Source of the DNA: an uncultured bacterium | GTDB taxonomy: Bacteria; Patescibacteriota; Minisyncoccia; Phycocordibacterales; UBA9973 | NCBI GenBank assembly: GCA_903834665.1 | Contig: CAILJY010000070.1 | Span: 1-45,132 of the forward strand | Direction of reading: 5' to 3' | DNA length: 45,132 bases | The notes under the pieces: generated by a model | Seen by the model: the letters and a program-made list of their open reading frames with translations, nothing else | What the model was told of the DNA's origin: nothing | The model's database searches: none | Made by a program: the position numbers and the translations under genes | Shown: positions 1 to 45,132 of the stretch, one piece after another | How the letters are laid out: each line of letters starts with the position of its first letter | Position numbering within the stretch: the stretch's first letter is position 1

Positions 1-1044
1 AATAAGAGGAGCTAAAATGTAAGCAACTGGCATCATATCTCGGAAGACACTAAGTAGATAAGCTTCTTCTTCTTTAATATGAGTAAAGAAATAAATTTCT
101 GAGGTCGTTTCTATAATGCTTGCTCCAACTCTTGTCATAAATAAAACAATTGCCCATGTTAATACATTTTTTGTTGTTATCCCGGCAATTAAAAATGTTG
201 AAATACTTATAATAATAAAACCAATATACAAGAGTGTTCTTTTTTTTACATGGTATTTATCAATCAATATTCCAATAGGAAGACCGAAAATAACAAAAGG
301 TGAGAGCATTATAGTAAAAATAATTCCAATTTGCATCCAACCTAAGCCAATATGATTATGTAAATATATTGGAGTGTAAACAACCATCCAAGCAAAAAAG
401 AATTGAAGAATAAAGTTAATTATTGTAATCGCCAGCATGTGGTGGTTTTTTTTCAAAAATCTATAAGTCTCCATAAATGGAGTCTTTTTGTAAGTTTTAT
501 CTTTAAACGTTTTGACTGAAAAAAATAATCCAATTGTCATTATGATAGTTGCAATAAAAGCCAATATATAAATTGCTTTGTATCCACCTTCTTTGGTAAT
601 AAGAAAAGAAGCAATAAGAGGGGAAGCCATCCAAGCTAAATTTATAATTGTCAGATAAAGACCTCGGGTTTTGCCGACAGTTTTTTCATCTCCAAAATGT
701 TCAATAAAGATATCAATACACATAAGTATTTGAATATTTGTTGAAGTAAAAGCAACAAAAGCTGATCCAATCAAATATGGATTACGCGAAGTTATCATTA
801 CCACTAATGACAGCATATTAATAAGCAGTAACCATAAAGTTAATCTTCTATTTCCAAAGTATTGTAAAATATTAGCACTTTTTGAAAGAAGGAATAATGT
901 TGCTAATGAAGAAAGAGTAAAAAGTATTCCAACATATTTTTCTGAAATTATTTCAGATAAAAAAGTTGAATTAATATAAGCAGATAATGCAATATGTAGT
1001 GTGAACAAGAATGACAAAACATACATTCGATTTATTTTATTCAT
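1..1044 (-). CDS. MFS-like multi-pass transporter, partial (C-terminal end runs off the window)
   Basis: Absent from the ORF track because it has no stop codon in the window. My translation of the reverse strand from ATG 1044-1042 (MNKINRMYVLSFLFTLHIALSAYINSTFLSEIISEKYVG...) stays open for 348 codons to base 1. It has many hydrophobic helices and a basic loop (FGNRRLTLW) resembling MFS motif A. Confidence 0.55.
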   Translation of the reverse strand, partial: MNKINRMYVLSFLFTLHIALSAYINSTFLSEIISEKYVGILFTLSSLATLFLLSKSANILQYFGNRRLTLWLLLINMLSLVVMITSRNPYLIGSAFVAFTSTNIQILMCIDIFIEHFGDEKTVGKTRGLYLTIINLAWMASPLIASFLITKEGGYKAIYILAFIATIIMTIGLFFSVKTFKDKTYKKTPFMETYRFLKKNHHMLAITIINFILQFFFAWMVVYTPIYLHNHIGLGWMQIGIIFTIMLSPFVIFGLPIGILIDKYHVKKRTLLYIGFIIISISTFLIAGITTKNVLTWAIVLFMTRVGASIIETTSEIYFFTHIKEEEAYLLSVFRDMMPVAYILAPLI

Positions 1045-1056
1045 TTCTATATTTTT

Positions 1057-3057
1057 TTAAATACTTAATAATACTGGTATAACGAGAGGCCTTTTAGCAG
1101 TCTTTTGAAACAAAAACTTTGATATGTTGTCTCCCAGTGATGTTTTTATTATATCAAAATTAACAGGATTCATCCCTACCATTTCATCTTCTATTGTTTT
1201 TTTGATAATTAAACGAACTTGATGAAGTAACTCTTGATTTTCTTTTAGATAAATAAAACCTCGAGATATTATATCAGGGGACTTTCTTAGTTTGCCGGAG
1301 GTAGAATCAATCGTTGCAATTAGAACAAACATTCCATCTTGAGCAAGCATTACTCTATCTCTAATTACAACATTTTGTTCATCTCCAACAGAAAATCCAT
1401 CAACCATCATTGGGCCTGAGGGGGCTTTTTCTTTGCGAAGAATGATTTTATCTCCATTATCAACAATTTCTATAATTGAACCATTATCTGGAACAATAAT
1501 ATTATCAGAAGACATACCAATAGACATAGCAACTTCTTTATGTTTTACAAGCATTGAATGCCATCCATGGATTGGAATAAAAAATTTAGGATGTGTTTTT
1601 CTATGGAGCCATTTGATATCTTCTTGGTTGCCGTGTCCTGTCGCATGAATATATTCTTCACTTGTTCGGTAACTTATAATACGGACACCATGACGAGATA
1701 AATTATCTTTAAGATGTTGAACAGCAATTTCATTTCCTGGGACAATTGAAGAAGAAAGTATTATCGTATCTCCTTTACGAATCGTAAATTTTTTATGAGT
1801 TTTATTTGCGGCACGACCAAGTGCGGCGAATTCTTCTCCTTGAGCTCCAGTCATCATAATAAGAACTTTATTAGGAGGATATTTATCAACATCTTCAACC
1901 GGGATAATTGTTCCTTTTTTAGGGGTAAAAATTCCGGCTAATTCACATACTTCCATGTTTGTTTTTAGAGATCTACCATCAAGAACAACTTTTTTACCTA
2001 AAGATTCAGCTATTTCAACAATCTTCATTAGGCGTGTAATTGACGAAGCAAAAGCTGAAATAATTATACGCCCTGTCCCTTGTCTTATAACTTTATCTAG
2101 TCCTTCATGAACTCTTGATTCAGGTAAAGAGAAACCCTCATTTTCTATGTTTGTTGAATCTGTTAAAAGTAATAAAACTTTTTCTTTGTCAAAAAAAGCG
2201 TATTCTTTTTCTTCTTCATCAGAAACTACTCCATCTATTTGATCTAATTTGTAATCCCCAGGTGTTACAATTGAACCATATGGAGTCTCTATTACAATTC
2301 CCATTGAATCAGGCATTGTGTGTGTTACGCCAAAAAAACGAACACGTAAATTTCCGACTTGAATAACAGAATTTTTCTCAACAATATTTACATCAAGTGC
2401 AGGTAAATGAGGAAATTCTTCTTGTCTCTTTTTCATTACCAAGATTGAAAGATTTCTAGAATATAATGGGGGATTGCCGATACGACTCATTACCAAAGGT
2501 ATTCCTCCTATGTGATCCAAGTGTCCGTGAGTTACAAGCATTGCTCTTATTTTATCTTTTCTTTCTTCTAAATACGTAGTATTAGGAATAATATAATCAA
2601 TACCTGGAGTATCTTCAGTCTTAAATTGCATTCCGGCATCAATAACAATAATGTCATCACCAATTTCAACAGCGGTCATGTTTTTACCTATTTCCTCAAC
2701 TCCTCCTAATGGGATTATCCTTATAACACCTTTTTCTGGGGGAGGGATTGGATTTTTTTTATTTTTATCAGATATAATTTTATTTTTGTTTGATTGTTCA
2801 TCCCTTTTAGGTCTTTGGTGAATTTTTGAATTATTATATTGATAACTACTTTTGATTATTTTTTTATTAGAGATAGGAGAATTGACCTTAACGCTTGAAT
2901 AAGCATTTTGTTTTATTGGATTTGTAATATTTGTAGCCGTCTTGATAGAAGGGGTTTGGGGTTTATGTAATACTCTTATATTACCTTGTTTTCGATAACT
3001 AAAATTCATACCACTTTTTGATTTAGGGTCATTTGTTTTTTTCGGTGTTTCATTCAT
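1057..3057 (-). CDS. rnj: Ribonuclease J (metallo-beta-lactamase/beta-CASP) with a ~110-aa low-complexity N-terminal extension
   Basis: 666-aa ORF. Core starts at IRIIPLGGVEEIGKNM, carries the HxHxDH motif (VTHGHLDHIGG), and has beta-CASP and C-terminal domains of RNase J length. Confidence 0.9.
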   Translation of the reverse strand: MNETPKKTNDPKSKSGMNFSYRKQGNIRVLHKPQTPSIKTATNITNPIKQNAYSSVKVNSPISNKKIIKSSYQYNNSKIHQRPKRDEQSNKNKIISDKNKKNPIPPPEKGVIRIIPLGGVEEIGKNMTAVEIGDDIIVIDAGMQFKTEDTPGIDYIIPNTTYLEERKDKIRAMLVTHGHLDHIGGIPLVMSRIGNPPLYSRNLSILVMKKRQEEFPHLPALDVNIVEKNSVIQVGNLRVRFFGVTHTMPDSMGIVIETPYGSIVTPGDYKLDQIDGVVSDEEEKEYAFFDKEKVLLLLTDSTNIENEGFSLPESRVHEGLDKVIRQGTGRIIISAFASSITRLMKIVEIAESLGKKVVLDGRSLKTNMEVCELAGIFTPKKGTIIPVEDVDKYPPNKVLIMMTGAQGEEFAALGRAANKTHKKFTIRKGDTIILSSSIVPGNEIAVQHLKDNLSRHGVRIISYRTSEEYIHATGHGNQEDIKWLHRKTHPKFFIPIHGWHSMLVKHKEVAMSIGMSSDNIIVPDNGSIIEIVDNGDKIILRKEKAPSGPMMVDGFSVGDEQNVVIRDRVMLAQDGMFVLIATIDSTSGKLRKSPDIISRGFIYLKENQELLHQVRLIIKKTIEDEMVGMNPVNFDIIKTSLGDNISKFLFQKTAKRPLVIPVLLSI

Positions 3058-3071
3058 ATTTTATTTATTTA

Positions 3072-4877
3072 TTATTTGTTAAAAATTTTCCAAACTCTAT
3101 CTGTATCGGCTGACCATTCATAAACTAAAGAGAATCGATCTGCGGGCACAGTTATATTTGTAAATGTTGTGTTATTAAGTCGAGGGGATGTGGCATATAA
3201 ATACTCAGGAGAATATATTAATATTGCTGGTATATTTATATTAAATTCTTCTTTTAGGCTTTTATATTTATCCACTCGGTTTTCTATTTCTAATGTTTTT
3301 TGGATAGATTCAAGAAGGGTATCTACTTTTTTATTATTATACATTGCAATATTTAATCCAGGATCAGTTTTTTGAGATGAATGCCAGTATGAATACAAAT
3401 CTGACTCATGGTTGACAACTTGTCCAAATAATAAGGCTTCATAATCACGAGATCTTATTTGTTGATTTAATTGTCCTGTTTCATAAACCTTTTTTGTATC
3501 AACTTCGAAACCAATTTTTTCTAATTGATTTTTAACTAATTGAGTAGCTTCTTTCAATTCAGGGGTATCACCAGTAATTAAAGAAAAAGAAAGTCTCATG
3601 ATTGGAGTATTACTTTTGACTTGGACAGTCTCTGTAACTGTTTTCTTGCCGACTTTTTTTGTGATAGTTTTTGTAGTCGTACCTCCTTTTGTTCGTATAC
3701 CGTCTTCACCCTTTATCCAGCCTGCTTTTTCTAAAATAAGATTAGCCTCATCAATCTTTGCTTCATGAAAGGTTAGGTCATTTTCATGACCAGCAATCTT
3801 CTGGGGGATTGGATCATGTATGATAGATCCATATCCATATAGGACCTCATTAACAATAATTTGTCTATCAATAGCAATATTGAAAGCTTTAATCACGTTT
3901 TGGTCTGCAAAGATTTTATTATTATTACTATTAAAAAAGATTCCAAAAACACGAGGAAGAGTAGCTGTGTGGATTTTGTAGTTCTCTTTTTCTATATTTT
4001 TTATATTTTCAGGACTAACACCACCTGCTTGGTCTACATCATGATTGGTCAAAGCTTTTATTAGATCTTTTTCATTGGCGTATGAAATTATATTTATATT
4101 TTTTATTAATGGTTTACCTAGGCTAAAATTATTAAAACGTTCAAGTTTATAGATTTCTGGGATACCATCTTTATTTTTGGTAATAGAATTTATTTTATAT
4201 GGCCCTGAACCTATTGCTTTTGTATTGATAGGGGATAAATTAAATTCATTAGCACTTATGTTTTTCCAAATACTAGAAGGAAGAATCCCTATAGTGGTAT
4301 TATCCAAAAAAGATATATATGGTTTAGCAAGAGTAAAAACAATCGTATAATCGTCTTTTTTACTAACGTTGACTCCATCCCATCCCATTTTACGGGGACT
4401 TTTAATTAGAGGATCTTTAATTTTTTCTATTGTAAAAATAACATCATCTGCTGTAACTTTTTTACCATTGTGAAATTCAGCGTCTTTCCTTAAAATAAAA
4501 GTATAATTTATTCCATCTGGTGAAATTGTAAATGATTCTGCTAGATCAGGGATAAAATTACCTTCATTATCTTTTCTCATTAATCCTGAAAAGACTAGAG
4601 AGGTTAGATCTTTATCAGCATCTGAAATTGCAATAACAGGGTTTACTAAAGTAGGAGTACCGACGATTCCTTCAGTTATTTCTCCTCCACTTACAGGGAT
4701 ATCTACCATAAACATGGAATTTATTTGACTTAAAAGTATAACGACTGATATGATCGCAACAGATAAGATTGAAACAAAAAAAGTAAACTGTTTCTTTGAA
4801 AAAGAAGCGACAGCATTTAATAGTTCTTGTTTTTTATAAGTATGTAATTCTTTAATAAAGAGAATAATTTTATGCAT
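3072..4877 (-). CDS. ABC transporter substrate-binding protein, family 5 (peptide/nickel type), membrane-anchored
   Basis: 601-aa ORF with an N-terminal TM helix. Segments such as LVFSGLMRKDNEGNFIPDLAESFTISPDGINYTFILRKDAEFHNGKKVTADDV are typical of SBP family 5 (OppA/DppA-like). No permease or ATPase gene is adjacent. Confidence 0.8.
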   Translation of the reverse strand: MHKIILFIKELHTYKKQELLNAVASFSKKQFTFFVSILSVAIISVVILLSQINSMFMVDIPVSGGEITEGIVGTPTLVNPVIAISDADKDLTSLVFSGLMRKDNEGNFIPDLAESFTISPDGINYTFILRKDAEFHNGKKVTADDVIFTIEKIKDPLIKSPRKMGWDGVNVSKKDDYTIVFTLAKPYISFLDNTTIGILPSSIWKNISANEFNLSPINTKAIGSGPYKINSITKNKDGIPEIYKLERFNNFSLGKPLIKNINIISYANEKDLIKALTNHDVDQAGGVSPENIKNIEKENYKIHTATLPRVFGIFFNSNNNKIFADQNVIKAFNIAIDRQIIVNEVLYGYGSIIHDPIPQKIAGHENDLTFHEAKIDEANLILEKAGWIKGEDGIRTKGGTTTKTITKKVGKKTVTETVQVKSNTPIMRLSFSLITGDTPELKEATQLVKNQLEKIGFEVDTKKVYETGQLNQQIRSRDYEALLFGQVVNHESDLYSYWHSSQKTDPGLNIAMYNNKKVDTLLESIQKTLEIENRVDKYKSLKEEFNINIPAILIYSPEYLYATSPRLNNTTFTNITVPADRFSLVYEWSADTDRVWKIFNK

Positions 4878-4916
4878 AAAAACCCTAGTTTAGATAGTTG
4901 AATTAAATATCTTTAA

Positions 4917-5150
4917 CTATTTTACGAATATAGCGATAAACGAAGATGCTACAAAAAGAATACCTATAACAATAGTGAGATAAAAGAGGAACTTCTCGAA
5001 ACCACGACGTGTACTATAAAGTCCACCACCGTCTCCTCCTCCTAATGCTCCTCCAACTCCTGCACTTGATTGCTGAAGTAGAATTGCGACTATTAAGATA
5101 ATAGATAATATAATCTGTATATAAGGTAACATTTTAGCGATAATCGTCAT
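4917..5150 (-). CDS. secG: Preprotein translocase subunit SecG
   Basis: 77 aa with two TM helices flanking a Gly-rich loop (LLQQSSAGVGGALGGGDGGGLYSTRRGFEKFL), the classic SecG layout. Confidence 0.8.
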   Translation of the reverse strand: MTIIAKMLPYIQIILSIILIVAILLQQSSAGVGGALGGGDGGGLYSTRRGFEKFLFYLTIVIGILFVASSFIAIFVK

Positions 5151-5203
5151 ATTTTTCTACTATACTATATTTTATGGTAATAAGCAAATTAAATTTGTCT
5201 ATT

Positions 5204-6073
5204 TTAGTCATTTGGCTCAACGTGAATCAGTATATTTGATAACTCTGGAATTTCTTGATTTAATCTATTTTTTAACTTATGAGATATGTCATGGCCTTCT
5301 TTTACTGATATTTTGGCATCTACCGTGATATGTAAATCAGCATGAAATTGCATCCCAGTTTTTCTAATAAAACATTTTTCTGTATCAATTACACCTTCTA
5401 CTTTTTTTGAAATATCTCTTATATTAGCAATAATTTCATCGTGTGTGTGTTCATCCATTATCTCACCTAATGCTGGTCTAAATATTAAATAACAATTGTA
5501 AAGTATAAATAATGACGCAAACAATGCTGCTATATCATCAGCTTTTTCAAAACCCTTACCCAAAATCAGAGCAACTGTTATTCCAATGAATGCCGCTACT
5601 GAAGTTATTGCATCACTTCTATGATGCCAAGCATCGGCTTTTAGAGAAGTACTTTTGGTCTCTTTGCTTTTTTTAACGACTAATCTATATGAAATTTCTT
5701 TCCAAATAATAATTCCAGCTAGAATAAAAAGAGTATATGTTTTGGGCATTTCATGTGGAGTCCCTATATTTATTATTGCTTGACGCGCAATAATACTTGC
5801 AGAAACTATTAGGGAGCCAACAACAAGAAATGTGACAAGTGGTTCTATTCTTCCATGTCCATAGGGGTGATTTTTATCTGCGGGCTTTGATGAATATTTG
5901 ATTCCAAATAAAACTAAAATAGAAGAGAAAATATCAGTAGTAGATTCTATTGCATCAGCGATTAAAGCATATGAATTTCCAAAAACTCCAGCGGTCCATT
6001 TTATAGCTGCGAGTAGGGCATTGCTTAAAATACTAAAATAAATAGTTTTAACAGCTGTTGTTTGATGAGACAT
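5204..6073 (-). CDS. Cation diffusion facilitator family transporter
   Basis: 289 aa, six TM segments, conserved HHRSDAITSVAAFIG and a C-terminal cytoplasmic domain (CzcD/FieF-like). Confidence 0.85.
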   Translation of the reverse strand: MSHQTTAVKTIYFSILSNALLAAIKWTAGVFGNSYALIADAIESTTDIFSSILVLFGIKYSSKPADKNHPYGHGRIEPLVTFLVVGSLIVSASIIARQAIINIGTPHEMPKTYTLFILAGIIIWKEISYRLVVKKSKETKSTSLKADAWHHRSDAITSVAAFIGITVALILGKGFEKADDIAALFASLFILYNCYLIFRPALGEIMDEHTHDEIIANIRDISKKVEGVIDTEKCFIRKTGMQFHADLHITVDAKISVKEGHDISHKLKNRLNQEIPELSNILIHVEPND

Positions 6074-6180
6074 ATAATAAGGATATAAAAATTGGGAGGG
6101 TTTGGCAAATTTTTGGAAATATAAATTAGGATTTAGTCACAAATATTTTTCTGTTGAAAAATCTTGTGATCCTGACTCAG

Positions 6181-6313
6181 TCAAGAAGAGGACTAGAACC
6201 TTACAGGTTCAGTATACCTTTCATATTTTTGAAAATATTAATTTTCAAAAATGTATTCAAGGTTTTCAAGATCCTCTCCCGCAAGCCAAGTAGTTGGCTT
6301 GCTCTGGGCACCA
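6181..6313 (+). ncRNA. tRNA-Leu-partnered structured element (copy B of the tRNA-end-mimic family)
   Basis: Same module order as the 137-nt repeats at 17679-17952: tRNA-Leu-derived arms, hairpin gaac-CTTACAG-gttc, a long AT hairpin, hairpin gcaagccaa-gtag-ttggcttgc, and an end of tctgggcacca. Strand is assigned by analogy with copy A. Confidence 0.45.
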
Positions 6314-6358
6314 TATAAAAAAACTATCTTAAAGATAGTTTTTTTATATGGTGCCCAG
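6304..6358. terminator. Perfect 27+1+27 palindrome with A7/T7-flanked core (bidirectional terminator) overlapping the tRNA-Leu 3' end
   Basis: ctgggcaccatataaaaaaactatctt-a-aagatagtttttttatatggtgcccag. The right arm, 6349-6358, is the tRNA-Leu acceptor 3' strand plus CCA. Confidence 0.7.
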
Positions 6359-6433
6359 GAGAGGACTTGAACCTCCAAGGATTGCTCCACTAGTTCCTAA
6401 GACTAGCGCGTATACCAATTCCGCCACCTGGGC
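6349..6433 (-). tRNA. tRNA-Leu (anticodon TAG), class II long variable arm, CCA encoded
   Basis: The reverse complement gcccaggtggcggaattggtatacgcgctagtcTTAGgaactagtggagcaatccttggaggttcaagtcctctcctgggcacca folds as a cloverleaf with anticodon loop cuUAGga. Confidence 0.93.
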
Positions 6434-6476
6434 ATGAAATCATACTAGCAAAAATATATACAAATTGCTACTTTTT

Positions 6477-6503
6477 CCAGATAGCGCCCGAAGCGCTATC
6501 TGG
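6477..6503. other. Perfect 11-bp-stem hairpin between tRNA-Cys and tRNA-Leu (possible processing or termination signal)
   Basis: ccagatagcgc-ccgaa-gcgctatctgg. The loop reads UUCGG on the minus (tRNA) strand. There is no clear U-tract on that strand. Confidence 0.4.
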
Positions 6504-6528
6504 TTGTATTTGGAAGTTTATATCTTTG

Positions 6529-6600
6529 AGGCCTGGGGCGGAATTGAACCGCCGCATAGAGATTTTGCAGATCTCTGCCTTACCACTTGGCTACCAGGCC
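6529..6600 (-). tRNA. tRNA-Cys (anticodon GCA), no encoded CCA
   Basis: The reverse complement ggcctggtagccaagtggtaaggcagagatctGCAaaatctctatgcggcggttcaattccgccccaggcct has 7-bp acceptor, D, anticodon (cuGCAaa) and T arms. Confidence 0.93.
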
Positions 6601-6647
6601 TTATTAAATATTGAAATAACTTTTATAAAACGTAAACATATATTAAC

Positions 6648-6707
6648 GATCTGCAGATCTCTGTCTATTATTCATTTTGCTCCGCTCATGCCACTTGTTA
6701 CCAGGTT
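6648..6707 (-). pseudogene. Degenerate duplicate of the tRNA-Cys 5' half, interrupted by 24 nt
   Basis: gatctgcagatctctgtct (6648-6666) matches gene segment gattttgcagatctctgcct (6561-6580). ccacttgttaccagg (6691-6705) matches ccacttggctaccagg (6583-6598). No 3' half is present. Confidence 0.6.
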
Positions 6708-6839
6708 GATATTATATTTAACCAGTTGTGCTAGTATATCATAAAATAACTAAATATTAAATGGTCTTATAATATTCTTTATAATATAAGGACATTTTAG
6801 ATATTTGAAAAAGTATTTTTTAAAATCACTAAAAAATAC

Positions 6840-6868
6840 TTGACAAATTATCTTATAGGTGCTATACT
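6840..6868 (+). promoter_or_regulatory. Near-consensus sigma70-type promoter with no CDS downstream
   Basis: TTGACA (6840-6845), 17-nt spacer, TATACT (6863-6868). Confidence 0.55.
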
Positions 6869-6874
6869 TTAATT

Positions 6875-7240
6875 AAATATGATTGATGCTCTTTGAAGTT
6901 CTCGAACTAATAAGAAAAATCAATAATTATGATTTCTCATCATATGGGCTACGCGCTAATTGAGTAAATCATTTATTGGCTACACATTTGTGGCTAGATT
7001 GGATCTATAGGATTATTTTACATATTTTATGTAATTTGTCTTGAACCTTTGGGTTCAATAATAGTTTAATTATTTATTTTTTTTAATTTAGTATCTTGGT
7101 TATGTATTTTTTAGCCAAGAATAGAGATGTGTTCCTGAAAGGTTTGATAGGCGTAGCATGTCAAATTTATTAAGGTAAAATTGTTTAAAATTTTTTATAG
7201 AATAACCTGCTTTCGTATGATTGCGGGTTTTATTTTTTTT
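6875..7240 (+). ncRNA. Candidate unclassified ncRNA bounded by a strong promoter and an intrinsic terminator
   Basis: About 365 nt without a credible ORF. Local hairpins include ttgaacc-tttg-ggttcaa at ~7052-7069 and tcttggtt...agccaaga at ~7103-7129. Long-range pairing joins gctacgc-g-cta (6948-6958) with tag-gcgtagc (7148-7157). I could not find hallmarks of tmRNA, RNase P, SRP or 6S RNA. Confidence 0.35.
7204..7240 (+). terminator. Intrinsic terminator (stronger U-tract on the plus strand)
   Basis: aacctgc-tttcgtatgatt-gcgggtt followed by ttatttttttt. It lies just past the rbfA stop on the other strand. Confidence 0.6.
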
Positions 7241-7248
7241 ATTTGAGA

Positions 7249-7575
7249 TTAATTATTCATCAATAACTCGTCAATTTTTTGTCTGTTTTTTTCGCCTTCA
7301 TCTATTTCAACATCGAGGTACGGAATGGGATTTATTTTTAGATTTTTAGAAACATATTTTCTTAATTCTCCTAAATTTCTTTTTATAAATCCATAAGCGG
7401 CTTTTTCTTTTTCTCGTGGTAAAACACTAATCATAATGGTAGATTTTTTACCATCAGGGGACATAAGAACTCTAGTTACAGTTATCATAGAAGTAGGCCC
7501 TGCTTCACGTTCTATAAATATAGCGGCAAGTTCTTTAATATTATTTTTTATTTTTTCATTTCTAAATTCAGACAT
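7249..7575 (-). CDS. rbfA: Ribosome-binding factor A
   Basis: 108 aa directly downstream of infB. Size and sequence are RbfA-like (ITVTRVLMSPDGKKSTIMISV...). Confidence 0.85.
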   Translation of the reverse strand: MSEFRNEKIKNNIKELAAIFIEREAGPTSMITVTRVLMSPDGKKSTIMISVLPREKEKAAYGFIKRNLGELRKYVSKNLKINPIPYLDVEIDEGEKNRQKIDELLMNN

Positions 7576-7585
7576 ATAAATTTAA

Positions 7586-9094
7586 TTATTTAACTACGAT
7601 TATACAAGCCTCAAGTACATCGCCAGGAGCAATATCTATTTTTGATTCTACTTGTATTCCACAATCATTTCCTTCTAGTATTTCTTTGGATTTGATTTTA
7701 TTTGTTTGTAGTTCTACTATTTTTCCATTTCCAATTTCAAAATCTCGACGGATAATACGAACTTTACTTCCGAGTGTTATTTTACCAGTGGTAACTTTCC
7801 CACCTATAACTTGTTTGTCTTTAGTCGCTCCGAATGTTTTAAGAATTTTTATTGAACCGATGACTTCTATTGTTTCTTGTCGAGGTCTGCGTTCTTCTTT
7901 TATTTCTTTGAGCCAGTCTGTAAGTTTATATATTATTTCAAAAGTTTCAACTTTAACTTTTAAAGAATCATTCATATCTCTTGCTCCATTGTCTAGTTTG
8001 GTATTGAAGCCGACAATGACACTTTCTTTATTGATACTTCCCATTTTTAGGTCAGATTCATTTATCGCTCCAACCCCACTACTGATTATTTTAAATGAGA
8101 TCTCCTCATTATTTAATTTATTAATTTCTTTTTCTATGGCTTCAATAGAACCCATAACATCAGTCTTGATTACAATTGGAATTATTTTACCAGTTTGAGA
8201 CACTTTATCCTCTGTAGTTTTATTATTTAAAATTTCATTCTTTATATTATTAACATAATTTTCTGCTTCTTTTTTAGTTTTGAAAGATTGAAAAATATTT
8301 CCAACATCTGGCATAGATTCAAAACCAACAAGTCGAATAGGGGAGGAAAAAGTAGCTTCTTTGATTGGTAGTCCTTTAAAATTTTCCAATATACGAGTAG
8401 TGACTATTGCTTGTCCTGTAGCTACAAACATTCCTGCCTTTAATGTTCCATCTTTGATAACACAAGTAGCCGAAATCCCACGTTTTGGGTCACGTTTTGC
8501 TTCTATTATTACTCCAGTAGCATTTAAAGATGAATCTCCTTTAAATTCTTGTAAATCAGCTACGAGAATAATCATATCTAAAAGTTCTTCTACTCCAGCT
8601 CCTGTTTTAGATGAAATATTAACAAAAGGGATATCTCCACCTTGTCCTTCGAGGTAGATCCCTTTTTCTGCTAGATCCATTTTAGTTTTTTCTATATTAG
8701 CATTTGGTTTGTCTATTTTATTTATTGCCACAATATATGGAACTTTATTTTCGATAATTGTTTTATATGCTTCCAATGTTTGAGCTTTGACGCCATCTTC
8801 AGATGAAACAACAAGGATTGCAATATCGGCAGCTTCTGCCCCACGTGTTCTCATTTTAGAAAATGCTTCATGTCCTGGGGTATCTAAAAATGTGATAAGT
8901 CGGTTATTGCCATTCTCATCTTTTTTTACAACTTCATAAGCACTTATGTGTTGAGTTATTCCTCCAGCTTCACTCTCTACAATGTTTGATTTTCTTATAT
9001 AATCAAGAAGAGTTGATTTGCCATGGTCAACATGCCCCATAACAACTACTACGGGCGGACGAATTTTTTCATTTTTTTGTATTTTTTCTTGCAT
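7586..9094 (-). CDS. infB: Translation initiation factor IF-2, short form starting at the G domain
   Basis: 502 aa. G1 motif VVVVMGHVDHGKSTLLD, then DTPGHEAF and NKIDK. The long N-terminal region of most bacterial IF-2 proteins is missing. Confidence 0.9.
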   Translation of the reverse strand: MQEKIQKNEKIRPPVVVVMGHVDHGKSTLLDYIRKSNIVESEAGGITQHISAYEVVKKDENGNNRLITFLDTPGHEAFSKMRTRGAEAADIAILVVSSEDGVKAQTLEAYKTIIENKVPYIVAINKIDKPNANIEKTKMDLAEKGIYLEGQGGDIPFVNISSKTGAGVEELLDMIILVADLQEFKGDSSLNATGVIIEAKRDPKRGISATCVIKDGTLKAGMFVATGQAIVTTRILENFKGLPIKEATFSSPIRLVGFESMPDVGNIFQSFKTKKEAENYVNNIKNEILNNKTTEDKVSQTGKIIPIVIKTDVMGSIEAIEKEINKLNNEEISFKIISSGVGAINESDLKMGSINKESVIVGFNTKLDNGARDMNDSLKVKVETFEIIYKLTDWLKEIKEERRPRQETIEVIGSIKILKTFGATKDKQVIGGKVTTGKITLGSKVRIIRRDFEIGNGKIVELQTNKIKSKEILEGNDCGIQVESKIDIAPGDVLEACIIVVK

Positions 9095-9123
9095 ATAATT
9101 GATTGAGATCGAAATGATAATAA

Positions 9124-9567
9124 CTATTTTGCTTTTTCTAAAACTTCTTTTTCTTCATTTGATAATTCAAAATCAGATTTTCCGTTAATAATTGGCTTAG
9201 CAAATATACTCATTCGATCGCGAGCGTATAAACTAGACATTACAACTCCATTACCTTCATCATTCAAAAAAGCTATAGCAAAACTTTGATTGCCTCCTGC
9301 ATCTACAAAAGGGTTAAATCTTATTGTTTCAATACTTCGAATAGATTTGTTGAGCTTGGAGTCTACTTCTGCGAGGTGTTTATCAATTTTTAATTGTGTT
9401 TCATCTAATTTATTTATTTTTTCACCGACAATAACTATCATTTCTTCTAAGTTTCGAGCTTTTGTCCCCGCAAAGATTTTCTTTAATCGGTACTCGATCA
9501 TTAATATCCAAAATAAGACAATGATAACAACGGCTGAAATTATATAAAATAAAATAGTAGTATTCAT
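9124..9567 (-). CDS. DUF4446-family membrane-anchored protein
   Basis: 147 aa with an N-terminal TM helix, a coiled-coil region, and RFNPFVDAGGNQSFAIAFLNDEGNGVVMSSLYARD, which is typical of DUF4446. Confidence 0.65.
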   Translation of the reverse strand: MNTTILFYIISAVVIIVLFWILMIEYRLKKIFAGTKARNLEEMIVIVGEKINKLDETQLKIDKHLAEVDSKLNKSIRSIETIRFNPFVDAGGNQSFAIAFLNDEGNGVVMSSLYARDRMSIFAKPIINGKSDFELSNEEKEVLEKAK

Positions 9568-9662
9568 AACTTAAAGGAGTATATACCAATAAGGGTTTTT
9601 TTACAATGCTGTTGTGTTTAAATTAATTTTTAAAATTAAACATAGGATGATATAGTAATAGT

Positions 9663-10967
9663 ATGTTATTAATAAAGAAAAATATATATTTGGATAATGC
9701 TGGAGCAACTAAAGTAGATAAAGATGTTCGAAAGATCATGGCTTTTTCGGAAAAGATGTTTTTTGCAAACCCGAGTGCTATTTATAAAGACGGAGTAGAA
9801 GTTCGAAATAAGATAGAGGAAGAAAGAACAAAAATAGCCAAACAGATAAATGCTCATAATGATGAGATTATTATAACTTCTAGCGGGACAGAAAGTGATG
9901 CCATGGCAATTTTGGGAACAATTAATAATTATGAATTAAGAATTAAGAATGAAAAGTTAGAATATAAAATTCCACACATTGTAACTTCTAAAATAGAACA
10001 CCCTGCAGTCATGGAAAATTGTCGCTATTTGGAAGATAATGGCAGGGCAGAAGTAACGTATGTTGGAGTTGATAAAAATGGCCTAATTAATTTAGAAGAA
10101 TTAAAAGACTCTTTAAAAGAGAATACAATTCTAGTTTCTATTATGTATGCCAATAATGAGATTGGAACGATTGAACCAATAGAAGAAATTGCAAAAATAA
10201 TACGACATTTTAAGAAAATAAAACAGGGAAAAGAAAATAATTTTTTTGGGTTCTCGGACGAGGGAGGAAGAGGGGCCAGACCCTTCAATAATCATTTTGT
10301 TTTCCCTATTTTTCATACTGATGCGTGTCAGGCTATGAATTATTTATTTACAGAAAATATAGAAAAATTAGGAGTTGATCTGTTGTCTTTTAATAGTTCA
10401 AAAATTTATGGACCAAAAGGAATAGGAATTCTTTATAAAAAACGTAATGTTGATATTTGCCCTTTATATATGGGAGGTGGGCAAGAATTTGGTTTGCATT
10501 CTGGGACAGAAAGTATTTCTCTAATAAAAGGTATATCTCTTGCTTTGGAGATAACAAATAAGATTAAAGAGAAAGAAAATAAAAGACTTACTAAAATTCG
10601 CGATTATGCAATTGATAAATTATTATCTTTATCAGGATTGTATGGATATAAGATAATTCTAAATGGTGGTAGAGAAAATAGATTATCAAACAATGTTAAT
10701 ATTTCAATATCAAATATTTCAAGTGAACTTTTAGTAATTGAATTATCAGCTCAAGGGATTTTTGTTTCAGAGAAAAGTGCTTGTAAAAGTAATGATGATG
10801 GTAAATCTTATGTCATAGATGCAATAAGAAAAGTATGTCCGAGAGATGGGGTTGTTGCAGATGGTTCTTTACGTATTTCATTTGGAAGAGACAATAAGAT
10901 GAGGGATGTGGACGTATTATACAAGGGATTAAGGAAAATTTTAGAGAAATATAAAAACTGGAAATAG
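9663..10967 (+). CDS. Cysteine desulfurase (class V aminotransferase, NifS/IscS-like) carrying an in-frame 81-bp insertion
   Basis: 434 aa. Motifs SSGTESDAMAILG, HTDACQAM and PLP-lysine motif SSKIYGPKGIGILY. The GC-rich insertion encodes ...GKENNFFGFSDEGGRGARPFNNHFVFP... Confidence 0.85.
   Translation: MLLIKKNIYLDNAGATKVDKDVRKIMAFSEKMFFANPSAIYKDGVEVRNKIEEERTKIAKQINAHNDEIIITSSGTESDAMAILGTINNYELRIKNEKLEYKIPHIVTSKIEHPAVMENCRYLEDNGRAEVTYVGVDKNGLINLEELKDSLKENTILVSIMYANNEIGTIEPIEEIAKIIRHFKKIKQGKENNFFGFSDEGGRGARPFNNHFVFPIFHTDACQAMNYLFTENIEKLGVDLLSFNSSKIYGPKGIGILYKKRNVDICPLYMGGGQEFGLHSGTESISLIKGISLALEITNKIKEKENKRLTKIRDYAIDKLLSLSGLYGYKIILNGGRENRLSNNVNISISNISSELLVIELSAQGIFVSEKSACKSNDDGKSYVIDAIRKVCPRDGVVADGSLRISFGRDNKMRDVDVLYKGLRKILEKYKNWK
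10226..10306. repeat. 81-bp GC-rich-core palindromic element inside the cysteine desulfurase CDS
   Basis: Core ggttctcggacgagggaggaagaggggccagacc matches 32/34 positions of the dus copy at 28950-28983. Flanks gggaaaagaaaataatt and aataatcattttgttttccc are inverted repeats. Length is 27 codons. Confidence 0.7.
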
Positions 10968-10993
10968 AAAGTAAAAGATGGTATAATAAGTAT

Positions 10994-11560
10994 ATGGATA
11001 TTAAAGAATTAGATAAAAAACAACTTATATTACTTACTTTATTAATAACTTTTATTGTGTCTATAGCCACAGGGATTGTTACAGTTTCCTTAATGAATCA
11101 AATGCCCAAAAGTGTCCCACAGACAATAAATAATGTTATCCAGCGTACAATAGAAAAAGTTACGACCGTTGAAGTTCCAGTTTCAAATACAGAAAAGGTT
11201 AAAGATACTAGTCCAAATAATTCTATTTCTTTTTTAGGGAGCGATGATGCATTGGTTTCGATTTATAAAAAAGATAAAGAAATAGTTTCTGTCCCAGCTG
11301 ATTCTGTTGATCCAGAAGTAAAAGAAGAGATTGTTCAAGAAGAGATAAAACCAATTGGACAAGGAGTTATTATTTCAGATGTTGGATTAATTCTTATTGA
11401 TTCTAGTTTAATAACAGATTTAGATTTATATAAAGTTGTTTTAAACCAGAAAGATTTTGATTTGTCTATTTTAAAAAGATTTAATAATGGGTTTACTATT
11501 ATGAAAATCTCTTCCACGAAAGAAGAAAATTCTATTAAGAAAGAAAATAAAACACAATAA
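10994..11560 (+). CDS. Hypothetical membrane-anchored protein
   Basis: 188 aa with a single N-terminal TM helix. I recognise no motif. Confidence 0.5.
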   Translation: MDIKELDKKQLILLTLLITFIVSIATGIVTVSLMNQMPKSVPQTINNVIQRTIEKVTTVEVPVSNTEKVKDTSPNNSISFLGSDDALVSIYKKDKEIVSVPADSVDPEVKEEIVQEEIKPIGQGVIISDVGLILIDSSLITDLDLYKVVLNQKDFDLSILKRFNNGFTIMKISSTKEENSIKKENKTQ

Positions 11561-11623
11561 GAAATATCTAACCGTATTTAATTTATGATTCGTAATTATT
11601 AATTTTTAATTAATTATTTATAT

Positions 11624-14317
11624 ATGCCACCATTTAATAATTTTACAACTAAAGCAAAAGAGGTAATACGTAAGGCTCATGAGCTTGCTATTGAACGTGG
11701 CCAAAACCATGTTAATTCTTTACATCTATTAACTTCTCTTTTAACCCAAGAAGATTCTTTGGTTATATCTATATTAGATAAAATGGAAGTTGATACATTA
11801 CTTCTAACAGATAATCTGATAGAAATGATTGAATCTCCTGAAAGTCGGAATACTCTTTCTCCCTCATATCAGATTTATTTAACTCCAGATCTTGCTCAAG
11901 TGATAGAAAATTCGAGCAAAGTGGCTACTTCTTTGAAAGATGAATTTGTTTCGACAGAGCATTTATTTGTTTCACTTTTAGAAATTCCTGGAGAGGTTCG
12001 AGAATTTTTAGGACGTTTCAAAATAAACAAAGATTTAGTTCTTGATGTTCTAAAATTACTTCGTAATGAAAATACTAATAATTCTAATATTTCAAAAAAA
12101 CCTAAACTGTTAACAAAATTTACTAGAAATTTAACTTCATTAGCCAAAGAAGACAAACTAGACCCTGTCATAGGAAGAGATAAAGAAATCATGCGTATGA
12201 TGCAGATACTTTCTCGTCGTACCAAAAATAATCCAATCTTAATAGGTGAAGCAGGTACTGGGAAGACTGCTGTTGCTGAAGCTCTTGCTATCCGTATTGC
12301 CAAAAACGATGTACCTGAAAGTTTGAAGGATAAAGAAGTTGTCTCCCTTGACCTTGGTTTATTATTATCAGGAACAAAATATAGAGGAGAATTTGAAGAA
12401 AGACTTCGTGGAATTATGAAAGAGATCGAAAGATCCAATGGTAAGATAATTCTTTTTATAGATGAGATTCATACAATAGTTGGAGCTGGATCTTCAGAAG
12501 GATCACTGGATGCTTCAAATATGTTAAAACCTGCTCTTGCTCGTGGGGAACTTCGTGCGATAGGAGCTACAACCTTAAAAGAATATCAAAAACATATTGA
12601 GAAGGATCCTGCTCTTGCTCGACGTTTTCAGCCTGTATTTATTGATGAACCAAATATTGATGATGCGATTGCCATTCTTCGTGGTTTAAAAGAAAAATAT
12701 GAACTTTTCCATGGTGTACGTATCACTGATGAAGCAATAATAAGTGCTGTTAATTTGAGTTCTCGATATATTACAAATAGATATTTACCAGATAAAGCTG
12801 TTGACCTTATTGATGAAGCTTCGTCTTCTTTACGTTTAGCTCTCGAAAATAAGCCTCAAGTGTTAGAAGATGCTGATAGAAAAATCATGCGTTTTGAAAT
12901 AGAAAAAGAAGCTTTGATGAAAGATATAACAAGAGAAAAACAATCTCAAAATAAAGAAGCAAGATTAAGAATGAAAGATATTGAAAAAGAAATTGCTAAT
13001 CTTAAAGAAAAAACTCATGAGCTTGAATTAAAATGGAAAAATGAAAAAGAAACCGTATTAGAAATTCGTAATATAAAAAAAGAGTTGGAATCACTTAGAA
13101 TTGAGGCAGAAAATGCCGAGATGAAAGCCGATCTAACTAGAGCTGCGGAAATAAGATATGGAGATATTCCTGATTTACAAAATAAATTATCAACAAAACT
13201 TTCTCGCCTTAAGAAACTTCAAAGATCTCGTCGTATTTTAAAAGAAGAAATAAATGCAGAAGATATTGCGTCAGTGGTAGCACGTTGGACTGGTATTCCG
13301 CTTGAAAAAATGCTTGAAGAAGAATTGAATAAATTAGCTAAATTAGAAGATAATTTACGCTTACGTGTTGTGGGGCAAGATTTAGCGATAAAAAAGATTT
13401 CAGATGTTGTCCGTCGTAATCGTGCGGGTATTTCTGATCCCAATAAACCAATTGGTTCTTTTATTTTTCTTGGGCCAACAGGAGTGGGGAAAACAGAGCT
13501 TACTAAAGCTTTAGCTTCTTTTATGTTTAATGATGATAAGGCTCTGATTCGAGTTGACATGAGTGAATACATGGAACGTCATAGTGTTTCTAAATTAATT
13601 GGTTCACCTCCTGGATATGTCGGTTATGATGAATCTGGTAATCTAACAGAAGCTGTCAGGCACCGTCCTTATTCAGTAATTTTGTTTGATGAAATAGAAA
13701 AAGCTCATCCAGAAGTTTTTAATATTTTACTTCAAGTATTAGATGAGGGGCGTCTTACTGATGCAAAAGGTAGAGTTGTAAATTTTAAAAATTCAATAAT
13801 TATTTTGACGTCAAATATAGGAACTCAGTTTATAGAGAAGATGGAATCACTTGGTTTCACCAACAATTCTAAAATAGATGAATATAATCAGACCAAAGAA
13901 AAAGTTATGAGTTCTCTCAAAGATCATTTTAGACCAGAATTTTTGAATCGATTAGATGATATTATTGTTTTTGATATTTTACCACCTGAAGTTATAAGAA
14001 AAATTGTTGATATTAAAATAGAAATTATCCGTGAACGTTTGTTATTGAAGGGAATTTCTTTAGATATTTCAGAAGACGCATTAACTTATCTTGGAAAAGA
14101 AGGTTACAATCCACATTATGGAGCACGCCCACTGGGACGTTTAATTCAAGATAAAATATTAAATCCTGTTGCGATGTTTATTATTTCTAAAGGAATAAAA
14201 AAAGGAGATACTGTTTATGTCACTATGAAGGATAATGAAATGTTGATAGAAATGAAAAAAGTTAAAATTAAATCAAACATGAGAATTTTAAAAACACCTA
14301 TTAAAAATATTAAATAA
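11624..14317 (+). CDS. clpB: ATP-dependent chaperone ClpB
   Basis: 897 aa with a Clp N domain, two AAA+ modules ([18 protein letters not shown]) and a long middle coiled-coil domain. Confidence 0.92.
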
Positions 14318-14319
14318 TC

Positions 14320-14348
14320 TTGACTTTTTAACCTTATAAATGTAAAGT
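14320..14348 (+). promoter_or_regulatory. Candidate promoter of hppA
   Basis: TTGACT (14320-14325), 17-nt spacer, TAAAGT (14343-14348). Confidence 0.4.
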
Positions 14349-14393
14349 AAGGGAAATTTTTCTATTGTTCCACAAATCTTAATATTAAAAAAA

Positions 14394-16838
14394 ATGAAAA
14401 AATTAAGTATTTTTTCCGCTATGTTTTTATTGGCGCAGTCTGTATTTGCTTCAGAAGCAAATCTTCGAATCCCCGATCTGCATGCTGCAACTTTTCCTCA
14501 TTTTGGAGGAATAGATGGCTGGCATTTATTACTGTTCGGCTCATTGGTAATTATCGGTACACTTGGTATTAGCTTGTATTTGTTCAAACAAATTAAAGCT
14601 TTGCCCGCCCACAAATCCATGCTTGATGTTGCCAGTACGATTTATAAAACATGTCGTACTTATTTATTGCAACAGGGTAAGTTTTTGGCTATTCTTTTCG
14701 GAATTATTTCCGTGGCAATTATTTATTACTTATCAATGGCAAATGCTGAAGCAACCGGTCCGGATTCTTTATCTACACCGGTAGTTGTAGTTTTAGTTTT
14801 ATTGTTTTCAATTGTTGGTATGGGAGGTTCTTATGCTGTTGCATGGTATGGTATTCGTATTAATACCTATGCAAATGCAAGAACTGCTTTTGCCTCTTTG
14901 AAAAAACGCCCCTGGGATGTGGTAAATATACCATTACGTTCTGGTATTTCTGTGGGATTATTTTTAATTTCATTGGAATTGGTAATGATGATTATCATTT
15001 TACTATTTGTTCCTCGTAACATTGTCGGCTATTGTTTTTTAGGTTTTGCGATTGGTGAATCACTTGGTGCTTCTGTACTTCGTATCGCCGGTGGTATTTT
15101 TACAAAAATTGCAGACATTGGTTCCGACTTGATGAAAATCGTTTTCAAAGTAAAAGAAGATGATCCACGTAACCCCGGAGTTATTGCTGATTGTACAGGT
15201 GACAATGCTGGCGACAGTGTTGGTCCTACTGCTGATGCTTTTGAAACTTATGGGGTAACAGGTGTTGCCCTTATTTCATTTATTTCCTTAGCTGTGACAG
15301 AAATTGACCTGCAGGCGAAATTAATTGTATGGATTTTTGGTATGCGTTTCTTAATGGATATCTTTTCTGGTATCTCTTATTTTGTAAACAATGCAATTTC
15401 GGAAAAAAAATACGGCAAATCATTGGATTTTGATTTTGAAAAACCATTGACCCGTTTAATTTGGATTGCTGCAATATCTTGTATCGCAATTAGTTTTGGA
15501 ATGAGTTATGTACTTATTGGCGATATCACTGTTGGAGGTATCCTCGTCAGTGGTTTATGGTGGAAATTAGCTGGTATTATAAGTTTGGGTACTTTGGCCG
15601 CGGTTCTTATCCCAGAATTCACTAAGAAATTTACGAGCTCAAAATCTGATCACGTACATGAAATCGTTACAGCTTCGCGTGAGGGGGGCCCATCTCTAAC
15701 AATACTTTCTGGTATTGTTGCAGGTAATTTTGCTGCTTATTGGATGGGACTTCTTATGGTTGCTTTGATGGCTGGTGGTTTCTTTATTAGCCAAAATCTA
15801 GGATTGAGTGAAGCTGCTATGGGTTACCAAAGTATCTTTGCATTTGGCTTGGTTGCTTTTGGTTTCCTATGTATGGGTCCTGTTACTATTGCAGTTGATA
15901 ATTATGGGCCTATTACTGATAATGCTCAATCTGTTTTTGAATTATCACAAATTGAACAAATTCCAGGCATTAGTAAAGAGATTGAAAAAGATTTTGGTTT
16001 CACTCCTGATTTTGAGAGAGGGAAACATTATCTGGAAGCAAATGACTCAGCTGGGAATACATTTAAAGCTACTGCAAAACCTGTACTGATTGGCACTGCT
16101 GTCGCTGGTGCAACTACTATGATTTTCTCTATCATTCTTTTATTAAAAAGTGTTGGTATGTTAAGTCTTGAGTTGACACAAGCTCCTATATTGTTAGGTC
16201 TTATCACCGGTGGTGCAATGATTTTCTGGTTCTCTGGTGCATCTATTCAAGCTGTAACAACAGGGGCTTATCGTGCTGTTGAGTATATAAAGAAACATAT
16301 GAAATTGGATAAAACACAGGCTGATGAAAAAGATTCTATTGAAGTAGTAAAAATATGTACACAATATGCCCAAAATGGTATGTGGAATATTTTTATCACA
16401 CTTATGACAGCGACGCTTGCTTTTGCATTATTTGATCCAAATTTCTTTGTAGCTTATCTAATCTCCATTGCAATTTTTGGTTTATTTCAGGCTCTTTATA
16501 TGGCAAATGCCGGTGGTGCTTGGGATAATGCTAAAAAATTAGTGGAAGTCGATTTGAAAGAAAAAAATACTCCGCTTCATGATGCATCCGTGATCGGTGA
16601 TACAGTAGGTGATCCATTTAAGGACACAACTTCAGTTGCCCTAAATCCAATCATAAAGTTTTCTACTTTGTTTGGTTTACTGGCAGTAGAAATTGCAGTC
16701 AATATGTCGAATGTTGGGATCGATGGTATTAAACACTATACTCCAGCACACTTTATTATTGGAGGTATGTTGTTGATTATCTCGATGTATTTTGCTTGGC
16801 GTTCGTTTTATAAAATGCGGATTCCATTGGAAAAGTAA
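14394..16838 (+). CDS. hppA: Membrane-integral proton/sodium-translocating pyrophosphatase
   Basis: 814 aa with about 16 TM segments. Carries the conserved motifs GDNAGD and GDTVGDPFKDT. Confidence 0.92.
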   Translation: MKKLSIFSAMFLLAQSVFASEANLRIPDLHAATFPHFGGIDGWHLLLFGSLVIIGTLGISLYLFKQIKALPAHKSMLDVASTIYKTCRTYLLQQGKFLAILFGIISVAIIYYLSMANAEATGPDSLSTPVVVVLVLLFSIVGMGGSYAVAWYGIRINTYANARTAFASLKKRPWDVVNIPLRSGISVGLFLISLELVMMIIILLFVPRNIVGYCFLGFAIGESLGASVLRIAGGIFTKIADIGSDLMKIVFKVKEDDPRNPGVIADCTGDNAGDSVGPTADAFETYGVTGVALISFISLAVTEIDLQAKLIVWIFGMRFLMDIFSGISYFVNNAISEKKYGKSLDFDFEKPLTRLIWIAAISCIAISFGMSYVLIGDITVGGILVSGLWWKLAGIISLGTLAAVLIPEFTKKFTSSKSDHVHEIVTASREGGPSLTILSGIVAGNFAAYWMGLLMVALMAGGFFISQNLGLSEAAMGYQSIFAFGLVAFGFLCMGPVTIAVDNYGPITDNAQSVFELSQIEQIPGISKEIEKDFGFTPDFERGKHYLEANDSAGNTFKATAKPVLIGTAVAGATTMIFSIILLLKSVGMLSLELTQAPILLGLITGGAMIFWFSGASIQAVTTGAYRAVEYIKKHMKLDKTQADEKDSIEVVKICTQYAQNGMWNIFITLMTATLAFALFDPNFFVAYLISIAIFGLFQALYMANAGGAWDNAKKLVEVDLKEKNTPLHDASVIGDTVGDPFKDTTSVALNPIIKFSTLFGLLAVEIAVNMSNVGIDGIKHYTPAHFIIGGMLLIISMYFAWRSFYKMRIPLEK

Positions 16839-16863
16839 ATTCATTTTTTTTATTTAACAAAAT

Positions 16864-16894
16864 TCCCTTAAGCATGCTTAGGGGATTTTTTTTT
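16864..16894 (+). terminator. Intrinsic terminator of hppA
   Basis: tcccttaagc-at-gcttagggga followed by a T9 run. Confidence 0.7.
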
Positions 16895-16989
16895 AATTAT
16901 AAATTTTTTATTGATTTATATATGAACTTGTATTTTTTATAAAGTGGTATAAAATTAAAACAAATAGTTAATAATTCTAAAGATAAAAT

Positions 16990-17505
16990 ATGAAAAATGA
17001 AGAAAAAATATTATTTAACGCGACAGTCTGTCTTCCTGTTAGGGGAGATGAGGTTCTTCTTGCTATGAAGACTAGAAAGATTGGAGCTATGTGTTGGAAT
17101 GGATATGGTGGAGGGATAGAAGAAGGGGAGAATGCTATAACAGGAGTAATTAGAGAATTACAAGAAGAATCAGGATTGATAGCTACTCCAGATGATTTAG
17201 AAAAAATGGCAATTGTTGATTTTTATAATGAAAAAAGTGATGGAAGTACATACATTTGTCGAGTCCATTTCTTTTTATTAAAAAATTGGGAAGGTGAATT
17301 AATTGAGACAGAAGAAATGATTACTCCAACATTTTTTAAAATTAATGATTTGCCTTTTGATAAAATGATGCCAGCTGATCGAGAATATTTCCCATATATT
17401 TTAAATAAAAAGAAAGTCTATGTAAAATCTTATTATTCTCCTTTTCAAAAAGAATTAAAAAGAAAAGTTGAAATAAAAGAAGTCGAAGAACTTTCTGAAA
17501 ATTAA
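16990..17505 (+). CDS. NUDIX hydrolase (MutT-like)
   Basis: 171 aa with Nudix box GGGIEEGENAITGVIRELQEESGL. Confidence 0.85.
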   Translation: MKNEEKILFNATVCLPVRGDEVLLAMKTRKIGAMCWNGYGGGIEEGENAITGVIRELQEESGLIATPDDLEKMAIVDFYNEKSDGSTYICRVHFFLLKNWEGELIETEEMITPTFFKINDLPFDKMMPADREYFPYILNKKKVYVKSYYSPFQKELKRKVEIKEVEELSEN

Positions 17506-17515
17506 AATTTTAATA

Positions 17516-17545
17516 TACACAGGACCGTCCTGTGTAGTATTTTTC
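17516..17545 (+). terminator. Intrinsic terminator of the NUDIX gene
   Basis: tacacagga-ccg-tcctgtgta followed by gtatttttc. Confidence 0.65.
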
Positions 17546-17654
17546 TAAATCACCTCAAATAGGAATGAATGATTATTTGAGGTCTATTTGAAATTATAAT
17601 TTTACATCTACGCTATAGCTGAGATGTAATTATTAATAATAAAACAAAAGGACG

Positions 17655-17959
17655 AACTGAGTTTTCGAATTCTACACGCGAGACAAGCAGTTTATTTCGT
17701 TGGGTAGGAATTTCGATCCTTACAGGATCAGTACACCTTTTCCATTCGCGAGTACGCTCATATGGAAAAGGTTTTCGAATCCTACACGAAAGCCAATAAA
17801 TTGGCTTTCTCTCGGCGAGACAAGTAGTTTATTTCGTCGGGTAGGAATTTCGATCCTTACAGGATCAGTACACCTTTTCCGTTCGTGATTACACTCACAT
17901 GGAAAAGGTCTTCGAATCCTACACGAAAGCCAATAAATTGGTTTTCTCTCGGCGAGACA
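17655..17959 (+). ncRNA. Tandem array (2.3 x 137 nt) of the tRNA-end-mimic structured element, tRNA-Tyr-specific arms
   Basis: Units 17679-17815 and 17816-17952 differ at 9 of 137 positions. Truncated copies lie at 17661-17678 and 17953-17959. Stem substitutions are compensatory or give G-U pairs only on the plus strand. Confidence 0.6.
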
Positions 17960-17960
17960 T

Positions 17961-18000
17961 ATATAAAAATAACACAGCTGAAGCTGTGTTATTTTTATAT
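17961..18000. terminator. Perfect 18-4-18 palindromic bidirectional terminator between the repeat array and tRNA-Tyr
   Basis: atataaaaataacacagc-tgaa-gctgtgttatttttatat. Confidence 0.7.
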
Positions 18001-18002
18001 TG

Positions 18003-18085
18003 TGCGCCGGGTAGGATTCGAACCTACGTAGGCCGAAGCCGTTTGATTTACAGTCAAATGCAATTGACCACTCTGCCACCGACGC
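18003..18085 (-). tRNA. tRNA-Tyr (anticodon GTA), class II variable arm, no encoded CCA
   Basis: Reverse complement gcgtcggtggcagagtggtcaattgcatttgactGTAaatcaaacggcttcggcctacgtaggttcgaatcctacccggcgca. Confidence 0.93.
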
Positions 18086-18102
18086 ATATTCTAACAGGAT
18101 TA

Positions 18103-18130
18103 ATTATACACATTTATTAATATTTTTCAA
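18103..18130 (-). promoter_or_regulatory. Candidate promoter of tRNA-Tyr
   Basis: On the minus strand: TTGAAA (18130-18125), 16-nt spacer, TATAAT (18108-18103), about 17 nt upstream of the tRNA 5' end. Confidence 0.5.
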
Positions 18131-18142
18131 CTTACTTTAAAT

Positions 18143-19195
18143 ATGCTAAAATACAAATATATGTCTCAACTTTATAGTAATTCGATTTTTTGGATAGATA
18201 TAGAAAAAATTAAGCCAAATCCATTTCAGCCTCGTCGTGAGTTTGATGAAGCTCGTTTGAAAGATTTAGCAGATTCAATACGCCAATATGGTGTCCTTCA
18301 GCCTCTCGTAGTATCTCGTGAAGAAATACAAAAAGAAGATGGAGTTTTAGTTGAATATGAATTAATCGCAGGGGAACGTAGGCTTCGTGCTTCTAAACTT
18401 GCCGGGATTGACCAGGTTCCAGTAATCATAAGATCAGGAGATGATAATATGGCTAAACTTGAATTAGCTATTATTGAAAATCTTCAACGTGAAGATCTCA
18501 ATGCTGTTGAGCGCGCAAGAGCTTTTATGAGATTAGTAGAAGAATTTAAATTTACTCATGGACAAGTTGGAGCAAAAGTTGGTAAAAGTCGTGAATATGT
18601 TTCAAATACTTTAAGACTTTTGGCATTACCACAAGAGATGCTCGACGCTTTATCCGCAGGGAAAATAAGTGAAGGGCATACAAGACCTATCTTAATGCTA
18701 ACAGATAGACCAGAAGAACAGTTAGTTTTATTTAAAGAAATAGTTTTTAAAAAAATGACAGTACGTGATGCAGAGAAAGCTGCTCGTAAAATTGCTTTTG
18801 ATCGTGTTCGTAAAAAAGAATATTTGATGGATCCAGAGATTGCTGAAATGGAAGAACGTTTACAAGAATCTCTTGGTACTCGTGTTCATATTGAAAAGAA
18901 AGAAAATGGAGGATACATAACCATTGATTTCTTTACTAATGATGATTTACATACAATTCTTGGACTTATTAAATCAAGTGAAGAAAAAAACCCAAATGGT
19001 ATGCTCGATAAATTTATCGCAAGTCAACCTAAAGAAGATACTACTCTAATAGTAGAGACAGGTGATGAGAATCCATTAAATGGCATAGAAGGGAAAGATG
19101 ATGATGTTATTTTAATGGAGGATAGAACAAAAGAAGAAATCAAAAAAGCCGAAGAAGAAGTTGATTTATATAATATTAAAAATTTTTCAATTTAA
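18143..19195 (+). CDS. parB: ParB/Spo0J chromosome partitioning protein with an acidic C-terminal extension
   Basis: 350 aa. ParB box GERRLRA and an HTH region. An alternative start is the Met at codon 7. No parA gene is adjacent. Confidence 0.88.
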   Translation: MLKYKYMSQLYSNSIFWIDIEKIKPNPFQPRREFDEARLKDLADSIRQYGVLQPLVVSREEIQKEDGVLVEYELIAGERRLRASKLAGIDQVPVIIRSGDDNMAKLELAIIENLQREDLNAVERARAFMRLVEEFKFTHGQVGAKVGKSREYVSNTLRLLALPQEMLDALSAGKISEGHTRPILMLTDRPEEQLVLFKEIVFKKMTVRDAEKAARKIAFDRVRKKEYLMDPEIAEMEERLQESLGTRVHIEKKENGGYITIDFFTNDDLHTILGLIKSSEEKNPNGMLDKFIASQPKEDTTLIVETGDENPLNGIEGKDDDVILMEDRTKEEIKKAEEEVDLYNIKNFSI

Positions 19196-19199
19196 AATT

Positions 19200-19230
19200 A
19201 AAACCCGCATAATTGTGGGTTTTAATTTTT
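19200..19230. terminator. Bidirectional terminator between parB and the RelA/SpoT gene
   Basis: aaaacccgca-taat-tgtgggtttt flanked by A and T runs. It overlaps the RelA/SpoT stop codon. Confidence 0.6.
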
Positions 19231-20688
19231 CCCAAAAGAAAGAAATTTTGAGAGTAAACTGTTGGATTTTAAATACACGTTTATGCGTCTACGAGCCAGA
19301 CTTGTTTTTGCATAGTCTAGCCATTTCGATGATGGTTTTGCATTTTTGTTTATTTGAACCTCAACAATATCATTAGTTTTTAATTTAGTTCCGATTGAAG
19401 AATTTTTGCCATTTATTATTGCTCCTTGAACATGATCTCCAACATCTGTATGAATAGCATAAGCAAAATCTATAACACTCGAATCCTCGGGTAGATCGAT
19501 AATATCTCCTTTTGGAGTGAAAACGAAAACTCTATCTTTAAAGAAATCCATTTTTATTGATTTTAAGAATTTTTCGGGGTTTTCTTTAATCTGATTTAAA
19601 TCATGAAGTTGGGTTACCCATTCTAATTGTTTAGGAATTGTTTTTTCTACTTTACTTCTTTCTTTATAAATAAAATGAGCGGCGATACCATTTTCAGCTT
19701 TTTCATGCATTTCATGAGTACGAATTTGAATCTCGACTATTCCTCCTGTCCCGGTAAAGATAGTTGTATGGAGACTTTGGTATCCATTTGTTTTTGGAGA
19801 AGCGATATAATCTTTTATTCGGTTGGGGACAGGAGTCCATTCTCCATGAATCAATCCAAGTACGTGATAACAATCAGCCACAGTATTGACCATTACTCGG
19901 AGAGCAATAATGTCATATATTTTACCCATATCCATATCGTATTTTTGAAGTTTTTTCCAAAGAGAATAGAGATGTTTTTGGCGGTAATCAATTATTGTAT
20001 TTTTTATTTTTGATTCTTTGATTTTTTTAATTATTTCATCTTTTACTTCAATCAAATATTTTTCCTCAACATCTTTTTTCCCTAATAATAATTTTTTAAC
20101 TTCGTTATATTCTTTTGGGTATGCAAATTTAAAAGCGGCATCTTCAAGTTTACCTTTAAGGCGTCCCATAGATAGGCGGTCAGCAAGAGGCGCATATATT
20201 TCTAATGTTTCAAGAGCAATACGTTTTTGTTTATCTGGTCTAACATGCTCTAAAGTTTCTATATTATGAAGCCTATCTGCTAGTTTGATAACTAAAACTC
20301 GTAAATCTTTTGCAATAGAAATAAAAAATTTCCTTAAATTTTCAACATTTCTTTCGACTCCTTTATATTTTACTTTTCCAAGTTTAGTAACTCCTTCAAT
20401 CAAATTAACTATTTCTTCTCCAAATTCTTTTTTTAATTCTTCTTCTGTCACTTCCGCATCTTCAAGGACGTCATGAAGTAAACCAGCGGCTATGACAGTT
20501 GGACTCATCTCAAGATCAGCTAAGTTACGAGCAGTATTGGCAACATGAGTAAAATATGGTTCACCACTTTTTCTCAACTGTCCATTGTGAGCTTTTTCCG
20601 CAAAGTTATAAGCCTTTTCTATAAGAGCTTTTTCTTTTTCTTTGATATTTGGCTTTAAAGATATTATATCTTCTATCGTCGGAGTCAT
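19222..20688 (-). CDS. RelA/SpoT-family (p)ppGpp synthetase/hydrolase, short form (HD + synthetase + TGS)
   Basis: 488 aa. HD motif LLHDVLED, synthetase region ...GYQSLHTT..., and TGS region VFVFTPKGDIIDLPEDSSVIDFAYAIHTDVG. No C-terminal ACT region. Confidence 0.88.
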   Translation of the reverse strand: MTPTIEDIISLKPNIKEKEKALIEKAYNFAEKAHNGQLRKSGEPYFTHVANTARNLADLEMSPTVIAAGLLHDVLEDAEVTEEELKKEFGEEIVNLIEGVTKLGKVKYKGVERNVENLRKFFISIAKDLRVLVIKLADRLHNIETLEHVRPDKQKRIALETLEIYAPLADRLSMGRLKGKLEDAAFKFAYPKEYNEVKKLLLGKKDVEEKYLIEVKDEIIKKIKESKIKNTIIDYRQKHLYSLWKKLQKYDMDMGKIYDIIALRVMVNTVADCYHVLGLIHGEWTPVPNRIKDYIASPKTNGYQSLHTTIFTGTGGIVEIQIRTHEMHEKAENGIAAHFIYKERSKVEKTIPKQLEWVTQLHDLNQIKENPEKFLKSIKMDFFKDRVFVFTPKGDIIDLPEDSSVIDFAYAIHTDVGDHVQGAIINGKNSSIGTKLKTNDIVEVQINKNAKPSSKWLDYAKTSLARRRINVYLKSNSLLSKFLSFGKN

Positions 20689-20724
20689 AAGAATATTATA
20701 ACCGTATTGATATAATTTGGAAAG

Positions 20725-22962
20725 TTATTTATTGTTTTTAATATTATCTCCATGTTTATGGGGGTTGTGGTTTTTACACATTTTGTTTGAACATCTTTCT
20801 GGTATTGTTTTTGTTCCTTCCATCATTAGTGAATCACACAAGTCACAATTATTGCCAGTTGGTTTTGCTTTTATCGCATTTTTGCAATCTGGATAATTTG
20901 AACATGAATAAAATATTCCAAAACGGCCTCTACGTTCCATCATTTTGCCTTTACGACAAACAGGGCAATCAACTTCAGTCATTTTCTTTTTTAATTCTTC
21001 CTCATCTTGTTTTATAAATTTACATTTTGGATAACGTGAACAAGATATAAATAATCCAAATTTTCCTTCTCTTGTTACTAATTTTCCTCCACCTGATTTA
21101 CCTTTTTTATCTCCGCAAGTAGGGCATATTTCACCTGTTTCTTTTGGGCCTTCAAGTACATTACCTTCTATAGTACGAGCTCCACTGCAATCTGGATAAT
21201 TTGAACATGAATAAAATTTACCAGATCGGGATAATTTTATGATCATATTTTTATTACATTTTGGACAAAGTATGTCTACTGGAGCTTCTCCCATATTTGT
21301 GGCTTTAGCTAATTTGTCTTTTTCTTTTATTTCTTTTTGAAAAGGAGTATAGAAATCTTTTAGTGTTTTAGTATAATCTCTTTTTCCGTTTGATATTTCA
21401 TCAAGTTCATCTTCCATCTCAGCCGTGAAAGTATCACTGATATAATTTGCAAAATTGTTTTCAAGAAAAGAGGAGACTACATCACCAGTATCGGTAGGGA
21501 ATAAAGTTTTACCTTCTTTCCCCACATAACCTCTGTCTTCGATTGTTTTCATAATAGAAGCATAAGTAGAAGGTCTACCTATACCTCGAGATTCCAATTC
21601 TTTTATTAATCCAGCTTCAGAGTAACGATTGGGTGGTTCAGTAAATTTTTCAGTAATTGTTATTTCTATTAATTTTAATTCTTCTCCTTTTTTTATATTT
21701 GGCAATTCAGTGTCTTCTCCACGAGCCCCCGTATCACAGATAAGCCATCCAAGGAATTGGACTTGTGATCCATTGGCAGTAAAGTCTGGGATTTTTTTAC
21801 TTTCTATATTGGCAATAATTTTAGTTTTTAATAGTTTTGCATCAGACATTTGAGAAGAAACTGTCCTTTCCCAAATTAGACGGTAAAGCTTTTTTTGATC
21901 CTCACTTATTCCTGCACTTATCTGTTCTATGTGAGTTGGTCTGATGGCCTCATGTGCTTCTTGAGCATTTTTGGATTTTGTTTTGTAAAAATGTATTTCG
22001 GCATATTCTTTTCCGTATTTTTTTTCTACTAATGAGATGATTTGATTTTGGGCTTGGATAGACAGATTTGTACTATCTGTACGCATGTATGTAATAAATC
22101 CAGATTCATATAACTTTTGAGCTGCTTGCATTGTTCTTGAAGGAGAAAAACCTAAACGAGTACTCGCGGTTTGTTGAAGAGTGGAAGTTGTGAAAGGAGC
22201 ACGAGGAGATCTTTTCTGTTCGTTGGTTTTTACATCAATAACCATCCATTTTTCTTTTTTGCCCAGCTCTAAAATATTTTCTACTATTTTTTGTTCACGT
22301 GATTCTTCACTACAAGATAAAGTTAATTTATTTTTATTTTCAGTATCAAATAATCCTTCAAGAGTCCAATATTTTTCAGGAACAAAAGCTCTTATTTCTC
22401 TTTCTCTTTCCATTATTATACGAAGAGCAGGAGATTGGACACGTCCGGCCGAGAGCCCGTAACGTACTTTTTTCCAAATTATTCCAGATAAATCATATCC
22501 AACAAGACGATCAAGTACTCGTCTCGCTTCTTGAGCTTTGACTAAATTCTCATCAATATCACGGGGTTTAGAAAGAGCCTCTTCTACTGCTTCTTTGGTG
22601 ATTTCATGAAATGTCACACGTTTAATAGGGGATTTTATTTTTGGGTCTTCATCAAGTAACGTTTTTAAATGCCATGAGATAGCTTCTCCTTCACGATCTG
22701 GGTCGGTAGCAAGCATGATTTCGTTGGCACGTTCACCTAAAGATTTTAATTCAGAAACTATTTTTTCTTTCCCTTTTGAAATCTCATATCGTGGGATAAA
22801 TCCACCTTCTATATCGATTGCATCTTTGTTTGATTTTGGTAAATCTCTTATATGCCCAACTGAAGCACGAACAGTCCATCTATCTAATCCAGTTTTATCT
22901 GTTGATAAATATTTTTCTATCGTCTTTGCTTTTGAAGGTGATTCAACAATTAAAAGTTTCAT
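20725..22962 (-). CDS. topA: DNA topoisomerase I with four C-terminal zinc ribbons
   Basis: 745 aa. Toprim start MKLLIVESPSKAKTIEKYL, followed by repeated CxxC...CxxC modules. Confidence 0.92.
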   Translation of the reverse strand: MKLLIVESPSKAKTIEKYLSTDKTGLDRWTVRASVGHIRDLPKSNKDAIDIEGGFIPRYEISKGKEKIVSELKSLGERANEIMLATDPDREGEAISWHLKTLLDEDPKIKSPIKRVTFHEITKEAVEEALSKPRDIDENLVKAQEARRVLDRLVGYDLSGIIWKKVRYGLSAGRVQSPALRIIMEREREIRAFVPEKYWTLEGLFDTENKNKLTLSCSEESREQKIVENILELGKKEKWMVIDVKTNEQKRSPRAPFTTSTLQQTASTRLGFSPSRTMQAAQKLYESGFITYMRTDSTNLSIQAQNQIISLVEKKYGKEYAEIHFYKTKSKNAQEAHEAIRPTHIEQISAGISEDQKKLYRLIWERTVSSQMSDAKLLKTKIIANIESKKIPDFTANGSQVQFLGWLICDTGARGEDTELPNIKKGEELKLIEITITEKFTEPPNRYSEAGLIKELESRGIGRPSTYASIMKTIEDRGYVGKEGKTLFPTDTGDVVSSFLENNFANYISDTFTAEMEDELDEISNGKRDYTKTLKDFYTPFQKEIKEKDKLAKATNMGEAPVDILCPKCNKNMIIKLSRSGKFYSCSNYPDCSGARTIEGNVLEGPKETGEICPTCGDKKGKSGGGKLVTREGKFGLFISCSRYPKCKFIKQDEEELKKKMTEVDCPVCRKGKMMERRGRFGIFYSCSNYPDCKNAIKAKPTGNNCDLCDSLMMEGTKTIPERCSNKMCKNHNPHKHGDNIKNNK

Positions 22963-23036
22963 ATTTTATAATTATTACATCAAATTATATTTTTTAGCAA
23001 ATTTTATTTTTTCTTTTTTTGTGTTAATCTTTAAAT

Positions 23037-24872
23037 ATGTGTGGAATTGTAGGATACATTGGAAATAAAAAGTCTTCACCAATCTTAATAAAAGGATTGA
23101 AGTATTTAGAATACCGTGGGTACGATAGTGCTGGTATTGCAGTTCTTGATAAAGGTCAGATTCAAACTTATAAAAAGAAAGGGAAAGTATCTTTATTGGA
23201 GTCTTTTATTAAAAATAAAAAAATAGAAGGGAATATAGGGATAGCCCATACTAGATGGGCAACTCATGGTGAGCCTTCAGATAAGAATTCGCACCCGCAT
23301 CTTTCAAATTCTGGAGAGATTGCAATTGTTCATAATGGAATAATAGAAAATTATCAATCAATAAAAAAAATTTTAGAAAGTAAGGGTTATATTTTTAAAT
23401 CAGAAACTGATACGGAGGTATTAATTAATTTGATTGAAGATGTTCAAAAAAATACTAAAACCAATATTGCGGAAGCGGTACGTTTGGCTCTTGCGAAAGT
23501 TGTAGGTGCTTATGCGGTGGTGATTATGTCACAAAATGAAGATACTCTCATTGTTGCCAAAAATGGCAGCCCTGTTGTATTGGGTGTTGGTGATGGTGAA
23601 TATTTTATTGCTTCTGATGCGACTCCTCTTATTGAACATACAAATAAAGTTATTTATTTAAATGACGGAGAGATGGCCATCATAAAGAAAGATAAGTTAA
23701 TTGTTAAAACAATTAAAAATGTAATAAAAATTCCTTATATTAAAAAATTGGATATCAAATTAGAAGAATTAGAGAAAGAAGGATTTTCTCATTTTATGTT
23801 GAAAGAAATTTATGAACAGCCACGTTCTATAAGAGACAGTATAAGAGGAAGAGTAAATTTAAAAAATGGAGAAATAAAACTTGCTGGATTTGAAGAAATT
23901 TTAGATAAATTTAAAAACGCCAAGAGGATAATAATACTTGCTTGTGGGACTAGTTGGCACGCAGGTCTTGAAGCGAAGTATTTTTTTGAAGAGTTCGCTC
24001 AAATTCCCGTTTCCGTTGAGTATGCTTCAGAATTTAGATACAGAAATCCAGTCATATATAAAGACGATGTGGTCATAGCTATTTCTCAATCAGGAGAGAC
24101 TGCGGATACTCTTGCTGCTATTAAATTAGCCAAAGAAAAAGGTGCTACTATTTTTGGGGTATGTAATGTTGTTGGTTCTTCAATTCCACGTCACACAGAC
24201 GCAGGGTCATATACTCACGCAGGGACAGAGATTGGGGTTGCATCTACTAAAGCTTTCACTGCCCAATTAACTGTTTTAATGTTGATCTGTCTTAGACTGG
24301 CTTTATTGAAAAAATGTATTTCTAAAAATAAAGTAAAAAAGATATTAGAAGAGCTTGATTCGATTCCTCATTTAGTTGAAAAAGCTTTAAAAGAAAAAGA
24401 TAAGATAAATATAATTGCCAAAAAATTTAAAAATGCTAAAAATTTTATTTACCTAGGAAGAGGATATGGCTTTCCTCTTGCTCTTGAAGGAGCATTAAAA
24501 CTTAAAGAAATTTCTTATATTCATGCAGAAGGGTATCCTGCGGCAGAAATGAAACATGGTCCAATTGCTTTGATAGACGAAAATATGCCAGTAGTATTTA
24601 TTGCTAATAAAGGTCCATCTTATGAAAAAGTTATTAGTAATATGATGGAGGTTAAAGCTCGAAAAGGAATAATTATTGCAATAGTTACAAAAGGAGATAA
24701 AGACGCTAAAAAGATTGCTGATTATTCAATCGAAATTCCTGAAACAAATGAAATCATGATGCCTTTTGTGGCATCTGTTCCACTTCAAATGCTTGCTTAT
24801 TATATTGCGGTTCTTCGTGGTTGTGATGTAGATAAACCTAGAAATTTAGCTAAATCTGTAACCGTTGAATAA
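23037..24872 (+). CDS. glmS: Glutamine--fructose-6-phosphate aminotransferase
   Basis: 611 aa. N-terminal MCGIVGY, two SIS domains, C-terminal ...AKSVTVE. Confidence 0.95.
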   Translation: MCGIVGYIGNKKSSPILIKGLKYLEYRGYDSAGIAVLDKGQIQTYKKKGKVSLLESFIKNKKIEGNIGIAHTRWATHGEPSDKNSHPHLSNSGEIAIVHNGIIENYQSIKKILESKGYIFKSETDTEVLINLIEDVQKNTKTNIAEAVRLALAKVVGAYAVVIMSQNEDTLIVAKNGSPVVLGVGDGEYFIASDATPLIEHTNKVIYLNDGEMAIIKKDKLIVKTIKNVIKIPYIKKLDIKLEELEKEGFSHFMLKEIYEQPRSIRDSIRGRVNLKNGEIKLAGFEEILDKFKNAKRIIILACGTSWHAGLEAKYFFEEFAQIPVSVEYASEFRYRNPVIYKDDVVIAISQSGETADTLAAIKLAKEKGATIFGVCNVVGSSIPRHTDAGSYTHAGTEIGVASTKAFTAQLTVLMLICLRLALLKKCISKNKVKKILEELDSIPHLVEKALKEKDKINIIAKKFKNAKNFIYLGRGYGFPLALEGALKLKEISYIHAEGYPAAEMKHGPIALIDENMPVVFIANKGPSYEKVISNMMEVKARKGIIIAIVTKGDKDAKKIADYSIEIPETNEIMMPFVASVPLQMLAYYIAVLRGCDVDKPRNLAKSVTVE

Positions 24873-24875
24873 TAC

Positions 24876-24900
24876 AATCGTGAGGCAAGACCTCACGATT
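24876..24900. terminator. Bidirectional terminator between glmS and dprA
   Basis: aatcgtgagg-caaga-cctcacgatt. Confidence 0.6.
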
Positions 24901-24909
24901 ATATAAATT

Positions 24910-25773
24910 TTATATTTTTCTAATTTCTCCTAATTCTTCTTTTATTAAATCCTTGATTTCCATTATGGAAAGGAGAGCGTTAGCTTCTGATGTTGGCATT
25001 CCAGAAATTCTAATAAGCTCATCACGTTCAATTGGTTCACGAAGTAAATTTATTATTTTTAATTCTTCTTTTGAACAATCAATGTATTTTTCTTCTTCAG
25101 ATAATATTTTTCTTTCTATTTCAAATCCAAGGGCTTCTAAAATATCATTACTACTAGTTATTGGAGTTGCTCCTTGTTTTATCAGCCAGTTAGTCCCATT
25201 TGAATTTGATGAAAAAGCTGATCCTGGAACAGCCAAAATATCACGATTATAATCAAGAGCCATACGGGCAGTGATCAAAGTCCCTGATTTTTCTTCAGCT
25301 TCTATTATAAGTACAGCTTTTGAAATTCCCGCCATAAGACGATTCCTTTGAGGGAAAGAATAAAGTTGTGATATTGCATTTGGTAAAAATTCTGAAATTA
25401 AACACCCCCCATTATCAACAATTTCTTGAGCAAGTTTTATATTCATTCTAGGATACAAGACACTATTATCAAGTCCTGATCCAGGAAATGAAATTGTAAT
25501 AAGACCATTATCCAGTGCTGCTCTATGAGCAATACTATCTATCCCCATAGCAAGTCCGGAAACTATTACTATTGGATAACCTTTTAATCCATGAATTAAT
25601 TTTTCACAGATATCTTTTCCATAAGAAGTATATTTACGAGATCCAACTACTGCTAAATATATTAGGTTTGGACTAGGAAGTTTGCCTCTTATATATAGAG
25701 TCTTGGGAGGTTGAGGAATTTCGAGTAAGGGTTTAGGAAATTGATCTAATTTTAATTTATAGATATCTTCCAT
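24910..25773 (-). CDS. dprA: DNA-processing protein DprA
   Basis: 287 aa with a Rossmann-like DprA core (VSGLAMGIDSIAHRAAL). Confidence 0.85.
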   Translation of the reverse strand: MEDIYKLKLDQFPKPLLEIPQPPKTLYIRGKLPSPNLIYLAVVGSRKYTSYGKDICEKLIHGLKGYPIVIVSGLAMGIDSIAHRAALDNGLITISFPGSGLDNSVLYPRMNIKLAQEIVDNGGCLISEFLPNAISQLYSFPQRNRLMAGISKAVLIIEAEEKSGTLITARMALDYNRDILAVPGSAFSSNSNGTNWLIKQGATPITSSNDILEALGFEIERKILSEEEKYIDCSKEELKIINLLREPIERDELIRISGMPTSEANALLSIMEIKDLIKEELGEIRKI

Positions 25774-25876
25774 ATGATTTTATGTAACCTTGCTTTAATT
25801 TGTATATTATATCATTTTTTACTCGCCCTGTATCAAATTTTGAAAAATTTTTGCTTCGAGGTATACTATAAACATT

Positions 25877-27184
25877 ATGTTAGATATTAAATTTATTCGT
25901 GAAAATAAAGAGGTGGTCAAAGAAGGGGCCAAGAAAAAACACATTGAAGTTGATATTGATAATTTACTTTCTATCGATGAAAAAAGATTAGAGATTCTTT
26001 CACGTGTTGAATTTTTAAGAGGAGAACAAAATAAAGTTAGTATTTCAATGGGCCAAAAAATAGAAGATTCTTTACGCCTCCAGCTTATTGAAGAGATGCG
26101 TTTAGTCAAAGATGAGTTAAAAGAAAAAGAAGAAGAACTGCGTAACGCTATTATAGAGTGGCAAGGTTTAATGTTAAAAATACCAAATATACCATCAGTT
26201 GATACTCCAATTGGTCCTGACGACTCTGCAAATGTTGTTATTCGTCAATGGGGTGAAAAACCAGAATTTTCTTTTAATCCAAAAGAACATAGTGAACTAG
26301 GTAAAGCTTTGGGGATTATAGATACTGAGACAGCAGGAGAAGTGGCTTCTTCCCGTTTTGCTTATTTAAAAGGGGATTTAGTTTTATTACAATTTGCTTT
26401 AATTCAGATGTGTTTGGAAATTTTAACAAATGAGGAAACACTAAAACAAATAGCAGAAAAATCAAATATTTCTATAAATGTTTCAAAATTTATACCAGTT
26501 GTTCCTCCTGTTTTTGTTAGACCATTGGTACAAGTTAAAATGGCAAGATATATGACTCCTGAAGAACATTATATTTTTCCTAATGACGATCTGATGCTTA
26601 TTGGAAGTGCTGAACATACTCTTGGTTCTATGCATATGGATAAAATTTTTGATGAGAAAGATCTTCCTATTAGATATGCTGGTTATTCAACTGCCTTTAG
26701 AAGAGAAGCTGGTGCTGCGGGGAAAGATACTAGTGGTATTTTACGCCAGCATCAATTTGATAAATTAGAGATGGAAGTTTTTTCCCTCCCTGAAAATTCC
26801 ATGCAAGAACAAAATTTTCTTGTGGCTATTCAAGAATATGTTTTACAAACTTTGAAATTACCATATCAAGTAGTTTCAGTTTGTACCGGAGATATGGGTT
26901 TCCCCGATACTAGACAGATAGATATTGAGACATGGATGCCAGGGCAAAATAAATATAGAGAAACTCATAGTTCAGATTCAACTGGTGGATTCCAAGCTCG
27001 TAGGTTGAATACTAGAGTTAGAAGAATTGATGGCAAGATAGAACCTGTTCATATGAATGATGCTACTGTCGTAGCAATAGGAAGAATGTTAATAGCAATT
27101 ATGGAAAACTATCAACAAGAAGATGGTACTATAAAAATTCCTGAAGTTTTGCAAAAATATTTAGGTAAAGATATTATTTCGTAA
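25877..27184 (+). CDS. serS: Seryl-tRNA synthetase
   Basis: 435 aa with an N-terminal coiled-coil arm and class II aaRS motifs (FRREAGAAGKDTSGILRQHQF). Confidence 0.93.
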   Translation: MLDIKFIRENKEVVKEGAKKKHIEVDIDNLLSIDEKRLEILSRVEFLRGEQNKVSISMGQKIEDSLRLQLIEEMRLVKDELKEKEEELRNAIIEWQGLMLKIPNIPSVDTPIGPDDSANVVIRQWGEKPEFSFNPKEHSELGKALGIIDTETAGEVASSRFAYLKGDLVLLQFALIQMCLEILTNEETLKQIAEKSNISINVSKFIPVVPPVFVRPLVQVKMARYMTPEEHYIFPNDDLMLIGSAEHTLGSMHMDKIFDEKDLPIRYAGYSTAFRREAGAAGKDTSGILRQHQFDKLEMEVFSLPENSMQEQNFLVAIQEYVLQTLKLPYQVVSVCTGDMGFPDTRQIDIETWMPGQNKYRETHSSDSTGGFQARRLNTRVRRIDGKIEPVHMNDATVVAIGRMLIAIMENYQQEDGTIKIPEVLQKYLGKDIIS

Positions 27185-27191
27185 ATAGAAT

Positions 27192-28058
27192 ATGAGAGAT
27201 ATTCCTACATCTCCGCGTGTGATAGAAATAAGGCATAATCGTCGGATCAAACGGTTACGTTTTTTAGCATTTGGGATAGTTCTATTGATAGCTATTATTT
27301 TTGCTCTTTCTTTTTTTTCTGGCAGTAAAGGGATGATGATAAATAAAATAGAAATAACTGGTACCCATATAATAGATCAGAATGATGTTAAAGAAGAAAT
27401 TTATCAAAATATTTTTGGTAGGTATGTTTATCTTTTTGATAAATCTAATGGTTTTATTTATCCTCATGATCAAATATATGATAACTTAATTTTAAAATTT
27501 CCAAGGATTAAGAAACTTTCAGTATATAGAGATGATTTGAAAACATTACATATCGATATAACAGAAAAGATTGGATCATATCTTTATTGTGGAATTGATA
27601 TTCCAATAAATAAAAATGAATTAGGAGAAAATTGTTATTTTATAAATAATGATGGACTTATTTTTGATAAAGCACCTTATTTTTCAGGTAATGTTTATTT
27701 TAAATATTATGTAGAATTAGAAAATGGACGTAAGGAACCATTAGGAGCACAATTATTTAATTCAGAATATTTTTATAAGATGACTAGATTTATCGATGGT
27801 ATTTCTTCTCTAGGATTTAAGCCAATATATATAATAATGAGTAAAGATGGGACCAATTCATTATATTTGGATAGTAAAAATAATGAAAATATTCCAAAAA
27901 TAATTTTTAAAAATGAGGATGATCTTGATATTATAAAAGATAATTTTGATATTGCTATGAAGAAAAAAGAATTTGCCAATGAAGTTAATTCAAAGTATGA
28001 TAAACTTTTATACATAGATCTTCGTTTTAAAAATAAAGTCCTATATAAATTCCAGTAA
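27192..28058 (+). CDS. FtsQ/DivIB-like cell-division protein (TM helix + POTRA-like region)
   Basis: 288 aa. Basic N-terminus, one TM helix, then INKIEITGTHIIDQNDVKEEI, which resembles a POTRA start. Confidence 0.5.
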   Translation: MRDIPTSPRVIEIRHNRRIKRLRFLAFGIVLLIAIIFALSFFSGSKGMMINKIEITGTHIIDQNDVKEEIYQNIFGRYVYLFDKSNGFIYPHDQIYDNLILKFPRIKKLSVYRDDLKTLHIDITEKIGSYLYCGIDIPINKNELGENCYFINNDGLIFDKAPYFSGNVYFKYYVELENGRKEPLGAQLFNSEYFYKMTRFIDGISSLGFKPIYIIMSKDGTNSLYLDSKNNENIPKIIFKNEDDLDIIKDNFDIAMKKKEFANEVNSKYDKLLYIDLRFKNKVLYKFQ

Positions 28059-28066
28059 ATCGTTCC

Positions 28067-28142
28067 GCAGAATTATTAAAATTTTTCCCGTTTTACCCAG
28101 GGTACTGGGCTCCGACACGGATAAAAATTTCAATAATTCTGC
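28067..28142. repeat. 76-nt extended imperfect hairpin element with GC-rich apex (E1)
   Basis: Arms gcagaattattaaaattttt and aaaaatttcaataattctgc. Apex cccag-ggta-ctggg. Shares the 10-mer gacacggata with the element at 42903-42999. Confidence 0.45.
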
Positions 28143-28161
28143 TTCACAGTTTAATTAAAGT

Positions 28162-29262
28162 ATGAAAAATATTTTTGAAAAATTAGAAAAACCATTTTTT
28201 TGTTTAGCCCCAATGGCCGATGTAACCGATGCGGCTTTTAGAAGTATTATTTGTAAATATGGTAAACCAGATATTTTTTGGACAGAATTTGTTTCGGCTG
28301 ATGGTCTTTCTAGCCCTGGAAGAGAAATCTTAAAAGATAATTTGATTTTTAATAAAAAAGAACATCCTATTGTTGTTCAGCTTTTTTCTTCAAATATAGA
28401 TAAAATGCGCGAGGCCTCAAAATATTGTGCATCTCTTGGTTTTGATGGGATTGATATCAATATGGGGTGCCCAGACCGTTCTGTAGAAAAACAAGGTGCT
28501 GGAGCTGCAATGATAAAAGATATGAAAAAAGCAGGGGAAATAATCCAAGCTGTAAAAGATGGAATAAAAGATTTTAAAAAAAAGGGAAAGACAAAAAATA
28601 TTTCTATATCAGTAAAAACTAGGATTGGATACAATAAAAATCAAATCAAGGAATGGATTCCATTTCTATTATCATGTGGCATTGATGCTTTGACTATTCA
28701 TGCTCGTACACGAAAAGAGATGTCTCTCGTCCCAGCCAGATGGGAGCATATTAAAGAAGTTGTTGAAATTAGAAATAAAATGGGAGTTAAAACGAAGATT
28801 ATAGGGAATGGTGATGTTAGGGATTTAAAACATGGGTATGAACTTGCAAAAGAAACAGGTTGTGACGGAGTGATGATTGGGAGAGCGATATTTGGTAATC
28901 CGTGGTTGTTTACTAATAGTAGGAATGGAATTAATTCAAAATTTTCTCAGGTTCTCGGACGAGGGAGGACGAGGAGCCAGACCAGTTCAAAAATTTTAAT
29001 TAATTCCACTCCTACATTAAAAGAAAAATTAAAAGTTATGTTAGAGCATACAAAATTATTTGAAAAAATACTTGGTAAACATAGGAATTTTGCTATTATG
29101 AAAAAACATTTTAAAGCTTATGTTAATGGTTTTCCTGCCCGCCCTCACGATAGTTCGGGAGCAGGCGGGATTGGAACTAAAGAATTACGCGTAAAACTTA
29201 TGGAAACAAAAAATGCGAAAGAAGTAGAGAAAATAGTTTCTAATTTTCTCAAAAATCATTAA
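28162..29262 (+). CDS. dus: tRNA-dihydrouridine synthase with two GC-rich in-frame insertions
   Basis: 366 aa. FMN-binding TIM-barrel motifs (LAPMADVTDAAFR, GCDGVMIGRAIFGNPWLF). Confidence 0.88.
   Translation: MKNIFEKLEKPFFCLAPMADVTDAAFRSIICKYGKPDIFWTEFVSADGLSSPGREILKDNLIFNKKEHPIVVQLFSSNIDKMREASKYCASLGFDGIDINMGCPDRSVEKQGAGAAMIKDMKKAGEIIQAVKDGIKDFKKKGKTKNISISVKTRIGYNKNQIKEWIPFLLSCGIDALTIHARTRKEMSLVPARWEHIKEVVEIRNKMGVKTKIIGNGDVRDLKHGYELAKETGCDGVMIGRAIFGNPWLFTNSRNGINSKFSQVLGRGRTRSQTSSKILINSTPTLKEKLKVMLEHTKLFEKILGKHRNFAIMKKHFKAYVNGFPARPHDSSGAGGIGTKELRVKLMETKNAKEVEKIVSNFLKNH
28927..29007. repeat. 81-bp GC-rich-core palindromic element inside the dus CDS
   Basis: ggaattaattcaaaatttt ... aaaattttaattaattcc are inverted arms with one indel. 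The core matches the copy at 10226-10306. It is translated as GINSKFSQVLGRGRTRSQTSSKILINS, a different frame from the other copy. Confidence 0.7.
29134..29172. repeat. 39-nt GC-rich hairpin-forming in-frame insertion in dus
   Basis: cctgcccgccctcacgatagttcgggagcaggcgggatt (26/39 G+C) with cccgcc/ggcggg pairing. It encodes PARPHDSSGAGGI between GF and GTKELR. Confidence 0.5.
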
Positions 29263-29285
29263 TTTGGCTTGCTCCGTTGTAAATT

Positions 29286-29314
29286 TTGATAAAAATTTCT
29301 TTACGGGGTATAAT
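29286..29314 (+). promoter_or_regulatory. Near-consensus promoter giving a leaderless dnaX mRNA
   Basis: TTGATA (29286-29291), 17-nt spacer, TATAAT (29309-29314). The ATG at 29322 is 7 nt after the -10 hexamer. Confidence 0.5.
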
Positions 29315-29321
29315 CAAGTTT

Positions 29322-30368
29322 ATGAAGGACTCAAATATTGCATTATATAGAAAATATAGACCAGAGAGTTTTGATGAAGTTATTGGCCAAGATCATATTG
29401 TTAAAGCTATTTCTGGCAGTTTAAAAGTAGGGAAGGTGGCTCATGCTTATCTTCTTTGTGGTCCGCGTGGAACAGGCAAGACAACTATTGCTCGTATTAT
29501 AGCTCGCGAGCTTGGATCATCTATAAATGATATTTATGAAATGGATGCTGCAAGTAATAGAGGGATAGATGATATAAGAGAAATTAAAGAAAATGTTCGA
29601 ACCTTGCCTTTTGATTCGAAATACAAAATTTATATTTTAGATGAAGTTCATATGTTTACCAAAGATGCATGGAATGCCCTTCTAAAAACTATCGAAGAGC
29701 CTCCAGAGCATGTTATTTTTATTCTTGCTACAACAGAGCTTGAAAAAGTCCCTGAGACAATTATTTCTCGTTGCCAGAGTTTTGTTTTTAAAAAACCAAC
29801 AGACTCTATCCTTTCAAAAGTAATAAATGATGTTGCTCAAAAAGAAGGGTATAAACTAGAAGAGGGAGGAGCAGAACTTATAGCACTCCTTGCTGATGGA
29901 GCTTTTCGTGATGCTCTAGGAACTTTACAAAAAGTTATATCTTTTACAAAAAATAAAATTATAAATATGTCTGAGATAGAAGAAATAACAGGAGCTCCAA
30001 ATAGTACTTTAGTTGATAGCTTTTTAGATGCATTAGCTCAAAATGATATTGAAAAAGGTTTTTCTTCGATAGAAAAAGCAGTTAGTCAAAATATAGAAAT
30101 GAGTGTTTATATTAAAATGATTCTTTATAAACTTCGTTATGCTCTAATGCTTCGTTATGTTCCTAGCTCAAAAGAATCAATTGAAAAAAATATAAATGAG
30201 AAAGATTTAGATTATTTGATTAAACTTATTTCTACAAAACCAGAACATATTTCATCCAATACACTTTCTATCTTACTCGAAGCTTATCAGGATCTTCGTT
30301 TTTCTGTTATCAACCAATTGCCTCTTGAACTTGCTTTAATGAAAATTCTTAATGCAGAAAATAAATAA
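29322..30368 (+). CDS. dnaX: DNA polymerase III gamma/tau subunit, short form (domains I-III only)
   Basis: Start chosen at ATG 29322 (MKDSNIALYRKYRPESF), not the TTG at 29286 used by the ORF track. Walker A GPRGTGKTT, and YILDEVHM. Confidence 0.88.
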   Translation: MKDSNIALYRKYRPESFDEVIGQDHIVKAISGSLKVGKVAHAYLLCGPRGTGKTTIARIIARELGSSINDIYEMDAASNRGIDDIREIKENVRTLPFDSKYKIYILDEVHMFTKDAWNALLKTIEEPPEHVIFILATTELEKVPETIISRCQSFVFKKPTDSILSKVINDVAQKEGYKLEEGGAELIALLADGAFRDALGTLQKVISFTKNKIINMSEIEEITGAPNSTLVDSFLDALAQNDIEKGFSSIEKAVSQNIEMSVYIKMILYKLRYALMLRYVPSSKESIEKNINEKDLDYLIKLISTKPEHISSNTLSILLEAYQDLRFSVINQLPLELALMKILNAENK

Positions 30369-31602
30369 TAAAATTTGGGATGTAATAATTATAGGAGGAG
30401 GAGCATCTGGAATGATGGCTGGAGCTGTGGCTTCTTCGCGTTCTTTATCGGTATTGATTATAGATAAGAATAAATCCCTTGGAGAAAAATTAAAAATCAC
30501 TGGGGGAGGACGATGCAATATTACAAATAATGAACCAGATATTCATAAACTATTAAAAGTTTATGGAGAAGGTGCCCCATATTTATATTCACCTTTTTCT
30601 ATTTTTGGAGTTAAAGATACTTTTAATTATTTTGAGTCTCTTGGTTTGCCCCTTGTTGTTCAAGCCCGTAATCGTGTTTTTCCAAAAACAGAAAAAGCAT
30701 TTGATGTTTTTAATGTTTTATATAAAGAATTGATAAAAAATAATACAATTATAAAAACAAATTGTATTGTAACTAAAATTAATAAAGATAAAAATGAAAT
30801 AATAAGTATTGATACTAATCAAGGGAAATTATATGCAAAATCTTTTATTTTAGCGACAGGGGGGTTATCACATCCAGAGACTGGGTCAACAGGGGATGGT
30901 TTTAAATTTTTAAGAGAAATTGGCCATTCTGTAATTGATCCAAATCCAAATGTTGTACCTATTATGGTAGGCGATAGTTGGGTTAAAGATTTAGCAGGAG
31001 TAACATTATCTTTTATGAAAATAACATTTTATTTAGAAAATAAAAAACAATTTTCTAAAACAGGTAAAATATTATTTACACACTTTGGCCTTTCTGGACC
31101 TCTTATTTTAAATAGTGCTAAAGACATTAAAATGCTTCTTGATAAAGGGTTAGTTACCGCGTCTATAGATCTTTATCCTGATACAGATATAAGTGATTTG
31201 GATAAAAAGATTATAAAAATTTTCGATTCAAATAAAAATAAAATGTTAAAAAGTATAATAAAAGAAATTGTACCAGATGGTATGTCTAAAGCTTTTTTAG
31301 AAATTATAAATTTTATTGATTTAAATATTAAGGTTCATAGTATAACAAAAGAAGAGAGAAGAAAAATAATTGATTTATTAAAAGATTTACCTTTATCTAT
31401 AGAAGATTTGATGGGGTATGATAGATCAGTAGTTTCTGATGGAGGAGTTGTTATTTCTGAAGTAGACATGAAAAATATGCGTTCAAAAAAATTTTTGAAT
31501 TTATATATTACTGGGGATTTACTTCATTTAAATAGAAATTCAGGAGGATATAGTCTACAGATTTGTTGGACGACTGGCTATATTGCAGGCATGTCCGTAT
31601 AA
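30352..31602 (+). CDS. NAD(P)/FAD-dependent oxidoreductase, HI0933/BaiN-like flavoprotein
   Basis: 416 aa with dinucleotide fold WDVIIIGGGASGMMAG and GGRCNITN. Overlaps dnaX by 17 nt. Confidence 0.8.
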   Translation: MQKINNKIWDVIIIGGGASGMMAGAVASSRSLSVLIIDKNKSLGEKLKITGGGRCNITNNEPDIHKLLKVYGEGAPYLYSPFSIFGVKDTFNYFESLGLPLVVQARNRVFPKTEKAFDVFNVLYKELIKNNTIIKTNCIVTKINKDKNEIISIDTNQGKLYAKSFILATGGLSHPETGSTGDGFKFLREIGHSVIDPNPNVVPIMVGDSWVKDLAGVTLSFMKITFYLENKKQFSKTGKILFTHFGLSGPLILNSAKDIKMLLDKGLVTASIDLYPDTDISDLDKKIIKIFDSNKNKMLKSIIKEIVPDGMSKAFLEIINFIDLNIKVHSITKEERRKIIDLLKDLPLSIEDLMGYDRSVVSDGGVVISEVDMKNMRSKKFLNLYITGDLLHLNRNSGGYSLQICWTTGYIAGMSV

Positions 31603-31608
31603 TATTAT

Positions 31609-32625
31609 TTAACTTTTTAATCCTTTTTTATAAATAGAAATTAGGCTATACAATAAACTTAAAACAAGTGGGCCGATAAGAATTCCAAGTGGGCCGATAA
31701 ATGACACTCCTCCTAAAATAGAAAATAGAATAAATAGAGATGGTATTTCTGTGTCTTTAGAAATAATATATGGATTTAATAAATTATCTATCGCTCCAAT
31801 CAGAATTATTGACCAGGCAAGAAGTCCTAATGCTTGTAATTGCATTCCAGTAAAGAATAAGAATAATATAGCAGGGACCGAGACAATAGAAGTTCCTATG
31901 GTTGGGACAAAAGAAGCAATACCAGCCACAACTGCCCAGATGATAGGATTAGGAATTCCAAAAATCATAAATCCAATCCAAGCTAGAATTCCTTGAGCTA
32001 TAGCTATAATAAAAGATCCTTTGAAAATTCTATTTATTGAATTTTTGAGATTTATTAAAATCTCATTTGTGTCTTCATCTTTAAGTGGAAAAATATTAAT
32101 AAAACCTTTTTTCCATTTTTCACCATCTTTTAATAAATAGAAAAGAGCAAGTATCATTACTGTGAACATTAAAATAGAATTTAATGTTGAAGTAAAGAAA
32201 TTTGCTAAATTACCAGTTAATGATGACATTAATTCTGTTATTTTGGAATGAACATCAAAATCAAACCCAATTGGAAGTAAACGATTTACAGAGGAATTGA
32301 TTGATTCTATTATATGATTAGAAGCTCCAGAACTAACTACATTGTAATACATGTCTTGAGTTTGATTAAAAATTGCTTTACCAACAAAAAACAAAGGGAT
32401 ACATAAACATAAAATAAATAGAATTACAGTGATAACAGAAGCAAGCCATGATATATTTTTAACTAAATGATTTTTTATAAATAAATAAATTGGAGAAAGG
32501 ACAACAGCGAAAGCTGCTGATAATATAAAAATAGTAAGAAATGGATAAAAAATTATAAGAGTTAGTACTATGGTTATTAGTAATAATATAAACAAAAAAT
32601 ATTTTTCTGTTGAATTTGTTTGCAT
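31609..32625 (-). CDS. AI-2E family (PerM/UPF0118) transporter
   Basis: 338 aa with about 8 TM segments and the typical C-terminal PLGILIGPLVL region. Confidence 0.75.
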   Translation of the reverse strand: MQTNSTEKYFLFILLLITIVLTLIIFYPFLTIFILSAAFAVVLSPIYLFIKNHLVKNISWLASVITVILFILCLCIPLFFVGKAIFNQTQDMYYNVVSSGASNHIIESINSSVNRLLPIGFDFDVHSKITELMSSLTGNLANFFTSTLNSILMFTVMILALFYLLKDGEKWKKGFINIFPLKDEDTNEILINLKNSINRIFKGSFIIAIAQGILAWIGFMIFGIPNPIIWAVVAGIASFVPTIGTSIVSVPAILFLFFTGMQLQALGLLAWSIILIGAIDNLLNPYIISKDTEIPSLFILFSILGGVSFIGPLGILIGPLVLSLLYSLISIYKKGLKS

Positions 32626-32708
32626 GAATATATTATAACATAATTTTTATTATATTTAGATAGTTGAAAAATAACTATTTTTAAGGTATTCTATAAGTGT
32701 TCAAATAT

Positions 32709-32779
32709 TTGGGGATCGTCTAATGGTAGGACAGTGGCCTTTGAAGCCATTAATTGGGGTTCGAATCCCTGTCCCCAAG
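32709..32779 (+). tRNA. tRNA-Gln (anticodon TTG), U1-A72 and G73, no encoded CCA
   Basis: ttggggatcgtctaatggtaggacagtggcctTTGaagccattaattggggttcgaatccctgtccccaag folds as a cloverleaf. Confidence 0.9.
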
Positions 32780-33065
32780 CAAAATTAAGAGAAACGCAAT
32801 TTTGCGTGGGGAAGAAAATGCGATTACGCATTTTCGCCAGGGATTCGGAGACCCTGAGTATATCGCACGGAGCTTTAGCGAGTACGATACGAAGGGTGTA
32901 CAGAATCTGTAAGATTCGAAAAGTGTAATCACGGTCCCTGTCAGGGATTCGAAAGACTTTTCCTTGCCGAAGGCGGAAAAGTACCCGCGACCGTAGGGCG
33001 AGAAATTCCCTGTCCCAATCTGTAAGATTCGAAAAGTGTACTCACGGTCCATGTCCCAATTTGTA
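32780..33065 (-). ncRNA. One full, one rearranged and one partial copy of the tRNA-end-mimic element with tRNA-Gln-specific arms
   Basis: Read on the minus strand, the module order equals that of the tRNA-Tyr copies. 32904-32942 and 33017-33055 match at 37/39 positions. Hairpin gaaaatgcg-atta-cgcattttc lies at 32814-32835. Confidence 0.5.
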
Positions 33066-33181
33066 AAAATTAAAAATTCCCTTGTAATATAATAATAATT
33101 TTTTAAATAAATTAGCATATATAAGATATGTATAGTATACTCCGAGAGTCGTTTTAGTAGAGTTTAATTTAGAATATTTAT

Positions 33182-33298
33182 ATGGATGAAGAAAAAGAAG
33201 TAGTTGAAGTAACCGAAGAAGTTGTAACTCCAGAAGTTGAGACTCCAGTTGAGGTGGAAACCCCAAGTGAAGAGGAAACTCCAGAAGCGGCTGCTTAA
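33182..33298 (+). CDS. Possible 38-aa highly acidic peptide
   Basis: My own ORF call, below the track cutoff: MDEEKEVVEVTEEVVTPEVETPVEVETPSEEETPEAAA. It is followed by an ~18-bp-stem hairpin at 33304-33347. No clear RBS. Confidence 0.3.
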   Translation: MDEEKEVVEVTEEVVTPEVETPVEVETPSEEETPEAAA

Positions 33299-33433
33299 AT
33301 TTTAGAATATAAAATCTCCCAACGAAAGAAGGGGGATTTTATATTCTCCTTGTGTTTTAAGTATAAAAAGGATAGTATTTATTAATAATCATAATAACTT
33401 GTCTTTATTGATAAGTAACAAAAAAATAATTTT

Positions 33434-33982
33434 ATGGGAAATTTTCAAGGAGGAGGTAATAGAGGAGGAGGGTTTAGGGGTGGTAATGGAGGAGGACGAC
33501 CAAGTTACGGCGGTAATCGTGGAGGAGATAGAGGAGAAGTTTCAATGCATAAAGCAGTTTGTGACGAATGTCATAAAAGTTGTGAAGTTCCTTTCCGTCC
33601 ATCTGGCGATAAGCCAGTATATTGTAGTGATTGTTTTAGTAGTAAAAGAGATAATGAAGATCGTGCTCCACGAAGAGAATTTTCTGATCGTGGACCCAAG
33701 AGAGATTTTGATAATAAATCATCTTCTTTCTCAAAACCAGCACCATCTCAAGATGATGTAAAAAAACAATTAAATGAGATGAACATTAAAATAGATCGTT
33801 TGATTGGCGTAGTGGAAAAACTTGTTTCTAATAAAGTAGAATCAAAACCAGTAGTAAAATCTACTTCAGTTATTTTACCTAAAGTAGAAATAAAAAAGGT
33901 AGTAGCTGTTAAGAAAGTTGCTCCTGTTAAAGTTATTGCAAAAAAGGTAGTAGCTAAAAAAATAGTAGGAAAGAAAAAATAA
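33434..33982 (+). CDS. CxxC-x17-CxxC zinc-ribbon protein with RGG-rich N-terminus and K/V-rich C-terminus
   Basis: 182 aa. CDEC-x17-CSDC core, flanked by low-complexity basic regions that suggest nucleic-acid binding. Confidence 0.7.
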   Translation: MGNFQGGGNRGGGFRGGNGGGRPSYGGNRGGDRGEVSMHKAVCDECHKSCEVPFRPSGDKPVYCSDCFSSKRDNEDRAPRREFSDRGPKRDFDNKSSSFSKPAPSQDDVKKQLNEMNIKIDRLIGVVEKLVSNKVESKPVVKSTSVILPKVEIKKVVAVKKVAPVKVIAKKVVAKKIVGKKK

Positions 33983-34000
33983 ATAATTCTATTTTTTTAC

Positions 34001-34030
34001 AAAAGCTCTCATTTGAGAGCTTTTGTTTTT
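34001..34030 (+). terminator. Intrinsic terminator
   Basis: aaaagctctca-tt-tgagagctttt followed by gtttttt. Confidence 0.7.
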
Positions 34031-34054
34031 TATAGTAGGGGTACATTGTTACTA

Positions 34055-34083
34055 TTGACAGGTTCATATAAAAATCATATAAT
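34055..34083 (+). promoter_or_regulatory. Perfect consensus promoter (TTGACA-N17-TATAAT) for the N/Y-rich peptide gene
   Basis: TTGACA 34055-34060, TATAAT 34078-34083. The ATG at 34092 is 8 nt downstream, implying a leaderless or near-leaderless mRNA. Confidence 0.65.
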
Positions 34084-34091
34084 ACTTCATT

Positions 34092-34472
34092 ATGAAAAAA
34101 TTATCTATTATATTAATTGGGATTTTATTATTTACGGGTTTGTCTTTTGTTTCTTTGCCAAATAAAGTAGAAGCTTGTGGGTATGCTTTTGGAAGCGGAT
34201 GCAATAGCTCATACTATAGACCCTCTAATTATAATTATAGACCAATATATAATTATCCAAATTATAATTACAGAAACAATAATTCTGCTTTTAATAATAA
34301 CTATTATCCATCTTCTTATAACTACAGAAGTTATGGTTCAAATTCTGCTTTTAATAATAACTATTATCCATCTTACTATAATTATGGAAGTTATAATTCA
34401 AATACTGCTTTTAATAATTATAACAATTATTATAGAGGAAATTCATATTGTTATAATTGGTGGAGATGTTAA
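34092..34472 (+). CDS. Secreted Asn/Tyr-rich repeat protein with terminal Cys pairs
   Basis: 126 aa. Signal peptide MKKLSIILIGILLFTGLSFVSLPNKVEA. 60-nt tandem repeats at 34281-34340, 34341-34400 and a partial one from 34401 encode NSAFNNNYYPS(S/Y)YNY... Cys pairs at both ends (CGYAFGSGC near the N-terminus, CYNWWRC at the C-terminus). Confidence 0.7.
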   Translation: MKKLSIILIGILLFTGLSFVSLPNKVEACGYAFGSGCNSSYYRPSNYNYRPIYNYPNYNYRNNNSAFNNNYYPSSYNYRSYGSNSAFNNNYYPSYYNYGSYNSNTAFNNYNNYYRGNSYCYNWWRC

Positions 34473-35576
34473 TTAATTTTCTTCTTGCGGTTTTTCAATA
34501 GTGATAGTTTCAATTCCGACTGCTTCGCCGGTTATTCTCATTACGTCTTTGTCTATTTTCTTGAATTCACTACTAGAATTATCGTAATGGTTTATAACAG
34601 TTTTCAATGAATTTCCGATTTTTAGATGATATTCATTATATGATTTTAAATGTTTAGATAAGTCTTCAACTTTTTTTATGATTTCTTTTGCGGATTTCTC
34701 AATTTTAAATGCTTTGAATCCATAAACTACAGATTGTAGATATGCCATAAAAGTAGTAGGCGACACGATGATAACTTTTTTGTCGTTATAAGCATAGTCA
34801 ATAAGATTTCTAGTATTTACTTTTATTGAACCAACTTCATTTACCAATAAATCATAGTAAATTGCTTCAGCTGGAATGTACATAAAAGCAAAAGGTAAAG
34901 TTCCTTCTTCTATTTTAATATATTTTGCTGTTTCGTCTATTCTTTTTTTGAGATCATTTTTGAATTCTTTTTCGAGCTCTTCTCTTTGTTTGTCATCAAT
35001 TGCGTGCACTACTCTATCGTAATTGTCCAAAGAAAATTTTGCATCAATTGGTATTATACCTTCTTTTACTTTTATTATTGCATCAACTTTATCTTTATTT
35101 TTAAATTCATATTGCATTTCATATTGTCCAGGGGCAAGTGTGTTAGATAATATTAATTCTAAAGATGCTTCCCCCCAATTACCACGCTGTTTCTGGTGTT
35201 TAAGAGTTTTTTCTAAACTGCCAAGTTGTTCAGCTATTGTAACAAACTGCCTAGTTGCTTCATTTGTTTTTGTTTGTTCTCTCGCAACATCAATGAGACT
35301 TTTACTCATTTGTTCATTAATATCTTTTAGTAATTTTTGAGATTCCGAGAATTGATTATAAACAGCTTCCCTAGTTTCTTTTTGAGATTCACCCAGTTTA
35401 TTATCAATTATTCCAATTTTTGTATCTATATTTCTAGATAGATCATTCATTTGTTGGAATAATAATTGTATTGAATTATCTGCTTTTTCTTCGGGTTTCT
35501 TTTTAAAAATAAGAATAATCCCCGTGATTAATCCGACTAAAATGAGAATAAGAAGAATTATAATTAGTGTTTCCAT
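34473..35576 (-). CDS. rmuC: DNA recombination protein RmuC
   Basis: 367 aa with an N-terminal TM helix, a coiled coil, and an RmuC nuclease-like C-terminal domain. Confidence 0.85.
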   Translation of the reverse strand: METLIIILLILILVGLITGIILIFKKKPEEKADNSIQLLFQQMNDLSRNIDTKIGIIDNKLGESQKETREAVYNQFSESQKLLKDINEQMSKSLIDVAREQTKTNEATRQFVTIAEQLGSLEKTLKHQKQRGNWGEASLELILSNTLAPGQYEMQYEFKNKDKVDAIIKVKEGIIPIDAKFSLDNYDRVVHAIDDKQREELEKEFKNDLKKRIDETAKYIKIEEGTLPFAFMYIPAEAIYYDLLVNEVGSIKVNTRNLIDYAYNDKKVIIVSPTTFMAYLQSVVYGFKAFKIEKSAKEIIKKVEDLSKHLKSYNEYHLKIGNSLKTVINHYDNSSSEFKKIDKDVMRITGEAVGIETITIEKPQEEN

Positions 35577-35633
35577 AATTGTAATTATAGTATATCATAT
35601 TTATTATAAGGATAATAAATATGATTAAATAAT

Positions 35634-36494
35634 ATGGAAGAATGGATAATTATATCAATAGGGTTACTAGTAAGTTCGGTAGCTTTGTATTTGGTTGTTA
35701 GAAAATCAAATAATGTTGAAATGTCTGTCGATATTCAAAATCTCGGAATGTTTTTGTTGCCCACTATATTTATTGGATTATATATATTATTTAAAAATGA
35801 ATCACTCGAAATTTCTATTATAAATCTTTTAATTATAATATTTGCCGCAATTTTTTTTAGTTGGCTAGGAAATATCGCATCATTAAAAGCACTAAAAAAA
35901 GCTCCAAACCCAGGGTACAGTTTGGTTATTTCAAAAAGCTATGTGTTGATGACTTCCATAGTTTCAGTTTGGATTTTTCATTCACCCTTGACCTTAAAAT
36001 CAATAATTGCAATTGTTTTAATAATAATTTTTTCAGCTGTAATTATTATCGACAGGAAAAAATTAAGTGATATAAGTAATAATATTTGGATATGGTTTAC
36101 GGTAGGAGCCTTTTTTGCATGGGGGTTTTTGGCTCTTACATTAAAATATCTAACAAGTAATGGAATGAAGTCAGTGGTGATTCTTTTTTATTTAATGCTT
36201 TTTGTTTCAATCTTGGTTTTATCTCAGATTATTTTTAAAAAAGTAAAAATTATAGTTACAAAAGAACAAAAATTTATTTTTTTATTTATTGGGATTGCTT
36301 CAACTTTTTTTAACTTATTTAATATACTTGGTTATCAGTATGCACCAAATCCGGGTTATATAAATGCAGTCAATGCTGGCTCAATAGCATTAGTTACAAT
36401 ATTTGCAGCCATCTTTTTCAGGGATGATTTATCTATAAAGAAAATAATTGGTGTTTTGGGTGTAGTTGCTAGTTTGGTCTTATTATTTATTTAA
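35634..36494 (+). CDS. DMT/EamA-like transporter
   Basis: 286 aa with about 10 TM segments arranged as two similar halves. Confidence 0.6.
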   Translation: MEEWIIISIGLLVSSVALYLVVRKSNNVEMSVDIQNLGMFLLPTIFIGLYILFKNESLEISIINLLIIIFAAIFFSWLGNIASLKALKKAPNPGYSLVISKSYVLMTSIVSVWIFHSPLTLKSIIAIVLIIIFSAVIIIDRKKLSDISNNIWIWFTVGAFFAWGFLALTLKYLTSNGMKSVVILFYLMLFVSILVLSQIIFKKVKIIVTKEQKFIFLFIGIASTFFNLFNILGYQYAPNPGYINAVNAGSIALVTIFAAIFFRDDLSIKKIIGVLGVVASLVLLFI

Positions 36495-36688
36495 ACTAAT
36501 TTCCCTAAATAATTTTTTAAAGTATAAATCCAGTCTTCTTCATTATCGGGATTTTGTTCTTTTTGATTAAATAAAAGTTGTACCGAACTATCATTCTTTT
36601 CAGATGGTTTGTTTTTGGAGATTATAATTACTCCAATAACTATACCGATTATGATGATAATAAGAAGAATTATAATTAAAGTATTTAT
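36491..36688 (-). pseudogene. Chimeric remnant: rmuC-like N-terminus fused to exonuclease-like C-terminus, start codon lost
   Basis: My translation is INTLIIILLIIIIIGIVIGVIIISKNKPSEKNDSSVQLLFNQ (cf. RmuC METLIIILLILILVGLITGIILIFKKKPEEKADNSIQLLFQQ) followed by KEQNPDNEEDWIYTLKNYLGKLV* (cf. the exonuclease end NQKEQNNPENEEDWIYTLKHYLGKLI*). The first codon is ATA where rmuC has ATG. Confidence 0.7.
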
Positions 36689-36772
36689 GACTAATACTAT
36701 TATATCATAAATTAATTTGATATAATTAATTTTATTAATAATTGTCGAGTTCTAACTTGGAAAATATTTAAA

Positions 36773-37399
36773 ATGAAAACAGAGAATATTATTTTAATGC
36801 AAATGGCGAGAGAATCTTTAAAGGGCAAATGGGGATTAGCTATTGGTGGTTGTGTTGTGTTTAGTTTAATATCAATAGTATTAAGTTTTATTCCTATATT
36901 TGGTTCTATTGGCTCATTAATTATTACAGGGCCATTTACTCTTGGTATTATTATTTTTTCATTATCGATTTCACGTAATCAAGAAGCCAAAGTTGGTCAA
37001 ATTTTTGATGGTTTTAATTATTTTGGGAAATCATTGGGGGCCTATTTATTAGTGGTTCTCTTTGTTCTTTTGTGGTCTCTTCTCTTAATAATTCCGGGAA
37101 TAATTGCAGCTATCTCTTACTCAATGACATTTTATATACTTGCTGATAATCCTTCAATAAAAGCAATGGAGGCAATAGATAGAAGTAAAAAGATGATGTA
37201 TGGATATAAATGGAAACTTGTTTGTTTGCAATTCCGTTTTATTGGTTGGATGCTATTATGTTTTTTTACTTTAGGAATTGGATTGTTGTGGTTAATTCCA
37301 TATATGCAAATAAGTTTTGCAAAATTCTATGATGATATAAAGGGAGAACAGATAAAAACAGAAGAAAATCCAGAAATAATAAATCCTGTTGTCATTTAA
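36773..37399 (+). CDS. DUF975-family integral membrane protein
   Basis: 208 aa with the characteristic start ...ARESLKGKWGLAIGG... and four or more TM segments. Confidence 0.7.
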   Translation: MKTENIILMQMARESLKGKWGLAIGGCVVFSLISIVLSFIPIFGSIGSLIITGPFTLGIIIFSLSISRNQEAKVGQIFDGFNYFGKSLGAYLLVVLFVLLWSLLLIIPGIIAAISYSMTFYILADNPSIKAMEAIDRSKKMMYGYKWKLVCLQFRFIGWMLLCFFTLGIGLLWLIPYMQISFAKFYDDIKGEQIKTEENPEIINPVVI

Positions 37400-37414
37400 A
37401 ATTCTAATTTTTAT

Positions 37415-38143
37415 TTATATCAATTTCCCCAAATAATGTTTTAAAGTGTAAATCCAATCTTCTTCATTTTCTGGATTGTTTTGTTCTTTTTGGTTGAGCA
37501 TCCATTCTAAATATCCACGGTCAATTTGAGCAACTTCTTCAACAGTTTTACCTGTATATTTTCCAAAGTTGAACATATTCATTAGAGAAGGACGGCTAGA
37601 AATTTCAATCATCTTTTCTATGGCTTCTTCTTCATTTATATTTTCTTCATCCATTATTTTCTTTAATAATCTCTCGTATAATTTTTCAAGAACAAGAACA
37701 TCCCCAAGTGCATCATGAGCAGAAGCTTCAATATCGATATCAAGATAATATCTTAAATATTGTAAACGATATTGTGGAATAATATTATTTTTATCAAGGG
37801 CTCGTGCAACACGAAGAGTACAAATAGTATTGGTTGGTTTTATTCCTTCATTTTTAATTATTTCAAAATCAAATTTATTATTGTGAGCTACCATTACTGA
37901 ATTTGGATCTTCAAGCATTGTTTTTATTTTTTGATATTCAGGGCTTTCTTTGAAAGTATTTTTATTGGTGACCATTTTATTTGTTATATGAGTTATCGCA
38001 CTAGCTTCAGGGGGAATAGGGATAGATGGTTTGTATAATTCACAAAAAGTCTCACCATCTGTTTTATAAGCTAATTGACAAAGAAAATCTTTTTTGGGTT
38101 CATTCCCAGTTGTTTCAGTATCTAAAAATATAATTTGTTTCAT
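37415..38143 (-). CDS. DEDDh 3'-5' exonuclease (DnaQ-like) with a DUF3820-like C-terminal domain
   Basis: 242 aa. Exo motifs FLDTETTG, HNNKFDFEII and HDALGDV. The C-terminal FGKYTGKTVEEVAQIDRGYLEWML resembles DUF3820. Confidence 0.8.
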   Translation of the reverse strand: MKQIIFLDTETTGNEPKKDFLCQLAYKTDGETFCELYKPSIPIPPEASAITHITNKMVTNKNTFKESPEYQKIKTMLEDPNSVMVAHNNKFDFEIIKNEGIKPTNTICTLRVARALDKNNIIPQYRLQYLRYYLDIDIEASAHDALGDVLVLEKLYERLLKKIMDEENINEEEAIEKMIEISSRPSLMNMFNFGKYTGKTVEEVAQIDRGYLEWMLNQKEQNNPENEEDWIYTLKHYLGKLI

Positions 38144-38154
38144 AAACCTATTCT

Positions 38155-38195
38155 ACCACCAGAGAGAATATTTTTAAAATATCCTTTCTGGTGGT
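38155..38195. promoter_or_regulatory. 41-bp near-perfect palindrome in the divergent exonuclease / Cys-rich gene intergenic region
   Basis: accaccagagagaatatttt-t-aaaatatcctttctggtggt gives 18 Watson-Crick pairs, 1 G-T pair and 1 mismatch out of 20. It starts 12 nt upstream of the exonuclease start codon. Confidence 0.4.
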
Positions 38196-38221
38196 CTCAA
38201 AATACGTTATAATATAAGTGT

Positions 38222-39928
38222 ATGAAATTTGAGACTAAAATTTGCCAGAATTGTAAAAAAGACTTCATAATTGAGCCAGATGATTTTTCTTTTTATGAGA
38301 AGATAAAAGTCCCAGCACCGACCTGGTGTCCAGAATGTAGAATGATAAGAAGAATGTCTTTCCAAAATACTTGGAATATTTCTTGGATAAATTGTGAAAA
38401 ATGTGGGGAAAGGGTTATATCTCGACATTTATCTGGGCTTGCTAAAATTAAAGTATATTGTCAGAAGTGTTGGTGGGCTGATGATTGGGATGGCACAGAA
38501 CATTCTATGGATTATGATTCTTCTCGAACATTTTTTTCACAGATTAATGATCTAATAGAAAAGACTCCACATGCATCTACCAATACTTCTTTCTTGAGTA
38601 ATAAAAATTGTGATTATACAAATGGTATTGGATGGTCTAAAGATTGTTACTTAACATTTTGGGCTGACTATTGTGACAATGTTTATTATTCTTCGATGCT
38701 GAATAATCTAAAACATAGTTCGGATTGTCTTCGAGGGTATTATTCAGAACTTTGCTATGGATCTATCGGTTTTAGTAAATGTTATAAGATGTTTTTCTCA
38801 GATGAATGTGATGATTGTATAGATATTTGGTTTTGTCGGAATTGTTACAACTGTTCTAATTGTATTGGCTGTGTAAATCTAAGTGGGGCCTCATATTGTA
38901 TTTTCAATATTCGGTATACAAAAGAAGAATATGAAAAAATATTAAAAGATTTAAATTTAAAATCTTGGACAAAGATTCAGGAAATTGAAAAAGAAGCTCA
39001 TAAATTATGGCTGACAAAACCCTATCGAGCTTATCATGGACACTCACTCAATTCTAGTGTGACAGGGGATTATGTTTATACATCAAAAAATTGCAAAGAA
39101 TCATATCTTTTAAATGGAGGGGAAGATTGTAAGTGGTGTCAGTTTGTAACTGTCCCAAAGGTAAAAGATTCTTATGATTATTCTGGTTGGGGAAATAATG
39201 TTAGTAGAATTTATGAATGTGAGACAGTGGGGGAAAATGCAGATTCTATTTATTTCTCCGATGAATGCTGGCCAGATGTTTTAAACTTGCAGTATTGTAT
39301 TTGGGGTATGAGTTGTAAGAATTGTTTTGGCTGTGTAAATCTAAAAAGAAAACAATATTGTATTTTAAATAAACAATACTCTAAAGAAGAATTTAATAAA
39401 TTAAAAAATCAAATAATAGAAGATATGAAGAAAAATCCTTACATAGATAAAATTGGAAGGATGTTTTCTTATGGAGAATTTTTTCCACCAGAATTAAGTG
39501 AATTTGCTTATAATAGATCAAATGCAATGCGTTTCTTTAAAAAAACAAAAGAAGAAGCTTTAAAGGAAGGATATGGTTGGAATGACAATACAAAAGAAAT
39601 AGGGAAGAGTACTATTGACGCGAAAGATTTATCAGAGATTATCGAAGATGTAAAAGATGATATCGTCAAAGAAGCTATAAAATGTATATCCTGTGTTTAT
39701 TCTTATAACATTGCAAAAGGAGAATTAGATTTGTTGAGAAAATTAGATTTACCTCTTCCTCGTGAATGTCCTAAGTGTCGAGAGAATAAAAGATTTGAAA
39801 GAATGACGATGCCAAGACTTTATGATAGGAAGTGCGATAAATGCAGTATAGAGGTTAGATCACCATATTCTCCTGATAGGCCTGAAATTATTTATTGTGA
39901 GAAGTGTTATCAACAAGAAGTTTATTAG
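38222..39928 (+). CDS. Large Cys-rich multi-zinc-ribbon protein of unknown function
   Basis: 568 aa. N-terminal CQNC...CPEC and CEKC...CQKC ribbons. C-terminal CISC, CPKC and CDKC...CEKC ribbons. Two internally duplicated Cys-ladder modules each end in C.NC.GCVNL....YCI.N..Y.KEE(Y/F). Confidence 0.75.
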   Translation: MKFETKICQNCKKDFIIEPDDFSFYEKIKVPAPTWCPECRMIRRMSFQNTWNISWINCEKCGERVISRHLSGLAKIKVYCQKCWWADDWDGTEHSMDYDSSRTFFSQINDLIEKTPHASTNTSFLSNKNCDYTNGIGWSKDCYLTFWADYCDNVYYSSMLNNLKHSSDCLRGYYSELCYGSIGFSKCYKMFFSDECDDCIDIWFCRNCYNCSNCIGCVNLSGASYCIFNIRYTKEEYEKILKDLNLKSWTKIQEIEKEAHKLWLTKPYRAYHGHSLNSSVTGDYVYTSKNCKESYLLNGGEDCKWCQFVTVPKVKDSYDYSGWGNNVSRIYECETVGENADSIYFSDECWPDVLNLQYCIWGMSCKNCFGCVNLKRKQYCILNKQYSKEEFNKLKNQIIEDMKKNPYIDKIGRMFSYGEFFPPELSEFAYNRSNAMRFFKKTKEEALKEGYGWNDNTKEIGKSTIDAKDLSEIIEDVKDDIVKEAIKCISCVYSYNIAKGELDLLRKLDLPLPRECPKCRENKRFERMTMPRLYDRKCDKCSIEVRSPYSPDRPEIIYCEKCYQQEVY

Positions 39929-39949
39929 ATAATTAATAATTAAAATTAT

Positions 39950-40531
39950 ATGTTAGAAACTTTTGGATATATTAGCGGAATATTGATGATGTTTTCGGTT
40001 ATACCTTATGCCAAAAGTATTTTAAAAGGAGAAACAAAACCTCATAGAATTACTTGGCTTATTTGGACAGTGCTTGTTCTTATCGCTTTTTTCTCTCAAT
40101 TAGCAAAAGGAGCATCTTGGTCACTCTTACTTACGGCTGGAGATGCTGTAGCAATATTGGTTACTTTTATTTTATCTATTAAATATGGAGTTGGAGGTTT
40201 CCAGAAATGGGATATTTTATCTTTAATTGGGGCTCTCTTTAGTCTTTTCCTTTGGTATATCACTAGTGAGCCAGCATTTGCATTATTTTTGATTATTATT
40301 ATTGATATTATTGGAGCAAACTTAACAATTATTAAAACATGGAAAAATCCAGAAACTGAAAATTGGGTTGGTTGGGCGATATGTGGTGCTGGAGGATTAT
40401 TTGGGGTTTTTGCTGTTGGTAGTTTCAATTTAGTCCTTCTTTCTTATCCTATGTATATATGTATTATAAATTCTATTGTTGCAATTATTATTTTAATTAG
40501 AAAGAAAAGATGTTTGGCAAATAATATGTAA
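39950..40531 (+). CDS. Hypothetical polytopic membrane protein
   Basis: 193 aa with about 6 TM segments. I recognise no motif. Confidence 0.5.
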   Translation: MLETFGYISGILMMFSVIPYAKSILKGETKPHRITWLIWTVLVLIAFFSQLAKGASWSLLLTAGDAVAILVTFILSIKYGVGGFQKWDILSLIGALFSLFLWYITSEPAFALFLIIIIDIIGANLTIIKTWKNPETENWVGWAICGAGGLFGVFAVGSFNLVLLSYPMYICIINSIVAIIILIRKKRCLANNM

Positions 40532-40549
40532 TTTTGCTACAATATATCT

Positions 40550-41005
40550 ATGACATTACACGAACAAATCAAAAATAATATAAAAGAATCAATGAAGAGC
40601 GGGGACAAGGTTCGCCTGGAGGTGATGAGAGGATTAGTTACTGCATTTACTAATGAACTTGTTGCAACAGGAAAAACTCCTCAAGATTTATTGTCTGATG
40701 AAGACGCGATTAAAGTTATTACAAGAGCTTCAAAACAGAGGAAAGATTCTATTGAGCAATTTACAAAAGGCGGGCGTATGGATTTAGTAGATATAGAAGA
40801 GGATCAGCTCAAAATATTAGAAGAATTTTTACCTAAACTTATGGAAGAGAGTGAAATAGAAGAAATTGTTAAAAATAAAATATTAGAACTTACTGTTAAA
40901 GATTTAACAAAAAAGGGTATGTTTATGTCCTCTGTTATGAAAGATTTAAAAGGGAAAGCAGATGGTAGTTTGGTAAAGGAGATAGTTGATCGTTTATTTA
41001 TATAA
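40550..41005 (+). CDS. GatB/YqeY domain protein
   Basis: 151 aa. The start (LHEQIKNNIKESMKSGDKVRLEVMRGL) and overall length are typical of YqeY. Confidence 0.8.
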   Translation: MTLHEQIKNNIKESMKSGDKVRLEVMRGLVTAFTNELVATGKTPQDLLSDEDAIKVITRASKQRKDSIEQFTKGGRMDLVDIEEDQLKILEEFLPKLMEESEIEEIVKNKILELTVKDLTKKGMFMSSVMKDLKGKADGSLVKEIVDRLFI

Positions 41006-41015
41006 TTTTAAAAAT

Positions 41016-41360
41016 ATGAAAATCATTTTACATTGGGTTCTCATTTCTCTTGCTGTGTTTGCTACTACTTTTATAGTTTCGGGAATTTCAGTTGACCCTA
41101 TTTGGGTGTCACTTATCGTTGGAGCTTGTTTAACTTTATTTAATATGATTATTAAACCAATAATTAATATTTTGACTCTTCCTATAAATATTATAACCCT
41201 TGGATTATTTTCACTTGTTATCAATGGTATTTTATTTTGGTATTTGGGAACTCTCATAAGTGGATTTAATGTTACTACTTTTACGGCAGCTTTTGTAGGG
41301 GCACTTCTTGTATCAATAATTAATTGGGTATTGAAAAAGGTATTCCATTTTGATTTTTAA
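41016..41360 (+). CDS. DUF360 / phage-holin-4-family small membrane protein
   Basis: Start moved to ATG 41016 (MKIILHWVLISLAVF...). Three to four TM segments, with IKPIINILTLPINIITLGLF typical of the family. Confidence 0.65.
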   Translation: MKIILHWVLISLAVFATTFIVSGISVDPIWVSLIVGACLTLFNMIIKPIINILTLPINIITLGLFSLVINGILFWYLGTLISGFNVTTFTAAFVGALLVSIINWVLKKVFHFDF

Positions 41361-41365
41361 CCATT

Positions 41366-41956
41366 ATGTTGTCAATATCTTTTATCAAGCAATTTGCAGC
41401 TTCTCATGCGGAAATAATTTATATTCTAATTGTTTTAGGAGTTATAATTGAAGGAGAAATAGCTGTTATCATAGCAGGAATATTGGCTCATCTTGGATCT
41501 ATAAATATTTATTTAGCTTTTTTAGCAACTTTAGTAGGAGGAGGTTTAAAATCAGTTATGGGCTATAGTTTGGGTTATTATTTACAAAAAAATCATTCAG
41601 ATAAAAAGATTGTATCTCAAACTGAAAATCGCATAAATTATTTTTTGCCTAATTTTATTAAAAAACCATTTATTTCTTTGTTCTTATCACGATTTTTAAT
41701 TTTAGGAATATATTGGTTTGCTCTTATCTTTGCTGGTTATAAAAAGATAAAAATTTCTACATTTGCCAAAGCTGAAGTTTCATCGTTAGTTACTTGGGCC
41801 CTTGTCATGCTATTATTAGGATTCTTTTTTAGTTATACCGCTCTTTCTATTAGTAATGATATTCGTAAGTTTATTGGTTTGATCTTAGTATTCTTTATAA
41901 TGTTTTTTATCTTAGAGAAAGTTATTGCTTTTATTATTGAATTATTTGAAGTATAA
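41366..41956 (+). CDS. DedA-like membrane protein
   Basis: 196 aa with hydrophobic re-entrant regions (GVIIEGEIAVIIAG). Assignment is tentative. Confidence 0.5.
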   Translation: MLSISFIKQFAASHAEIIYILIVLGVIIEGEIAVIIAGILAHLGSINIYLAFLATLVGGGLKSVMGYSLGYYLQKNHSDKKIVSQTENRINYFLPNFIKKPFISLFLSRFLILGIYWFALIFAGYKKIKISTFAKAEVSSLVTWALVMLLLGFFFSYTALSISNDIRKFIGLILVFFIMFFILEKVIAFIIELFEV

Positions 41957-41959
41957 AAT

Positions 41960-42874
41960 ATGTCATTTTTTAAAAAAAAGAAAATATGTGTTACTCATAA
42001 TGGAGCTTTCCATGCTGATGATCTTTTTGCTACAGCCGCACTTTCAATTCTAAATAATGGAAATATAAAAATTATTCGTACTCGTGATCCAGAAATAATT
42101 AAAAAAGGTGATTATGTTTATGATGTAGGAGGGGAAGATATTATGGAAAAAGATTTATTTGATCATCATCAAAAAGGTGGAGCCGGAATTAGATCAAATG
42201 GTGTTCCTTATGCATCCTTCGGTTTGGTTTGGAAAAAATATGGAGAACAAATATGTGGGAGTAAAGAAGTTGCAAAAAATATAGATGAAAAAATTGTTCA
42301 ACCAATAGATGCTATTGATAATGGTGTGGACTTTGCAAAACCATTATACGGGGGCTCAGTGCCTTGTGGTCCTGATACAGTATTTATGAATAATATTCCA
42401 TCGTGGAAAGAAAAAAATAAAGATATAAATAAAATTTTTAAAGAACAAGCGAAGAAAGTTACTCAATTTTTATTGAGAGAAATTGAAGTTACAAAATCTG
42501 ATGTAGAAGCTATAAATATAATGATGGAAGCTTATGGTAAAACTGGAGATAAAAGAATAATTATCATAGAGAATGACTTTCCGAGGTATCTTTATCAGAA
42601 TACTTTTTCTAAGGTACCAGAACCTGTGTATTTAGTTTTTCCAAGCAGTCACAGTACTATGTGGAAAGTAGAAGCTATTAGTAAATCTCCCGATTCTATG
42701 GAGAATAGAAAAATGTTCCCAGAATCATGGAGAGGTTATTTAAATGAAGATCCAAAGTTAAAAGAAATCACAGGTGTTAAAGATGTAATTTTCTGCCACA
42801 AGAGCGGATTTTTAACAGTAGCACACTCTAAAGAAGGCGCTCTGGAACTTGCTCAAAAAGCATTATTAGCGTAA
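41960..42874 (+). CDS. MYG1/UPF0160 family metal-dependent hydrolase
   Basis: 304 aa. THNGAFHADDLFA and DHHQ motifs. Confidence 0.8.
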   Translation: MSFFKKKKICVTHNGAFHADDLFATAALSILNNGNIKIIRTRDPEIIKKGDYVYDVGGEDIMEKDLFDHHQKGGAGIRSNGVPYASFGLVWKKYGEQICGSKEVAKNIDEKIVQPIDAIDNGVDFAKPLYGGSVPCGPDTVFMNNIPSWKEKNKDINKIFKEQAKKVTQFLLREIEVTKSDVEAINIMMEAYGKTGDKRIIIIENDFPRYLYQNTFSKVPEPVYLVFPSSHSTMWKVEAISKSPDSMENRKMFPESWRGYLNEDPKLKEITGVKDVIFCHKSGFLTVAHSKEGALELAQKALLA

Positions 42875-42902
42875 GTTATATAAGGGAAGAGTAAAATATC
42901 TT

Positions 42903-42999
42903 AAAATAGCTCTTCTCAGAGGACACGGATATTTTCTTGCTAGAAAATTCCTCGTGCTCGGCTCGACAGCCTCGCAAGTTCCTCTTCAAAGACTATTTT
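42903..42999. repeat. 97-nt inverted-repeat-bounded element (E2) related to the tRNA-Lys and tRNA-Leu flank elements
   Basis: Arms aaaatagctcttctcagagga and tcctcttcaaagactatttt. Hairpin attttct-tgct-agaaaat plus core ctcggctcgacagcctc, which matches 15/17 positions of 44119-44135. Confidence 0.45.
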
Positions 43000-43010
43000 A
43001 AAAATTTTAC

Positions 43011-43038
43011 TTACTACTTACTACTTTCTACATACTAC
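43011..43038 (+). repeat. Four tandem heptamers immediately upstream of obg
   Basis: ttactac ttactac tttctac atactac, ending 8 nt before the obg ATG. Confidence 0.5.
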
Positions 43039-43046
43039 TTATATAT

Positions 43047-44015
43047 ATGTTTATAGATGAAATAAAATTTTTTGCAAAAGCTGGCCACGGAGGAGACGGG
43101 GTTGTTCGTTGGCGCCGTGAGAAATTTATAGATAAAGGAGGTCCGAACGGTGGAGATGGGGGAAGAGGTGGAGATATATATGCTTTGGCTATTTCTGATA
43201 TTCATTTACTTTCAAAATATAAACACAAAAAAGAATTTGAAGCCGAAAGTGGTTTTGCAGGAGCTGGTGGAAGTAGACATGGTAAAGATGGCAAAGATTT
43301 AATAATTGAATTACCTGTTGGTTCTATTATTACAAATATTGAAAGTGGAGGAAGCGTTTCTCTTAATCAAGCAGGACAAAAAGAATTATTATTGAAAGGC
43401 GGAGTTGGAGGGTATGGTAATGAACAATTTAAAAGTTCTATTAATACAACTCCTGAAAAAGCGACAAAAGGCAAAATTGGAGAAAATGGAAATTTTAAAA
43501 TAGAGCTTGAGCTTTTTGCTGATGTTGGATTAGTTGGATTGCCAAATGCAGGTAAATCTTCACTTTTGAATGCTGTGACAAATGCTCAAGCAAAAATCGG
43601 AAGTTATCAATTTACAACTCTTGACCCAAATTTAGGAGATTTTTTTGGTTATACGATTGCCGATATTCCTGGCCTTATTGAAGGGGCTTCTGATGGTAAG
43701 GGATTAGGAATTAAATTTTTAAAACATATTAAAAGAACTAGAATGTTGGCTCATTTAGTTTCTCTTGATAATAGTGAACCAGTTAAAGTTTATAAACAAA
43801 TTCGTAAAGAACTTGGAGTTTACGACGAGAGTCTTCTCGAAAAAGAAGAAATAATTATTTTAACAAAAACTGATTTAATAGAAGATCAAAAAAAGATTGA
43901 AAAAATTAAAAAAGAATTTATAAAAATTGGTAAACCAGTTTTTACACTTTCCCTTTATGATGATGCTTCTGTGAAAAAGTTAATAGATGATCTTGTAAAA
44001 TTATTGAGAAAATAA
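43047..44015 (+). CDS. obg: GTPase Obg/CgtA (short, no C-terminal TGS-like domain)
   Basis: 322 aa with a Gly-rich Obg fold (GGPNGGDGGRGGDIY) and G domain GLPNAGKSSLLN. Confidence 0.92.
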   Translation: MFIDEIKFFAKAGHGGDGVVRWRREKFIDKGGPNGGDGGRGGDIYALAISDIHLLSKYKHKKEFEAESGFAGAGGSRHGKDGKDLIIELPVGSIITNIESGGSVSLNQAGQKELLLKGGVGGYGNEQFKSSINTTPEKATKGKIGENGNFKIELELFADVGLVGLPNAGKSSLLNAVTNAQAKIGSYQFTTLDPNLGDFFGYTIADIPGLIEGASDGKGLGIKFLKHIKRTRMLAHLVSLDNSEPVKVYKQIRKELGVYDESLLEKEEIIILTKTDLIEDQKKIEKIKKEFIKIGKPVFTLSLYDDASVKKLIDDLVKLLRK

Positions 44016-44039
44016 AAAAATCCCTGAAGGGATTTTTTT
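44014..44039. terminator. Bidirectional terminator after obg
   Basis: aaaaaaatccct-gaa-gggattttttt. Confidence 0.7.
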
Positions 44040-44042
44040 ATT

Positions 44043-44208
44043 TTTGTGCCCCGTGAGGGAATCATGATTACATGTTCGGTCACTCATAATTTTCTGGAGA
44101 AAATTTGTGCGACCCCGACTCAGCTCGTCAGCCTCCGTCTTTCGATTTTTTTAAACATACATTTGGGTATGTTTAAAAATCACAGATTTTGTGCTTCGCA
44201 AAAATTTG
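44043..44208 (+). repeat. Degenerate tRNA-end-mimic element bounded by 21-nt direct repeats of the tRNA-Lys 3' end
   Basis: tttgtgccccgtgagggaatc occurs at 44043-44063 and 44205-44225. Internal hairpins lie at 44088-44105 and 44153-44174, with a T-loop-like tctttcgatt at 44138-44147. Confidence 0.45.
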
Positions 44209-44281
44209 TGCCCCGTGAGGGAATCGAACCCCCGACCATCTCCTTAAGAGGGAGCTGCTCTACCAGCTGAGCTAACAGGGC
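44209..44281 (-). tRNA. tRNA-Lys (anticodon CTT), no encoded CCA
   Basis: Reverse complement gccctgttagctcagctggtagagcagctccctCTTaaggagatggtcgggggttcgattccctcacggggca. Confidence 0.92.
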
Positions 44282-44354
44282 ATGTTAGTTGCGCAATCAT
44301 TATTACAGAAAAAAAATATTTTGTAAACTTATTGTCTATGATATAATATAAAAT

Positions 44355-44675
44355 ATGAATGAAAAATTAGATAATTTTGGACTTAAGCCAGTTAATGAAC
44401 CAATTGATGAATCAATAATAGAAGTTCCTTCTTTTGAAGAGTTAGAGATTTTAAAAGAAACTGATTTTGATGAATATATTAAATGGATAGATTATATTGC
44501 AAAAACAAAAGAGGAAGAACATATAAAAGAATTAGTAGAACAAGAAAGAATAGAGAAATTAAATAAAGATAATAAAGATAATAAAGATAATAAAGATAAT
44601 AAAGAAAATGAACCAACTGGTTTTAAAGAGGATAGAGAGGATAGAAAAAAAAGAAATATGTATGGACAAAATTAA
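44355..44675 (+). CDS. Hypothetical acidic protein with (NKD)n repeat
   Basis: 106 aa. A 9-nt tandem repeat (aaagataat, about 4.5 copies) at 44565-44606 encodes NKDNKDNKDNKDNKEN. Confidence 0.45.
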   Translation: MNEKLDNFGLKPVNEPIDESIIEVPSFEELEILKETDFDEYIKWIDYIAKTKEEEHIKELVEQERIEKLNKDNKDNKDNKDNKENEPTGFKEDREDRKKRNMYGQN

Positions 44676-44680
44676 TTAAT

Positions 44681-44705
44681 AAAACCCCTTAATATAAGGG
44701 GTTTT
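44681..44705. terminator. Bidirectional terminator
   Basis: aaaacccctta-atat-aaggggtttt. Confidence 0.65.
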
Positions 44706-44734
44706 ATTAATCCTCAGATTAGTTATTATAGGGG

Positions 44735-44762
44735 TTGACTTCTTTTATTATATGTATATAAT
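44735..44762 (+). promoter_or_regulatory. rRNA operon promoter
   Basis: TTGACT (44735-44740), 16-nt spacer, TATAAT (44757-44762), about 220 nt upstream of the 16S 5' end. Leader hairpins atctcgc-aggt-gcgagat and atttcata-cgaa-tatgaaat follow. Confidence 0.6.
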
Positions 44763-44982
44763 GGAATCCACAGTCTGTTTTATATCGGGCTGTTTTAATT
44801 TCTTTGAAATTTGAATAGGTATAGTTCTTAATTTAACTTTTTTAAAAGACGAAGTTATATAAGAACAAATCATAAATCAAGCAAGTAAGAATCTCGCAGG
44901 TGCGAGATATATTTCATACGAATATGAAATGAAACCAGTAAATGTAACAAAAGTATTTTTTCTTTTGTTCCGTTCTATTTTT

Positions 44983-45132
44983 AAGTAGAGTTTGATCCTA
45001 GCTCAGGATGAACGCTGGCGGCGTGGATAAGGCATGCAAGTCGAACGGACTTTATTTTTCCCGAGATGCGATTATATCAATTCAAAGGTCGTTTAAAGTT
45101 AGTGGCGAACGAGGTAGTAATACATAGGAACT
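44983..45132 (+). rRNA. rrs: 16S rRNA, 5' end only (continues beyond the window)
   Basis: agagtttgatcctagctcaggatgaacgctggcggcgtg...gcatgcaagtcgaacgg...agtggcgaacgaggtagtaat. The universal 27F site carries an A where the consensus has G (cctAgctcag). Confidence 0.9.

Follow-up and report, generated by a model that had tools for sequence, protein, structure and literature searches.

Downstream of the tRNA-Leu gene of the window, by which we mean the whole stretch of 45,132 nucleotides analysed here, lies a hairpin-rich segment that repeats parts of this gene in both orientations, and the question is what kind of element it is and how it came to carry the sequence of its neighbour. The initial annotation had read the segment at 6181-6313 as a partner copy of repeats beside tRNA-Tyr, with the same module order and with arms derived from the neighbouring tRNA-Leu instead. 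This reading is supported, as the three copies share CCTTACAGGWTCAGTAYACCTTT, AAGGTYTTC, and an AAGCCAA..TTGG hairpin. The locus is composed of the following features:

6136-6180, plus strand: remnant of a type-B element (GTCAC-hairpin-...), homologous to the intact type B at the orthologous locus L121 (caagatttttcaacagaaaaatatttgtgac vs gcgagatttttcagcagaaaaatacttgtgacc)
6181-6200, plus strand: far arm tcaagaagaggactagaacc, a degenerate direct repeat (on the tRNA strand) of tRNA-Leu from T-loop to acceptor, 16/20
6196-6218, plus strand: conserved core from the core scans, made up of SL2 gaacc-ttaca-ggttc (6196-6210) and agtatacc (6211-6218)
6216-6263, plus strand: SL3, a long variable AT hairpin with ACCTT/AAGGT closure, from the predicted fold and covariation
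6261-6279, plus strand: copy, in sense orientation, of the T-loop and T-stem 3' strand of tRNA-Leu (ggttttcaagatcctctcc) with three extra bases; family consensus AAGGTYTTCGAWTCC
6281-6302, plus strand: SL4, the hairpin gcaagccaa-gtag-ttggcttgc, which interrupts the sense arm where T-stem and acceptor meet, from sequence, alignment, and fold
6303-6313, plus strand: tctgggcacca, which repeats the acceptor 3' strand, discriminator, and CCA of tRNA-Leu in inverted orientation and forms the acceptor part of the sense arm, 9/9 match
6304-6358, strandless: perfect 27+1+27 palindrome from the inverted-repeat search, 100% complementary
6314-6348, strandless: terminator-like AT-rich hairpin with A7 and T7 flanks, symmetric on both strands, read from the sequence
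6349-6433, minus strand: tRNA-Leu(UAG) gene with CCA encoded (ARAGORN; Rfam tRNA, 57.8 bits)

The SL2 hairpin, agtatacc, the acctt/aaggt hairpin, and the gcaagccaa hairpin listed in the initial annotation are all present, and all lie in the predicted minimum-energy fold (z = -5.8, either strand). A hand count agrees with the 16 of 20 positions reported to match between tcaagaagaggactagaacc and the antisense of the tRNA-Leu T-arm/acceptor, the direct repeat pairing real[-26..-8] with far[4..22], and tgggcacca (6305-6313) is identical, as claimed, to the acceptor 3' strand, discriminator, and CCA at 9/9 positions on the opposite strand. The sense T-arm copy, on the other hand, had been credited with a single inserted base, but it contains three (tt and a; ggttttcaagatcctctcc vs the real ggttcaagtcctctcc), and the extra YT is a family-wide trait (GGTYTTCRA). 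The place of SL4 is constant across members while its sequence is variable, and its orthologue is present at the tRNA-Leu locus L132. The exact core 20-mer CCTTACAGGTTCAGTATACC occupies 6199-6218. The middle pair of SL2 covaries (UA 21, AU 19, CG 8), and so does the base of the SL3 stem among 50 members (pair 39/79: GC 24, CG 21; pair 37/81: UA 35, GC 11).

The two arms of the palindrome (6304-6330 and 6332-6358) are 27 nt each with a 1-nt gap, and the perfection noted earlier holds in an independent assembly of the same species, where the palindrome is 100% identical (L130). Among the longest pairs listed for the window, it is the sole perfect inverted repeat of its size. Three other contigs end at this palindrome, as is common for assemblies at palindromes, and no polymorphism was found among same-species contigs, which are all 100% identical. 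The order within the palindrome is the real tRNA 3' end, the AT-rich hairpin, and the inverted copy of the tRNA 3' end, and its right arm ends in the last 10 nt of the tRNA-Leu gene (6349-6358); the earlier description of a palindrome that joins the real 3' end to an inverted copy thereof is correct in both respects. The central terminator described with it has the A7/T7 flanks, but its hairpin contains just 2 G-C pairs, and the consensus terminator scan did not pick it up. Most family members have GC-richer canonical bidirectional terminators in the equivalent slot, and it is by analogy with these that 6314-6348 may be labelled a terminator.

Read on the tRNA strand, a type-A copy of about 130 nt follows the real tRNA 3' end from the T-loop on (S, about 21-25 nt) in the order of a terminator-like bidirectional hairpin, S in inverted form (AS) with SL4 inserted in it, the hairpin SL3, the core GGTRTACTGAWCCTGTAAGGWTC, and a direct copy of S (S_far). 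In this way the 3' end of the host gene is present as an inverted triplication, with the terminator as one junction and the conserved apex as the other, and the 55-bp palindrome is the S-terminator-AS junction, or junction 1. An element of this kind is present at four of the five tRNA genes of the window, and the core pattern with up to 3 mismatches has 4 matches in the window against 0.08 expected. The elements at the other occupied tRNA genes are:

17661-17951, plus strand: two tandem 137-nt type-A copies and a partial third, downstream of tRNA-Tyr (18002-18085, minus strand)
32837-33041, minus strand: two variant type-A copies, downstream of tRNA-Gln (32709-32780, plus strand)
44026-44150, plus strand: type-B element in which GTGCCCCGTGAGGGAATC is directly repeated, downstream of tRNA-Lys (44208-44281, minus strand)

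The initial annotation had proposed that the copy at 6181-6313 be included in a family covariance model, and the model was built from 50 family members, including two from the window (the Leu copy and one Tyr copy). It matches the Leu copy at 6185-6277 with 72 bits (E 1e-16) and the Tyr tandem copies (17678-17814 and 17815-17951; 93% identical) with 80.5 bits each, scores that are partly circular because a Leu and a Tyr copy of the window are among the model members. The Gln-site copies score 50.9 bits (32837-32928) and 15.8 bits (32941-33041). The Leu, Tyr, and Gln copies of this one genome are old and diverged, and since they have only the core in common, there is no sign of a recent burst.

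Beyond the window, the exact 20-nt core CCTTACAGGNTCAGTAYACC was found at at least 120 loci in a scan of species-representative genomes. Among the core matches listed, all are from Patescibacteria or unclassified MAGs except for one Xenorhabdus contig. Patescibacteria have tiny genomes with mostly single-copy tRNA genes. The family has a fixed position and polarity: 86 of the 126 listed core matches are within 300 nt (mostly 100-135) past a tRNA 3' end, on the opposite strand and always convergent, and the host tRNAs of the listed matches cover almost every isotype. The profile search gave 101 matches convergent with a tRNA, 4 co-oriented, and 43 without a tRNA, and two non-tRNA hosts have the layout as well, the 3' end of a protein gene in L101 and a non-tRNA sequence in L023. 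With four of five tRNA genes occupied in the window and the exact core in more than 100 species-level genomes, this family is a major genome feature of Patescibacteria. All 20 nt of the core, unpaired positions included, are exact across class-level lineages, a degree of conservation that is uncommon in selfish repeats and suggests a contact under selection. These small non-coding hairpin elements, widespread in Patescibacteria, are apparently previously undescribed. No published description of such an element family was found in the literature searched, in which TIGR-Tas was the closest in concept, and Rfam 15, searched at both gathering and E-value cut-offs, has no family for the element in the window or for 8 extended-element loci, giving only palindrome-driven miRNA-like noise at 6295-6369. 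Neither ARAGORN nor Rfam found a tRNA-like fold at 6181-6313 on either strand, even at E<=10, the only tRNA being the real tRNA-Leu (6349-6433). In the IMG/VR scan of viral contigs, the element was absent, apart from 3 chance matches inside a coding sequence.

The arms match the host gene throughout the family. Mean far-arm scores are 9.25 with the own tRNA and 4.52 with other isoacceptors, and 51% of the own-tRNA scores are above the 99th percentile of the other-tRNA scores. The best 9-mer match of the acceptor part of the sense arm has a family-wide mean of 1.85 mismatches to the own tRNA vs 3.33 to other isotypes, and 9-mer matches overall have means of 1.85-2.15 mismatches vs 3.3-3.8 in controls. 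The direct repeat begins at G53/T54 or after a 14-nt insert and usually stops at the tRNA 3' end, with a length of 12 to >45 nt and a variable right end. Copies contain CCA/TGG only where the gene encodes CCA, and otherwise match the genomic trailer. The arms also change in concert, with cacca...tggtg in the window vs cac aat...att gtg in the orthologue L132, and a G/A polymorphism in the tRNA-Tyr acceptor is mirrored in the inverted copy at about 12 of 14 loci. The asymmetry of the arms is conserved, SL4 being found only in the sense arm and a 14-nt mini-hairpin only in the far arm.

Comparison of orthologous loci reveals turnover at the DNA level. The tRNA-Leu locus is empty in L123 and L133 and has only a type-B insert, downstream of a tRNA trailer that is untouched, in L121; in L132 it has an orthologous type A with the whole tRNA-plus-element block inverted, in L126 a deleted mini-copy with the block again inverted, and in L134 a composite. 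Orthologues of the parB-tRNA-Tyr locus likewise vary, 39 being without type A and 13 with one. Loci L145 and L160 form a clean filled/empty pair that differs by an insertion of about 150 nt; a 21-nt direct repeat (TTCGAATCCTACCCGGCGCAC) without a mismatch comes with the insertion, and the original terminator lies behind the far copy, as it does in L079, where the gene-proximal copy has a different one. Nested and chained copies (L017, L045, L118, L152, L156) and truncated copies (L193, L203) were also found, and one apex may sit in different tRNA arms, with SL3 94-97% identical between the pairs Val/Ser, Arg/Trp, Glu/Gln, and Lys/Tyr. Several apex-free loci have short palindromic extensions of the tRNA end over the terminator (L123, gcacaaac..gtttgtgc; L197; L198; L218). 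Moreover, tRNA genes are flipped between close relatives. The element behaves like mobile or recombinogenic DNA, and the earlier suggestion that it marks a recombination site fits this comparison of the Leu and Tyr loci. The initial annotation had looked both to orthologous loci and to the rest of the family: the partner element is absent at some of the former, and family members are abundant elsewhere.

The strong predicted folds (z of about -5 to -6) raise the possibility of a functional structured RNA, either in cis as read-through of the tRNA 3' trailer or as a convergent small RNA sharing the bidirectional terminator, in which base pairing of the antisense arm with the 3' half of the tRNA, or masking by the sense arm, might influence 3' maturation, CCA status, termination, or stability. 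Compensatory changes keep the hairpins (SL2 stems GAACC, GATCC, GACCC, GAAAC, and GAATC), the unpaired positions are the most conserved (loop TTACA, AGTAYACC, and the CTCA bulge of SL3), the element has a strict orientation with respect to the tRNA (101 to 4), module edges coincide with tRNA domain edges (SL4 at the T-stem/acceptor junction), and the elements accompany four of the five tRNA genes of the window. The tRNA-sense strand also folds better in 59 of 75 copies, but this bias is due to base composition and is gone in a symmetric mismatch test. There is no wobble excess on either strand: helix mismatches (GT 18, AC 24, other 75; n = 117 only) are near the random ratio of 1:1:4, which argues for events at the DNA rather than the RNA level. 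The element is also dispensable, given that close relatives lack it at orthologous loci; in many copies a terminator directly precedes the element on the motif strand and space for a promoter is lacking, and no promoter-like site precedes 6181. Furthermore, an RNA function would not need the host's own sequence in its stem, the layout recurs at a protein gene (L101), and no Rfam family matches. A functional RNA is considered unlikely, and the proposal of the initial annotation, in which read-through transcripts would lock the acceptor 3' strand and CCA into a 27-bp helix and affect 3' maturation, is not favoured.

Instead, 6181-6358 is a type-A copy of a large Patescibacteria family of non-coding, hairpin-rich insertion elements, a reading that is somewhat more probable than not, and the apex would be the mobile part. 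The apex may enter the S copy at the T-loop, around GGTTC|GA, through a putative trans-acting enzyme. The host gene would stay intact either if the incoming DNA brought a replacement 3' end and terminator (integration through S) or if the target were duplicated. Template switching nucleated by hairpins, or gene conversion (quasi-palindrome correction), could then keep the arms complementary to the host and would account for the perfect palindrome too. Entry at the T-loop is not universal, as the type-B insert of L121 sits downstream of an untouched tRNA trailer, and simple fold-back copying does not predict the conserved arm asymmetry (SL4 vs the 14-nt mini-hairpin). Within 2.5 kb of 120 loci (674 ORFs), no gene for a transposase, integrase, HUH protein, or RT is recurrent; these neighbouring ORFs clustered into housekeeping families and one 240-aa family at 5 loci without a Pfam match. 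No recombinase was found among the window ORFs scanned and no autonomous copy among the loci, those with a core-tRNA gap of 0.4-1.5 kb holding unrelated small ORFs. The layout points to a form of insertion next to essential genes that leaves them intact. With copies of the adjoining gene end on both sides of a conserved apex, the design implies a mechanism that reads or copies its target, and guided insertion, integration via a carried replacement end, and hairpin-templated synthesis are the candidates, any of which would be a new safe-harbour use of essential genes by mobile DNA.

Another reading is site-specific integration into the tRNA T-loop by a tyrosine recombinase (Xer- or integrase-like), with the elements as att-type junctions or scars. 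A small circular or folded ssDNA would carry its own tRNA 3' end and terminator, and the AS/S hairpin would mimic a double-stranded target, as in integron attC and the CTX phage. The direct repeat runs from the T-loop to the tRNA 3' end, which is reportedly the identity block typical of elements that integrate into tRNA genes; the original terminator stays with the far copy, whereas the gene-proximal copy has another (L079; L145 vs L160). Small cargo ORFs or islets sometimes lie between element and tRNA (L004, L050, L053, L054), tandem arrays exist, and the conserved SL3 bulge recalls the extrahelical bases of folded attC. However, there is no integrase gene near the 120 loci, IMG/VR viral contigs lack the element bar the chance matches, and a single core is used at almost all isotypes and at some genes other than tRNAs, in contrast to the sequence-specific core sites of integrases. 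Ordinary attL/attR have no inverted copy, and the type-B insert of L121 leaves the tRNA end in place. We regard this integration as very doubtful.

Purely local template switching of replication at hairpins (palindrome extension or tandem inversion duplication), with no mobile entity, would explain other aspects. A direct-inverted-direct arrangement with hairpins at the junctions is the signature of inverted triplications (TID/ODIRA), and S-AS-S has it at both junctions; the apex-free loci have their palindromic tRNA-end extensions (L123, L197, L198, L218), and the window palindrome is perfect. Nevertheless, the foreign 20-nt core is identical, and SL3 homologous, at more than 100 unrelated tRNA loci of more than 100 genomes, and such switching can account neither for this nor for a discrete 150-nt insertion. 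It may build the arms but not the apex, and is refuted as a complete explanation, leaving it extremely improbable on its own.

The arms could also be a targeting device, in which the inverted arm (with the SL2 5' strand) would pair with the last 21-25 nt of the gene as ssDNA or RNA, and a conserved host enzyme or an unlinked one would recognise the invariant apex alone and carry out the integration. Retargeting would occur by re-templating the arm, and in a variant, a roughly 137-nt self-complementary 'dumbbell' replicon would enter via S. If true, this would be self-guided programmable insertion without a protein gene, restoring the 3' ends of essential genes, although we consider it quite unlikely. 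The element resembles IS110 bridge RNA, TIGR-Tas dual guides, group II intron EBS/IBS, and IS608 guide tetranucleotides in carrying the complement of its own target, with both strands represented. Unlike IS110/TIGR guides, the arms pair with each other across one stretch of 21-25 nt and do not cover adjacent half-sites, and guidance is hypothetical. No IS110, Tas, or RT gene was found near the loci and box C/D-like motifs were not identified; an IS110 bridge-RNA/TIGR-type guide element was rejected, with no such ORF cluster and with arms that cover one sequence. TIGR 'stem arrays' with an inactive-RuvC Tas clade have been reported from CPR bacteria (PMC12045711).

Among other known systems, the family is like REP/BIME/REPIN, MITEs, PATEs of IS200/IS605, Correia, and RPE in being short, non-coding, hairpin-forming, and non-autonomous. 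As with REP/BIME/REPIN-type repeats, the elements are extragenic, just 3' of genes, often terminators, and mostly vertical with occasional movement, and many such systems have conserved bulge or loop bases read by a trans-acting HUH protein (RAYT/TnpA). Unlike these repeats, which have fixed ends and do not copy genes, the stem is the host-dependent 3' end of the host gene in both orientations, and the elements sit almost exclusively at tRNA 3' ends, in a strict polarity. Neither a GTAG/REP signature nor a RAYT gene was observed, and compared with REP/REPIN-RAYT or PATE, hairpins with conserved bulge and loop are present, yet with a long target direct repeat (L145). Phage/ICE elements that integrate into tRNA 3' halves (attL-attR) have in common the direct repeat from T-loop to 3' end, the intact gene, the original trailer with the displaced copy, and arrays. 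The present elements differ in their length of about 130 nt, lack of an integrase gene, extra inverted copy, and one core for nearly all isotypes as well as coding-sequence ends; flanking tRNA 3' direct repeats were found (21 nt and perfect in L145), but no adjacent tyrosine/serine recombinase. Integron attC and CTX-phage attP are similar in that an imperfect inverted repeat makes a branched hairpin with conserved extrahelical features, a variable terminal structure, and tandem arrays, whereas R-box-like ends and IntI/Xer dependence are not part of the evidence for the element, and its stem is the target's own sequence. TID/ODIRA and quasi-palindrome mutagenesis share the direct-inverted-direct order, hairpins at both junctions, concerted arms, and short extensions at 'empty' loci, but TID/ODIRA are sporadic and local, and here one junction always carries the same conserved foreign core.

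Several further identities were rejected. A classical MITE does not fit arms that vary with the host tRNA or a repeat of 12 to >45 nt with a variable right end. A tRNA-primed retroelement (PBS) was rejected because the copies reproduce the genomic sequence of gene and trailer rather than the mature CCA end, and a DGR or retron for lack of a nearby RT gene and of adenine-specific repeat differences. For hammerhead, box C/D, H/ACA, T-box, Y-RNA-like, and permuted tRNA, the conserved boxes or pairings are absent by eye and ARAGORN found nothing, while dif/Xer, IncP nic, the geminivirus-type nonanucleotide, and the IS91 GTTC-target are by-eye likenesses, some contradicted by covariation at the relevant base. 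In practical terms, the family leaves assemblies broken at palindromes and tRNA genes flipped among close relatives, and the elements could mislead the annotation of tRNAs and terminators in these metagenome-assembled genomes.

The window is AT-rich patescibacterial DNA (Nomurabacteria/Paceibacterota-like) that carries five tRNA genes and the beginning of a 16S gene. In its 45 kb, a covariance model derived from 50 family members detects exactly five copies of type A, a non-coding hairpin element of ~130 nt, each downstream of a tRNA gene (two at tRNA-Tyr, one at tRNA-Leu, and two at tRNA-Gln). The palindrome of the Leu copy, the Gln copies, and the sister element type B occupy the following positions.

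Elements and adjoining tRNA genes in the window
6304–6330 and 6332–6358: palindrome arms of 27 nt each, fully complementary, with one base between them
6349–6433, minus strand: tRNA-Leu(UAG), with CCA encoded in the gene
32709–32780, plus strand: tRNA-Gln
32790–33060: two variant type-A copies downstream of tRNA-Gln
44026–44150, plus strand: type B, with an upstream terminator of its own
44208–44281, minus strand: tRNA-Lys, adjoined by type B

The initial annotation described 6181–6358 as a partner of the tRNA-Tyr repeats with arms derived from tRNA-Leu, and this observation is confirmed. All of the modules described were found within 6181–6302: an antisense stretch matching the tRNA-Leu T-arm/acceptor at 16 of 20 positions, the hairpin gaacc-ttaca-ggttc followed by agtatacc and a long AT hairpin, a sense copy of the T-loop/T-stem, and a further hairpin, gcaagccaa-gtag-ttggcttgc. 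Both 137-nt tandem repeats at tRNA-Tyr show the same order of modules and contain several identical blocks. The only factual slip concerned the sense T-arm copy, which is present with three extra bases rather than one. In the 55-bp palindrome, the right arm terminates in the real tRNA-Leu 3′ end and the left arm in tctgggcacca, the acceptor/discriminator/CCA of tRNA-Leu on the opposite strand. The palindrome is no artefact of assembly: another contig of this species, assembled independently, is 100% identical across it, and three further assemblies of the species (L128, L129, and L131) end inside it or at its edge. Such elements fragment metagenome assemblies.

On the tRNA strand, family members follow the order S (the real 3′ end of the host gene, from ~G53/T54), a hairpin flanked by A/T runs, AS (the inverted copy) of the acceptor, hairpin SL4, AS of the T-stem and T-loop, hairpin SL3, the core GGTRTACTG-GAWCC-TGTAA-GGWTC, and S_far, a second direct copy in which the T-loop, T-stem 3′ strand, and acceptor recur, often with a 14-nt mini-hairpin within the T-loop. 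Based on this anatomy, the 55-bp palindrome is the S-hairpin-AS junction, and 6181–6200 is a decayed S_far. The direct repeat begins at -23/-24 or, past the mini-hairpin, at -15, and usually ends with the tRNA, at times extending into the terminator. The arms are much closer to their own tRNA than to those of other isoacceptors. Compensatory changes maintain hairpins SL2 and SL4 and the SL3 base despite sequence turnover, and conservation is highest at unpaired positions (the loop TTACA, AGTAYACC, and the CTCA bulge in SL3). One tRNA-Gln copy has the core GGTGTACAGAATCTGTAAGATTC, the other is a GTACC...GTAG... variant common to four other loci (L173, L192, L201, and L217), and both carry the mini-hairpin AAGTGTAMTCACGG in the far arm.

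Type A is a widespread element family with an unusual target-copying design; Rfam contains no family resembling type A or type B, and full-text searching of the literature found no description of either. The 20-mer core CCTTACAGGNTCAGTANACC, scanned against one genome per prokaryotic species, matches at least 120 stretches. Among the matches listed, all except one (a Xenorhabdus contig) are from Patescibacteria or unclassified MAGs, including Saccharibacteria, Parcubacteria/Paceibacterota, Nomurabacteria, Kaiserbacteria, and Zambryskibacteria, and 86 of the 126 exact matches listed have a tRNA 3′ end on the opposite strand within 300 nt, mostly at 100–135 nt. In a profile search, 101 copies were convergent with the tRNA, four were co-oriented, and 43 had no tRNA within 450 nt. 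The exact matches adjoin tRNAs of isotypes including Ser, Lys, Arg, Ala, Val, Asp, Gln, Glu, Tyr, Leu, Ile, Cys, Gly, Asn, Phe, Trp, His, and Met. The type-A layout also occurs outside tRNA genes, at the final 12–15 nt of a protein gene in L101 and at a further sequence in L023.

The type B core in the window is GGTCAC-hairpin-GCGACCCCG...CTCCGKCTTTCRA (the tRNA-Lys copy can also be written GGTCAC-hairpin-GTGCGACCCCGACTCAGC...GCCTCCGTCTTTCGA), and the 3′ end of tRNA-Lys recurs there as a direct repeat, GTGCCCCGTGAGGGAATC. Of 13 matches to this core among the loci compared, 11 are downstream of tRNAs, and longer composites hold both cores together.

Related genomes differ in their elements at the tRNA-Leu locus within a conserved context (IF2, RbfA, tRNA-Cys, tRNA-Leu, CDF transporter, and SecG).

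State of the tRNA-Leu locus in related contigs
L123 and L133: empty
L121: type B alone, a remnant of which persists at 6136–6180 of the window
L132: orthologous type A, with the entire promoter-tRNA-hairpin-element block inverted
L126 and L127: deleted mini-copy, also inverted
L134: composite

At the parB-tRNA-Tyr locus, sampled in 80 metagenome contigs, type A is absent from 39, occurs once in 13, and amounts to 2.2 copies in the window; truncated copies and chained A-B-A arrays are also found. A clean filled/empty pair (L145 versus L160) delimits an insertion of ~150 nt at tRNA-Tyr with a perfect 21-nt repeat, TTCGAATCCTACCCGGCGCAC, on either side; beyond the far copy come the original terminator and then a type-B element of older date. 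Near-identical apexes (the core with SL3, 94–97% identical in SL3) lie within arms of different isotypes, which indicates separate histories for apex and arms. As a separate observation, whole tRNA genes of close relatives are inverted with promoter and element relative to conserved flanks, both at tRNA-Leu (L126, L127, L132, and L136) and at tRNA-Tyr, which is flipped in four contigs (L147, L216, L176, and L196); individual tRNA genes appear to have inverted repeatedly in these genomes.

The initial annotation proposed that read-through transcripts might lock the tRNA acceptor 3′ strand and CCA in a helix and affect 3′ maturation, or that the palindrome might mark a recombination site; the latter reading is supported. 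An RNA role would accord with the conserved unpaired bases. However, many copies have a terminator directly upstream on the motif strand without a promoter, and the arms contain CCA/TGG only where it is gene-encoded, so that the copies track the gene and not the mature tRNA. Folding is strong on both strands, and somewhat better on the tRNA-sense strand owing to base composition. A strand-symmetric wobble test considered 7-bp helices with Watson-Crick pairing at all six positions around the middle pair; the mismatches at that pair, only 117 in total, comprised 18 GT, 24 AC, and 75 others, close to the 1:1:4 ratio of chance, and wobble tolerance was not seen on either strand. Together, these features make an RNA role less likely, disfavour the putative lock, and point instead to an entity at the DNA level or to single-stranded DNA.

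No recurrent recombinase, transposase, HUH, or RT gene was found near 120 loci, nor any among the window ORFs scanned, and the viral contigs scanned lack the element. We therefore propose that the apex is non-autonomous and would be mobilised in trans, with a T-loop copy as its point of entry. The gene would stay intact either because the entering DNA brings S and a terminator (Campbell-type or site-specific entry via S) or through duplication of S. Arm matching may be maintained by hairpin-nucleated template switching or gene conversion, as suggested by the perfect palindrome, by concerted arm changes between orthologues (cacca/tggtg in the window versus cac-aat/att-gtg in L132, and a tRNA-Tyr acceptor polymorphism mirrored in AS), and by short palindromic extensions of the tRNA end at “empty” loci. 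The conserved arm asymmetry (SL4 and the mini-hairpin) and the single, universal foreign core argue against pure fold-back copying. Formally, the unit S-tip-AS-apex is a self-complementary dumbbell, and its 137-nt tandem repetition in the window would also be compatible with a replicon of rolling-circle or hairpin type. Three genes in the window represent host recombination functions that could act on such palindromes.

Host recombination genes in the window
24910–25773, minus strand: DprA
34473–35576, minus strand: RmuC
37415–38143, minus strand: ExoX-like exonuclease

In E. coli, RmuC is reported to limit recombination at short inverted repeats.

Type A resembles REP/REPIN/PATE-type repeats in size, post-gene placement, and hairpins with recognition bulges, although it lacks fixed ends. 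It shares a T-loop-to-3′-end direct repeat and an intact gene with tRNA-integrating elements, but has no integrase, and an imperfect, branched hairpin with folded attC or CTX sites, although it shows no R boxes. The direct-inverted-direct order recalls tandem inversion duplications, whereas type A keeps a conserved foreign core. Guide-bearing mobile systems (IS110 bridge RNAs, TIGR-Tas, and group II EBS/IBS pairing) are conceptually near, but type A has no such protein nearby and both its arms represent one sequence rather than adjacent half-sites. The TIGR-Tas study reported ‘stem arrays’ in CPR bacteria (PMC12045711).

Larger inserts lie exactly between the element terminator and the tRNA at five loci (L054 2550–2600, L046, and L103; L102 and L107), leave just GTGA or GCTG of the tRNA end, and start with conserved ends (..TATCCTTTGCACGAAC.. 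or ..GGGTCGAYGTTGGAAC..), which suggests that other mobile islets exploit this junction; the 5 kb of L054 examined showed no integrase. A family of 240-aa ORFs (L011 3164–3886 and four other loci) lies ~2 kb or closer to elements at five loci and has an HTH-like N-terminus and the motif ...LYWGEGTKSGG..., with no Pfam match. Upstream of tRNA-Cys (6528–6600), the 5′ half of this tRNA is partially duplicated (6645–6715, minus strand) with a 27-nt insertion in the D-loop region; this module, also found in L121 and twice in L134, may be a 5′-side counterpart to the 3′-side elements. Finally, a 44-nt GC-rich direct repeat, AATTTTYTYRGGTTCTCGGACGAGGGAGGAMGAGGRGCCAGACC, occurs at 10239–10282 and 28940–28983 (89% identical), far apart in a window that is AT-rich elsewhere.

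Follow-up and report, generated by a model that had tools for sequence, protein, structure and literature searches.

Rickettsia palindromic elements (RPEs; Ogata et al. 2000, 2002) are short palindromic repeats that lie in frame in unrelated housekeeping genes and also in non-coding DNA. As summarized in PMC10969869, they are about 100 to 150 bp long and divided into ten families, each with one conserved peptide read in one frame; they add a fold-compatible peptide, in a reduced, AT-rich genome, and no transposase is known for them. The element reported here occurs twice in the window, the whole 45,132-nucleotide stretch of DNA that was analyzed. It resembles RPEs in being multicopy and palindromic, in occupying five in-frame, stop-free sites in coding sequences (CDS) and three spacer sites, and in sitting where the fold tolerates insertion (a gap in alignments to PDB structures, a low-pLDDT coil, and linkers in Dus and MnmA). 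It differs from RPEs in its length of 83 to 87 nt, in a core that is read in three frames and gives no single conserved peptide, in being conserved only in the central 34 nt, with arms that are free in sequence but strictly complementary, and in its host, Paceibacterota, which is another phylum; the likeness to RPEs is judged by description. The RPE analogy drawn in the original prediction holds for behavior: in-frame and stop-free insertion, in loops and linkers, with intergenic copies as well.

Bacterial MITEs (Correia/CREE, ERIC, BOX, RUP, and others) are non-coding, hairpin-forming, multicopy repeats of <300 bp, sometimes fused in frame within genes, and are defined by terminal inverted repeats that are conserved between copies and match a parent IS, together with target-site duplications (PMC10969869). 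The element is likewise short, hairpin forming, multicopy, and intragenic in frame. Its terminal arms, however, are its least conserved part, of its inverted repeats just the short GGTCYT/AGACC ends of the core recur from copy to copy, no target duplication was found among the copies compared, and no transposase was seen in the 45 kb or in flanks of up to 21 kb.

REP/REPIN elements, with their RAYT (Y1 HUH) transposases, and the palindrome-associated elements derived from IS200/IS605 are recognized as a DNA hairpin rather than by terminal repeats, and they leave no target duplication. REPs are 20 to 40 nt long, GC rich throughout, extragenic by definition, and begin with 5' GTAG. Like them, the element consists of strictly Watson-Crick palindromes, and they are the best mechanistic model for mobilizing a conserved motif on a stem, although the element has intragenic copies and AT-rich arms, and GTAG is inconsistent; no RAYT/TnpA gene was seen in the window or fetched flanks.

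The palindromic GC clusters of yeast mitochondria (e.g., GC42) are GC-rich hairpins, mostly intergenic, scattered through a very AT-rich genome; they are present or absent between close relatives, diverge below synonymous rates (a sign of functional constraint), and merge and shuffle, with no known enzyme (PMC4478555). The element too is a GC-rich hairpin in an AT-rich genome, with polymorphic presence and constrained sequence. GC42, with its AG target dinucleotide, has conserved stems and variable loops (PMC4478555), the opposite of the conserved core and variable arms of the element, which is moreover bacterial.

Two copies in the window

The two copies, their host genes, and their parts are as follows.
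9663..10967, + strand: host gene 1, class-V aminotransferase/cysteine desulfurase (NifS/IscS-like), 434 aa (Pfam PF00266, E=2e-52)
10223..10309, + strand: element copy 1, whole unit, in frame in the cysteine desulfurase gene (covariance model R1, 81.5 bits, E=1.3e-17)
10226..10242, + strand: copy 1 left AT-rich arm, gggaaaagaaaataatt; its partner in the family-wide register is 10290-10306
10249..10282, + strand: copy 1 core, 34 nt, GC and purine rich, GGTTCTCGGACGAGGGAGGAAGAGGGGCCAGACC
10287..10306, + strand: copy 1 right AT-rich arm, aataatcattttgttttccc
28162..29262, + strand: host gene 2, tRNA-dihydrouridine synthase (Dus), 366 aa (Pfam PF01207, E=1e-59; PDB 1vhn, 7.7e-32)
28924..29010, + strand: element copy 2, whole unit, in frame in dus (model R1, 90.2 bits, E=6e-20)
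28919..28945, + strand: copy 2 left arm; the palindrome continues outward to GTAGGA
28950..28983, + strand: copy 2 core, 32/34 identity to the copy 1 core, in a different reading frame
28989..29015, + strand: copy 2 right arm; the arms are 27 nt and 89% complementary

In the family-wide register, position -k pairs with +(k+1), counted from the core edges. The copy 1 core was found as first described, with a G+C content of 23/34 against 31% across the window; its ends, GGTTCT...AGACC, form an inverted repeat around an internal 6-bp stem, GTYCTC/GAGGAC. The inverted arms claimed around it are present (15/17 positions pair), and the proposal that arms differ between the copies yet remain self-complementary within each agrees with the distinct arms in dus. 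The match between the two cores, also noted at the outset, is not expected by chance: the real match has 2 mismatches, and none of 100 shuffles gave any match at ≤3 mismatches. The predicted fold of copy 2 reaches -35.9 kcal/mol (z=-6.5), and that of copy 1 has a z of -1.8 on the + strand and -3.7 on the - strand.

The insert in the desulfurase gene had been given as exactly 27 codons at 10226-10306; the number of codons stands, but the range is one base off and should read 10227-10307. The frames of the two cores do differ, as predicted, but the first base of the core falls at codon position 2 in the desulfurase gene and at 3 in dus, in place of the positions 3 and 1 assigned to the element originally. 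Around the insert, ORF 9663-10967 is translated as ...IIRHFKKIKQGKENNFFGFSDEGGRGARPFNNHFVFPIFHTDACQAM..., and the core peptides read in the two frames are GFSDEGGRGARP (desulfurase) and VLGRGRTRSQTS (dus). All three forward frames of the copy 1 core are open, as had been noticed, and so are the three reverse frames. The cores of a few relatives have one stop in a forward frame, never the frame that is read.

Other GC-rich islands in the window (15660, 22420, 43071, and others) do not recur in the fetched DNA and resemble normal coding sequence. The window also has a perfect palindrome of 27 bp, a copy of a tRNA 3' end.

The repeat family: copies, core, and arms

Searches with nhmmer and covariance model R1 brought the count to 18 copies, spread over 8 kinds of site and reaching beyond the two genes in which the core was first noticed. 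Five sites are in frame in CDS: the cysteine desulfurase gene (site 1, and site 2 in L028), dus, mnmA, and ligA. The other three are intergenic, namely, the infB>rbfA spacer (in both orientations), the DUF4446>infB spacer, and the spacer upstream of mnmA. At all five independent CDS sites the length is a multiple of three and the host frame is free of stops, with all three frames in use; the core is read as SSDEGGRGARP, VLGRGRTRSQT, or GSRTREDEGPD. A general hairpin scan found weak hairpins of 14 to 15 bp in CDS about as often as in shuffled sequence, and only the long-armed family members stand out.

Further database searches gave little. The exact 20-mer GGTTCTCGGACGAGGGAGGA had no match among those listed for GTDB species genomes and at least three in JGI metagenomes, one of which (L001) is a chance GC-rich match; these scans used the minority GGTTCTC variant, most relatives carry GGTCCTC, and the majority variant was therefore missed. 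The majority variant TCCTCGGAYGAGGGAGGA had 0 matches in viral contigs, and blastn gave no match to the element in phages and plasmids. Rfam 15 contains no family matching at gathering score, with only far sub-threshold generic hairpin matches even at permissive thresholds. A synthetic query joining the frame-3 and antisense translations returned 16 word-sharing candidates from 5.8 billion proteins, 0 of them at E≤10. The only match of a 30-aa element peptide among 1.84 billion representatives, the proline-rich repeat protein P0241, is spurious.

The unit is about 83 to 87 nt long, with the 34-nt GC- and purine-rich core inside AT-rich arms: the core ends, GGTCYT...AGACC, enclose the internal 6-bp stem and are bordered outward by a T-run and an A-run, beyond which lie arms of 20 to 27 bp. 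In the arms the sequence is free, whereas pairing and register are conserved; even when just the orthologous copies of the window's element are compared, the arms are 62 to 79% identical, against a conserved core. Paired cells amount to 84% in register versus 47 to 56% with a slid partner, and 21 of 23 arm pairs covary, with changes on both sides (0/500 shuffles); in the six orthologous desulfurase copies alone, 11/23 pairs are compensated. Just 1 of 299 cells is G·U. The near absence of G·U from the arm pairs suggests that the hairpin is a palindrome at the DNA level and not a selected RNA structure.

The origin of the arms had been put down to either selection for a hairpin or a locally generated inverted duplication. 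The pairing is indeed maintained, but a local origin at each insertion does not stand for the family. The arms and core found in L008 and L092, in two different spacers, are identical, and in L087 they recur in inverted orientation; since the same arms and core occupy two spacers, the whole unit moves, and the idea that each insertion builds new arms from its local flanks is rejected. In other copies arms and core are combined differently: two spacer copies in L092 have identical arms and different cores, P0026/P0027 join a type-B core to a type-A right arm, and in L028 the centre of the core appears inverted.

Identity of the core among orthologous copies is 0.87, compared with 0.74 to 0.78 for adjacent conserved CDS and 0.55 for third codon positions. 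A purely passive "junk" reading fails to account for a core more conserved than neighboring coding DNA. Pairs of cores within a genome match at 32/34, 31/34, and 34/34 positions against an orthologue mean of 29.6/34; copies in one genome resemble each other no less than orthologous copies do.

Insertion and loss in the host genes

The element is an insertion relative to the ancestral gene. The desulfurase matches IscS/NifS structures in the PDB at up to 8e-63, with the alignment interrupted at residues 181-216: solved structures align to residues 5-181 and 216-431 and have 6 residues in between, versus 34 in the query, which bears out the statement that NifS/IscS proteins have only a short loop there. 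The spacing from NNEIG to HTDA is 58 residues here versus a minimum of 35 in many CPR orthologues, taken as ancestral, leaving ∼23 extra. Each window copy adds about 23 to 30 residues that are absent from solved IscS/NifS and Dus structures and from many CPR orthologues. Orthologue alignment confined the desulfurase insert peptide to one Paceibacterota clade (orthologues of 66 to 87% identity), whereas native sequence would be expected in unrelated lineages as well. In an AlphaFold2 model from a 53-sequence alignment, residues 190-213 form a coil with pLDDT <50, in line with the surface loop that a structural model was proposed to reveal, although the model is poor overall (mean pLDDT 65). An assembly artefact is excluded because the same desulfurase protein recurs on contigs of independent assemblies.

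The dus copy lies in a linker after the TIM-barrel motif GNPWLF, PDB Dus alignments stop at the insert point, and orthologues exist both with and without the insert, the latter reading FGNPWLFSGKIPSMKEKLKV. One dus variant has an internal frameshift that is compensated inside the element (LGRGGREPVPDHSK). The MnmA insert falls exactly between two Pfam domains. Loss also occurs: the nearest relative (P0002/L094) has retained the left arm but lost 54 nt, an in-frame deletion footprint. Unrelated inserts occupy the same desulfurase loop and the same Dus linker in other lineages, and in the DNA of five desulfurase orthologues the alternative inserts are hairpins with quite different cores. The native desulfurase flanks are A-rich and then T-rich (Lys and then Phe codons), and in uninserted orthologues they give weak hairpins, such as GGAAATC...GATTTCC in L008.

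Origin, spread, and meaning of the element

We favor, with a probability of about 0.7, a small non-autonomous hairpin-forming repeat of Paceibacterota (CPR) that behaves like RPEs. The unit would have spread to intergenic spacers and to housekeeping-gene sites that tolerate ∼27 extra residues, such as surface loops, inter-domain linkers, and a zinc-finger loop. The copies in the desulfurase gene and in dus would be old, inherited by orthologues, translated as a disordered loop, and occasionally lost through in-frame deletion. Movement may depend on a trans-acting enzyme that recognizes the conserved core on a DNA hairpin; intrastrand template switching, arm-arm gene conversion, or another process at the DNA level might keep the arms perfectly palindromic, with Watson-Crick pairs throughout, and the core could owe its uniformity to nucleotide-level selection or to gene conversion or re-copying between the copies of a genome. 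Neither a transposase nor another candidate mobilizing gene was found in the 45-kb window or fetched flanks (≤21 kb), and the arm ends show no evident direct repeat, in a set of copies that includes no closely related filled/empty pair. A sub-threshold PD-(D/E)XK fragment lies at 44355-44672. Most CDS copies are vertically inherited, and the direct evidence of recent transposition is a few intergenic copies.

A decaying selfish insertion would not be predicted to have a core better conserved than essential coding DNA, and this finding leaves room for a host function. The element could on that account be a structured motif useful to the host, a protein-binding or ribosome-pausing signal at domain boundaries or before start codons, with mobility a mere route of arrival. 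Consistent with this, the purine-rich core has GGAGG-like runs presented on a long stem, its conservation is far above that of third positions, the Dus and MnmA inserts lie exactly at domain linkers, and three intergenic copies end 20 to 25 nt before the start codon of infB or rbfA. The purine strand is also the sense strand at 5/5 CDS sites, for which stop codons are rejected as the cause (open frames, 20/51 sense versus 19/51 antisense). Orthologues nevertheless do well without the element, and the nearest relative has deleted it; the same sites are taken elsewhere by unrelated inserts, five of them in the desulfurase being hairpins with other cores; the L087 spacer copy is antisense; the Watson-Crick-only arms speak against a selected RNA structure; and no family in Rfam matches. 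We consider a host motif of this kind unlikely.

Equally doubtful is the idea that the 34-nt core itself is the true mobile or homing unit, recognized at the tip of a DNA hairpin, where it would invade, replace, or convert palindrome tips, with arms rebuilt by template switching. Such a process would explain why different inserts repeatedly hit the same loop and linker, the identical arms with different cores in L092 and the mixed arrangement in P0026/P0027, the inverted core centre in L028, and the greater likeness of copies within a genome than of orthologous ones.

Excision from the transcript, by RNase III or a splicing endonuclease, would mean that the insert is never translated. Perfect stems of 20 to 27 bp are potential RNase III substrates, and there is a precedent in CPR rRNA genes, which carry insertions missing from the mature rRNA. 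Yet every one of the five CDS sites is a multiple of three and open in the host frame, with all three frames used, the pattern predicted by selection on translated sequence; the frameshift in dus is compensated within the element (LGRGGREPVPDHSK), the loss in L094 is in frame too, and mRNA is not religated after bacterial RNase III excision. An intervening sequence is very improbable. Least probable of all is a native, lineage-specific loop expansion grown in place by inverted duplication (template switching), with the likeness to dus due to chance or convergence: weak hairpins in the A-rich/T-rich flanks of uninserted orthologues and the tRNA-end palindrome, which shows that inverted duplication occurs in this genome, favor it, but convergence cannot yield a core with 88 to 100% identity across several genomes and 8 kinds of unrelated site, identical arms and core lie in two spacers, and it is already refuted for the core, surviving only as a process that keeps or perfects the arms.

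What the "selfish" palindromic elements are to Rickettsia, the repeat probably is to CPR bacteria. CPR/Patescibacteria have tiny, streamlined genomes thought to be poor in mobile DNA, and hairpin repeats inside essential genes (for the sulfur donor to Fe-S and thio-cofactors, tRNA modification, and DNA ligase) would mean that a further reduced lineage has independently acquired selfish DNA in its proteins, in the style of Rickettsia. The elements enlarge and diversify protein loops, which bears on annotation, on CPR marker-gene alignments and phylogenies, and on structure prediction. The core sequence is a ready metagenome marker for tracking element-bearing lineages. Transposition or conversion targeted to hairpin tips, if true, would be a mode undescribed for bacterial repeats. 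The conserved centre, the free but strictly Watson-Crick arms, the conservation of the core above that of the surrounding coding DNA, and the signs of homogenization within genomes may reveal how DNA hairpins are maintained or mobilized in organisms with minimal repair.

Two copies of a hairpin element in the window

The window has a G+C content of 31%; the core GGTTCTCGGACGAGGGAGGAAGAGGGGCCAGACC at 10249-10282 is 23/34 G+C, and a second copy lies at 28950-28983 with two mismatches. Dinucleotide-preserving shuffles yielded matches to the core with three or fewer mismatches in 0 of 100 cases, bearing out the near-identical second core that the original prediction had placed in dus. The host genes are as follows.

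ORF 9663-10967, host of copy 1: class-V aminotransferase/cysteine desulfurase (Pfam PF00266; PDB IscS/NifS matches to 8e-63)
ORF 28162-29262, host of copy 2: tRNA-dihydrouridine synthase (Dus; PF01207)

Self-complementary arms had been described around the desulfurase core and are indeed present; those of the dus copy (27 nt, 89% complementary; fold z-score -6.5) differ from them yet are complementary to each other. The shared core is, as proposed, translated in different frames in the two genes, and in the window not just the forward frames of the core but all six are open.

Solved IscS/NifS structures align with the desulfurase at residues 5-181 and 216-431, and have 6 residues between these segments versus 34 here. 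Among 53 aligned Paceibacterota orthologues and 80 further CPR loci that were scanned, the widespread minimal NNEIG-to-HTDA spacing is 35 residues, and that of the window is 58. The insert, NxFF[GR]SSDEGGRGARPFKNxFV, is common to a clade of orthologues at 66-76% identity and is absent from others, in agreement with the suggestion that the peptide interrupts what is a short loop in NifS/IscS. The nearest relative, P0002 (∼85% identity), lacks the core; its DNA (locus L094) retains the left arm and has lost 54 nt without a change of frame, which makes it a deletion derivative. At the Dus site, many orthologues read FGNPWLFSGKIPSMKEKLKV, with no insert, and others INSKFSQVLGRGRTRGQTSSKILINSTP; one variant carries an internal frameshift that is compensated within the element. 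By these sequence comparisons, both window copies are insertions. The Dus insert lies in the linker to the helical domain, after the last barrel motif. The AlphaFold2 desulfurase model, of low overall quality (mean pLDDT, 65), places residues 190-213 as coil (pLDDT of <50) between a helix and the strand leading to the HTDACQ motif.

Two other hairpins were observed at dus. A GC-rich, unrelated one at 29128-29178, CCTGCCCGCCCTC...GGGAGCAGGCGGG, is inserted in-frame and encodes PARPHDSSGAGGI, which replaces a single Asp of most orthologues and recurs only in the orthologue P0127; other Dus orthologues have a 6-residue PACAGR/PAYAGR insert at this point, and no further copies of the hairpin were found in the fetched loci. 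The other, intergenic and just upstream of dus (28056-28153), consists of a 36-nt GC-rich centre, CCCGTTTTACCCAGGGTACTGGGCTCCGACACGGAT, between AT-rich arms of 31 nt (81% complementary); it has the architecture of the main element with a different core, and no further copies were found in the fetched DNA.

A repeat family and its sites

A search with nhmmer and a covariance model over ∼1.47 Mb of fetched related DNA detected 18 distinct copies, which fall into 8 kinds of site; the search for further copies that the original prediction had suggested thus extends the core well beyond desulfurase and dus.

Table. Sites of the element (L numbers, loci of relatives)
Desulfurase site 1; CDS, in-frame; window, L005, L087, L089, L091, L093
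Dus linker; CDS, in-frame; window, L095, L097, L098
MnmA, exactly between two Pfam domains; CDS, in-frame; L003
NAD-dependent ligase, zinc-finger loop; CDS, in-frame; L002
Second desulfurase site, distant Patescibacterium; CDS, in-frame; L028
infB>rbfA spacer; intergenic; L008 (sense), L091 (sense), L087 (antisense)
DUF4446>infB spacer; intergenic; L092
Spacer upstream of mnmA; intergenic; L003

In coding copies the sense strand is without exception the purine-rich strand, and all three frames are used. Removal of the element from mRNA by excision is unlikely, because the frame is preserved at 5/5 CDS sites, in the compensated Dus frameshift, and in the L094 deletion. The corresponding infB spacers of the window are just 10 and 29 nt long and are therefore empty of the element. 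The L028 variant (10207-10299) retains the core ends GGTCCTCGGA...GGCCAGACC and has a 23-bp perfect stem with a pyrimidine-rich centre, as though the central part of the core had been flipped.

L008 and L092 contain the same core with the same arms (acaaattatattcYgaaaaaa...), each 20 to 25 nt upstream of a different gene (rbfA and infB, respectively); the arms therefore travel with the core. The original prediction had explained the arms by selection for a hairpin or by local inverted duplication; their pairing and complementarity were confirmed, but a local origin does not hold, since they move with the core. The unit in the infB>rbfA spacer of L087 is reversed, and a second unit in L092 has identical arms around a shorter and different centre.

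The same spacers in other relatives are occupied by other hairpin families with their own cores. One such repeat (L008 9357-9483 and L091 9021-9170, also L005 7526-7592 and L009 7455-7484) combines AT-rich arms of ∼30 bp with a core of the pattern GAGTAGGTGTGGGCGYGCCGGAGCAAA...TTTGCGKAGAGGGATAA; in the DUF4446>infB spacer, its orientations in L008 and L091 are opposite. The desulfurase site likewise carries other inserts in other lineages, including two further kinds, types B and C; where the DNA was seen (L092, L007, L009, L015, L035), the insert folds into a hairpin unrelated to the element, with as many as 24 uninterrupted base pairs. The Dus site has at least four other insert types, seen as protein sequence only. 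Because other relatives and lineages carry other inserts there, these sites are either exceptionally permissive or preferred targets. Between the desulfurase neighbour and clpB, one relative has an inserted diversity-generating-retroelement-like pair, a bAvd accessory protein and an RVT_1 reverse transcriptase (L087 12605-13966, also L088 6034-7395), which the window lacks; another has a free-standing LAGLIDADG_3 homing-endonuclease-like gene between clpB and parB (L092 14772-15590).

Pairing of the arms and constraint on the core

The core-anchored alignment of all copies is ungapped over 87 columns (26-nt left flank, 34-nt core, 27-nt right flank). Core positions 5-10, 12-16, and 27-33 are invariant, and variation falls chiefly at 17-22. 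The core ends, GGTCYT/AGACC, are inverted repeats; GTCCTC/GAGGAC could form an internal stem, for which the 13-copy test found no covariation. The core is bordered by a T-run to its left and an A-run to its right. Farther out, the arms are wholly different between sites, yet keep one fixed pairing register, -k with +(k+1).

Table. Pairing in 13 copies; in 6 orthologous desulfurase copies
Cells forming a standard pair (arms and core stem): 84%; 85.6%
Standard pairs with the partner slid by 1-3 columns: 47-56%; 51-61%
Arm pairs changed on both sides: 21/23; 11/23
Shuffles reaching the observed score: 0/500; 0/500

G·U pairs occupy 1 of 299 arm cells, and the stems in L005, L091, and L093 reach 25-27 bp with zero or very few mismatches. 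An RNA helix under selection would admit G·U pairs and isolated mismatches; Watson-Crick-only, very long perfect stems instead fit a process that keeps the palindrome at the DNA level. Intrastrand template switching or conversion between the arms, for example, could maintain them.

Pairwise comparison of the six orthologous desulfurase copies gives a mean DNA identity of 0.87 for the core, 0.70 and 0.68 for the arms, 0.74-0.78 for the flanking, highly conserved coding DNA, and 0.55 for the third codon positions of the latter. Within a genome, cores match at 32/34 (window), 31/34 (L087), and 34/34 (L091) positions, against an average of 29.6/34 for orthologous copies; a T4 variant is present in both window copies and in no other desulfurase or dus orthologue, and T11 is present in both L091 copies. 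This likeness and these shared variants point to within-genome homogenisation, recent re-copying, or nucleotide-level selection. Selection on the encoded peptide is ruled out as the cause, because three reading frames are used and copies of the core are also found in spacers.

Further repeats and genes were observed in the window.

6273-6358: perfect 27-bp palindrome with a 1-nt loop (6304-6330/6332-6358); its right arm coincides with the CCA-bearing 3' end of tRNA-Leu (minus strand, 6349-6433), and farther upstream CCTCTCC...CTGGGCACCA repeats part of that tRNA 3' end in inverted form, broken by a 9-bp hairpin; the whole looks like an inverted duplication of the tRNA end
17678-17951: two 137-nt tandem units (93% identical) adjoining tRNA-Tyr (18002-18085), each containing a T-arm-like GGTTTTCGAATCCT as well as inverted repeats within the unit; no Rfam match
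32827-33055: GC-rich non-coding sequence following tRNA-Gln, apparently structured, in which a 39-nt direct repeat occurs (32904-32942 and 33017-33055, 95% identical); even permissive thresholds gave no Rfam family
34473-35576: RmuC-family gene
37415-38143: ExoX-like 3'-5' exonuclease gene
44355-44675: ORF of 106 aa immediately upstream of the 16S rRNA gene, with a weak, sub-threshold match to PF12784, a PD-(D/E)XK nuclease family transposase (E = 6e-4; 20 bits versus a cutoff of 27.4)

RmuC has been implicated in restricting inversion at short inverted repeats, and the RmuC and ExoX-like genes may be relevant to the handling of a palindrome-filled genome.

Comparison with known elements

The element matched no Rfam family and nothing in phage and plasmid collections or viral contigs. 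No transposase was found in the window, whose ORFs are housekeeping genes plus RmuC, the ExoX-like exonuclease, and the sub-threshold PD-(D/E)XK fragment. The element does not fit the definition of a MITE: its terminal repeats are not conserved, no parent IS is known, and no direct repeat that would mark a target duplication is evident at the arm ends. Yeast mitochondrial GC clusters are likewise GC hairpins in AT-rich DNA with substitution rates below synonymous; their conservation is reversed, however, in that GC42 has conserved stems and variable loops (PMC4478555), whereas the CPR element keeps its centre. The nearest mechanistic models are REP/RAYT and IS200/IS605-derived palindromic elements, since both depend on recognition of a hairpin and leave no target duplication.

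Rickettsia palindromic elements (RPEs) occur in-frame and stop-free at tolerated positions of unrelated housekeeping genes, and also in non-coding DNA (PMC10969869). The CPR element behaves in the same way in all these respects, which supports the original reading of a GC-rich palindrome as a selfish RPE analogue. It is nevertheless outside the RPE family, because it is shorter, belongs to another phylum, uses three frames, and is conserved at its centre. Full-text literature searches returned nothing on palindromic elements in Parcubacteria or CPR, a hint that the family may be undescribed so far. The evidence best supports a non-autonomous repeat element, built on a DNA hairpin, which colonises permissive loops in essential genes of CPR bacteria.

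Follow-up and report, generated by a model that had tools for sequence, protein, structure and literature searches.

The closest described counterpart of the repeats reported here lies in E. coli, where a 178-bp unit is repeated 3.1 times downstream of tyrT-tyrV and encodes the rtT RNA (rttR; Rfam RtT). Like the array described below, these repeats are in tandem, directly downstream of tRNA-Tyr and on the tRNA strand, and the final 19 nt of tRNA-Tyr recur as a direct copy at the end of each unit (AATCCTTCCCCCACCACCA). The copied CCA is exactly where the annotated rtT RNA stops. A further likeness is an inverted copy in each unit, GGGGAAGGAT, that pairs with ATCCTTCCCC; a 10-bp closing helix around the internal hairpins is therefore predicted. 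To our knowledge, the E. coli rtT repeat is confined to a single locus in one lineage. A preprint mentions rtT as involved in the processing of the tyrT transcript and possibly in the stringent response (10.1101/2024.07.17.603846).

Several classes of mobile DNA offer further comparisons. MITEs and the Correia, ERIC and REP/REPIN repeats resemble the present elements in being small, multicopy, hairpin-forming, free of ORFs and sometimes nested. Integron attC sites and the CTX-phage attP(+) site resemble them by description, with structure conserved more than sequence, a strand-specific fold and tandem arrays. T-loop-type att sites consist of a repeat from the T-loop to the tRNA 3' end, and tyrosine integrases that cross over there duplicate this segment. 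Integrative elements that target tRNA genes thus share with the present elements a direct repeat from T-loop to 3' end, as well as a regenerated gene end, tandem accretion and conserved genes as targets.

In this study, we analysed a 45,132-nt stretch of Patescibacteria DNA (the window) in which 137-nt units are repeated beside a tRNA-Tyr gene. We consider it probable that these units belong to an uncatalogued group of non-coding hairpin elements of Patescibacteria, about 100–190 nt long, that lie at gene 3' ends and carry arms derived from the local sequence. They differ from each of the systems above. The E. coli unit lacks the CUGUAAG/GGUGUAC/tandem-G·A core that defines the elements, a covariance model of the family (R1) reaches no more than 5.4 bits there, and there is no homology in sequence or structure; moreover, the Patescibacteria family, unlike rtT, accompanies many tRNAs and some protein genes in more than 100 species and is polymorphic. 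By this comparison, we regard the rtT repeats as the closest known analogue, not a homologue. Unlike those of MITEs, the inverted repeats here copy the local flank, with a different sequence at each locus, and the target is duplicated over a long, varying stretch (15–35 nt) instead of a short one of fixed length. Unlike attC and attP(+), the elements have no integron integrase or dif context, and their arms come from the target. They differ from tRNA-targeting integrative elements in having no integrase, in their length of only about 130 nt, in an internal inverted copy of the target and in a covarying core of single-strand type.

The array beside tRNA-Tyr and its counterparts in the window

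Tandem Repeats Finder places the array at 17678-17959, with a period of 137, 2.1 copies and 93% matches. The two full units, read as 17679-17815 and 17816-17952, differ at nine positions, among them the double change of gcg/cgc to gtg/cac. The first-pass annotation had reported these units, their nine differences, this double change and three substitutions that create G-U pairs, and all of them reappear in our comparison; string searches also fixed the coordinates of the modules that it had outlined (Table 1). Two of its details needed correction. A partial copy does lie at the left edge of the array, but it is an e+g fragment without hairpin f rather than a simple truncation, and the palindrome between the array and the tRNA gene, described as perfect, has long matching arms but is broken at its centre by a short loop. 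From its sequence, this palindrome looks like a bidirectional terminator.

Table 1. Positions of the elements and their parts beside the tRNA genes of the window
Feature	Position	Strand	Evidence
tRNA-Tyr(GTA)	18002-18085	minus	ARAGORN; Rfam tRNA 62.3 bits
A/T-flanked palindrome, 18-nt arms and 4-nt loop, between tRNA-Tyr and array	17961-18000		sequence
Unit 2, type-1 element	17829-17960	minus	covariance model R1 85.7 bits, E=2e-19
Unit 1, type-1 element, 9 differences from unit 2	17692-17828	minus	R1 84.9 bits
Partial third unit, e+g fragment without hairpin f (ttttcgaattctacacgcgagaca)	17662-17685	minus	sequence
Arm a (a' on minus strand, near copy of tRNA-Tyr 3' end)	17697-17716 and 17834-17853		string search
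Hairpin 1, gatc-CTTACAG-gatc (CUGUAAG on minus strand)	17715-17729 and 17852-17866		string search
Hairpin 2 (tandem G·A on minus strand)	17735-17772 and 17872-17909		string search
GGUGUAC of unit 2	17874-17868	minus	string search
Arm e (e' on minus strand)	17773-17785 and 17910-17922		string search
Hairpin f	17788-17809 and 17925-17946		string search
Arm g (g' on minus strand)	17810-17818 and 17947-17955		string search
Type-1 element 3' of tRNA-Cys/tRNA-Leu pair	6183-6348	minus	R1 72.2 bits
Leu element, a'	6183-6199
Leu element, hairpin 1	6196-6210
Leu element, hairpin 2	6216-6263
Leu element, e'	6264-6279
Leu element, hairpin f	6281-6302
Leu element, g'	6303-6313
Leu element, palindromic terminator	6314-6348
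Type-3 (core-less) module remnant, abuts Leu element	6137-6182	minus	similarity to Lys-locus module and to type-3 modules of related loci
tRNA-Gln	32709-32780	plus
Element region downstream of tRNA-Gln	32807-33059	plus
Gln locus, type-1b element	32807-32942	plus	R1 72.4 bits
Gln locus, variant element (hairpin CGCGACC-GUA-GGGCGAG)	32943-33018	plus	R1 21.6 bits
Gln locus, partial copy	33019-33059	plus	string search
Type-3 relative (core-less) 3' of tRNA-Lys (44208-44281)	44045-44206	minus	sequence
Lys locus, module	44080-44139
Lys locus, mini-hairpin
Lys locus, terminator hairpin	44146-44179

The sequence copied into the element arms is the last ~20 nt of tRNA-Tyr, from T-loop to discriminator: the units carry TCGAAATTCCTACCCGACGA where tRNA-Tyr has TTCGAATCCTACCCGGCGCA, a direct copy of the tRNA end, and arms e and g pair with arm a to form a closing helix. 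Read on the minus strand, unit 2 runs g', hairpin f, e', hairpin 2, GGUGUAC, hairpin 1, a'. Three independent assemblies with the same ParB protein agree, apart from at most one base, over the 637-nt intergenic region around the array; the array is therefore not an assembly artefact, a possibility that the first-pass annotation had raised. The closest relative has a junction homologous to the partial third unit, which suggests that a composite unit was locally amplified.

ARAGORN calls five tRNAs in the window (Tyr, Leu, Cys, Gln and Lys), and all four of the tRNA transcription units end with an element. The pattern CTTACAGN5GTAYAC occurs four times against 0.78 expected, each time just past a tRNA 3' end and on the strand opposite the tRNA. 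R1 matches at 72–86 bits lie at 17832-17929(-), 17695-17792(-), 32831-32937(+) and 6176-6283(-), and there is one weak variant. A recurrence of the architecture beside tRNA-Leu, tRNA-Gln and tRNA-Lys, with arms taken from each tRNA, had been proposed for this DNA and is borne out, at Leu and Gln by the pattern and by R1, and at Lys by a core-less relative. At tRNA-Leu, g' (tctgggcacca) is an exact inverted copy of the tRNA end, CCA included, and at tRNA-Lys an exact direct repeat of the tRNA end, 19 nt long, lies on both sides of the type-3 element (44045-44063 and 44207-44225). The arms thus follow the local gene.

A hairpin family with conserved structure in Patescibacteria

The family is real and its structure is conserved. 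We searched one genome per prokaryotic species for the exact pattern CTTACAGN5GTAYACCYTT and found at least 120 loci, nearly all in Patescibacteria (Paceibacterota, Nomurabacteria, Saccharibacteria and others). Complementary bases surround CTTACAG in 112 of the 122 genome matches listed, and the pattern did not demand complementarity. We set aside as chance the roughly 10 of these 122 without a hairpin-1 stem, which are non-Patescibacteria wherever titles are listed, and also eight pattern matches in viral contigs, none of which has the stem. Aligned over 38 class-A copies, the two hairpins of the core have 88.8% paired cells, compared with 68.5% in shuffles, and a covariation score of 0.466, compared with 0.107; none of 500 shuffles reaches this score, and slid alignments stay at or below 0.131. 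At the three variable pairs of hairpin 1, 15–16 double changes are seen across the 38 copies and no pair is broken, in agreement with the covarying stem around an invariant CTTACAG loop that the first-pass annotation had described. R1, built from the same alignment, finds 22 copies in 80 independently collected loci, with matches in 19 of the 80. Among the matches listed, 38 of 54 class-A copies lie 79–307 nt (median 126) downstream of a tRNA and on its strand, and the class-A copies next to tRNAs involve 19 tRNA identities.

On the tRNA strand, class-A elements have the order g', hairpin f, e', GA(A/G)ACC, hairpin 2, GGUGUAC, hairpin 1, a'. The conserved core consists of hairpin 2, with a tandem G·A at its base, GGUGUAC, and hairpin 1 with its invariant CUGUAAG, which is effectively a 6-bp stem with a GUA tri-loop. 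Around this core, g' is a look-alike of the acceptor 5' strand, e' is the complement of the T-stem 3' strand plus T-loop, and a' is a tRNA copy from T54 to just beyond the discriminator. The distal arm a' often repeats the final 18–26 nt of the adjoining tRNA exactly and in direct orientation (21/21, 26/26, 21/21, 20/20 and 21/21), and direct repeats of the gene end span 15–35 nt across loci. The proximal arms e' and g' form a shorter, imperfect inverted copy of the gene end, which hairpin f usually divides. Pairing is better between the arms of one element than between arms exchanged among elements (p=4e-5). In class-B copies, a third hairpin between CUUGCG and CUCAC and further modules are added; these copies lie mostly away from tRNAs, between perfect locus-specific inverted repeats of 16–24 nt. 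Two other kinds of element, the core-less type 3 and type 2 (with a GCCTAT-GTA-ATAGGC hairpin), use the same tRNA-derived framework.

One way to place a core between tRNA-derived arms would be insertion of a class-A element into the T-loop of a duplicated tRNA copy. We rejected this origin, which is contradicted by the arms at tRNA-Leu, where the T-loop is non-palindromic: here the proximal arm corresponds to the T-loop and T-stem 3' strand read in antisense. At four loci, the core lies within partial tRNA copies upstream of an intact tRNA. At another locus, a supposed second copy of a flanking repeat proved to be a chance near-match.

Catalogue searches agree with the earlier impression that no known family is involved. 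At the gathering threshold, the Rfam 15 matches in the window are limited to the tRNAs and the beginning of 16S rRNA, and tRNAs and SSU rRNA alone pass in 18 related loci; a scan of 17500-18100 up to E=10 gives nothing credible in the array, RtT included. Apart from the five real tRNAs, neither ARAGORN nor the Rfam tRNA model makes a call, and the latter leaves the element units unscored; our literature searches found no description of a Patescibacteria hairpin-element family. Ribozyme, T-box, bridge-RNA, omega-RNA and group I/II intron readings were dismissed, as each has no Rfam match or no associated gene; for guide modules of the IS110-type bridge-RNA or TnpB/IscB omega-RNA kind, no recombinase or nuclease gene is adjacent to the elements listed or present in the window.

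Gain, loss and probable spread of the elements

To follow the elements at orthologous sites, we used a comparison set of 80 loci from ParB homologues of 59–95% identity, 49 of which offer at least 300 nt for inspection. The synteny of tRNA-Tyr and ParB is kept in most of the 80, and the most distant have tRNA-Leu in that place. Some of the orthologous tRNA-Tyr loci have a terminator only, and others have one to three elements of different types. Where related loci are stacked (L134 and L139, compared with the empty site L143), the newer element brings its own terminator hairpin; in L134, a new element and its terminator lie between the tRNA and an older terminator that is still joined to an exact copy of the tRNA end. 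This comparison shows that elements can be gained and lost at orthologous sites, and that they can stack, nest and amplify in tandem. Some of the empty sites could reflect loss by recombination between direct repeats.

In two loci from different genomes, the cores are 98% identical from TCGAAG-CTTACAG to GCTTTTCGA, whereas the arms, hairpin f and the terminators are unrelated. In four other loci, hairpin 2 is 100% identical and the hairpin-1 stems differ, yet each is complementary. Identical hairpin 2 sequences across species could also mean strong purifying selection rather than recent transfer.

The first-pass annotation had suggested, as one of two options, a miniature mobile element that targets tRNA 3' ends. 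This option is the best fit to the empty and filled sites, the stacking and nesting, and the identical cores with different arms, but its restriction to tRNAs does not hold. In four genomes, the core directly follows the stop codon of the L11 gene (rplK). At a further locus it follows ftsZ; here a perfect direct repeat of 35 nt extends as far as the first stop-codon base, and the other bases of a stop come from the element. The reading frames of rplK and ftsZ are both preserved. These cases support broadening the target from tRNA 3' ends to gene 3' ends. No protein family is common to the ORFs near the 120 elements listed, and no transposase, integrase, recombinase or reverse transcriptase lies nearby, the window genes being all housekeeping. 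No enzyme gene travels with the elements, and the upstream gene stays intact. Filled and empty sites, unrelated arms on near-identical cores, the rplK and ftsZ sites and the lack of an enzyme together point to non-autonomous mobile or duplicative DNA, a mobility that we read from comparative patterns.

Our preferred model is that the elements sit on the gene strand where tRNA units end, or occasionally at the 3' end of an essential protein gene, and that the core would be clamped by a closing helix of local sequence, with a direct repeat of the final 18–35 nt of the gene as its distal arm and an imperfect inverted copy as its proximal arm. The core would be copied into gene 3' ends with target duplication. 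The variable-length perfect direct repeats, the imperfect inverted copies and the rewriting of arms on an unchanged core suggest that each insertion builds its arms anew from the target rather than inheriting them. The copying agent may be a trans-acting enzyme for which the conserved loops serve as recognition sites, or template switching that hairpins promote during replication; the latter would yield direct-inverted-direct arms, with the terminator and the core as the two hairpin centres. The inverted arm is imperfect even beside a perfect direct repeat, a feature that copying in one step leaves unexplained. Local amplification of one unit would have produced the tandem array at tRNA-Tyr. 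With arms rewritten for each host gene and the core nearly identical, the copying mechanism would lie outside the mobile-element classes compared here.

An alternative that we consider unlikely is that the elements are integrase scars or miniature satellites, with the core serving as the attP arm for an integrase encoded elsewhere, in the manner of a cis-mobilisable element. The direct repeat from T54 to just past the tRNA end is as in T-loop-type att sites, the targets are the 3' ends of conserved genes whose ends are restored, and tandem accretion is present. However, there is no integrase in the window or near the 120 elements listed, the elements are only about 110–190 nt long, and the repeat varies from 15 to 35 nt in length. 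The stem covariation, invariant loops and strand-specific G·A are also unlike the arm sites to which proteins bind in duplex DNA, and an internal inverted copy of the target is foreign to att sites.

Quite unlikely, in our estimation, is a reading in which each tRNA has a vertically inherited tRNA-like RNA gene, acting as a minihelix decoy or as a processing or regulatory module for tRNA-binding enzymes or toxins, with arms that track the tRNA by selection. Such genes would account for the occupancy of all four tRNA units in the window, for the strong structural conservation and for the topology on the tRNA strand, in which an acceptor 5' strand, a hairpin, a T-stem 5' strand and an expanded loop precede contiguous T-stem 3' and acceptor 3' strands. 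They fit poorly with the absence of the element from more than half of the orthologous tRNA-Tyr loci and with the different cargo types found in one and the same framework. In addition, the core is present behind protein genes and between the perfect inverted repeats of 16–24 nt that are specific to each locus, and the Rfam tRNA model gives the units no score.

One implication of our study is that these elements form a major unannotated part of Patescibacteria intergenic DNA and are a strong candidate for a new Rfam family, because all tRNA units of the window carry them and the core occurs in more than 100 species-level genomes. They make partial tRNA copies and long palindromes, and may therefore mislead tRNA annotation, the detection of integration sites and assembly.

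The folded strand and its possible transcripts

One strand signal comes from hairpin 2. A tandem G·A 2x2 loop (5'-GA/5'-GA, flanked by pairs) is present in this hairpin on the tRNA strand in 59 of the 112 listed copies and on the opposite strand in none of the 112, compared with 10.9 and 1.8 in shuffles. By reading of the hairpin-2 sequences, all four strong copies in the window have it; on the plus strand at tRNA-Tyr, the same positions would be tandem pyrimidine-pyrimidine mismatches. The arms of class-B copies favour the tRNA-sense strand (28 versus 8, p=1.5e-4), whereas the preference of class-A arms is weak (33 versus 21, p=0.075). A T-stem 3' strand contiguous with an acceptor 3' strand, as in a tRNA, exists only on the tRNA strand. 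We conclude with moderate confidence that the folded strand, whether RNA or single-stranded DNA, is the tRNA-sense strand.

Two other measures were tried and rejected as guides to the strand. An advantage of 6.4 kcal/mol in folding energy for the tRNA strand vanished under composition control, and we dropped it because base composition fully explains it. Counts of G·U versus A·C were 40 versus 13 in wide windows and 7 versus 4 for class A in tight windows, but the signal is dominated by a few conserved class-B positions, and on the noisy arm alignment the counts were 43 versus 44.

The first-pass annotation had read the plus strand as the RNA, and its other option, a plus-strand folded RNA that runs towards tRNA-Tyr, ends at the palindrome and serves as an antisense partner or decoy of the tRNA 3' end, is the least probable of the rivals weighed here. 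It draws on the tRNA-Tyr units themselves, which fold better on the plus strand (-49.8 and -49.3 versus -46.3 and -41.8 kcal/mol, a gain of 3.5–7.5 kcal/mol). Their acceptor-like a:g helix and three recent substitutions also give U·G or G·U pairs on that strand only, although three of three is not significant. A terminator-like palindrome does lie 3' of the array on the plus strand, and in many loci the tRNA end has an exact antisense copy in arm a. Against this reading, both the tandem G·A and the class-B arms point to the other strand, which also carries the tRNA-like topology. There is no promoter-like site upstream on the plus strand, and after rplK and ftsZ there is no tRNA with which such an RNA could pair.

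A promoter scan of both strands gave no sigma-70-like promoter within the array. The single promoter-like site that it detected is the one of tRNA-Tyr, TTGAAA-16-TATAAT at 18130-18103 on the minus strand (11/12 matches), and any array RNA would therefore need read-through. A strong hairpin separates tRNA-Tyr from the array.

Under the preferred model of a core clamped by locally copied arms, read-through from tRNA promoters would give RNAs with an acceptor/T-stem-like helix and a tRNA-like 3' end; like E. coli rtT RNA, these could be trimmed by the machinery that processes tRNA 3' ends. A bolder proposal, which we put forward tentatively and think unlikely, takes one of two forms. The core may be a new target-templated mobile element that copies the gene end in direct and inverted orientation as a base-pairing 'address' or clamp; or the transcripts may be acceptor/T-arm mimics specific to each tRNA, released by tRNA-processing enzymes and acting on tRNA-binding enzymes, toxins or phage factors. 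If true, either form would also account for how the E. coli rtT repeats arose. The architecture in common with tyrT/rtT offers a comparative handle on that locus, for decades enigmatic in origin and function. Patescibacteria genomes are tiny, yet every tRNA unit in the window ends with an element.

Cores behind protein genes and inside partial tRNA copies

The conserved core of the element (CUGUAAG/GGUGUAC) is also found behind protein-coding genes. In four genomes (loci L033, L077, L087 and L111) it directly follows the stop codon of rplK, the gene for ribosomal protein L11, and in one further genome (L091) it lies downstream of ftsZ. At each of these five loci, the last 10–35 nt of the gene are repeated both directly and in inverted orientation. 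The 35-nt direct repeat of the ftsZ end reaches one base into the stop codon, and a stop is recreated by the element. At five other loci (L001, L004, L075, L076 and L086), an intact tRNA gene lies ~150–220 nt downstream of the core, and the core itself sits within a partial duplicate of that same tRNA. The break in the duplicate falls in the D-loop or the T-loop, or else between the D arm and the anticodon arm.

Inverted tRNA ends at tRNA-Leu and E. coli tyrT

The tRNA-Leu gene of the window encodes its CCA end and the tRNA-Tyr gene does not. Around the terminator, the tRNA-Leu 3' end and the acceptor-like arm (g) of the adjacent element together form a perfect long palindrome, which reads ctgggcacca tataaaaaaactatctt ... 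aagatagtttttttata tggtgcccag.

In the tyrT region of E. coli K-12 (L209, 1286700–1287330), the 19-nt direct copy already known is accompanied in each 178-bp repeat unit by GGGGAAGGAT, a copy of the T-stem/acceptor 3' strand of tRNA-Tyr in inverted orientation. Because the unit holds both inverted and direct copies, a 10-bp closing helix is predicted for rtT RNA.

Apparent nesting of modules

Many related loci share the core-less type-3 module of the tRNA-Lys locus, and a further copy in the window lies upstream of the Leu element. In class-B elements, which have a third hairpin, this module seems to enclose the CUGUAAG core. Upstream of tRNA-Tyr in the closest relative (L130; ParB 95% identical), hairpin 1 of an older unit carries a 25-nt insertion in its loop and reads GAAGCTTAC[cccgtaggcgatttagatgaatcgc]AGCTTC, and the hairpin-3 region of L042 holds a nested type-3 module. 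Element modules seem to insert into one another's loops.

Other repeats and hairpins in the window

The 60-nt tandem repeat lies in an ORF for which no Pfam match was found, and the 9-nt repeat lies ~370 nt upstream of the 16S rRNA start (44980). The two additional hairpins read cacctcaaata...tatttgaggt and ttacatctacgctatagctgagatgtaa.

Repeats, modules and hairpins located in the window
Feature	Position (nt)	Copies and matches	Setting
tRNA-Leu palindrome	6303–6360		
Type-3 module, tRNA-Leu locus	6137–6182		upstream of Leu element
Type-3 module, tRNA-Lys locus	44080–44139		bracketed by exact 19-nt direct repeat of tRNA-Lys 3' end (44045–44225)
60-nt tandem repeat	34261–34418	2.3–2.7 copies, 81–89%	within ORF 34092–34472
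9-nt repeat AATAAAGAT	44562–44609	5.3 copies, 97%	within ORF 44355–44675
Two additional hairpins	17546–17660		between NUDIX gene terminator and tRNA-Tyr array

Follow-up and report, generated by a model that had tools for sequence, protein, structure and literature searches.

A family of small hairpin-forming insertion elements with a conserved GC-rich tip in housekeeping genes of Paceibacterota

A palindromic segment inside the tRNA-dihydrouridine synthase gene (dus) of an AT-rich contig is, as judged by alignment of homologous genes, an insertion. It belongs to a widespread family of small hairpin-forming insertion elements in Paceibacterota/CPR, in which a conserved GC-rich tip is carried on two AT-rich inverted arms of ~17-36 bp. 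The family is apparently undescribed: a literature search on CPR, Patescibacteria, and Parcubacteria that covered MITEs and palindromic elements found no account of it. We consider it probable, though well short of certain, that the segment is a copy of a repeated, non-coding, selfish DNA hairpin of the MITE/RPE-like kind, which is translated as a disordered loop.

Results

The window, by which we mean the whole 45-kb (45,132-nt) stretch of DNA analyzed, has a G+C content of ~31%. Its dus gene (28162..29262, plus strand) encodes a 366-residue protein, which matches Pfam PF01207 (E = 1e-59) and Dus homologues in the PDB, and is identical to a protein annotated in Candidatus Paceibacterota metagenome bins. 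The original prediction placed an 81-bp palindromic element at 28927-29007, with arms complementary apart from one base. The sequence and coordinates of this stretch are correct, and the odd base is a bulged C at 28937, the rest pairing perfectly. The element had been described as directly following the GRAIFGNPWLF motif, whereas it actually begins five residues (TNSRN) past GNPWLF. Arm searches show that the 81 bp are enclosed in a full palindrome of 97 nt (28919..29015, plus strand), in which 28919-28936 pairs with 28998-29015 at 17/18 positions and 28938-28945 with 28990-28997 at 8/8, and which is matched by our covariance model R1 (73.7 bits, E = 3.6e-17). On the plus strand, this palindrome is composed of a left AT-rich arm (28919..28947), which includes the bulged C and encodes ..SRNGINSKFS; a 39-nt hairpin tip (28948..28986), delimited by the segment absent in the arms-only orthologue P0080 and corresponding to the 13 codons QVLGRGRTRSQTS; and a right AT-rich arm (28987..29015), which encodes SKILINSTPT and whose outer end overlaps a conserved Pro codon of the host. 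The tip holds a conserved 34-nt GC-rich core, GGTTCTCGGACGAGGGAGGACGAGGAGCCAGACC, at 28950-28983. The mid-arm AATTAATTCAAAATTTTCT is common to all dus copies, while the outer arm varies by lineage. The peptide VLGRGRTRSQTSSK is a segment of the translated Dus element. When folded, the dus 81-mer has an energy of -22.9 kcal/mol (z = -3.3).

As had been predicted, the core recurs in a second gene and in another reading frame. This gene (9663..10967, plus strand) encodes a 434-residue class-V aminotransferase/cysteine desulfurase of the IscS/NifS type, which matches Pfam PF00266 in two stretches. The core at 10249-10282 (plus strand) is identical to the dus core at 32 of 34 positions, a match of which none is expected by chance and which was found in 0/100 shuffles. 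It lies in a palindrome of ~93 nt (~10220..10312, plus strand) with arms pairing at 20/23 positions and an R1 score of 67.9 bits; the folding energy of this copy alone is unremarkable (z-score of -1.0). The dus copy is read as ..VLGRGRTRSQT.. and the desulfurase copy as ..GFSDEGGRGARP.., with the core as FSDEGGRGARP. In an ungapped comparison over 81 nt, the two copies are identical at 54 positions, with 32/34 in the core, merely 12/23 in the left arm, and 10/24 in the right arm, which shows that only the core is common to both. The earlier claim that the copies share their length and core position needs amending: the 81-bp borders are arbitrary, and both kinds of sameness follow from how they were drawn. 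Instead of a block of 81 bp, copies have in common the GC-rich tip of ~39-45 nt and a small number of bases beside it. Orthologous counterparts of the desulfurase copy are present in loci L066 and L087 and in many desulfurase homologues. Within the 45-kb window, R1 detected the two known copies and no further ones. The window is also rich in AT-rich hairpins that have no core, and the core of a neighboring intergenic hairpin has no match among the collected loci.

The element segment is absent from the PDB homologues of both Dus and IscS; the latter align with desulfurase residues 5-181 and 216-427, skipping the element at 182-215. We then surveyed the stretch between GNPW.F and KLKV in the 120 closest Dus homologues, all Paceibacterota-like, the orthologue alignment that the original prediction had proposed as a check. 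Among the 108 that could be classified, the site is empty in 50 (10-12 aa, consensus FSGKIPTVKE), filled with this core in 24 (36-42 aa), reduced to arms only in 5, and occupied by other inserts in 29. Compared with empty orthologues, Dus has a net insertion of ~29 aa (87 nt). The desulfurase gains ~23 aa (69 nt), its site measuring 24 aa when empty and 47 aa with the core. An AlphaFold2 model built with the orthologue alignment is confident for the TIM barrel and helical domain of Dus (mean pLDDT of 82) and drops below a pLDDT of 50 exactly at residues 253-281, which correspond to the element, and at residues 326-337, a second small insert. In structural terms, the element lies in the linker that joins the TIM barrel to the C-terminal helical domain. 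The ribosome would read through it to produce an extra ~27-29 residues of disordered loop, probably with no role in Dus catalysis. The proposal that the segment is a discrete insertion element, and did not arise by convergence of coding sequence, is borne out by its absence from PDB homologues and from about half of the orthologues, and by the occurrence of the element in at least 84 contexts and in several frames.

We give practically no credence to the view that the segment is instead a convergent Dus motif of 27 residues, or that it comes from contamination or a chimeric assembly. While the peptide INSKFSQVLGRGRTRGQTSSKILIN is fairly conserved in the dus clade, other genes read these nucleotides in three frames and also carry them in antisense, their four-fold sites are conserved, the segment is predicted to be disordered, and copies come from many independent assemblies and sources. 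The view is thus already contradicted by the multi-frame, multi-gene distribution. Moreover, the exact Dus protein (P0001) is found on 10 contigs from four sources and is therefore not an assembly chimera. Neither unrelated Dus orthologues sharing the 27 residues nor contamination, the outcomes named beforehand as fatal to the prediction, came to light.

A genome scan found CPR matches in a TruB-like gene, in PolA (in the third frame), and in UvrC (in antisense). A metagenome scan with the pattern CTCGGACGAGGG-N5-20-GCCAGAC yielded at least 84 distinct copies, which have AT-rich surroundings and come from many independent assemblies, together with at least 54 chance matches in GC-rich DNA. Since these copies were found by an exact core pattern, core conservation looks inflated outside the protein-ascertained dus and desulfurase sets. 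Among the copies listed, 46 lie in sense orientation in open reading frames (ORFs) of at least 100 aa, 14 lie in antisense in ORFs, and 24 are outside long ORFs, which corresponds to an intragenic share of ~70-71% (60/84). The sense copies are distributed 23/11/11 over the three frames and the antisense copies 10/1/1. All the genic copies listed, as well as both window copies, keep the frame of their host and introduce no stop codon into it. The copies outside ORFs that we inspected are in ~100-nt spacers between separate co-directional genes, and none is in a split gene. Recurrent hosts include Dus, IscS, TruB, Tgt, MnmA, TsaD, an RlmI-like methyltransferase, PheT, UvrC, LigA, RNase HII, and PolA, in which the element is mostly found at the same inter-motif loop, at times in opposite orientation. 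When R1, which was built from 79 copies, was run on the collected loci, it found 13 additional copies, some of them diverged or decayed, including one that occupies the spacer immediately upstream of the dus gene of a relative whose dus site is empty. A decayed copy is present in L011. Outside ascertained sites, we estimate a density of ~1 element per 50-70 kb, the collected loci having about one additional copy per 48 kb, and the core pattern had 0 matches in viral contigs, which provides no evidence for a phage vector.

The tip has the consensus (C)AGGTC-CTCGGACGAGGG-(AGGACGAGGGG or GGGACGGGAGCCGGTG)-CCAGACC-A, is 34-38 nt long, and, as can be read directly off this consensus, has a core in which none of the six frames contains a stop. 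Conservation ends ~6-11 nt from the core, leaving (C)AGGTC...GACC(ATT), and background is reached within ~10-20 nt. Inverted arms are present in every copy listed, with a sequence that is locus-specific and common only within subfamilies. One subfamily, AAAGCTCC..., is found at at least 10 loci, and inner arms such as AAAGCTCCTCTTCGCAAGG..., CAAATTATATTCTGAAAAAAG..., and ...CTCATTCTCAGG are common to unrelated loci within subfamilies. Near-identical arms are found at different loci, for example in the intergenic L014 and in L100, or in L011 (a 907-aa ORF, putative UvrA) and L032 (UvrC). Since whole hairpins with ~20-27-nt arms recur at unrelated loci, the element can move together with its arms. 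About half of the copies are flanked as cTTC|palindrome|TTCg, which resembles a 3x3 bubble with the stem continuing beyond it. We found no clean target-site duplication, identical 3-nt flanking repeats being present in 9/79 copies.

The arms covary strongly. Cells of the arm alignment are paired in 80.4% of cases, vs 54.9% in shuffles and 34-53% in slid controls, and cells with changes on both sides number 496 vs 170 expected, the observed value being reached by 0/500 shuffles. Mismatches comprise 53 G.T and 82 A.C pairs. This lack of preference for G.T over A.C shows that complementarity is a property of the DNA duplex rather than of one RNA strand. The palindrome is thus a DNA-level feature with strictly Watson-Crick, covarying arms. 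We regard as very improbable the idea that the hairpin works in RNA, where it would be removed or bypassed in the mRNA, in the manner of an intervening sequence or a translational-bypass element, or act as a regulatory or processing structure of the transcript. A long hairpin of this stability would form in RNA, and there is a sense bias of ~3:1 in genes among the copies listed (46:14) and of 10:3 in co-directional operon spacers. Yet G.U pairs are not enriched in the arms, essential genes retain antisense copies, and all genic copies listed are in frame and stop-free, which would be needless if the segment were removed or bypassed. Nor does the element match any Rfam family at gathering thresholds; in a permissive search, generic long hairpins of the miRNA-precursor type are best and fall far short of their thresholds (26 bits vs 80 required).

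Next, we compared how the tip and its hosts diverge. Across orthologous host genes, core identity is 0.79-0.91, vs 0.36-0.58 at host four-fold sites, which are saturated. In the protein-ascertained dus orthologues, 29/34 four-fold sites of the tip are identical (85%). Four-fold third positions of the tip are G or C in 19/29 cases vs 23% in the host gene. Since its four-fold sites are conserved while those of the host are saturated, it is the nucleotide sequence of the tip that is maintained. This conservation, despite strong AT bias and saturated synonymous divergence, is one reason to consider a domesticated cis DNA element beneficial to the host, in which the hairpin would be a recognition site (of a REP/RAYT-like system, of proteins of the nucleoid, replication, or repair, or as a DNA-uptake or recombination signal). 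Selection or molecular drive would keep such an element, and coding DNA would tolerate its tip, open in six frames. The flanks without co-transfer signal, the use of both orientations, the strict Watson-Crick arms, which point to a DNA hairpin or cruciform, and the bidirectional-terminator shape of intergenic subfamilies (A-run, GTC-core-GAC, T-run) all fit this scenario. Uptake sequences of the Pasteurellaceae, which occur in all frames and both orientations within permissive protein regions, offer a precedent. However, the low density given above, the patchy distribution across close orthologues, in half of which the site is empty, the decayed and tip-less copies, the several unrelated GC-core families at the same sites, and an orientation independent of strand-composition skew make a host benefit decidedly unlikely in our view.

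Orthologous sites in Dus, IscS, TruB, Tgt, UvrC, LigA, and others turn over among empty, filled, flipped, tip-less, and other-family states. In the arms-only P0080 (L141), the sequence reads TTTTCT|TCAAAAA vs TTTTCT[39 nt]TCAAAAA in the window, missing exactly the equivalent of 28948-28986, with 1 nt of ambiguity at the junction. In P0063, the deletion lies between 7-nt direct repeats. In TruB, Tgt, UvrC, LigA, and RNase HII, the loop that houses the element also holds flipped copies. P0123, the closest relative of the desulfurase, has merely a short hairpin at the site (GGAGAAAAAGA-TAGTTT-TCTTTTTCC). In P0148, the right arm of this core's family (family 1) contains another kind of GC hairpin, and other GC-core hairpin families occupy the same host loops. 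When Dus proteins are compared with the insert masked, a carrier often has as its nearest relatives proteins with an empty site or with another family, and host and element distances are weakly correlated (Mantel r = 0.16, p = 0.06). The pattern at the dus site would be explained either by one old insertion followed by many precise losses or by repeated gains.

These states are relevant to the possibility that only the GC-rich tip of ~39-45 nt is mobile, integrating, flipping, and excising in the loops of pre-existing AT-rich palindromes or quasi-palindromes. The arms would in that case come largely from the target or from local extension, and both their locus-specific sequence and the sharing of a site by several core families would make sense. 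Such a cassette is suggested by the collapse of information content ~6-11 nt from the core, by the exact loss of the tip in P0080, by the short hairpin alone in P0123, by the different GC hairpin in P0148, and by the many core-less hairpins of the window. Palindromes also extend into conserved host codons, for Pro in Dus and Phe-His in the desulfurase, whose net insertion of 69 nt is smaller than its palindrome of 93 nt. Nevertheless, net insertions of 69-87 nt are larger than the tip, indicating that inner arms arrived with it, and neither empty Dus alleles nor the spacer-less L016 and L019 have a substantial palindrome at the site. Whole hairpins with long arms are, in addition, found at unrelated loci, and P0063 is clearly a slippage deletion, which means that an arms-only state need not be ancestral but can be derived. 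On balance, we find a mobile tip alone even more doubtful than a host benefit.

Several other accounts were considered and rejected. Recent horizontal co-transfer of the dus allele is not supported, third-position identity being 0.58 in the 30 codons nearest the element vs 0.59 at a distance, and no mosaic pattern was seen in the dus gene of the window. Concerted evolution of cores within a genome had no significant support when within- and between-contig core distances were compared (permutation p = 0.41); the short or long form of the core agrees within 11/14 contigs, which is merely suggestive. Flanking GC skew and four-fold-site skew track the host gene and not the core, which shows that core orientation is not tied to the replication strand. 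Finally, arms simply derived from the target were rejected, because empty Dus alleles and spacer-less relatives have no arm-like sequence of similar length.

Discussion

In kind, the element matches two previously described groups, RPEs and fungal mitochondrial GC clusters, which appear to be its closest known analogues. It differs from them in that the tip is conserved while the arms vary, several frames and both strands are used, the nucleotide conservation of the tip is deep, and several families appear to compete for the same sites. As presented in PMC10969869, RPEs (Ogata et al. 2000) are short palindromic repeats of ~100-150 bp in a small AT-rich genome. They are inserted in frame in housekeeping genes that are unrelated to one another, where translation turns them into additional peptide stretches at positions the structure tolerates, each family corresponding to one conserved peptide in a single frame; no transposase is known for them. 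In-frame MITEs are also described in PMC10969869. The Paceibacterota element resembles RPEs in being palindromic and in frame in unrelated genes (60 of the 84 copies listed), with a dus insert that is predicted to be disordered. In contrast to the single frame of RPEs, it uses three sense frames and antisense, and its conserved part is a 34-38-nt tip, the arms being locus-specific yet perfectly complementary. Its host lineage is unrelated as well, which sets it apart from RPEs as they are described. We know of no sequence relationship between the two.

Fungal mitochondrial GC clusters (e.g., GC42, PMC4478555), double-hairpin elements, and byp elements are GC-rich palindromic mini-elements of very AT-rich, compact genomes. 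The GC clusters show presence/absence polymorphism at homologous sites, recombinational exchange, and hairpin constraint, and some lie in coding or rRNA sequences (PMC4478555). Paceibacterota elements share these features in kind, but they are bacterial and have long AT-rich arms around the GC part, whereas GC clusters are mostly intergenic, with short AG/TAG target duplications. Unlike byp elements, which break the frame and are bypassed by the ribosome, they keep the frame and are stop-free, which also separates them from the bypass in T4 gene 60. Bacterial MITEs and REP/REPIN sequences are non-coding hairpin repeats of ~75-100 bp with many copies per genome, and REPINs depend for their long-term persistence on a trans-acting HUH enzyme (RAYT). 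MITEs and REPINs conserve their termini or arms and vary in the middle, the reverse of what we find, and REPs are extragenic, whereas ~71% of our listed copies are intragenic. DNA uptake signal sequences (USS/DUS) are short motifs present about once per kilobase genome-wide, in contrast to the two copies in the 45-kb window.

We therefore return to the selfish DNA hairpin as the preferred explanation. The whole hairpin would be moved by a putative trans-acting enzyme recognizing the folded tip, perhaps of HUH type or recombinase type and working on single-stranded DNA. In gene-dense genomes, the survivors would be only those insertions that are in frame and stop-free in permissive loops, or that fall in short spacers. 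Hairpin-templated correction, by arm-to-arm conversion or template switching, may keep the arms perfect, while exchange between arms may flip the tip and hairpin-stimulated slippage may remove it. Several observations stand against the selfish hairpin. Neither a transposase nor a parent element came to light, and there is no clean target-site duplication. A vertically inherited selfish element should decay, yet the tip is conserved among synonymously saturated dus orthologues. The flanking codons show no sign of recent co-transfer, and within-genome homogenization of the core, a possible cause of the conservation, is not significant. Moreover, the pattern of conserved tip and variable arms is the reverse of that of classical MITEs and REPINs.

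A bolder version, which we hold to be unlikely although somewhat less so than the domesticated element, is that the tip itself is the replicator. A six-frame-open tip of ~40 nt would be recognized in folded single-stranded DNA by a putative dedicated enzyme, which would insert it into the centers of AT-rich hairpins or quasi-palindromes, flip it, and excise it, with several core families competing for the same housekeeping loops. If this were true, conservation of the tip would represent a long-term REPIN/RAYT-like symbiosis, or molecular drive, inside coding sequences.

CPR/Patescibacteria have tiny, gene-dense genomes whose mobile DNA is little known. In-frame mini-hairpins in genes for tRNA modification, DNA repair, and aminoacyl-tRNA synthetases would account for many as yet unexplained short inserts seen in the proteins of CPR, and the Paceibacterota family would be a second, independent case of the phenomenon represented by RPEs in Rickettsia. 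For annotation, these elements yield spurious "lineage-specific motifs" and GC-rich islands in AT-rich genomes. The element is also an unusually clean system for the upkeep of palindromes, in which the tip is conserved, the arms covary, and the tip is flipped in place or lost, all states being found at orthologous sites. Finally, the conserved tip offers a way to search for the enzyme by which the element is moved or maintained.

Further GC-rich palindromes and hairpins in and around dus

Besides its copy of the family-1 element (a hairpin with a conserved GC-rich core and AT-rich inverted arms), the tRNA-dihydrouridine synthase gene dus carries an additional GC-rich palindromic insert, in frame and 36 nt long (29137-29172; palindrome CCCGCC...GGCGGG at 29138-29169). 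It is translated as ARPHDSSGAGGI, with a predicted pLDDT < 50, and interrupts the GF-(D/P)GAKELR motif that is usual in Dus. Among the orthologues compared, this insert is shared only with P0007/L014 (P numbers denote orthologous proteins, L numbers the loci of relatives and metagenome contigs).

The spacer immediately upstream of dus contains an intergenic hairpin (28067-28143) with the architecture of the family-1 element, including AT-rich arms of about 20 nt each. Its GC-rich core, CCCGTTTTACCCAGGGTACTGGGCTCCGACACGG, differs from the family-1 core and has no match among the relatives' loci compared. The content of this spacer differs among relatives, the orthologous position holding a family-1 element in L014, two further GC-core hairpins in L020, and a palindrome of AT only in L018, while L016 and L019 have no spacer at all. 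In L097, a small GC-rich segment, CCTGCCCGAACAGACGGGG, breaks into the core of a family-1 copy (5016-5113), which is a nested insertion inside the tip.

Hairpins and repeats near tRNA genes

Long AT-rich hairpins without any core are found at 6304-6358, 17959-18001, 44007-44045, and 44673-44714; they are possibly terminators, or relatives of the element that lack its tip. The first consists of perfectly complementary 27-nt arms around a loop of one nucleotide and reaches into the end of tRNA-Leu (6349-6433); the second adjoins tRNA-Tyr (18002-18085). Directly beside the same tRNA-Tyr lies a tandem pair of 137-nt units (17678-17951), which are 93% identical and contain inverted repeats. Downstream of tRNA-Gln, two 39-nt direct repeats (32904-33055; 95% identical, 113 nt apart) bracket a GC-rich stretch (32960-33017), and this region could be an unannotated RNA or repeat element.

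Features of the wider window

The seryl-tRNA synthetase (SerRS) encoded at 25877-27184, in an otherwise syntenic block, is 86% identical to that of L141 and only about 45% identical to those of most relatives (L014, L016, L018, L019, L020, and L143). Judged from these identities, it looks like a replacement by a different SerRS type. At about 9100-9700, a change from minus-strand to plus-strand genes coincides with a change in cumulative GC skew from negative to positive, which is compatible with a replication origin. The element copy in the desulfurase gene is some 600 bp away from this point.

Other insert families at the two protein sites

Further insert families were found repeatedly at exactly the two element sites in Dus and cysteine desulfurase orthologues (P0022, P0031, P0040, P0079, P0111, P0127, P0131, P0155, P0237, P0241, and others). 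Examples are ISKSTNISLLGNFSARASRPAQVF, APQGLASGSLEARPFPA, and VPWERDGASTRNFSAEKYPC, together with ARTVLKRASPRTVLN, which occurs in both proteins, and DPSLRPPLTKGRVGEG, which corresponds to the GACCCCTCCC...GGGGAGGGGTC palindrome in L019. Since other families recur at the same two protein sites, these findings suggest that GC-core hairpin elements form a superfamily with common permissive or hot-spot sites.

Follow-up and report, generated by a model that had tools for sequence, protein, structure and literature searches.

The window, meaning the whole stretch of 45,132 nucleotides that was analysed (contig CAILJY010000070.1 of an uncultured Patescibacteriota bacterium), carries a tRNA-Gln(UUG) gene at positions 32709–32780 of the plus strand (ARAGORN; 61.1 bits with the Rfam tRNA model). 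Positions 32781–33059, directly 3' of this gene, hold a complete folded unit (unit 1), a rearranged second unit (unit 2) and a 39-nt partial repeat, all read on the plus strand. Every feature that a first-pass annotation had listed for this locus was found where it had been placed. The segment of the gene from the T-loop to the 3' end, together with the trailer (S1, about 32760–32786), is the source copied in both arms of the element. The 3' acceptor strand and trailer within it (32772–32786) form a hairpin, 32772–32812 overall, with the antisense acceptor arm A of unit 1, aattttgcgtgggga (32798–32812); this inverted repeat of 15 nt (93%) was absent from the first-pass annotation. An inner mini-hairpin, acgca/tgcgt, is seen in the sequence at 32794–32807. 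The next feature is hairpin P1, gaaaatgcg-atta-cgcattttc (32814–32835; sequence and RNAfold), which sits at the boundary between the acceptor arm and the T-stem arm (tRNA positions 65/66), a position likewise filled by a hairpin across the family described below. The string cagggattcggagacc follows at 32838–32853, its first 10 nt being 100% complementary to tRNA-Gln positions 32762–32771, and within it the antiT arm cagggattcgga (32838–32849) is the Watson-Crick complement of the 3' strand of the T-stem plus the T-loop.

The remainder of unit 1 forms its junction core and sense copy. Positions 32850–32897 comprise a junction G and the variable hairpin P2, closed by accct (32851–32855) and agggt (32893–32897) according to sequence and RNAfold; its class, gagtatatcgcacgg...agtacgatacgaa, is also found in loci L013, L038 and L093. 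The string ggtgtac (32895–32901) runs from P2 into the conserved core at 32898–32917, where the linker J2, GUACA, is followed by hairpin P3, gaat-CTGTAAG-attc (32903–32917), with its conserved UGUAA/GUA loop. Positions 32918–32942 then contain gaaaa, a mini-hairpin gtg-taat-cac (32923–32932), gg and the sense copy S2, again as read from sequence and RNAfold. S2, tccctgtc (32935–32942), repeats the 3' strand of the tRNA-Gln T-stem and the start of the acceptor strand and ends the sense-like string ggtccctgtc (32933–32942). This 3' end belongs to a 'subtype b' that recurs in loci L025, L043, L055, L065 and L096.

Unit 2 (32942–33016) was assigned from its sequence and from comparison with related loci to a distinct sub-class, type C. 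Its antiT arm cagggattcgaa (32942–32953) is complementary at 12/12 positions to the T-loop and T-stem of tRNA-Gln and is followed by agac, a hairpin P2' closed by cttttcc...ggaaaag (32957–32981), GUAC, a hairpin ccgcgacc-gta-gggcg and the sense copy gaaattccctgtccc (33002–33016). Type C units also occur in L006, L016, L030, L095, L132 and L136; in L132 and L136, near-identical units are likewise placed behind tRNA-Gln. Partial unit 3 (33017–33059) consists of a P3 repeat, a mini-hairpin gtg-tact-cac and a decayed sense copy tccatgtcccaa; as had been proposed from the sequence, positions 33017–33055 duplicate 32904–32942 over 39 nt (95%). The R1 covariance model gives a weak match at 32959–33044. 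An ORF call at 32750–33118 is spurious, being created by the element units. The composition of one full, one rearranged and one partial unit therefore agrees with the first-pass annotation, and its count of three copies stands; its term 'nested' does not, as a short array of tandem, recombined units describes the locus better. The array differs even from that of L123, the closest relative, whose neighbouring protein is 91% identical and in which the filling between the two repeats is not that of the window.

The Gln copy is one of several in the window. The 23-nt core GGTRTACNGANNCTGTAAGNNTC occurs four times, against 0.01 expected. With the R1 covariance model, the seed of which contained neither the Gln nor the Leu copy, Gln unit 1 scores 72.9 bits (E 6e-17) and the best opposite-strand matches reach at most 14 bits, so that the check set beforehand returned a score far above background. 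Behind tRNA-Tyr (minus strand, 17647–17956), two full units at 17838–17956 and 17701–17819 score 103.9 and 100 bits and form head-to-tail repeats 137 nt apart, next to a truncated third unit at 17647–17697. Behind tRNA-Leu(UAG) (minus strand, 6125–6312), a type A unit at 6182–6312 scores 76.2 bits and is accompanied by a degenerate type B 3' module at about 6125–6181, which was assigned by comparison with type B copies. The core repeats and the R1 scores bear out the proposal that the Gln, Tyr and Leu copies are one family. The 12-mer agtgtaatcacg reported to be shared between the Gln and Tyr copies is real and corresponds to the conserved mini-hairpin GYG-UAMU-CRC, which lies at the P2 apex in the Tyr copy and between P3 and the sense arm in the Gln copy. 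A related type B element, recognised by by-eye alignment with 16 type B copies, follows tRNA-Lys(CUU) on the minus strand (44047–44207); it has no GGTGTAC/CTGTAAG module and belongs to no Rfam family, and it terminates in 18 nt, gattccctcacggggcac, that repeat the end of the tRNA exactly and in direct orientation. A box GTTGAAAAATA near the Leu unit was considered as a promoter or terminator signal and rejected, as it is part of a type B hairpin. A family member is present at all four tRNA-unit ends of the window.

Searches beyond the window place the core motif in at least 119 stretches of species-representative genomes, and among the matches listed, all records that name a group are Patescibacteria. 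No match to the core motif was found in the 2.9 million viral contigs scanned, and a phage origin was therefore rejected. A tRNA gene lies within 700 nt upstream in 91 of the 128 instances listed and is on the same strand in all 91, typically 82–145 nt before the core, with 17 amino-acid types covered. Genes for tmRNA are also targets: in L012 a unit follows the tmRNA gene after about 40 nt, and in L119 the tmRNA end recurs as a sense copy at a distance of 1.8 kb downstream. This constancy of strand speaks against the earlier description of the element as convergent with its tRNA, which the listed instances with an upstream tRNA do not support; the Tyr and Leu copies had been read on the plus strand while their tRNAs are on the minus strand. 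For the same reason, the 'CTTACAG loop' that had been taken as the invariant form is the reverse complement of what is seen in the tRNA direction. Read in that direction, a unit consists of an antisense acceptor arm, P1, an antisense T-arm, a junction core (P2, GUAC, P3 with a UGUAA loop and an optional mini-hairpin) and a sense copy of the tRNA, which begins at the T-loop and can extend a few bases into the trailer.

Each arm of a unit is matched to the tRNA beside it. In local alignments, scores with the own tRNA and with other tRNAs are 12.2 versus 7.7 for the antisense and 15.1 versus 7.3 for the sense arm, and the antiT edit distance to the own tRNA is 0 in 33 and at most 1 in 58 of 75 units; together with the inverted repeats, this substantiates the arm specificity claimed for the locus at the outset. 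Several sense repeats of 20–27 nt are perfect, including that of L019, in which 27/27 bases are identical to the tRNA end. In general, the antisense arm is near-perfect while S2 decays, and of 18 positions that distinguish the tRNA from S2, the arm agrees with the tRNA at all 18. At 22 loci the A arm is a better match for the tRNA than for the downstream sense copy, at 8 a worse one and at 3 an equal one. The arm is a Watson-Crick complement of the tRNA 3' strand even opposite G·U pairs of the tRNA stem; a tandem duplicate of the tRNA 5' half was rejected on this ground. The complementarity continues into the trailer and terminator, giving perfect palindromes of up to 21 nt.

The fold covaries across the family. 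Helix cells are paired in 90.5% of cases compared to 66% in shuffles and at most 53% in slid controls, and 445 of them carry double changes compared to 122 in shuffles, indicating that the fold is selected. Covariation of the P2 helices was seen over 128 copies. P3 positions pair in 98% of cases, with AU, UA, CG and GC exchanging for one another and a loop-closing pair that covaries in variants, and P1 shows compensatory changes between the orthologous copies of L017 and L056. The strand evidence appears to lean weakly to the tRNA strand rather than against it: the minimum free energy (MFE) is lower on that strand in 104/123 units, mismatches comprise 138 purine-purine and 41 pyrimidine-pyrimidine cases, and helix wobbles comprise 41 G-U (2.1%) and 21 A-C (1.1%), an excess with p 0.057 after composition correction. 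For Gln unit 1, the z-score is −4.0 on the minus and −2.4 on the plus strand. Many units are enclosed by bidirectional terminators, so that their expression is uncertain, and promoter-like sites were no commoner in the promoter scan than in shuffles. An automatic terminator count gave at least 31/75, by a procedure that under-called obvious cases.

Occupancy is patchy and changes fast. The tRNA-Gln that neighbours the AI-2E gene was compared across orthologous sites. The window, L123, L132, L136 and L138 carry the element there, in keeping with the conservation in relatives that had been asked about, and L124, L126/127, L129, L130 and L135 lack it. Occupied sites vary in the types of unit and in how these are ordered. 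Around half of the tRNAs in motif-selected loci carry an element. The same core lineages are found behind different tRNA types, and the nearest relative of a core (P1 + P2) in another genome stood behind the same tRNA type in 0/18 cases, against 7% expected. Beside the tandem arrays at the Tyr and Gln loci, L116 holds two identical units with about 500 nt of other sequence between them, and L009, L022, L077, L094 and L121 carry kilobase-sized cargo between the tRNA and the module. Our search for a filled/empty pair with identical flanks found no clean case, and no excised form was found either; L137 and L138 diverge right after the tRNA, but their flanks are mismatched.

No protein gene is linked to the units. 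Cargo ORFs and all ORFs of at least 120 aa within 3 kb of 124 instances were clustered, and the only recurrent neighbour families were housekeeping ones. The cargo proteins contained no recombinase, transposase or reverse transcriptase (RT) domains, and no integrase or HUH gene recurred near the units. Exact-protein look-up returned contigs ending inside the element and one probable chimera (L001) for the AI-2E neighbour, and no record for the CxxC neighbour.

The element matches no described RNA family or mobile element. At gathering score, Rfam 15 detected only tRNA, rRNA and one L10 leader in the window and 18 related loci, and in E-value mode the Gln, Tyr, type B and Lys regions gave sub-threshold noise only. 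Full-text searches of the literature found no description of such a family; the TIGR-Tas paper mentions CPR bacteria in a context unrelated to it. A CRISPR or TIGR guide array was rejected, there being no regular repeats and no associated gene family, as were an H/ACA- or C/D-type guide (the boxes are missing and the junction leaves no target base unpaired) and an oriT/HUH nick site (the ATCCTG-like string lies in variable P3 positions). This is thus an undescribed family of protein-less folded elements, with a unit of about 110–140 nt, at the tRNA and tmRNA 3' ends of CPR bacteria of the Parcubacteria/Paceibacteria type.

Several known systems share part of this anatomy. Integrative elements and genomic islands reportedly use the 3' ends of tRNA and tmRNA genes, with a T-loop class among those of tyrosine integrases; a direct repeat of the tRNA 3' segment, starting in the T-loop or the anticodon loop, flanks such elements, which contain a tyrosine or serine recombinase gene. 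Like them, the family uses tRNA and tmRNA 3' ends and shows a direct repeat from the T-loop to just past the gene end, with the intact gene on one side, a displaced copy on the other, arrays and sometimes cargo between repeats. It differs in having a unit of only about 110–140 nt, no integrase or other recombinase gene inside it and no integrase near it, an additional antisense target copy split by a hairpin, a conserved folded core, and a single family for essentially all tRNA types. The bridge (seek) RNA of IS110/IS1111 elements lies next to a DEDD recombinase gene and has two internal loops, each reading both strands of target and donor. It resembles the family as a non-coding module at a mobile-element edge with guide segments that flank a hairpin and are complementary to the target. 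In contrast, the family has no DEDD or serine recombinase gene at any locus, no recognisable donor-binding loop and no sequence similarity to bridge RNAs, and both halves of its guide are directed at a single uninterrupted strand, about 20 nt long.

MITEs combine fixed terminal inverted repeats with a short target-site duplication and are related to an autonomous IS. Like REP/BIME, Correia and ERIC repeats, they are small, non-coding, repeated, hairpin-rich, non-autonomous, intergenic and often near terminators, and in all this they resemble the family. The ends of the family are not fixed inverted repeats but are rewritten for each target, its repeat comprises at least 20 nt of the target, no transposase was found near units and, unlike REP-type repeats as well, it stands strictly at tRNA/tmRNA 3' ends in a single orientation. 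The primer-binding site of retroviruses and LTR elements is the complement of the 3'-terminal 18 nt of a mature tRNA including CCA, and the Neurospora Mauriceville retroplasmid has a tRNA-like 3' end; as in the family, some 18–20 nt are complementary to the end of a tRNA or mimic it, and the module recognised is the acceptor/T-arm top half. In the family, P1 breaks up the complement, an RT gene was not found, and the complement runs into the genomic trailer and terminator rather than ending on TGG/CCA, for which reason a primer-binding site for mature tRNA was rejected. Similar to the tRNA-like domain of tmRNA, YrlA and plant mitochondrial t-elements, A and antiT can close on S2 into an acceptor/T-stem stack, in which P1 would replace the D and anticodon arms. 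The T-loop of the family is paired by its complement instead of being free, its arms copy the 3' and not the 5' strand of the neighbouring tRNA, and ARAGORN and the Rfam tRNA model detected only the true tRNA and not the element.

We propose that the element is a mobile (integrative) module which is non-autonomous and uses base pairing to recognise tRNA 3' ends, a tentative reading to which we give a probability of about 0.4. The module occupies the gene segment from the T-loop to a few bases beyond the 3' end, leaving S1 with the functional tRNA and a displaced second copy, S2, at its far side. Between them lies a two-part antisense guide (anti-acceptor and anti-T-arm), divided by P1 at the acceptor/T-stem boundary, and after the guide comes the conserved three- or four-way junction (P2, GUAC, P3 with the UGUAA loop and the optional mini-hairpin). 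The guide would find the 3' end of a tRNA gene through base pairing, the junction may serve as a handle for a catalyst supplied in trans or may itself be catalytic, and arrays may arise from repeated entry or from unequal exchange at the repeated S copies. In favour of this reading we counted the tRNA and tmRNA context, the target-specific arms, the selected fold and the absence of a cis-encoded enzyme, as well as the sense-copy layout, since it is that of the attachment-site repeats of tRNA-integrated elements, and we read the lack of same-type core relatives, the patchy tRNA-Gln occupancy, L116, the arrays and the cargo as signatures of mobility. The anatomy, the tRNA-specific arms, the covariation, the confinement to one lineage, the patchy occupancy and the lack of a linked protein gene are observed, while it is inferred that mobility underlies the patchiness, that targets are recognised through base pairing and that a trans-acting enzyme exists. 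Against a mobile module, we counted the failure to find an excised form, a clean empty/filled pair or a catalyst, and the order A, P1, antiT, core, S2, in which target-derived and element-derived segments are interleaved in a way that neither Campbell integration nor insertion with target duplication produces. A near-perfect antisense arm beside a decayed S2 fits in-place function or palindrome gene conversion as well as a homing guide, and the patchiness could come from frequent loss instead of gain. Enclosure of many units by bidirectional terminators, and G-U pairs at only about 2% with an excess of p 0.057, were counted against it as well. A stronger form of the proposal, which we consider improbable, is a self-contained programmable device whose guide pairs with the tRNA-gene 3' end, whose junction recruits a chromosomal enzyme or catalyses by itself, and which performs site-specific integration or exchange with the guide re-templated for each tRNA. 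If true, it would be a bridge-RNA-like or ribozyme-like recombination system without its own recombinase gene.

A function for the host is the rival that we take most seriously, even if it is rather doubtful. Here the element would be a cis-acting RNA, made by read-through, whose guide pairs with the 3' 20 nt and trailer of its own pre-tRNA, or with S2 to give a closed fold resembling the top half of a tRNA, while the junction would recruit or perform 3'-end processing, termination back-up, quality control or decay of the tRNA. Such a role agrees with the invariable position of the element directly downstream of a co-oriented tRNA in the listed instances with an upstream tRNA, with its presence at all four tRNA-unit ends of the window, and with L017 and L056, in which no terminator separates the tRNA from the A arm (82–86 nt). 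The arm also tracks the live tRNA and not the displaced copy, its complementarity enters the trailer, as expected for a precursor rather than the mature CCA end, and conserved junctions and internal loops are purine-rich, beside the lower MFE on the tRNA strand (104/123 units). It is harder to reconcile with close relatives that have no element at the same tRNA-Gln, with the half of tRNAs in motif-selected loci that do without it, with core lineages independent of tRNA type and with the canonical bidirectional terminators often found between tRNA and element. Pairing with S1 would moreover unfold the tRNA, and arrays, cargo and S2 copies are left unexplained.

It is unlikely that the functional molecule is instead the opposite strand, as 'convergent' would imply, or folded single-stranded DNA acting as a structured recombination site like attC or CTX attP, in which the S1:antisense hairpin would rebuild the double-stranded end of the tRNA gene for a recombinase in trans. 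The almost purely Watson-Crick helices, with G-U (2.1%) in non-significant excess over A-C (1.1%) after composition correction, suit this explanation, and so does the z-score of Gln unit 1, which is stronger on the minus strand. Units often lie between bidirectional terminators with no room for a promoter, and an opposite-strand transcript would stop at such a terminator carrying a perfect sense copy of the tRNA end. It is opposed by the MFE and purine-purine mismatch counts given above, by the absence of a recurring integrase or HUH gene nearby, and by orientation, which follows the tRNA and not the replication strand: within one GC-skew domain, the Gln copy is on the plus strand and the Tyr, Leu and Lys copies are on the minus strand.

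Less likely still is a small ribozyme of a new kind that cleaves itself or ligates and that might serve a small replicon or retro-element as its processing module. The arm:S helix would be its substrate and the three-way junction, with GAAR, GUAC and UGUAA invariant, its catalytic core. As in the hammerhead and other small ribozymes, three or four helices meet in a junction, the stems covary and roughly a dozen bases of the junction and loops are invariant; types A, B and C are modular around the same junction, the Tyr locus has head-to-tail repeats 137 nt apart, and the idea is compatible with a mobile module. The hammerhead has a core CUGANGA...GAAA around a three-way junction and a UH cleavage site. 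This core is absent from the family, whose own is GUACNGA and whose P2-P3 strand, GUAC(N)GA-NN, has no G8/A9 in register; CTGA...GAAA strings are in the wrong register, the hammerhead string CUGACGAG of the Lys copy sits in a variable hairpin, and the hammerhead was rejected. No ribozyme model, the hammerhead model included, matched even at E up to 10, no RT gene lies nearby, and G-U pairs are very few. Finally, a functionless by-product, an S, inverted S, S triplication from replication template switching between the two natural hairpins of the tRNA gene (that of the terminator and that of the T arm, which contains the palindrome TTCGAA), would account for S-S'-S junctions lying at the terminator loop and in the T-loop and for an antisense copy that extends over the trailer and half of the terminator, in many cases forming a perfect palindrome, but is very improbable, since P1, P2, GUAC and P3 are conserved in sequence and covariation in more than 100 species and behind all tRNA types, and it leaves the restriction to one bacterial lineage unexplained.

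The units have a practical side, in that they break metagenome assemblies at tRNA genes, yielding short contigs that end in the element and the probable chimera L001, and also yield spurious ORF calls. If the family is as it appears, it would be an undescribed feature, widespread in the genomes of a bacterial radiation that is among the largest and least understood, in which a folded module writes antisense and sense copies of the 3' end of its neighbour around itself for essentially every tRNA type and for tmRNA. It raises the testable question of how a guide of about 20 nt is re-specified for each target without a linked enzyme. Any answer would be new biology, be it an RNA-guided recombinase acting in trans, a ribozyme, a single-strand attachment site that folds, or a device controlling tRNA precursors, and the module, if programmable, may also be a potential tool.

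Every hairpin, arm and repeat listed behind the tRNA-Gln(UUG) gene (32709-32780, plus strand) in the first-pass annotation was recovered by sequence check at the position given, and the array resolves into plus-strand units. Unit 1 (32798-32942) is a full unit of type A, with a mini-hairpin in the region of S2, the displaced sense copy of the tRNA end. Unit 2 (32942-33016) falls into a sub-class of its own, type C, whose core consists of AGAC, P2', GUAC and a hairpin with a GUA triloop; further members were found in the related loci L006, L016, L030 and L095 and, following tRNA-Gln, in L132 and L136. A partial repeat (33017-33059) then carries P3, the mini-hairpin and S2 again, with 33017-33055 a 95% repeat of 32904-32942. 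The arms are Gln-specific, as had been proposed: cagggattcg (32838-32847) and cagggattcgaa (32942-32953) are both perfect complements of the tRNA-Gln T-loop and T-stem, and the tRNA 3' end with its trailer pairs with 32798-32812. Four copies of a 23-nt core, GGTRTACNGANNCTGTAAGNNTC, are present in the window (0.01 expected).

The Gln, Tyr and Leu copies were also correctly grouped as one family. R1, our covariance model of the unit (seed: 34 units from other genomes and one Tyr unit), scored Gln at 72.9 bits (E 6e-17), Leu at 76.2 bits and the Tyr units at 103.9 bits (non-seed copy) and 100 bits (seed copy), above background, with the best reverse-strand matches at 14 bits or less; R1 units in the loci of other genomes uphold conservation of the arrangement in relatives. 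The element was also described as convergent with its tRNA; in that form the description is wrong, since the motif lies on the tRNA's own strand in 91 of 91 instances with an upstream tRNA.

Read in tRNA direction, a unit consists of S1 (the tRNA from T-loop to 3' end, plus trailer), a hairpin (in many cases a bidirectional terminator of canonical form), arm A (the antisense of the acceptor 3' strand plus trailer), hairpin P1, arm antiT (antisense to the T-stem 3' strand and T-loop, ending in ...TTCGAA), one purine, the long variable hairpin P2 (beginning ACC, finishing GGU), GUAC(N), P3 (GANN-CUGUAAG-NNUC) and S2, which repeats the tRNA from the T-loop onward. In some units AU or a mini-hairpin (GYG-UAMU-CRC) splits S2 behind TTCGAA; in the Gln copy it is the mini-hairpin. 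P1 sits at the position of the acceptor/T-stem boundary. The fold predicted for Gln unit 1 by RNAfold, a four-way junction closed by antiT:S2, agrees exactly with this anatomy.

Both arms align better with their own tRNA than with other tRNAs. The 12-nt antiT arm is perfect in 33 of 75 units and within one edit in 58, versus 15 units with a perfect sense copy of these 12 nt (p 2e-7); over the 8 nt of the acceptor part, antisense and sense arms of these units do not differ. At all 18 positions where tRNA and S2 differ, antiT agrees with the tRNA. In 22 loci arm A matches the tRNA plus trailer more closely than it matches S2; in eight the reverse holds, and in three the two fits are equal. Its palindromes, up to 21 nt long, take in the trailer and not CCA. 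The antisense arm thus has the gene or precursor as its template and not the mature tRNA. At G.U pairs of the tRNA the arm bases are Watson-Crick complements of the 3' strand, which makes the arms antisense to that strand rather than copies of the tRNA 5' half.

A core-motif scan that took one genome for each of 185,579 species gave matches in at least 119 stretches. Among the matches listed, every title naming a group is patescibacterial (Parcu-/Paceibacteria, Nomura-, Kaiser-, Zambryski-, Adler-, Lloyd- and Taylorbacteria, one Woesebacteria); about 35 random matches over all taxa were expected by our estimate under a uniform-composition null, and none listed looks random. Viral contigs searched for the motif gave no match. 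With R1, the first 100 sources yielded 128 units, many of them lacking the exact motif, and the remaining loci another 32. A tRNA gene lies within 700 nt upstream of 91 of 128 motif instances, typically at 82-145 nt, and 17 amino-acid types are represented. tmRNA genes are targets too: in L012 (7259-7811) a unit directly follows the tmRNA gene, and in L119 (347-2549) one lies 1.8 kb downstream, its sense arm fitting the tmRNA 3' end, with a 439-aa ORF between.

The window itself is bacterial DNA of about 31% G+C that holds five tRNA genes and the beginning of a 16S gene; both its proteins and every related sequence indicate CPR bacteria of the Parcubacteria/Paceibacteria type. A promoter-like box (GTTGAAAAATA, 17 nt, then TATTCT or TATAAT) precedes tRNA-Gln (32663-32692) and tRNA-Tyr (18103-18131) and is preserved among the relatives L123-L138. 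A 122-aa minus-strand ORF (32750-33118) lies wholly inside the tRNA-Gln gene and array; it is almost certainly spurious, though gene callers are likely to annotate it.

Further family copies accompany tRNA-Tyr, tRNA-Leu and tRNA-Lys, all on the minus strand. In type B, a larger relative seen in at least 16 loci, the P2/P3 junction is set within an outer scaffold (GACGGAG ... GAGGCGGGUGAG ... GUGAC). The type B relative behind tRNA-Lys(CUU) (44047-44207, minus) is without this inner GGTGTAC/CTGTAAG module; its last 18 nt repeat the tRNA 3' end exactly and in direct orientation (gattccctcacggggcac), and a bidirectional terminator follows. Behind the Leu type A unit lies a degenerate 3' module of type B (tgagtcagg-atcac-aagatttttcaacagaaaaat-atttgtgac-taaatcc; 6125-6181, minus), so the Leu locus is composite too. 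The third Tyr unit, at 17647-17697 (minus), is truncated: P1 and core are missing, and the antisense acceptor arm runs straight into the antisense T arm.

Occupancy is patchy. The comparison covered 24 loci that encode AI-2E transporter relatives beside tRNA-Gln. L123 (91% protein identity) carries unit 1, but its spacer hairpin differs and other sequence fills the place of unit 2; the last S2 of its array is a complete tRNA end plus terminator, as a displaced original end should look. L132 has a single type C unit with the tRNA inverted, L136 a type C then a type A unit, each with its own S-hairpin-A palindrome, and L138 a type C-like unit; the orthologous tRNA-Gln in L124, L126/127, L129, L130 and L135 has no element. 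Relative to the AI-2E gene, tRNA-Gln is inverted in L132 (with element) and L126/127 (without) compared with window 32626-32780. L137 and L138 are identical upstream and through tRNA-Gln and part immediately behind cagcaaaacga, where one contig has a plain terminator and the other an element. The pair resembles a strain-level polymorphism, although the flanks do not match. A search for a clean empty site found none.

Cores also change tRNA type: the nearest core (P1 and P2) in another genome lay behind the same tRNA type in 0 of 18 cases (7% expected), and the cores of one Tyr and one Gln unit are 87% identical. In L116 (minus strand of the locus; reverse-complement coordinates 1150-2050) two 100% identical units, each with trailer and terminator, lie about 500 nt apart in the layout S-E-S-X-E-S, and in five loci 1.5-3.6 kb of unrelated genes separate tRNA and module. 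No recombinase, transposase or RT was found in the cargo or recurrently nearby. Two further layouts were noted. The metagenome contig L001 (1-760) is identical to the window until the end of unit 2 (33016), then continues with a complete tRNA-Gln end and another AI-2E allele; the contig is probably chimeric, with two species joined via the near-identical type C unit (L132-like arrangement). In the single-cell genome L041 (2630-2911) the 5' part of a truncated tRNA-Leu, which ends in the T-loop, precedes a unit and a complete tRNA-Leu; the layout reflects either genuine insertion into a duplicated gene or a chimera made during amplification.

Because of the T-loop-to-3'-end repeat, the tRNA and tmRNA targets, arrays, cargo, patchy occupancy and cores that change tRNA type, we tentatively favor (probability about 0.42) a non-autonomous mobile module that would recognize the tRNA-gene end through base pairing, its conserved junction serving as handle or as catalyst. 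Weak points of this reading are that neither a catalyst nor a clean empty site was found and that target and element segments are interleaved (A, P1, antiT, core, S2), an order that, to our knowledge, no known insertion mechanism yields.

The fold itself is constrained: P2 and P3 covary, with 90.5% of cells paired versus 66% in shuffles, 445 double-change cells versus 122, and slid controls at 53% or less; in variants the P3 loop-closing pair covaries as well, and GUAC and (U)GUA(A) are the single-stranded bases that stay conserved. A cis-acting RNA of the tRNA precursor would be a rather unlikely explanation; units in L017 and L056 follow their tRNA without a terminator, and many others are enclosed by two bidirectional terminators. 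Less probable again is a recombination site formed by the opposite strand or by folded single-stranded DNA: MFE is lower on the tRNA strand in 104 of 123 units and purine-purine mismatches exceed pyrimidine-pyrimidine ones (138 versus 41), and G-U outnumbers A-C (41 versus 21), all three counting for the tRNA strand; the G-U excess has p 0.057 after composition correction, with G-U at only about 2% of pairs. The selected fold may be RNA of the tRNA strand, RNA of the opposite strand or single-stranded DNA, and we lean towards the tRNA strand. A new ribozyme is doubtful as an explanation of its own and is compatible with the mobile module. In the layout S, inverted S, S the junctions fall at the two natural hairpins of the tRNA gene, suggesting that template switching contributes to arm rewriting; it cannot account for the conserved P1 and core, and a passive by-product is very improbable.

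Among known systems, integrase-type islands in tRNA/tmRNA genes are closest in layout, sharing repeat and target range with the element, which has no integrase. IS110 bridge RNAs are closest in logic, with a guide flanking a hairpin in both; unlike them, the element is without a recombinase gene and its guide addresses one strand only. It belongs to no Rfam family and is neither a hammerhead nor a MITE, PBS, tRNA-like structure or guide array. A literature search of incomplete coverage returned no description of the family, and an earlier one is possible. The element is real, widespread in one radiation and structurally constrained; it is probably mobile, and it is unlike any described system among those compared.
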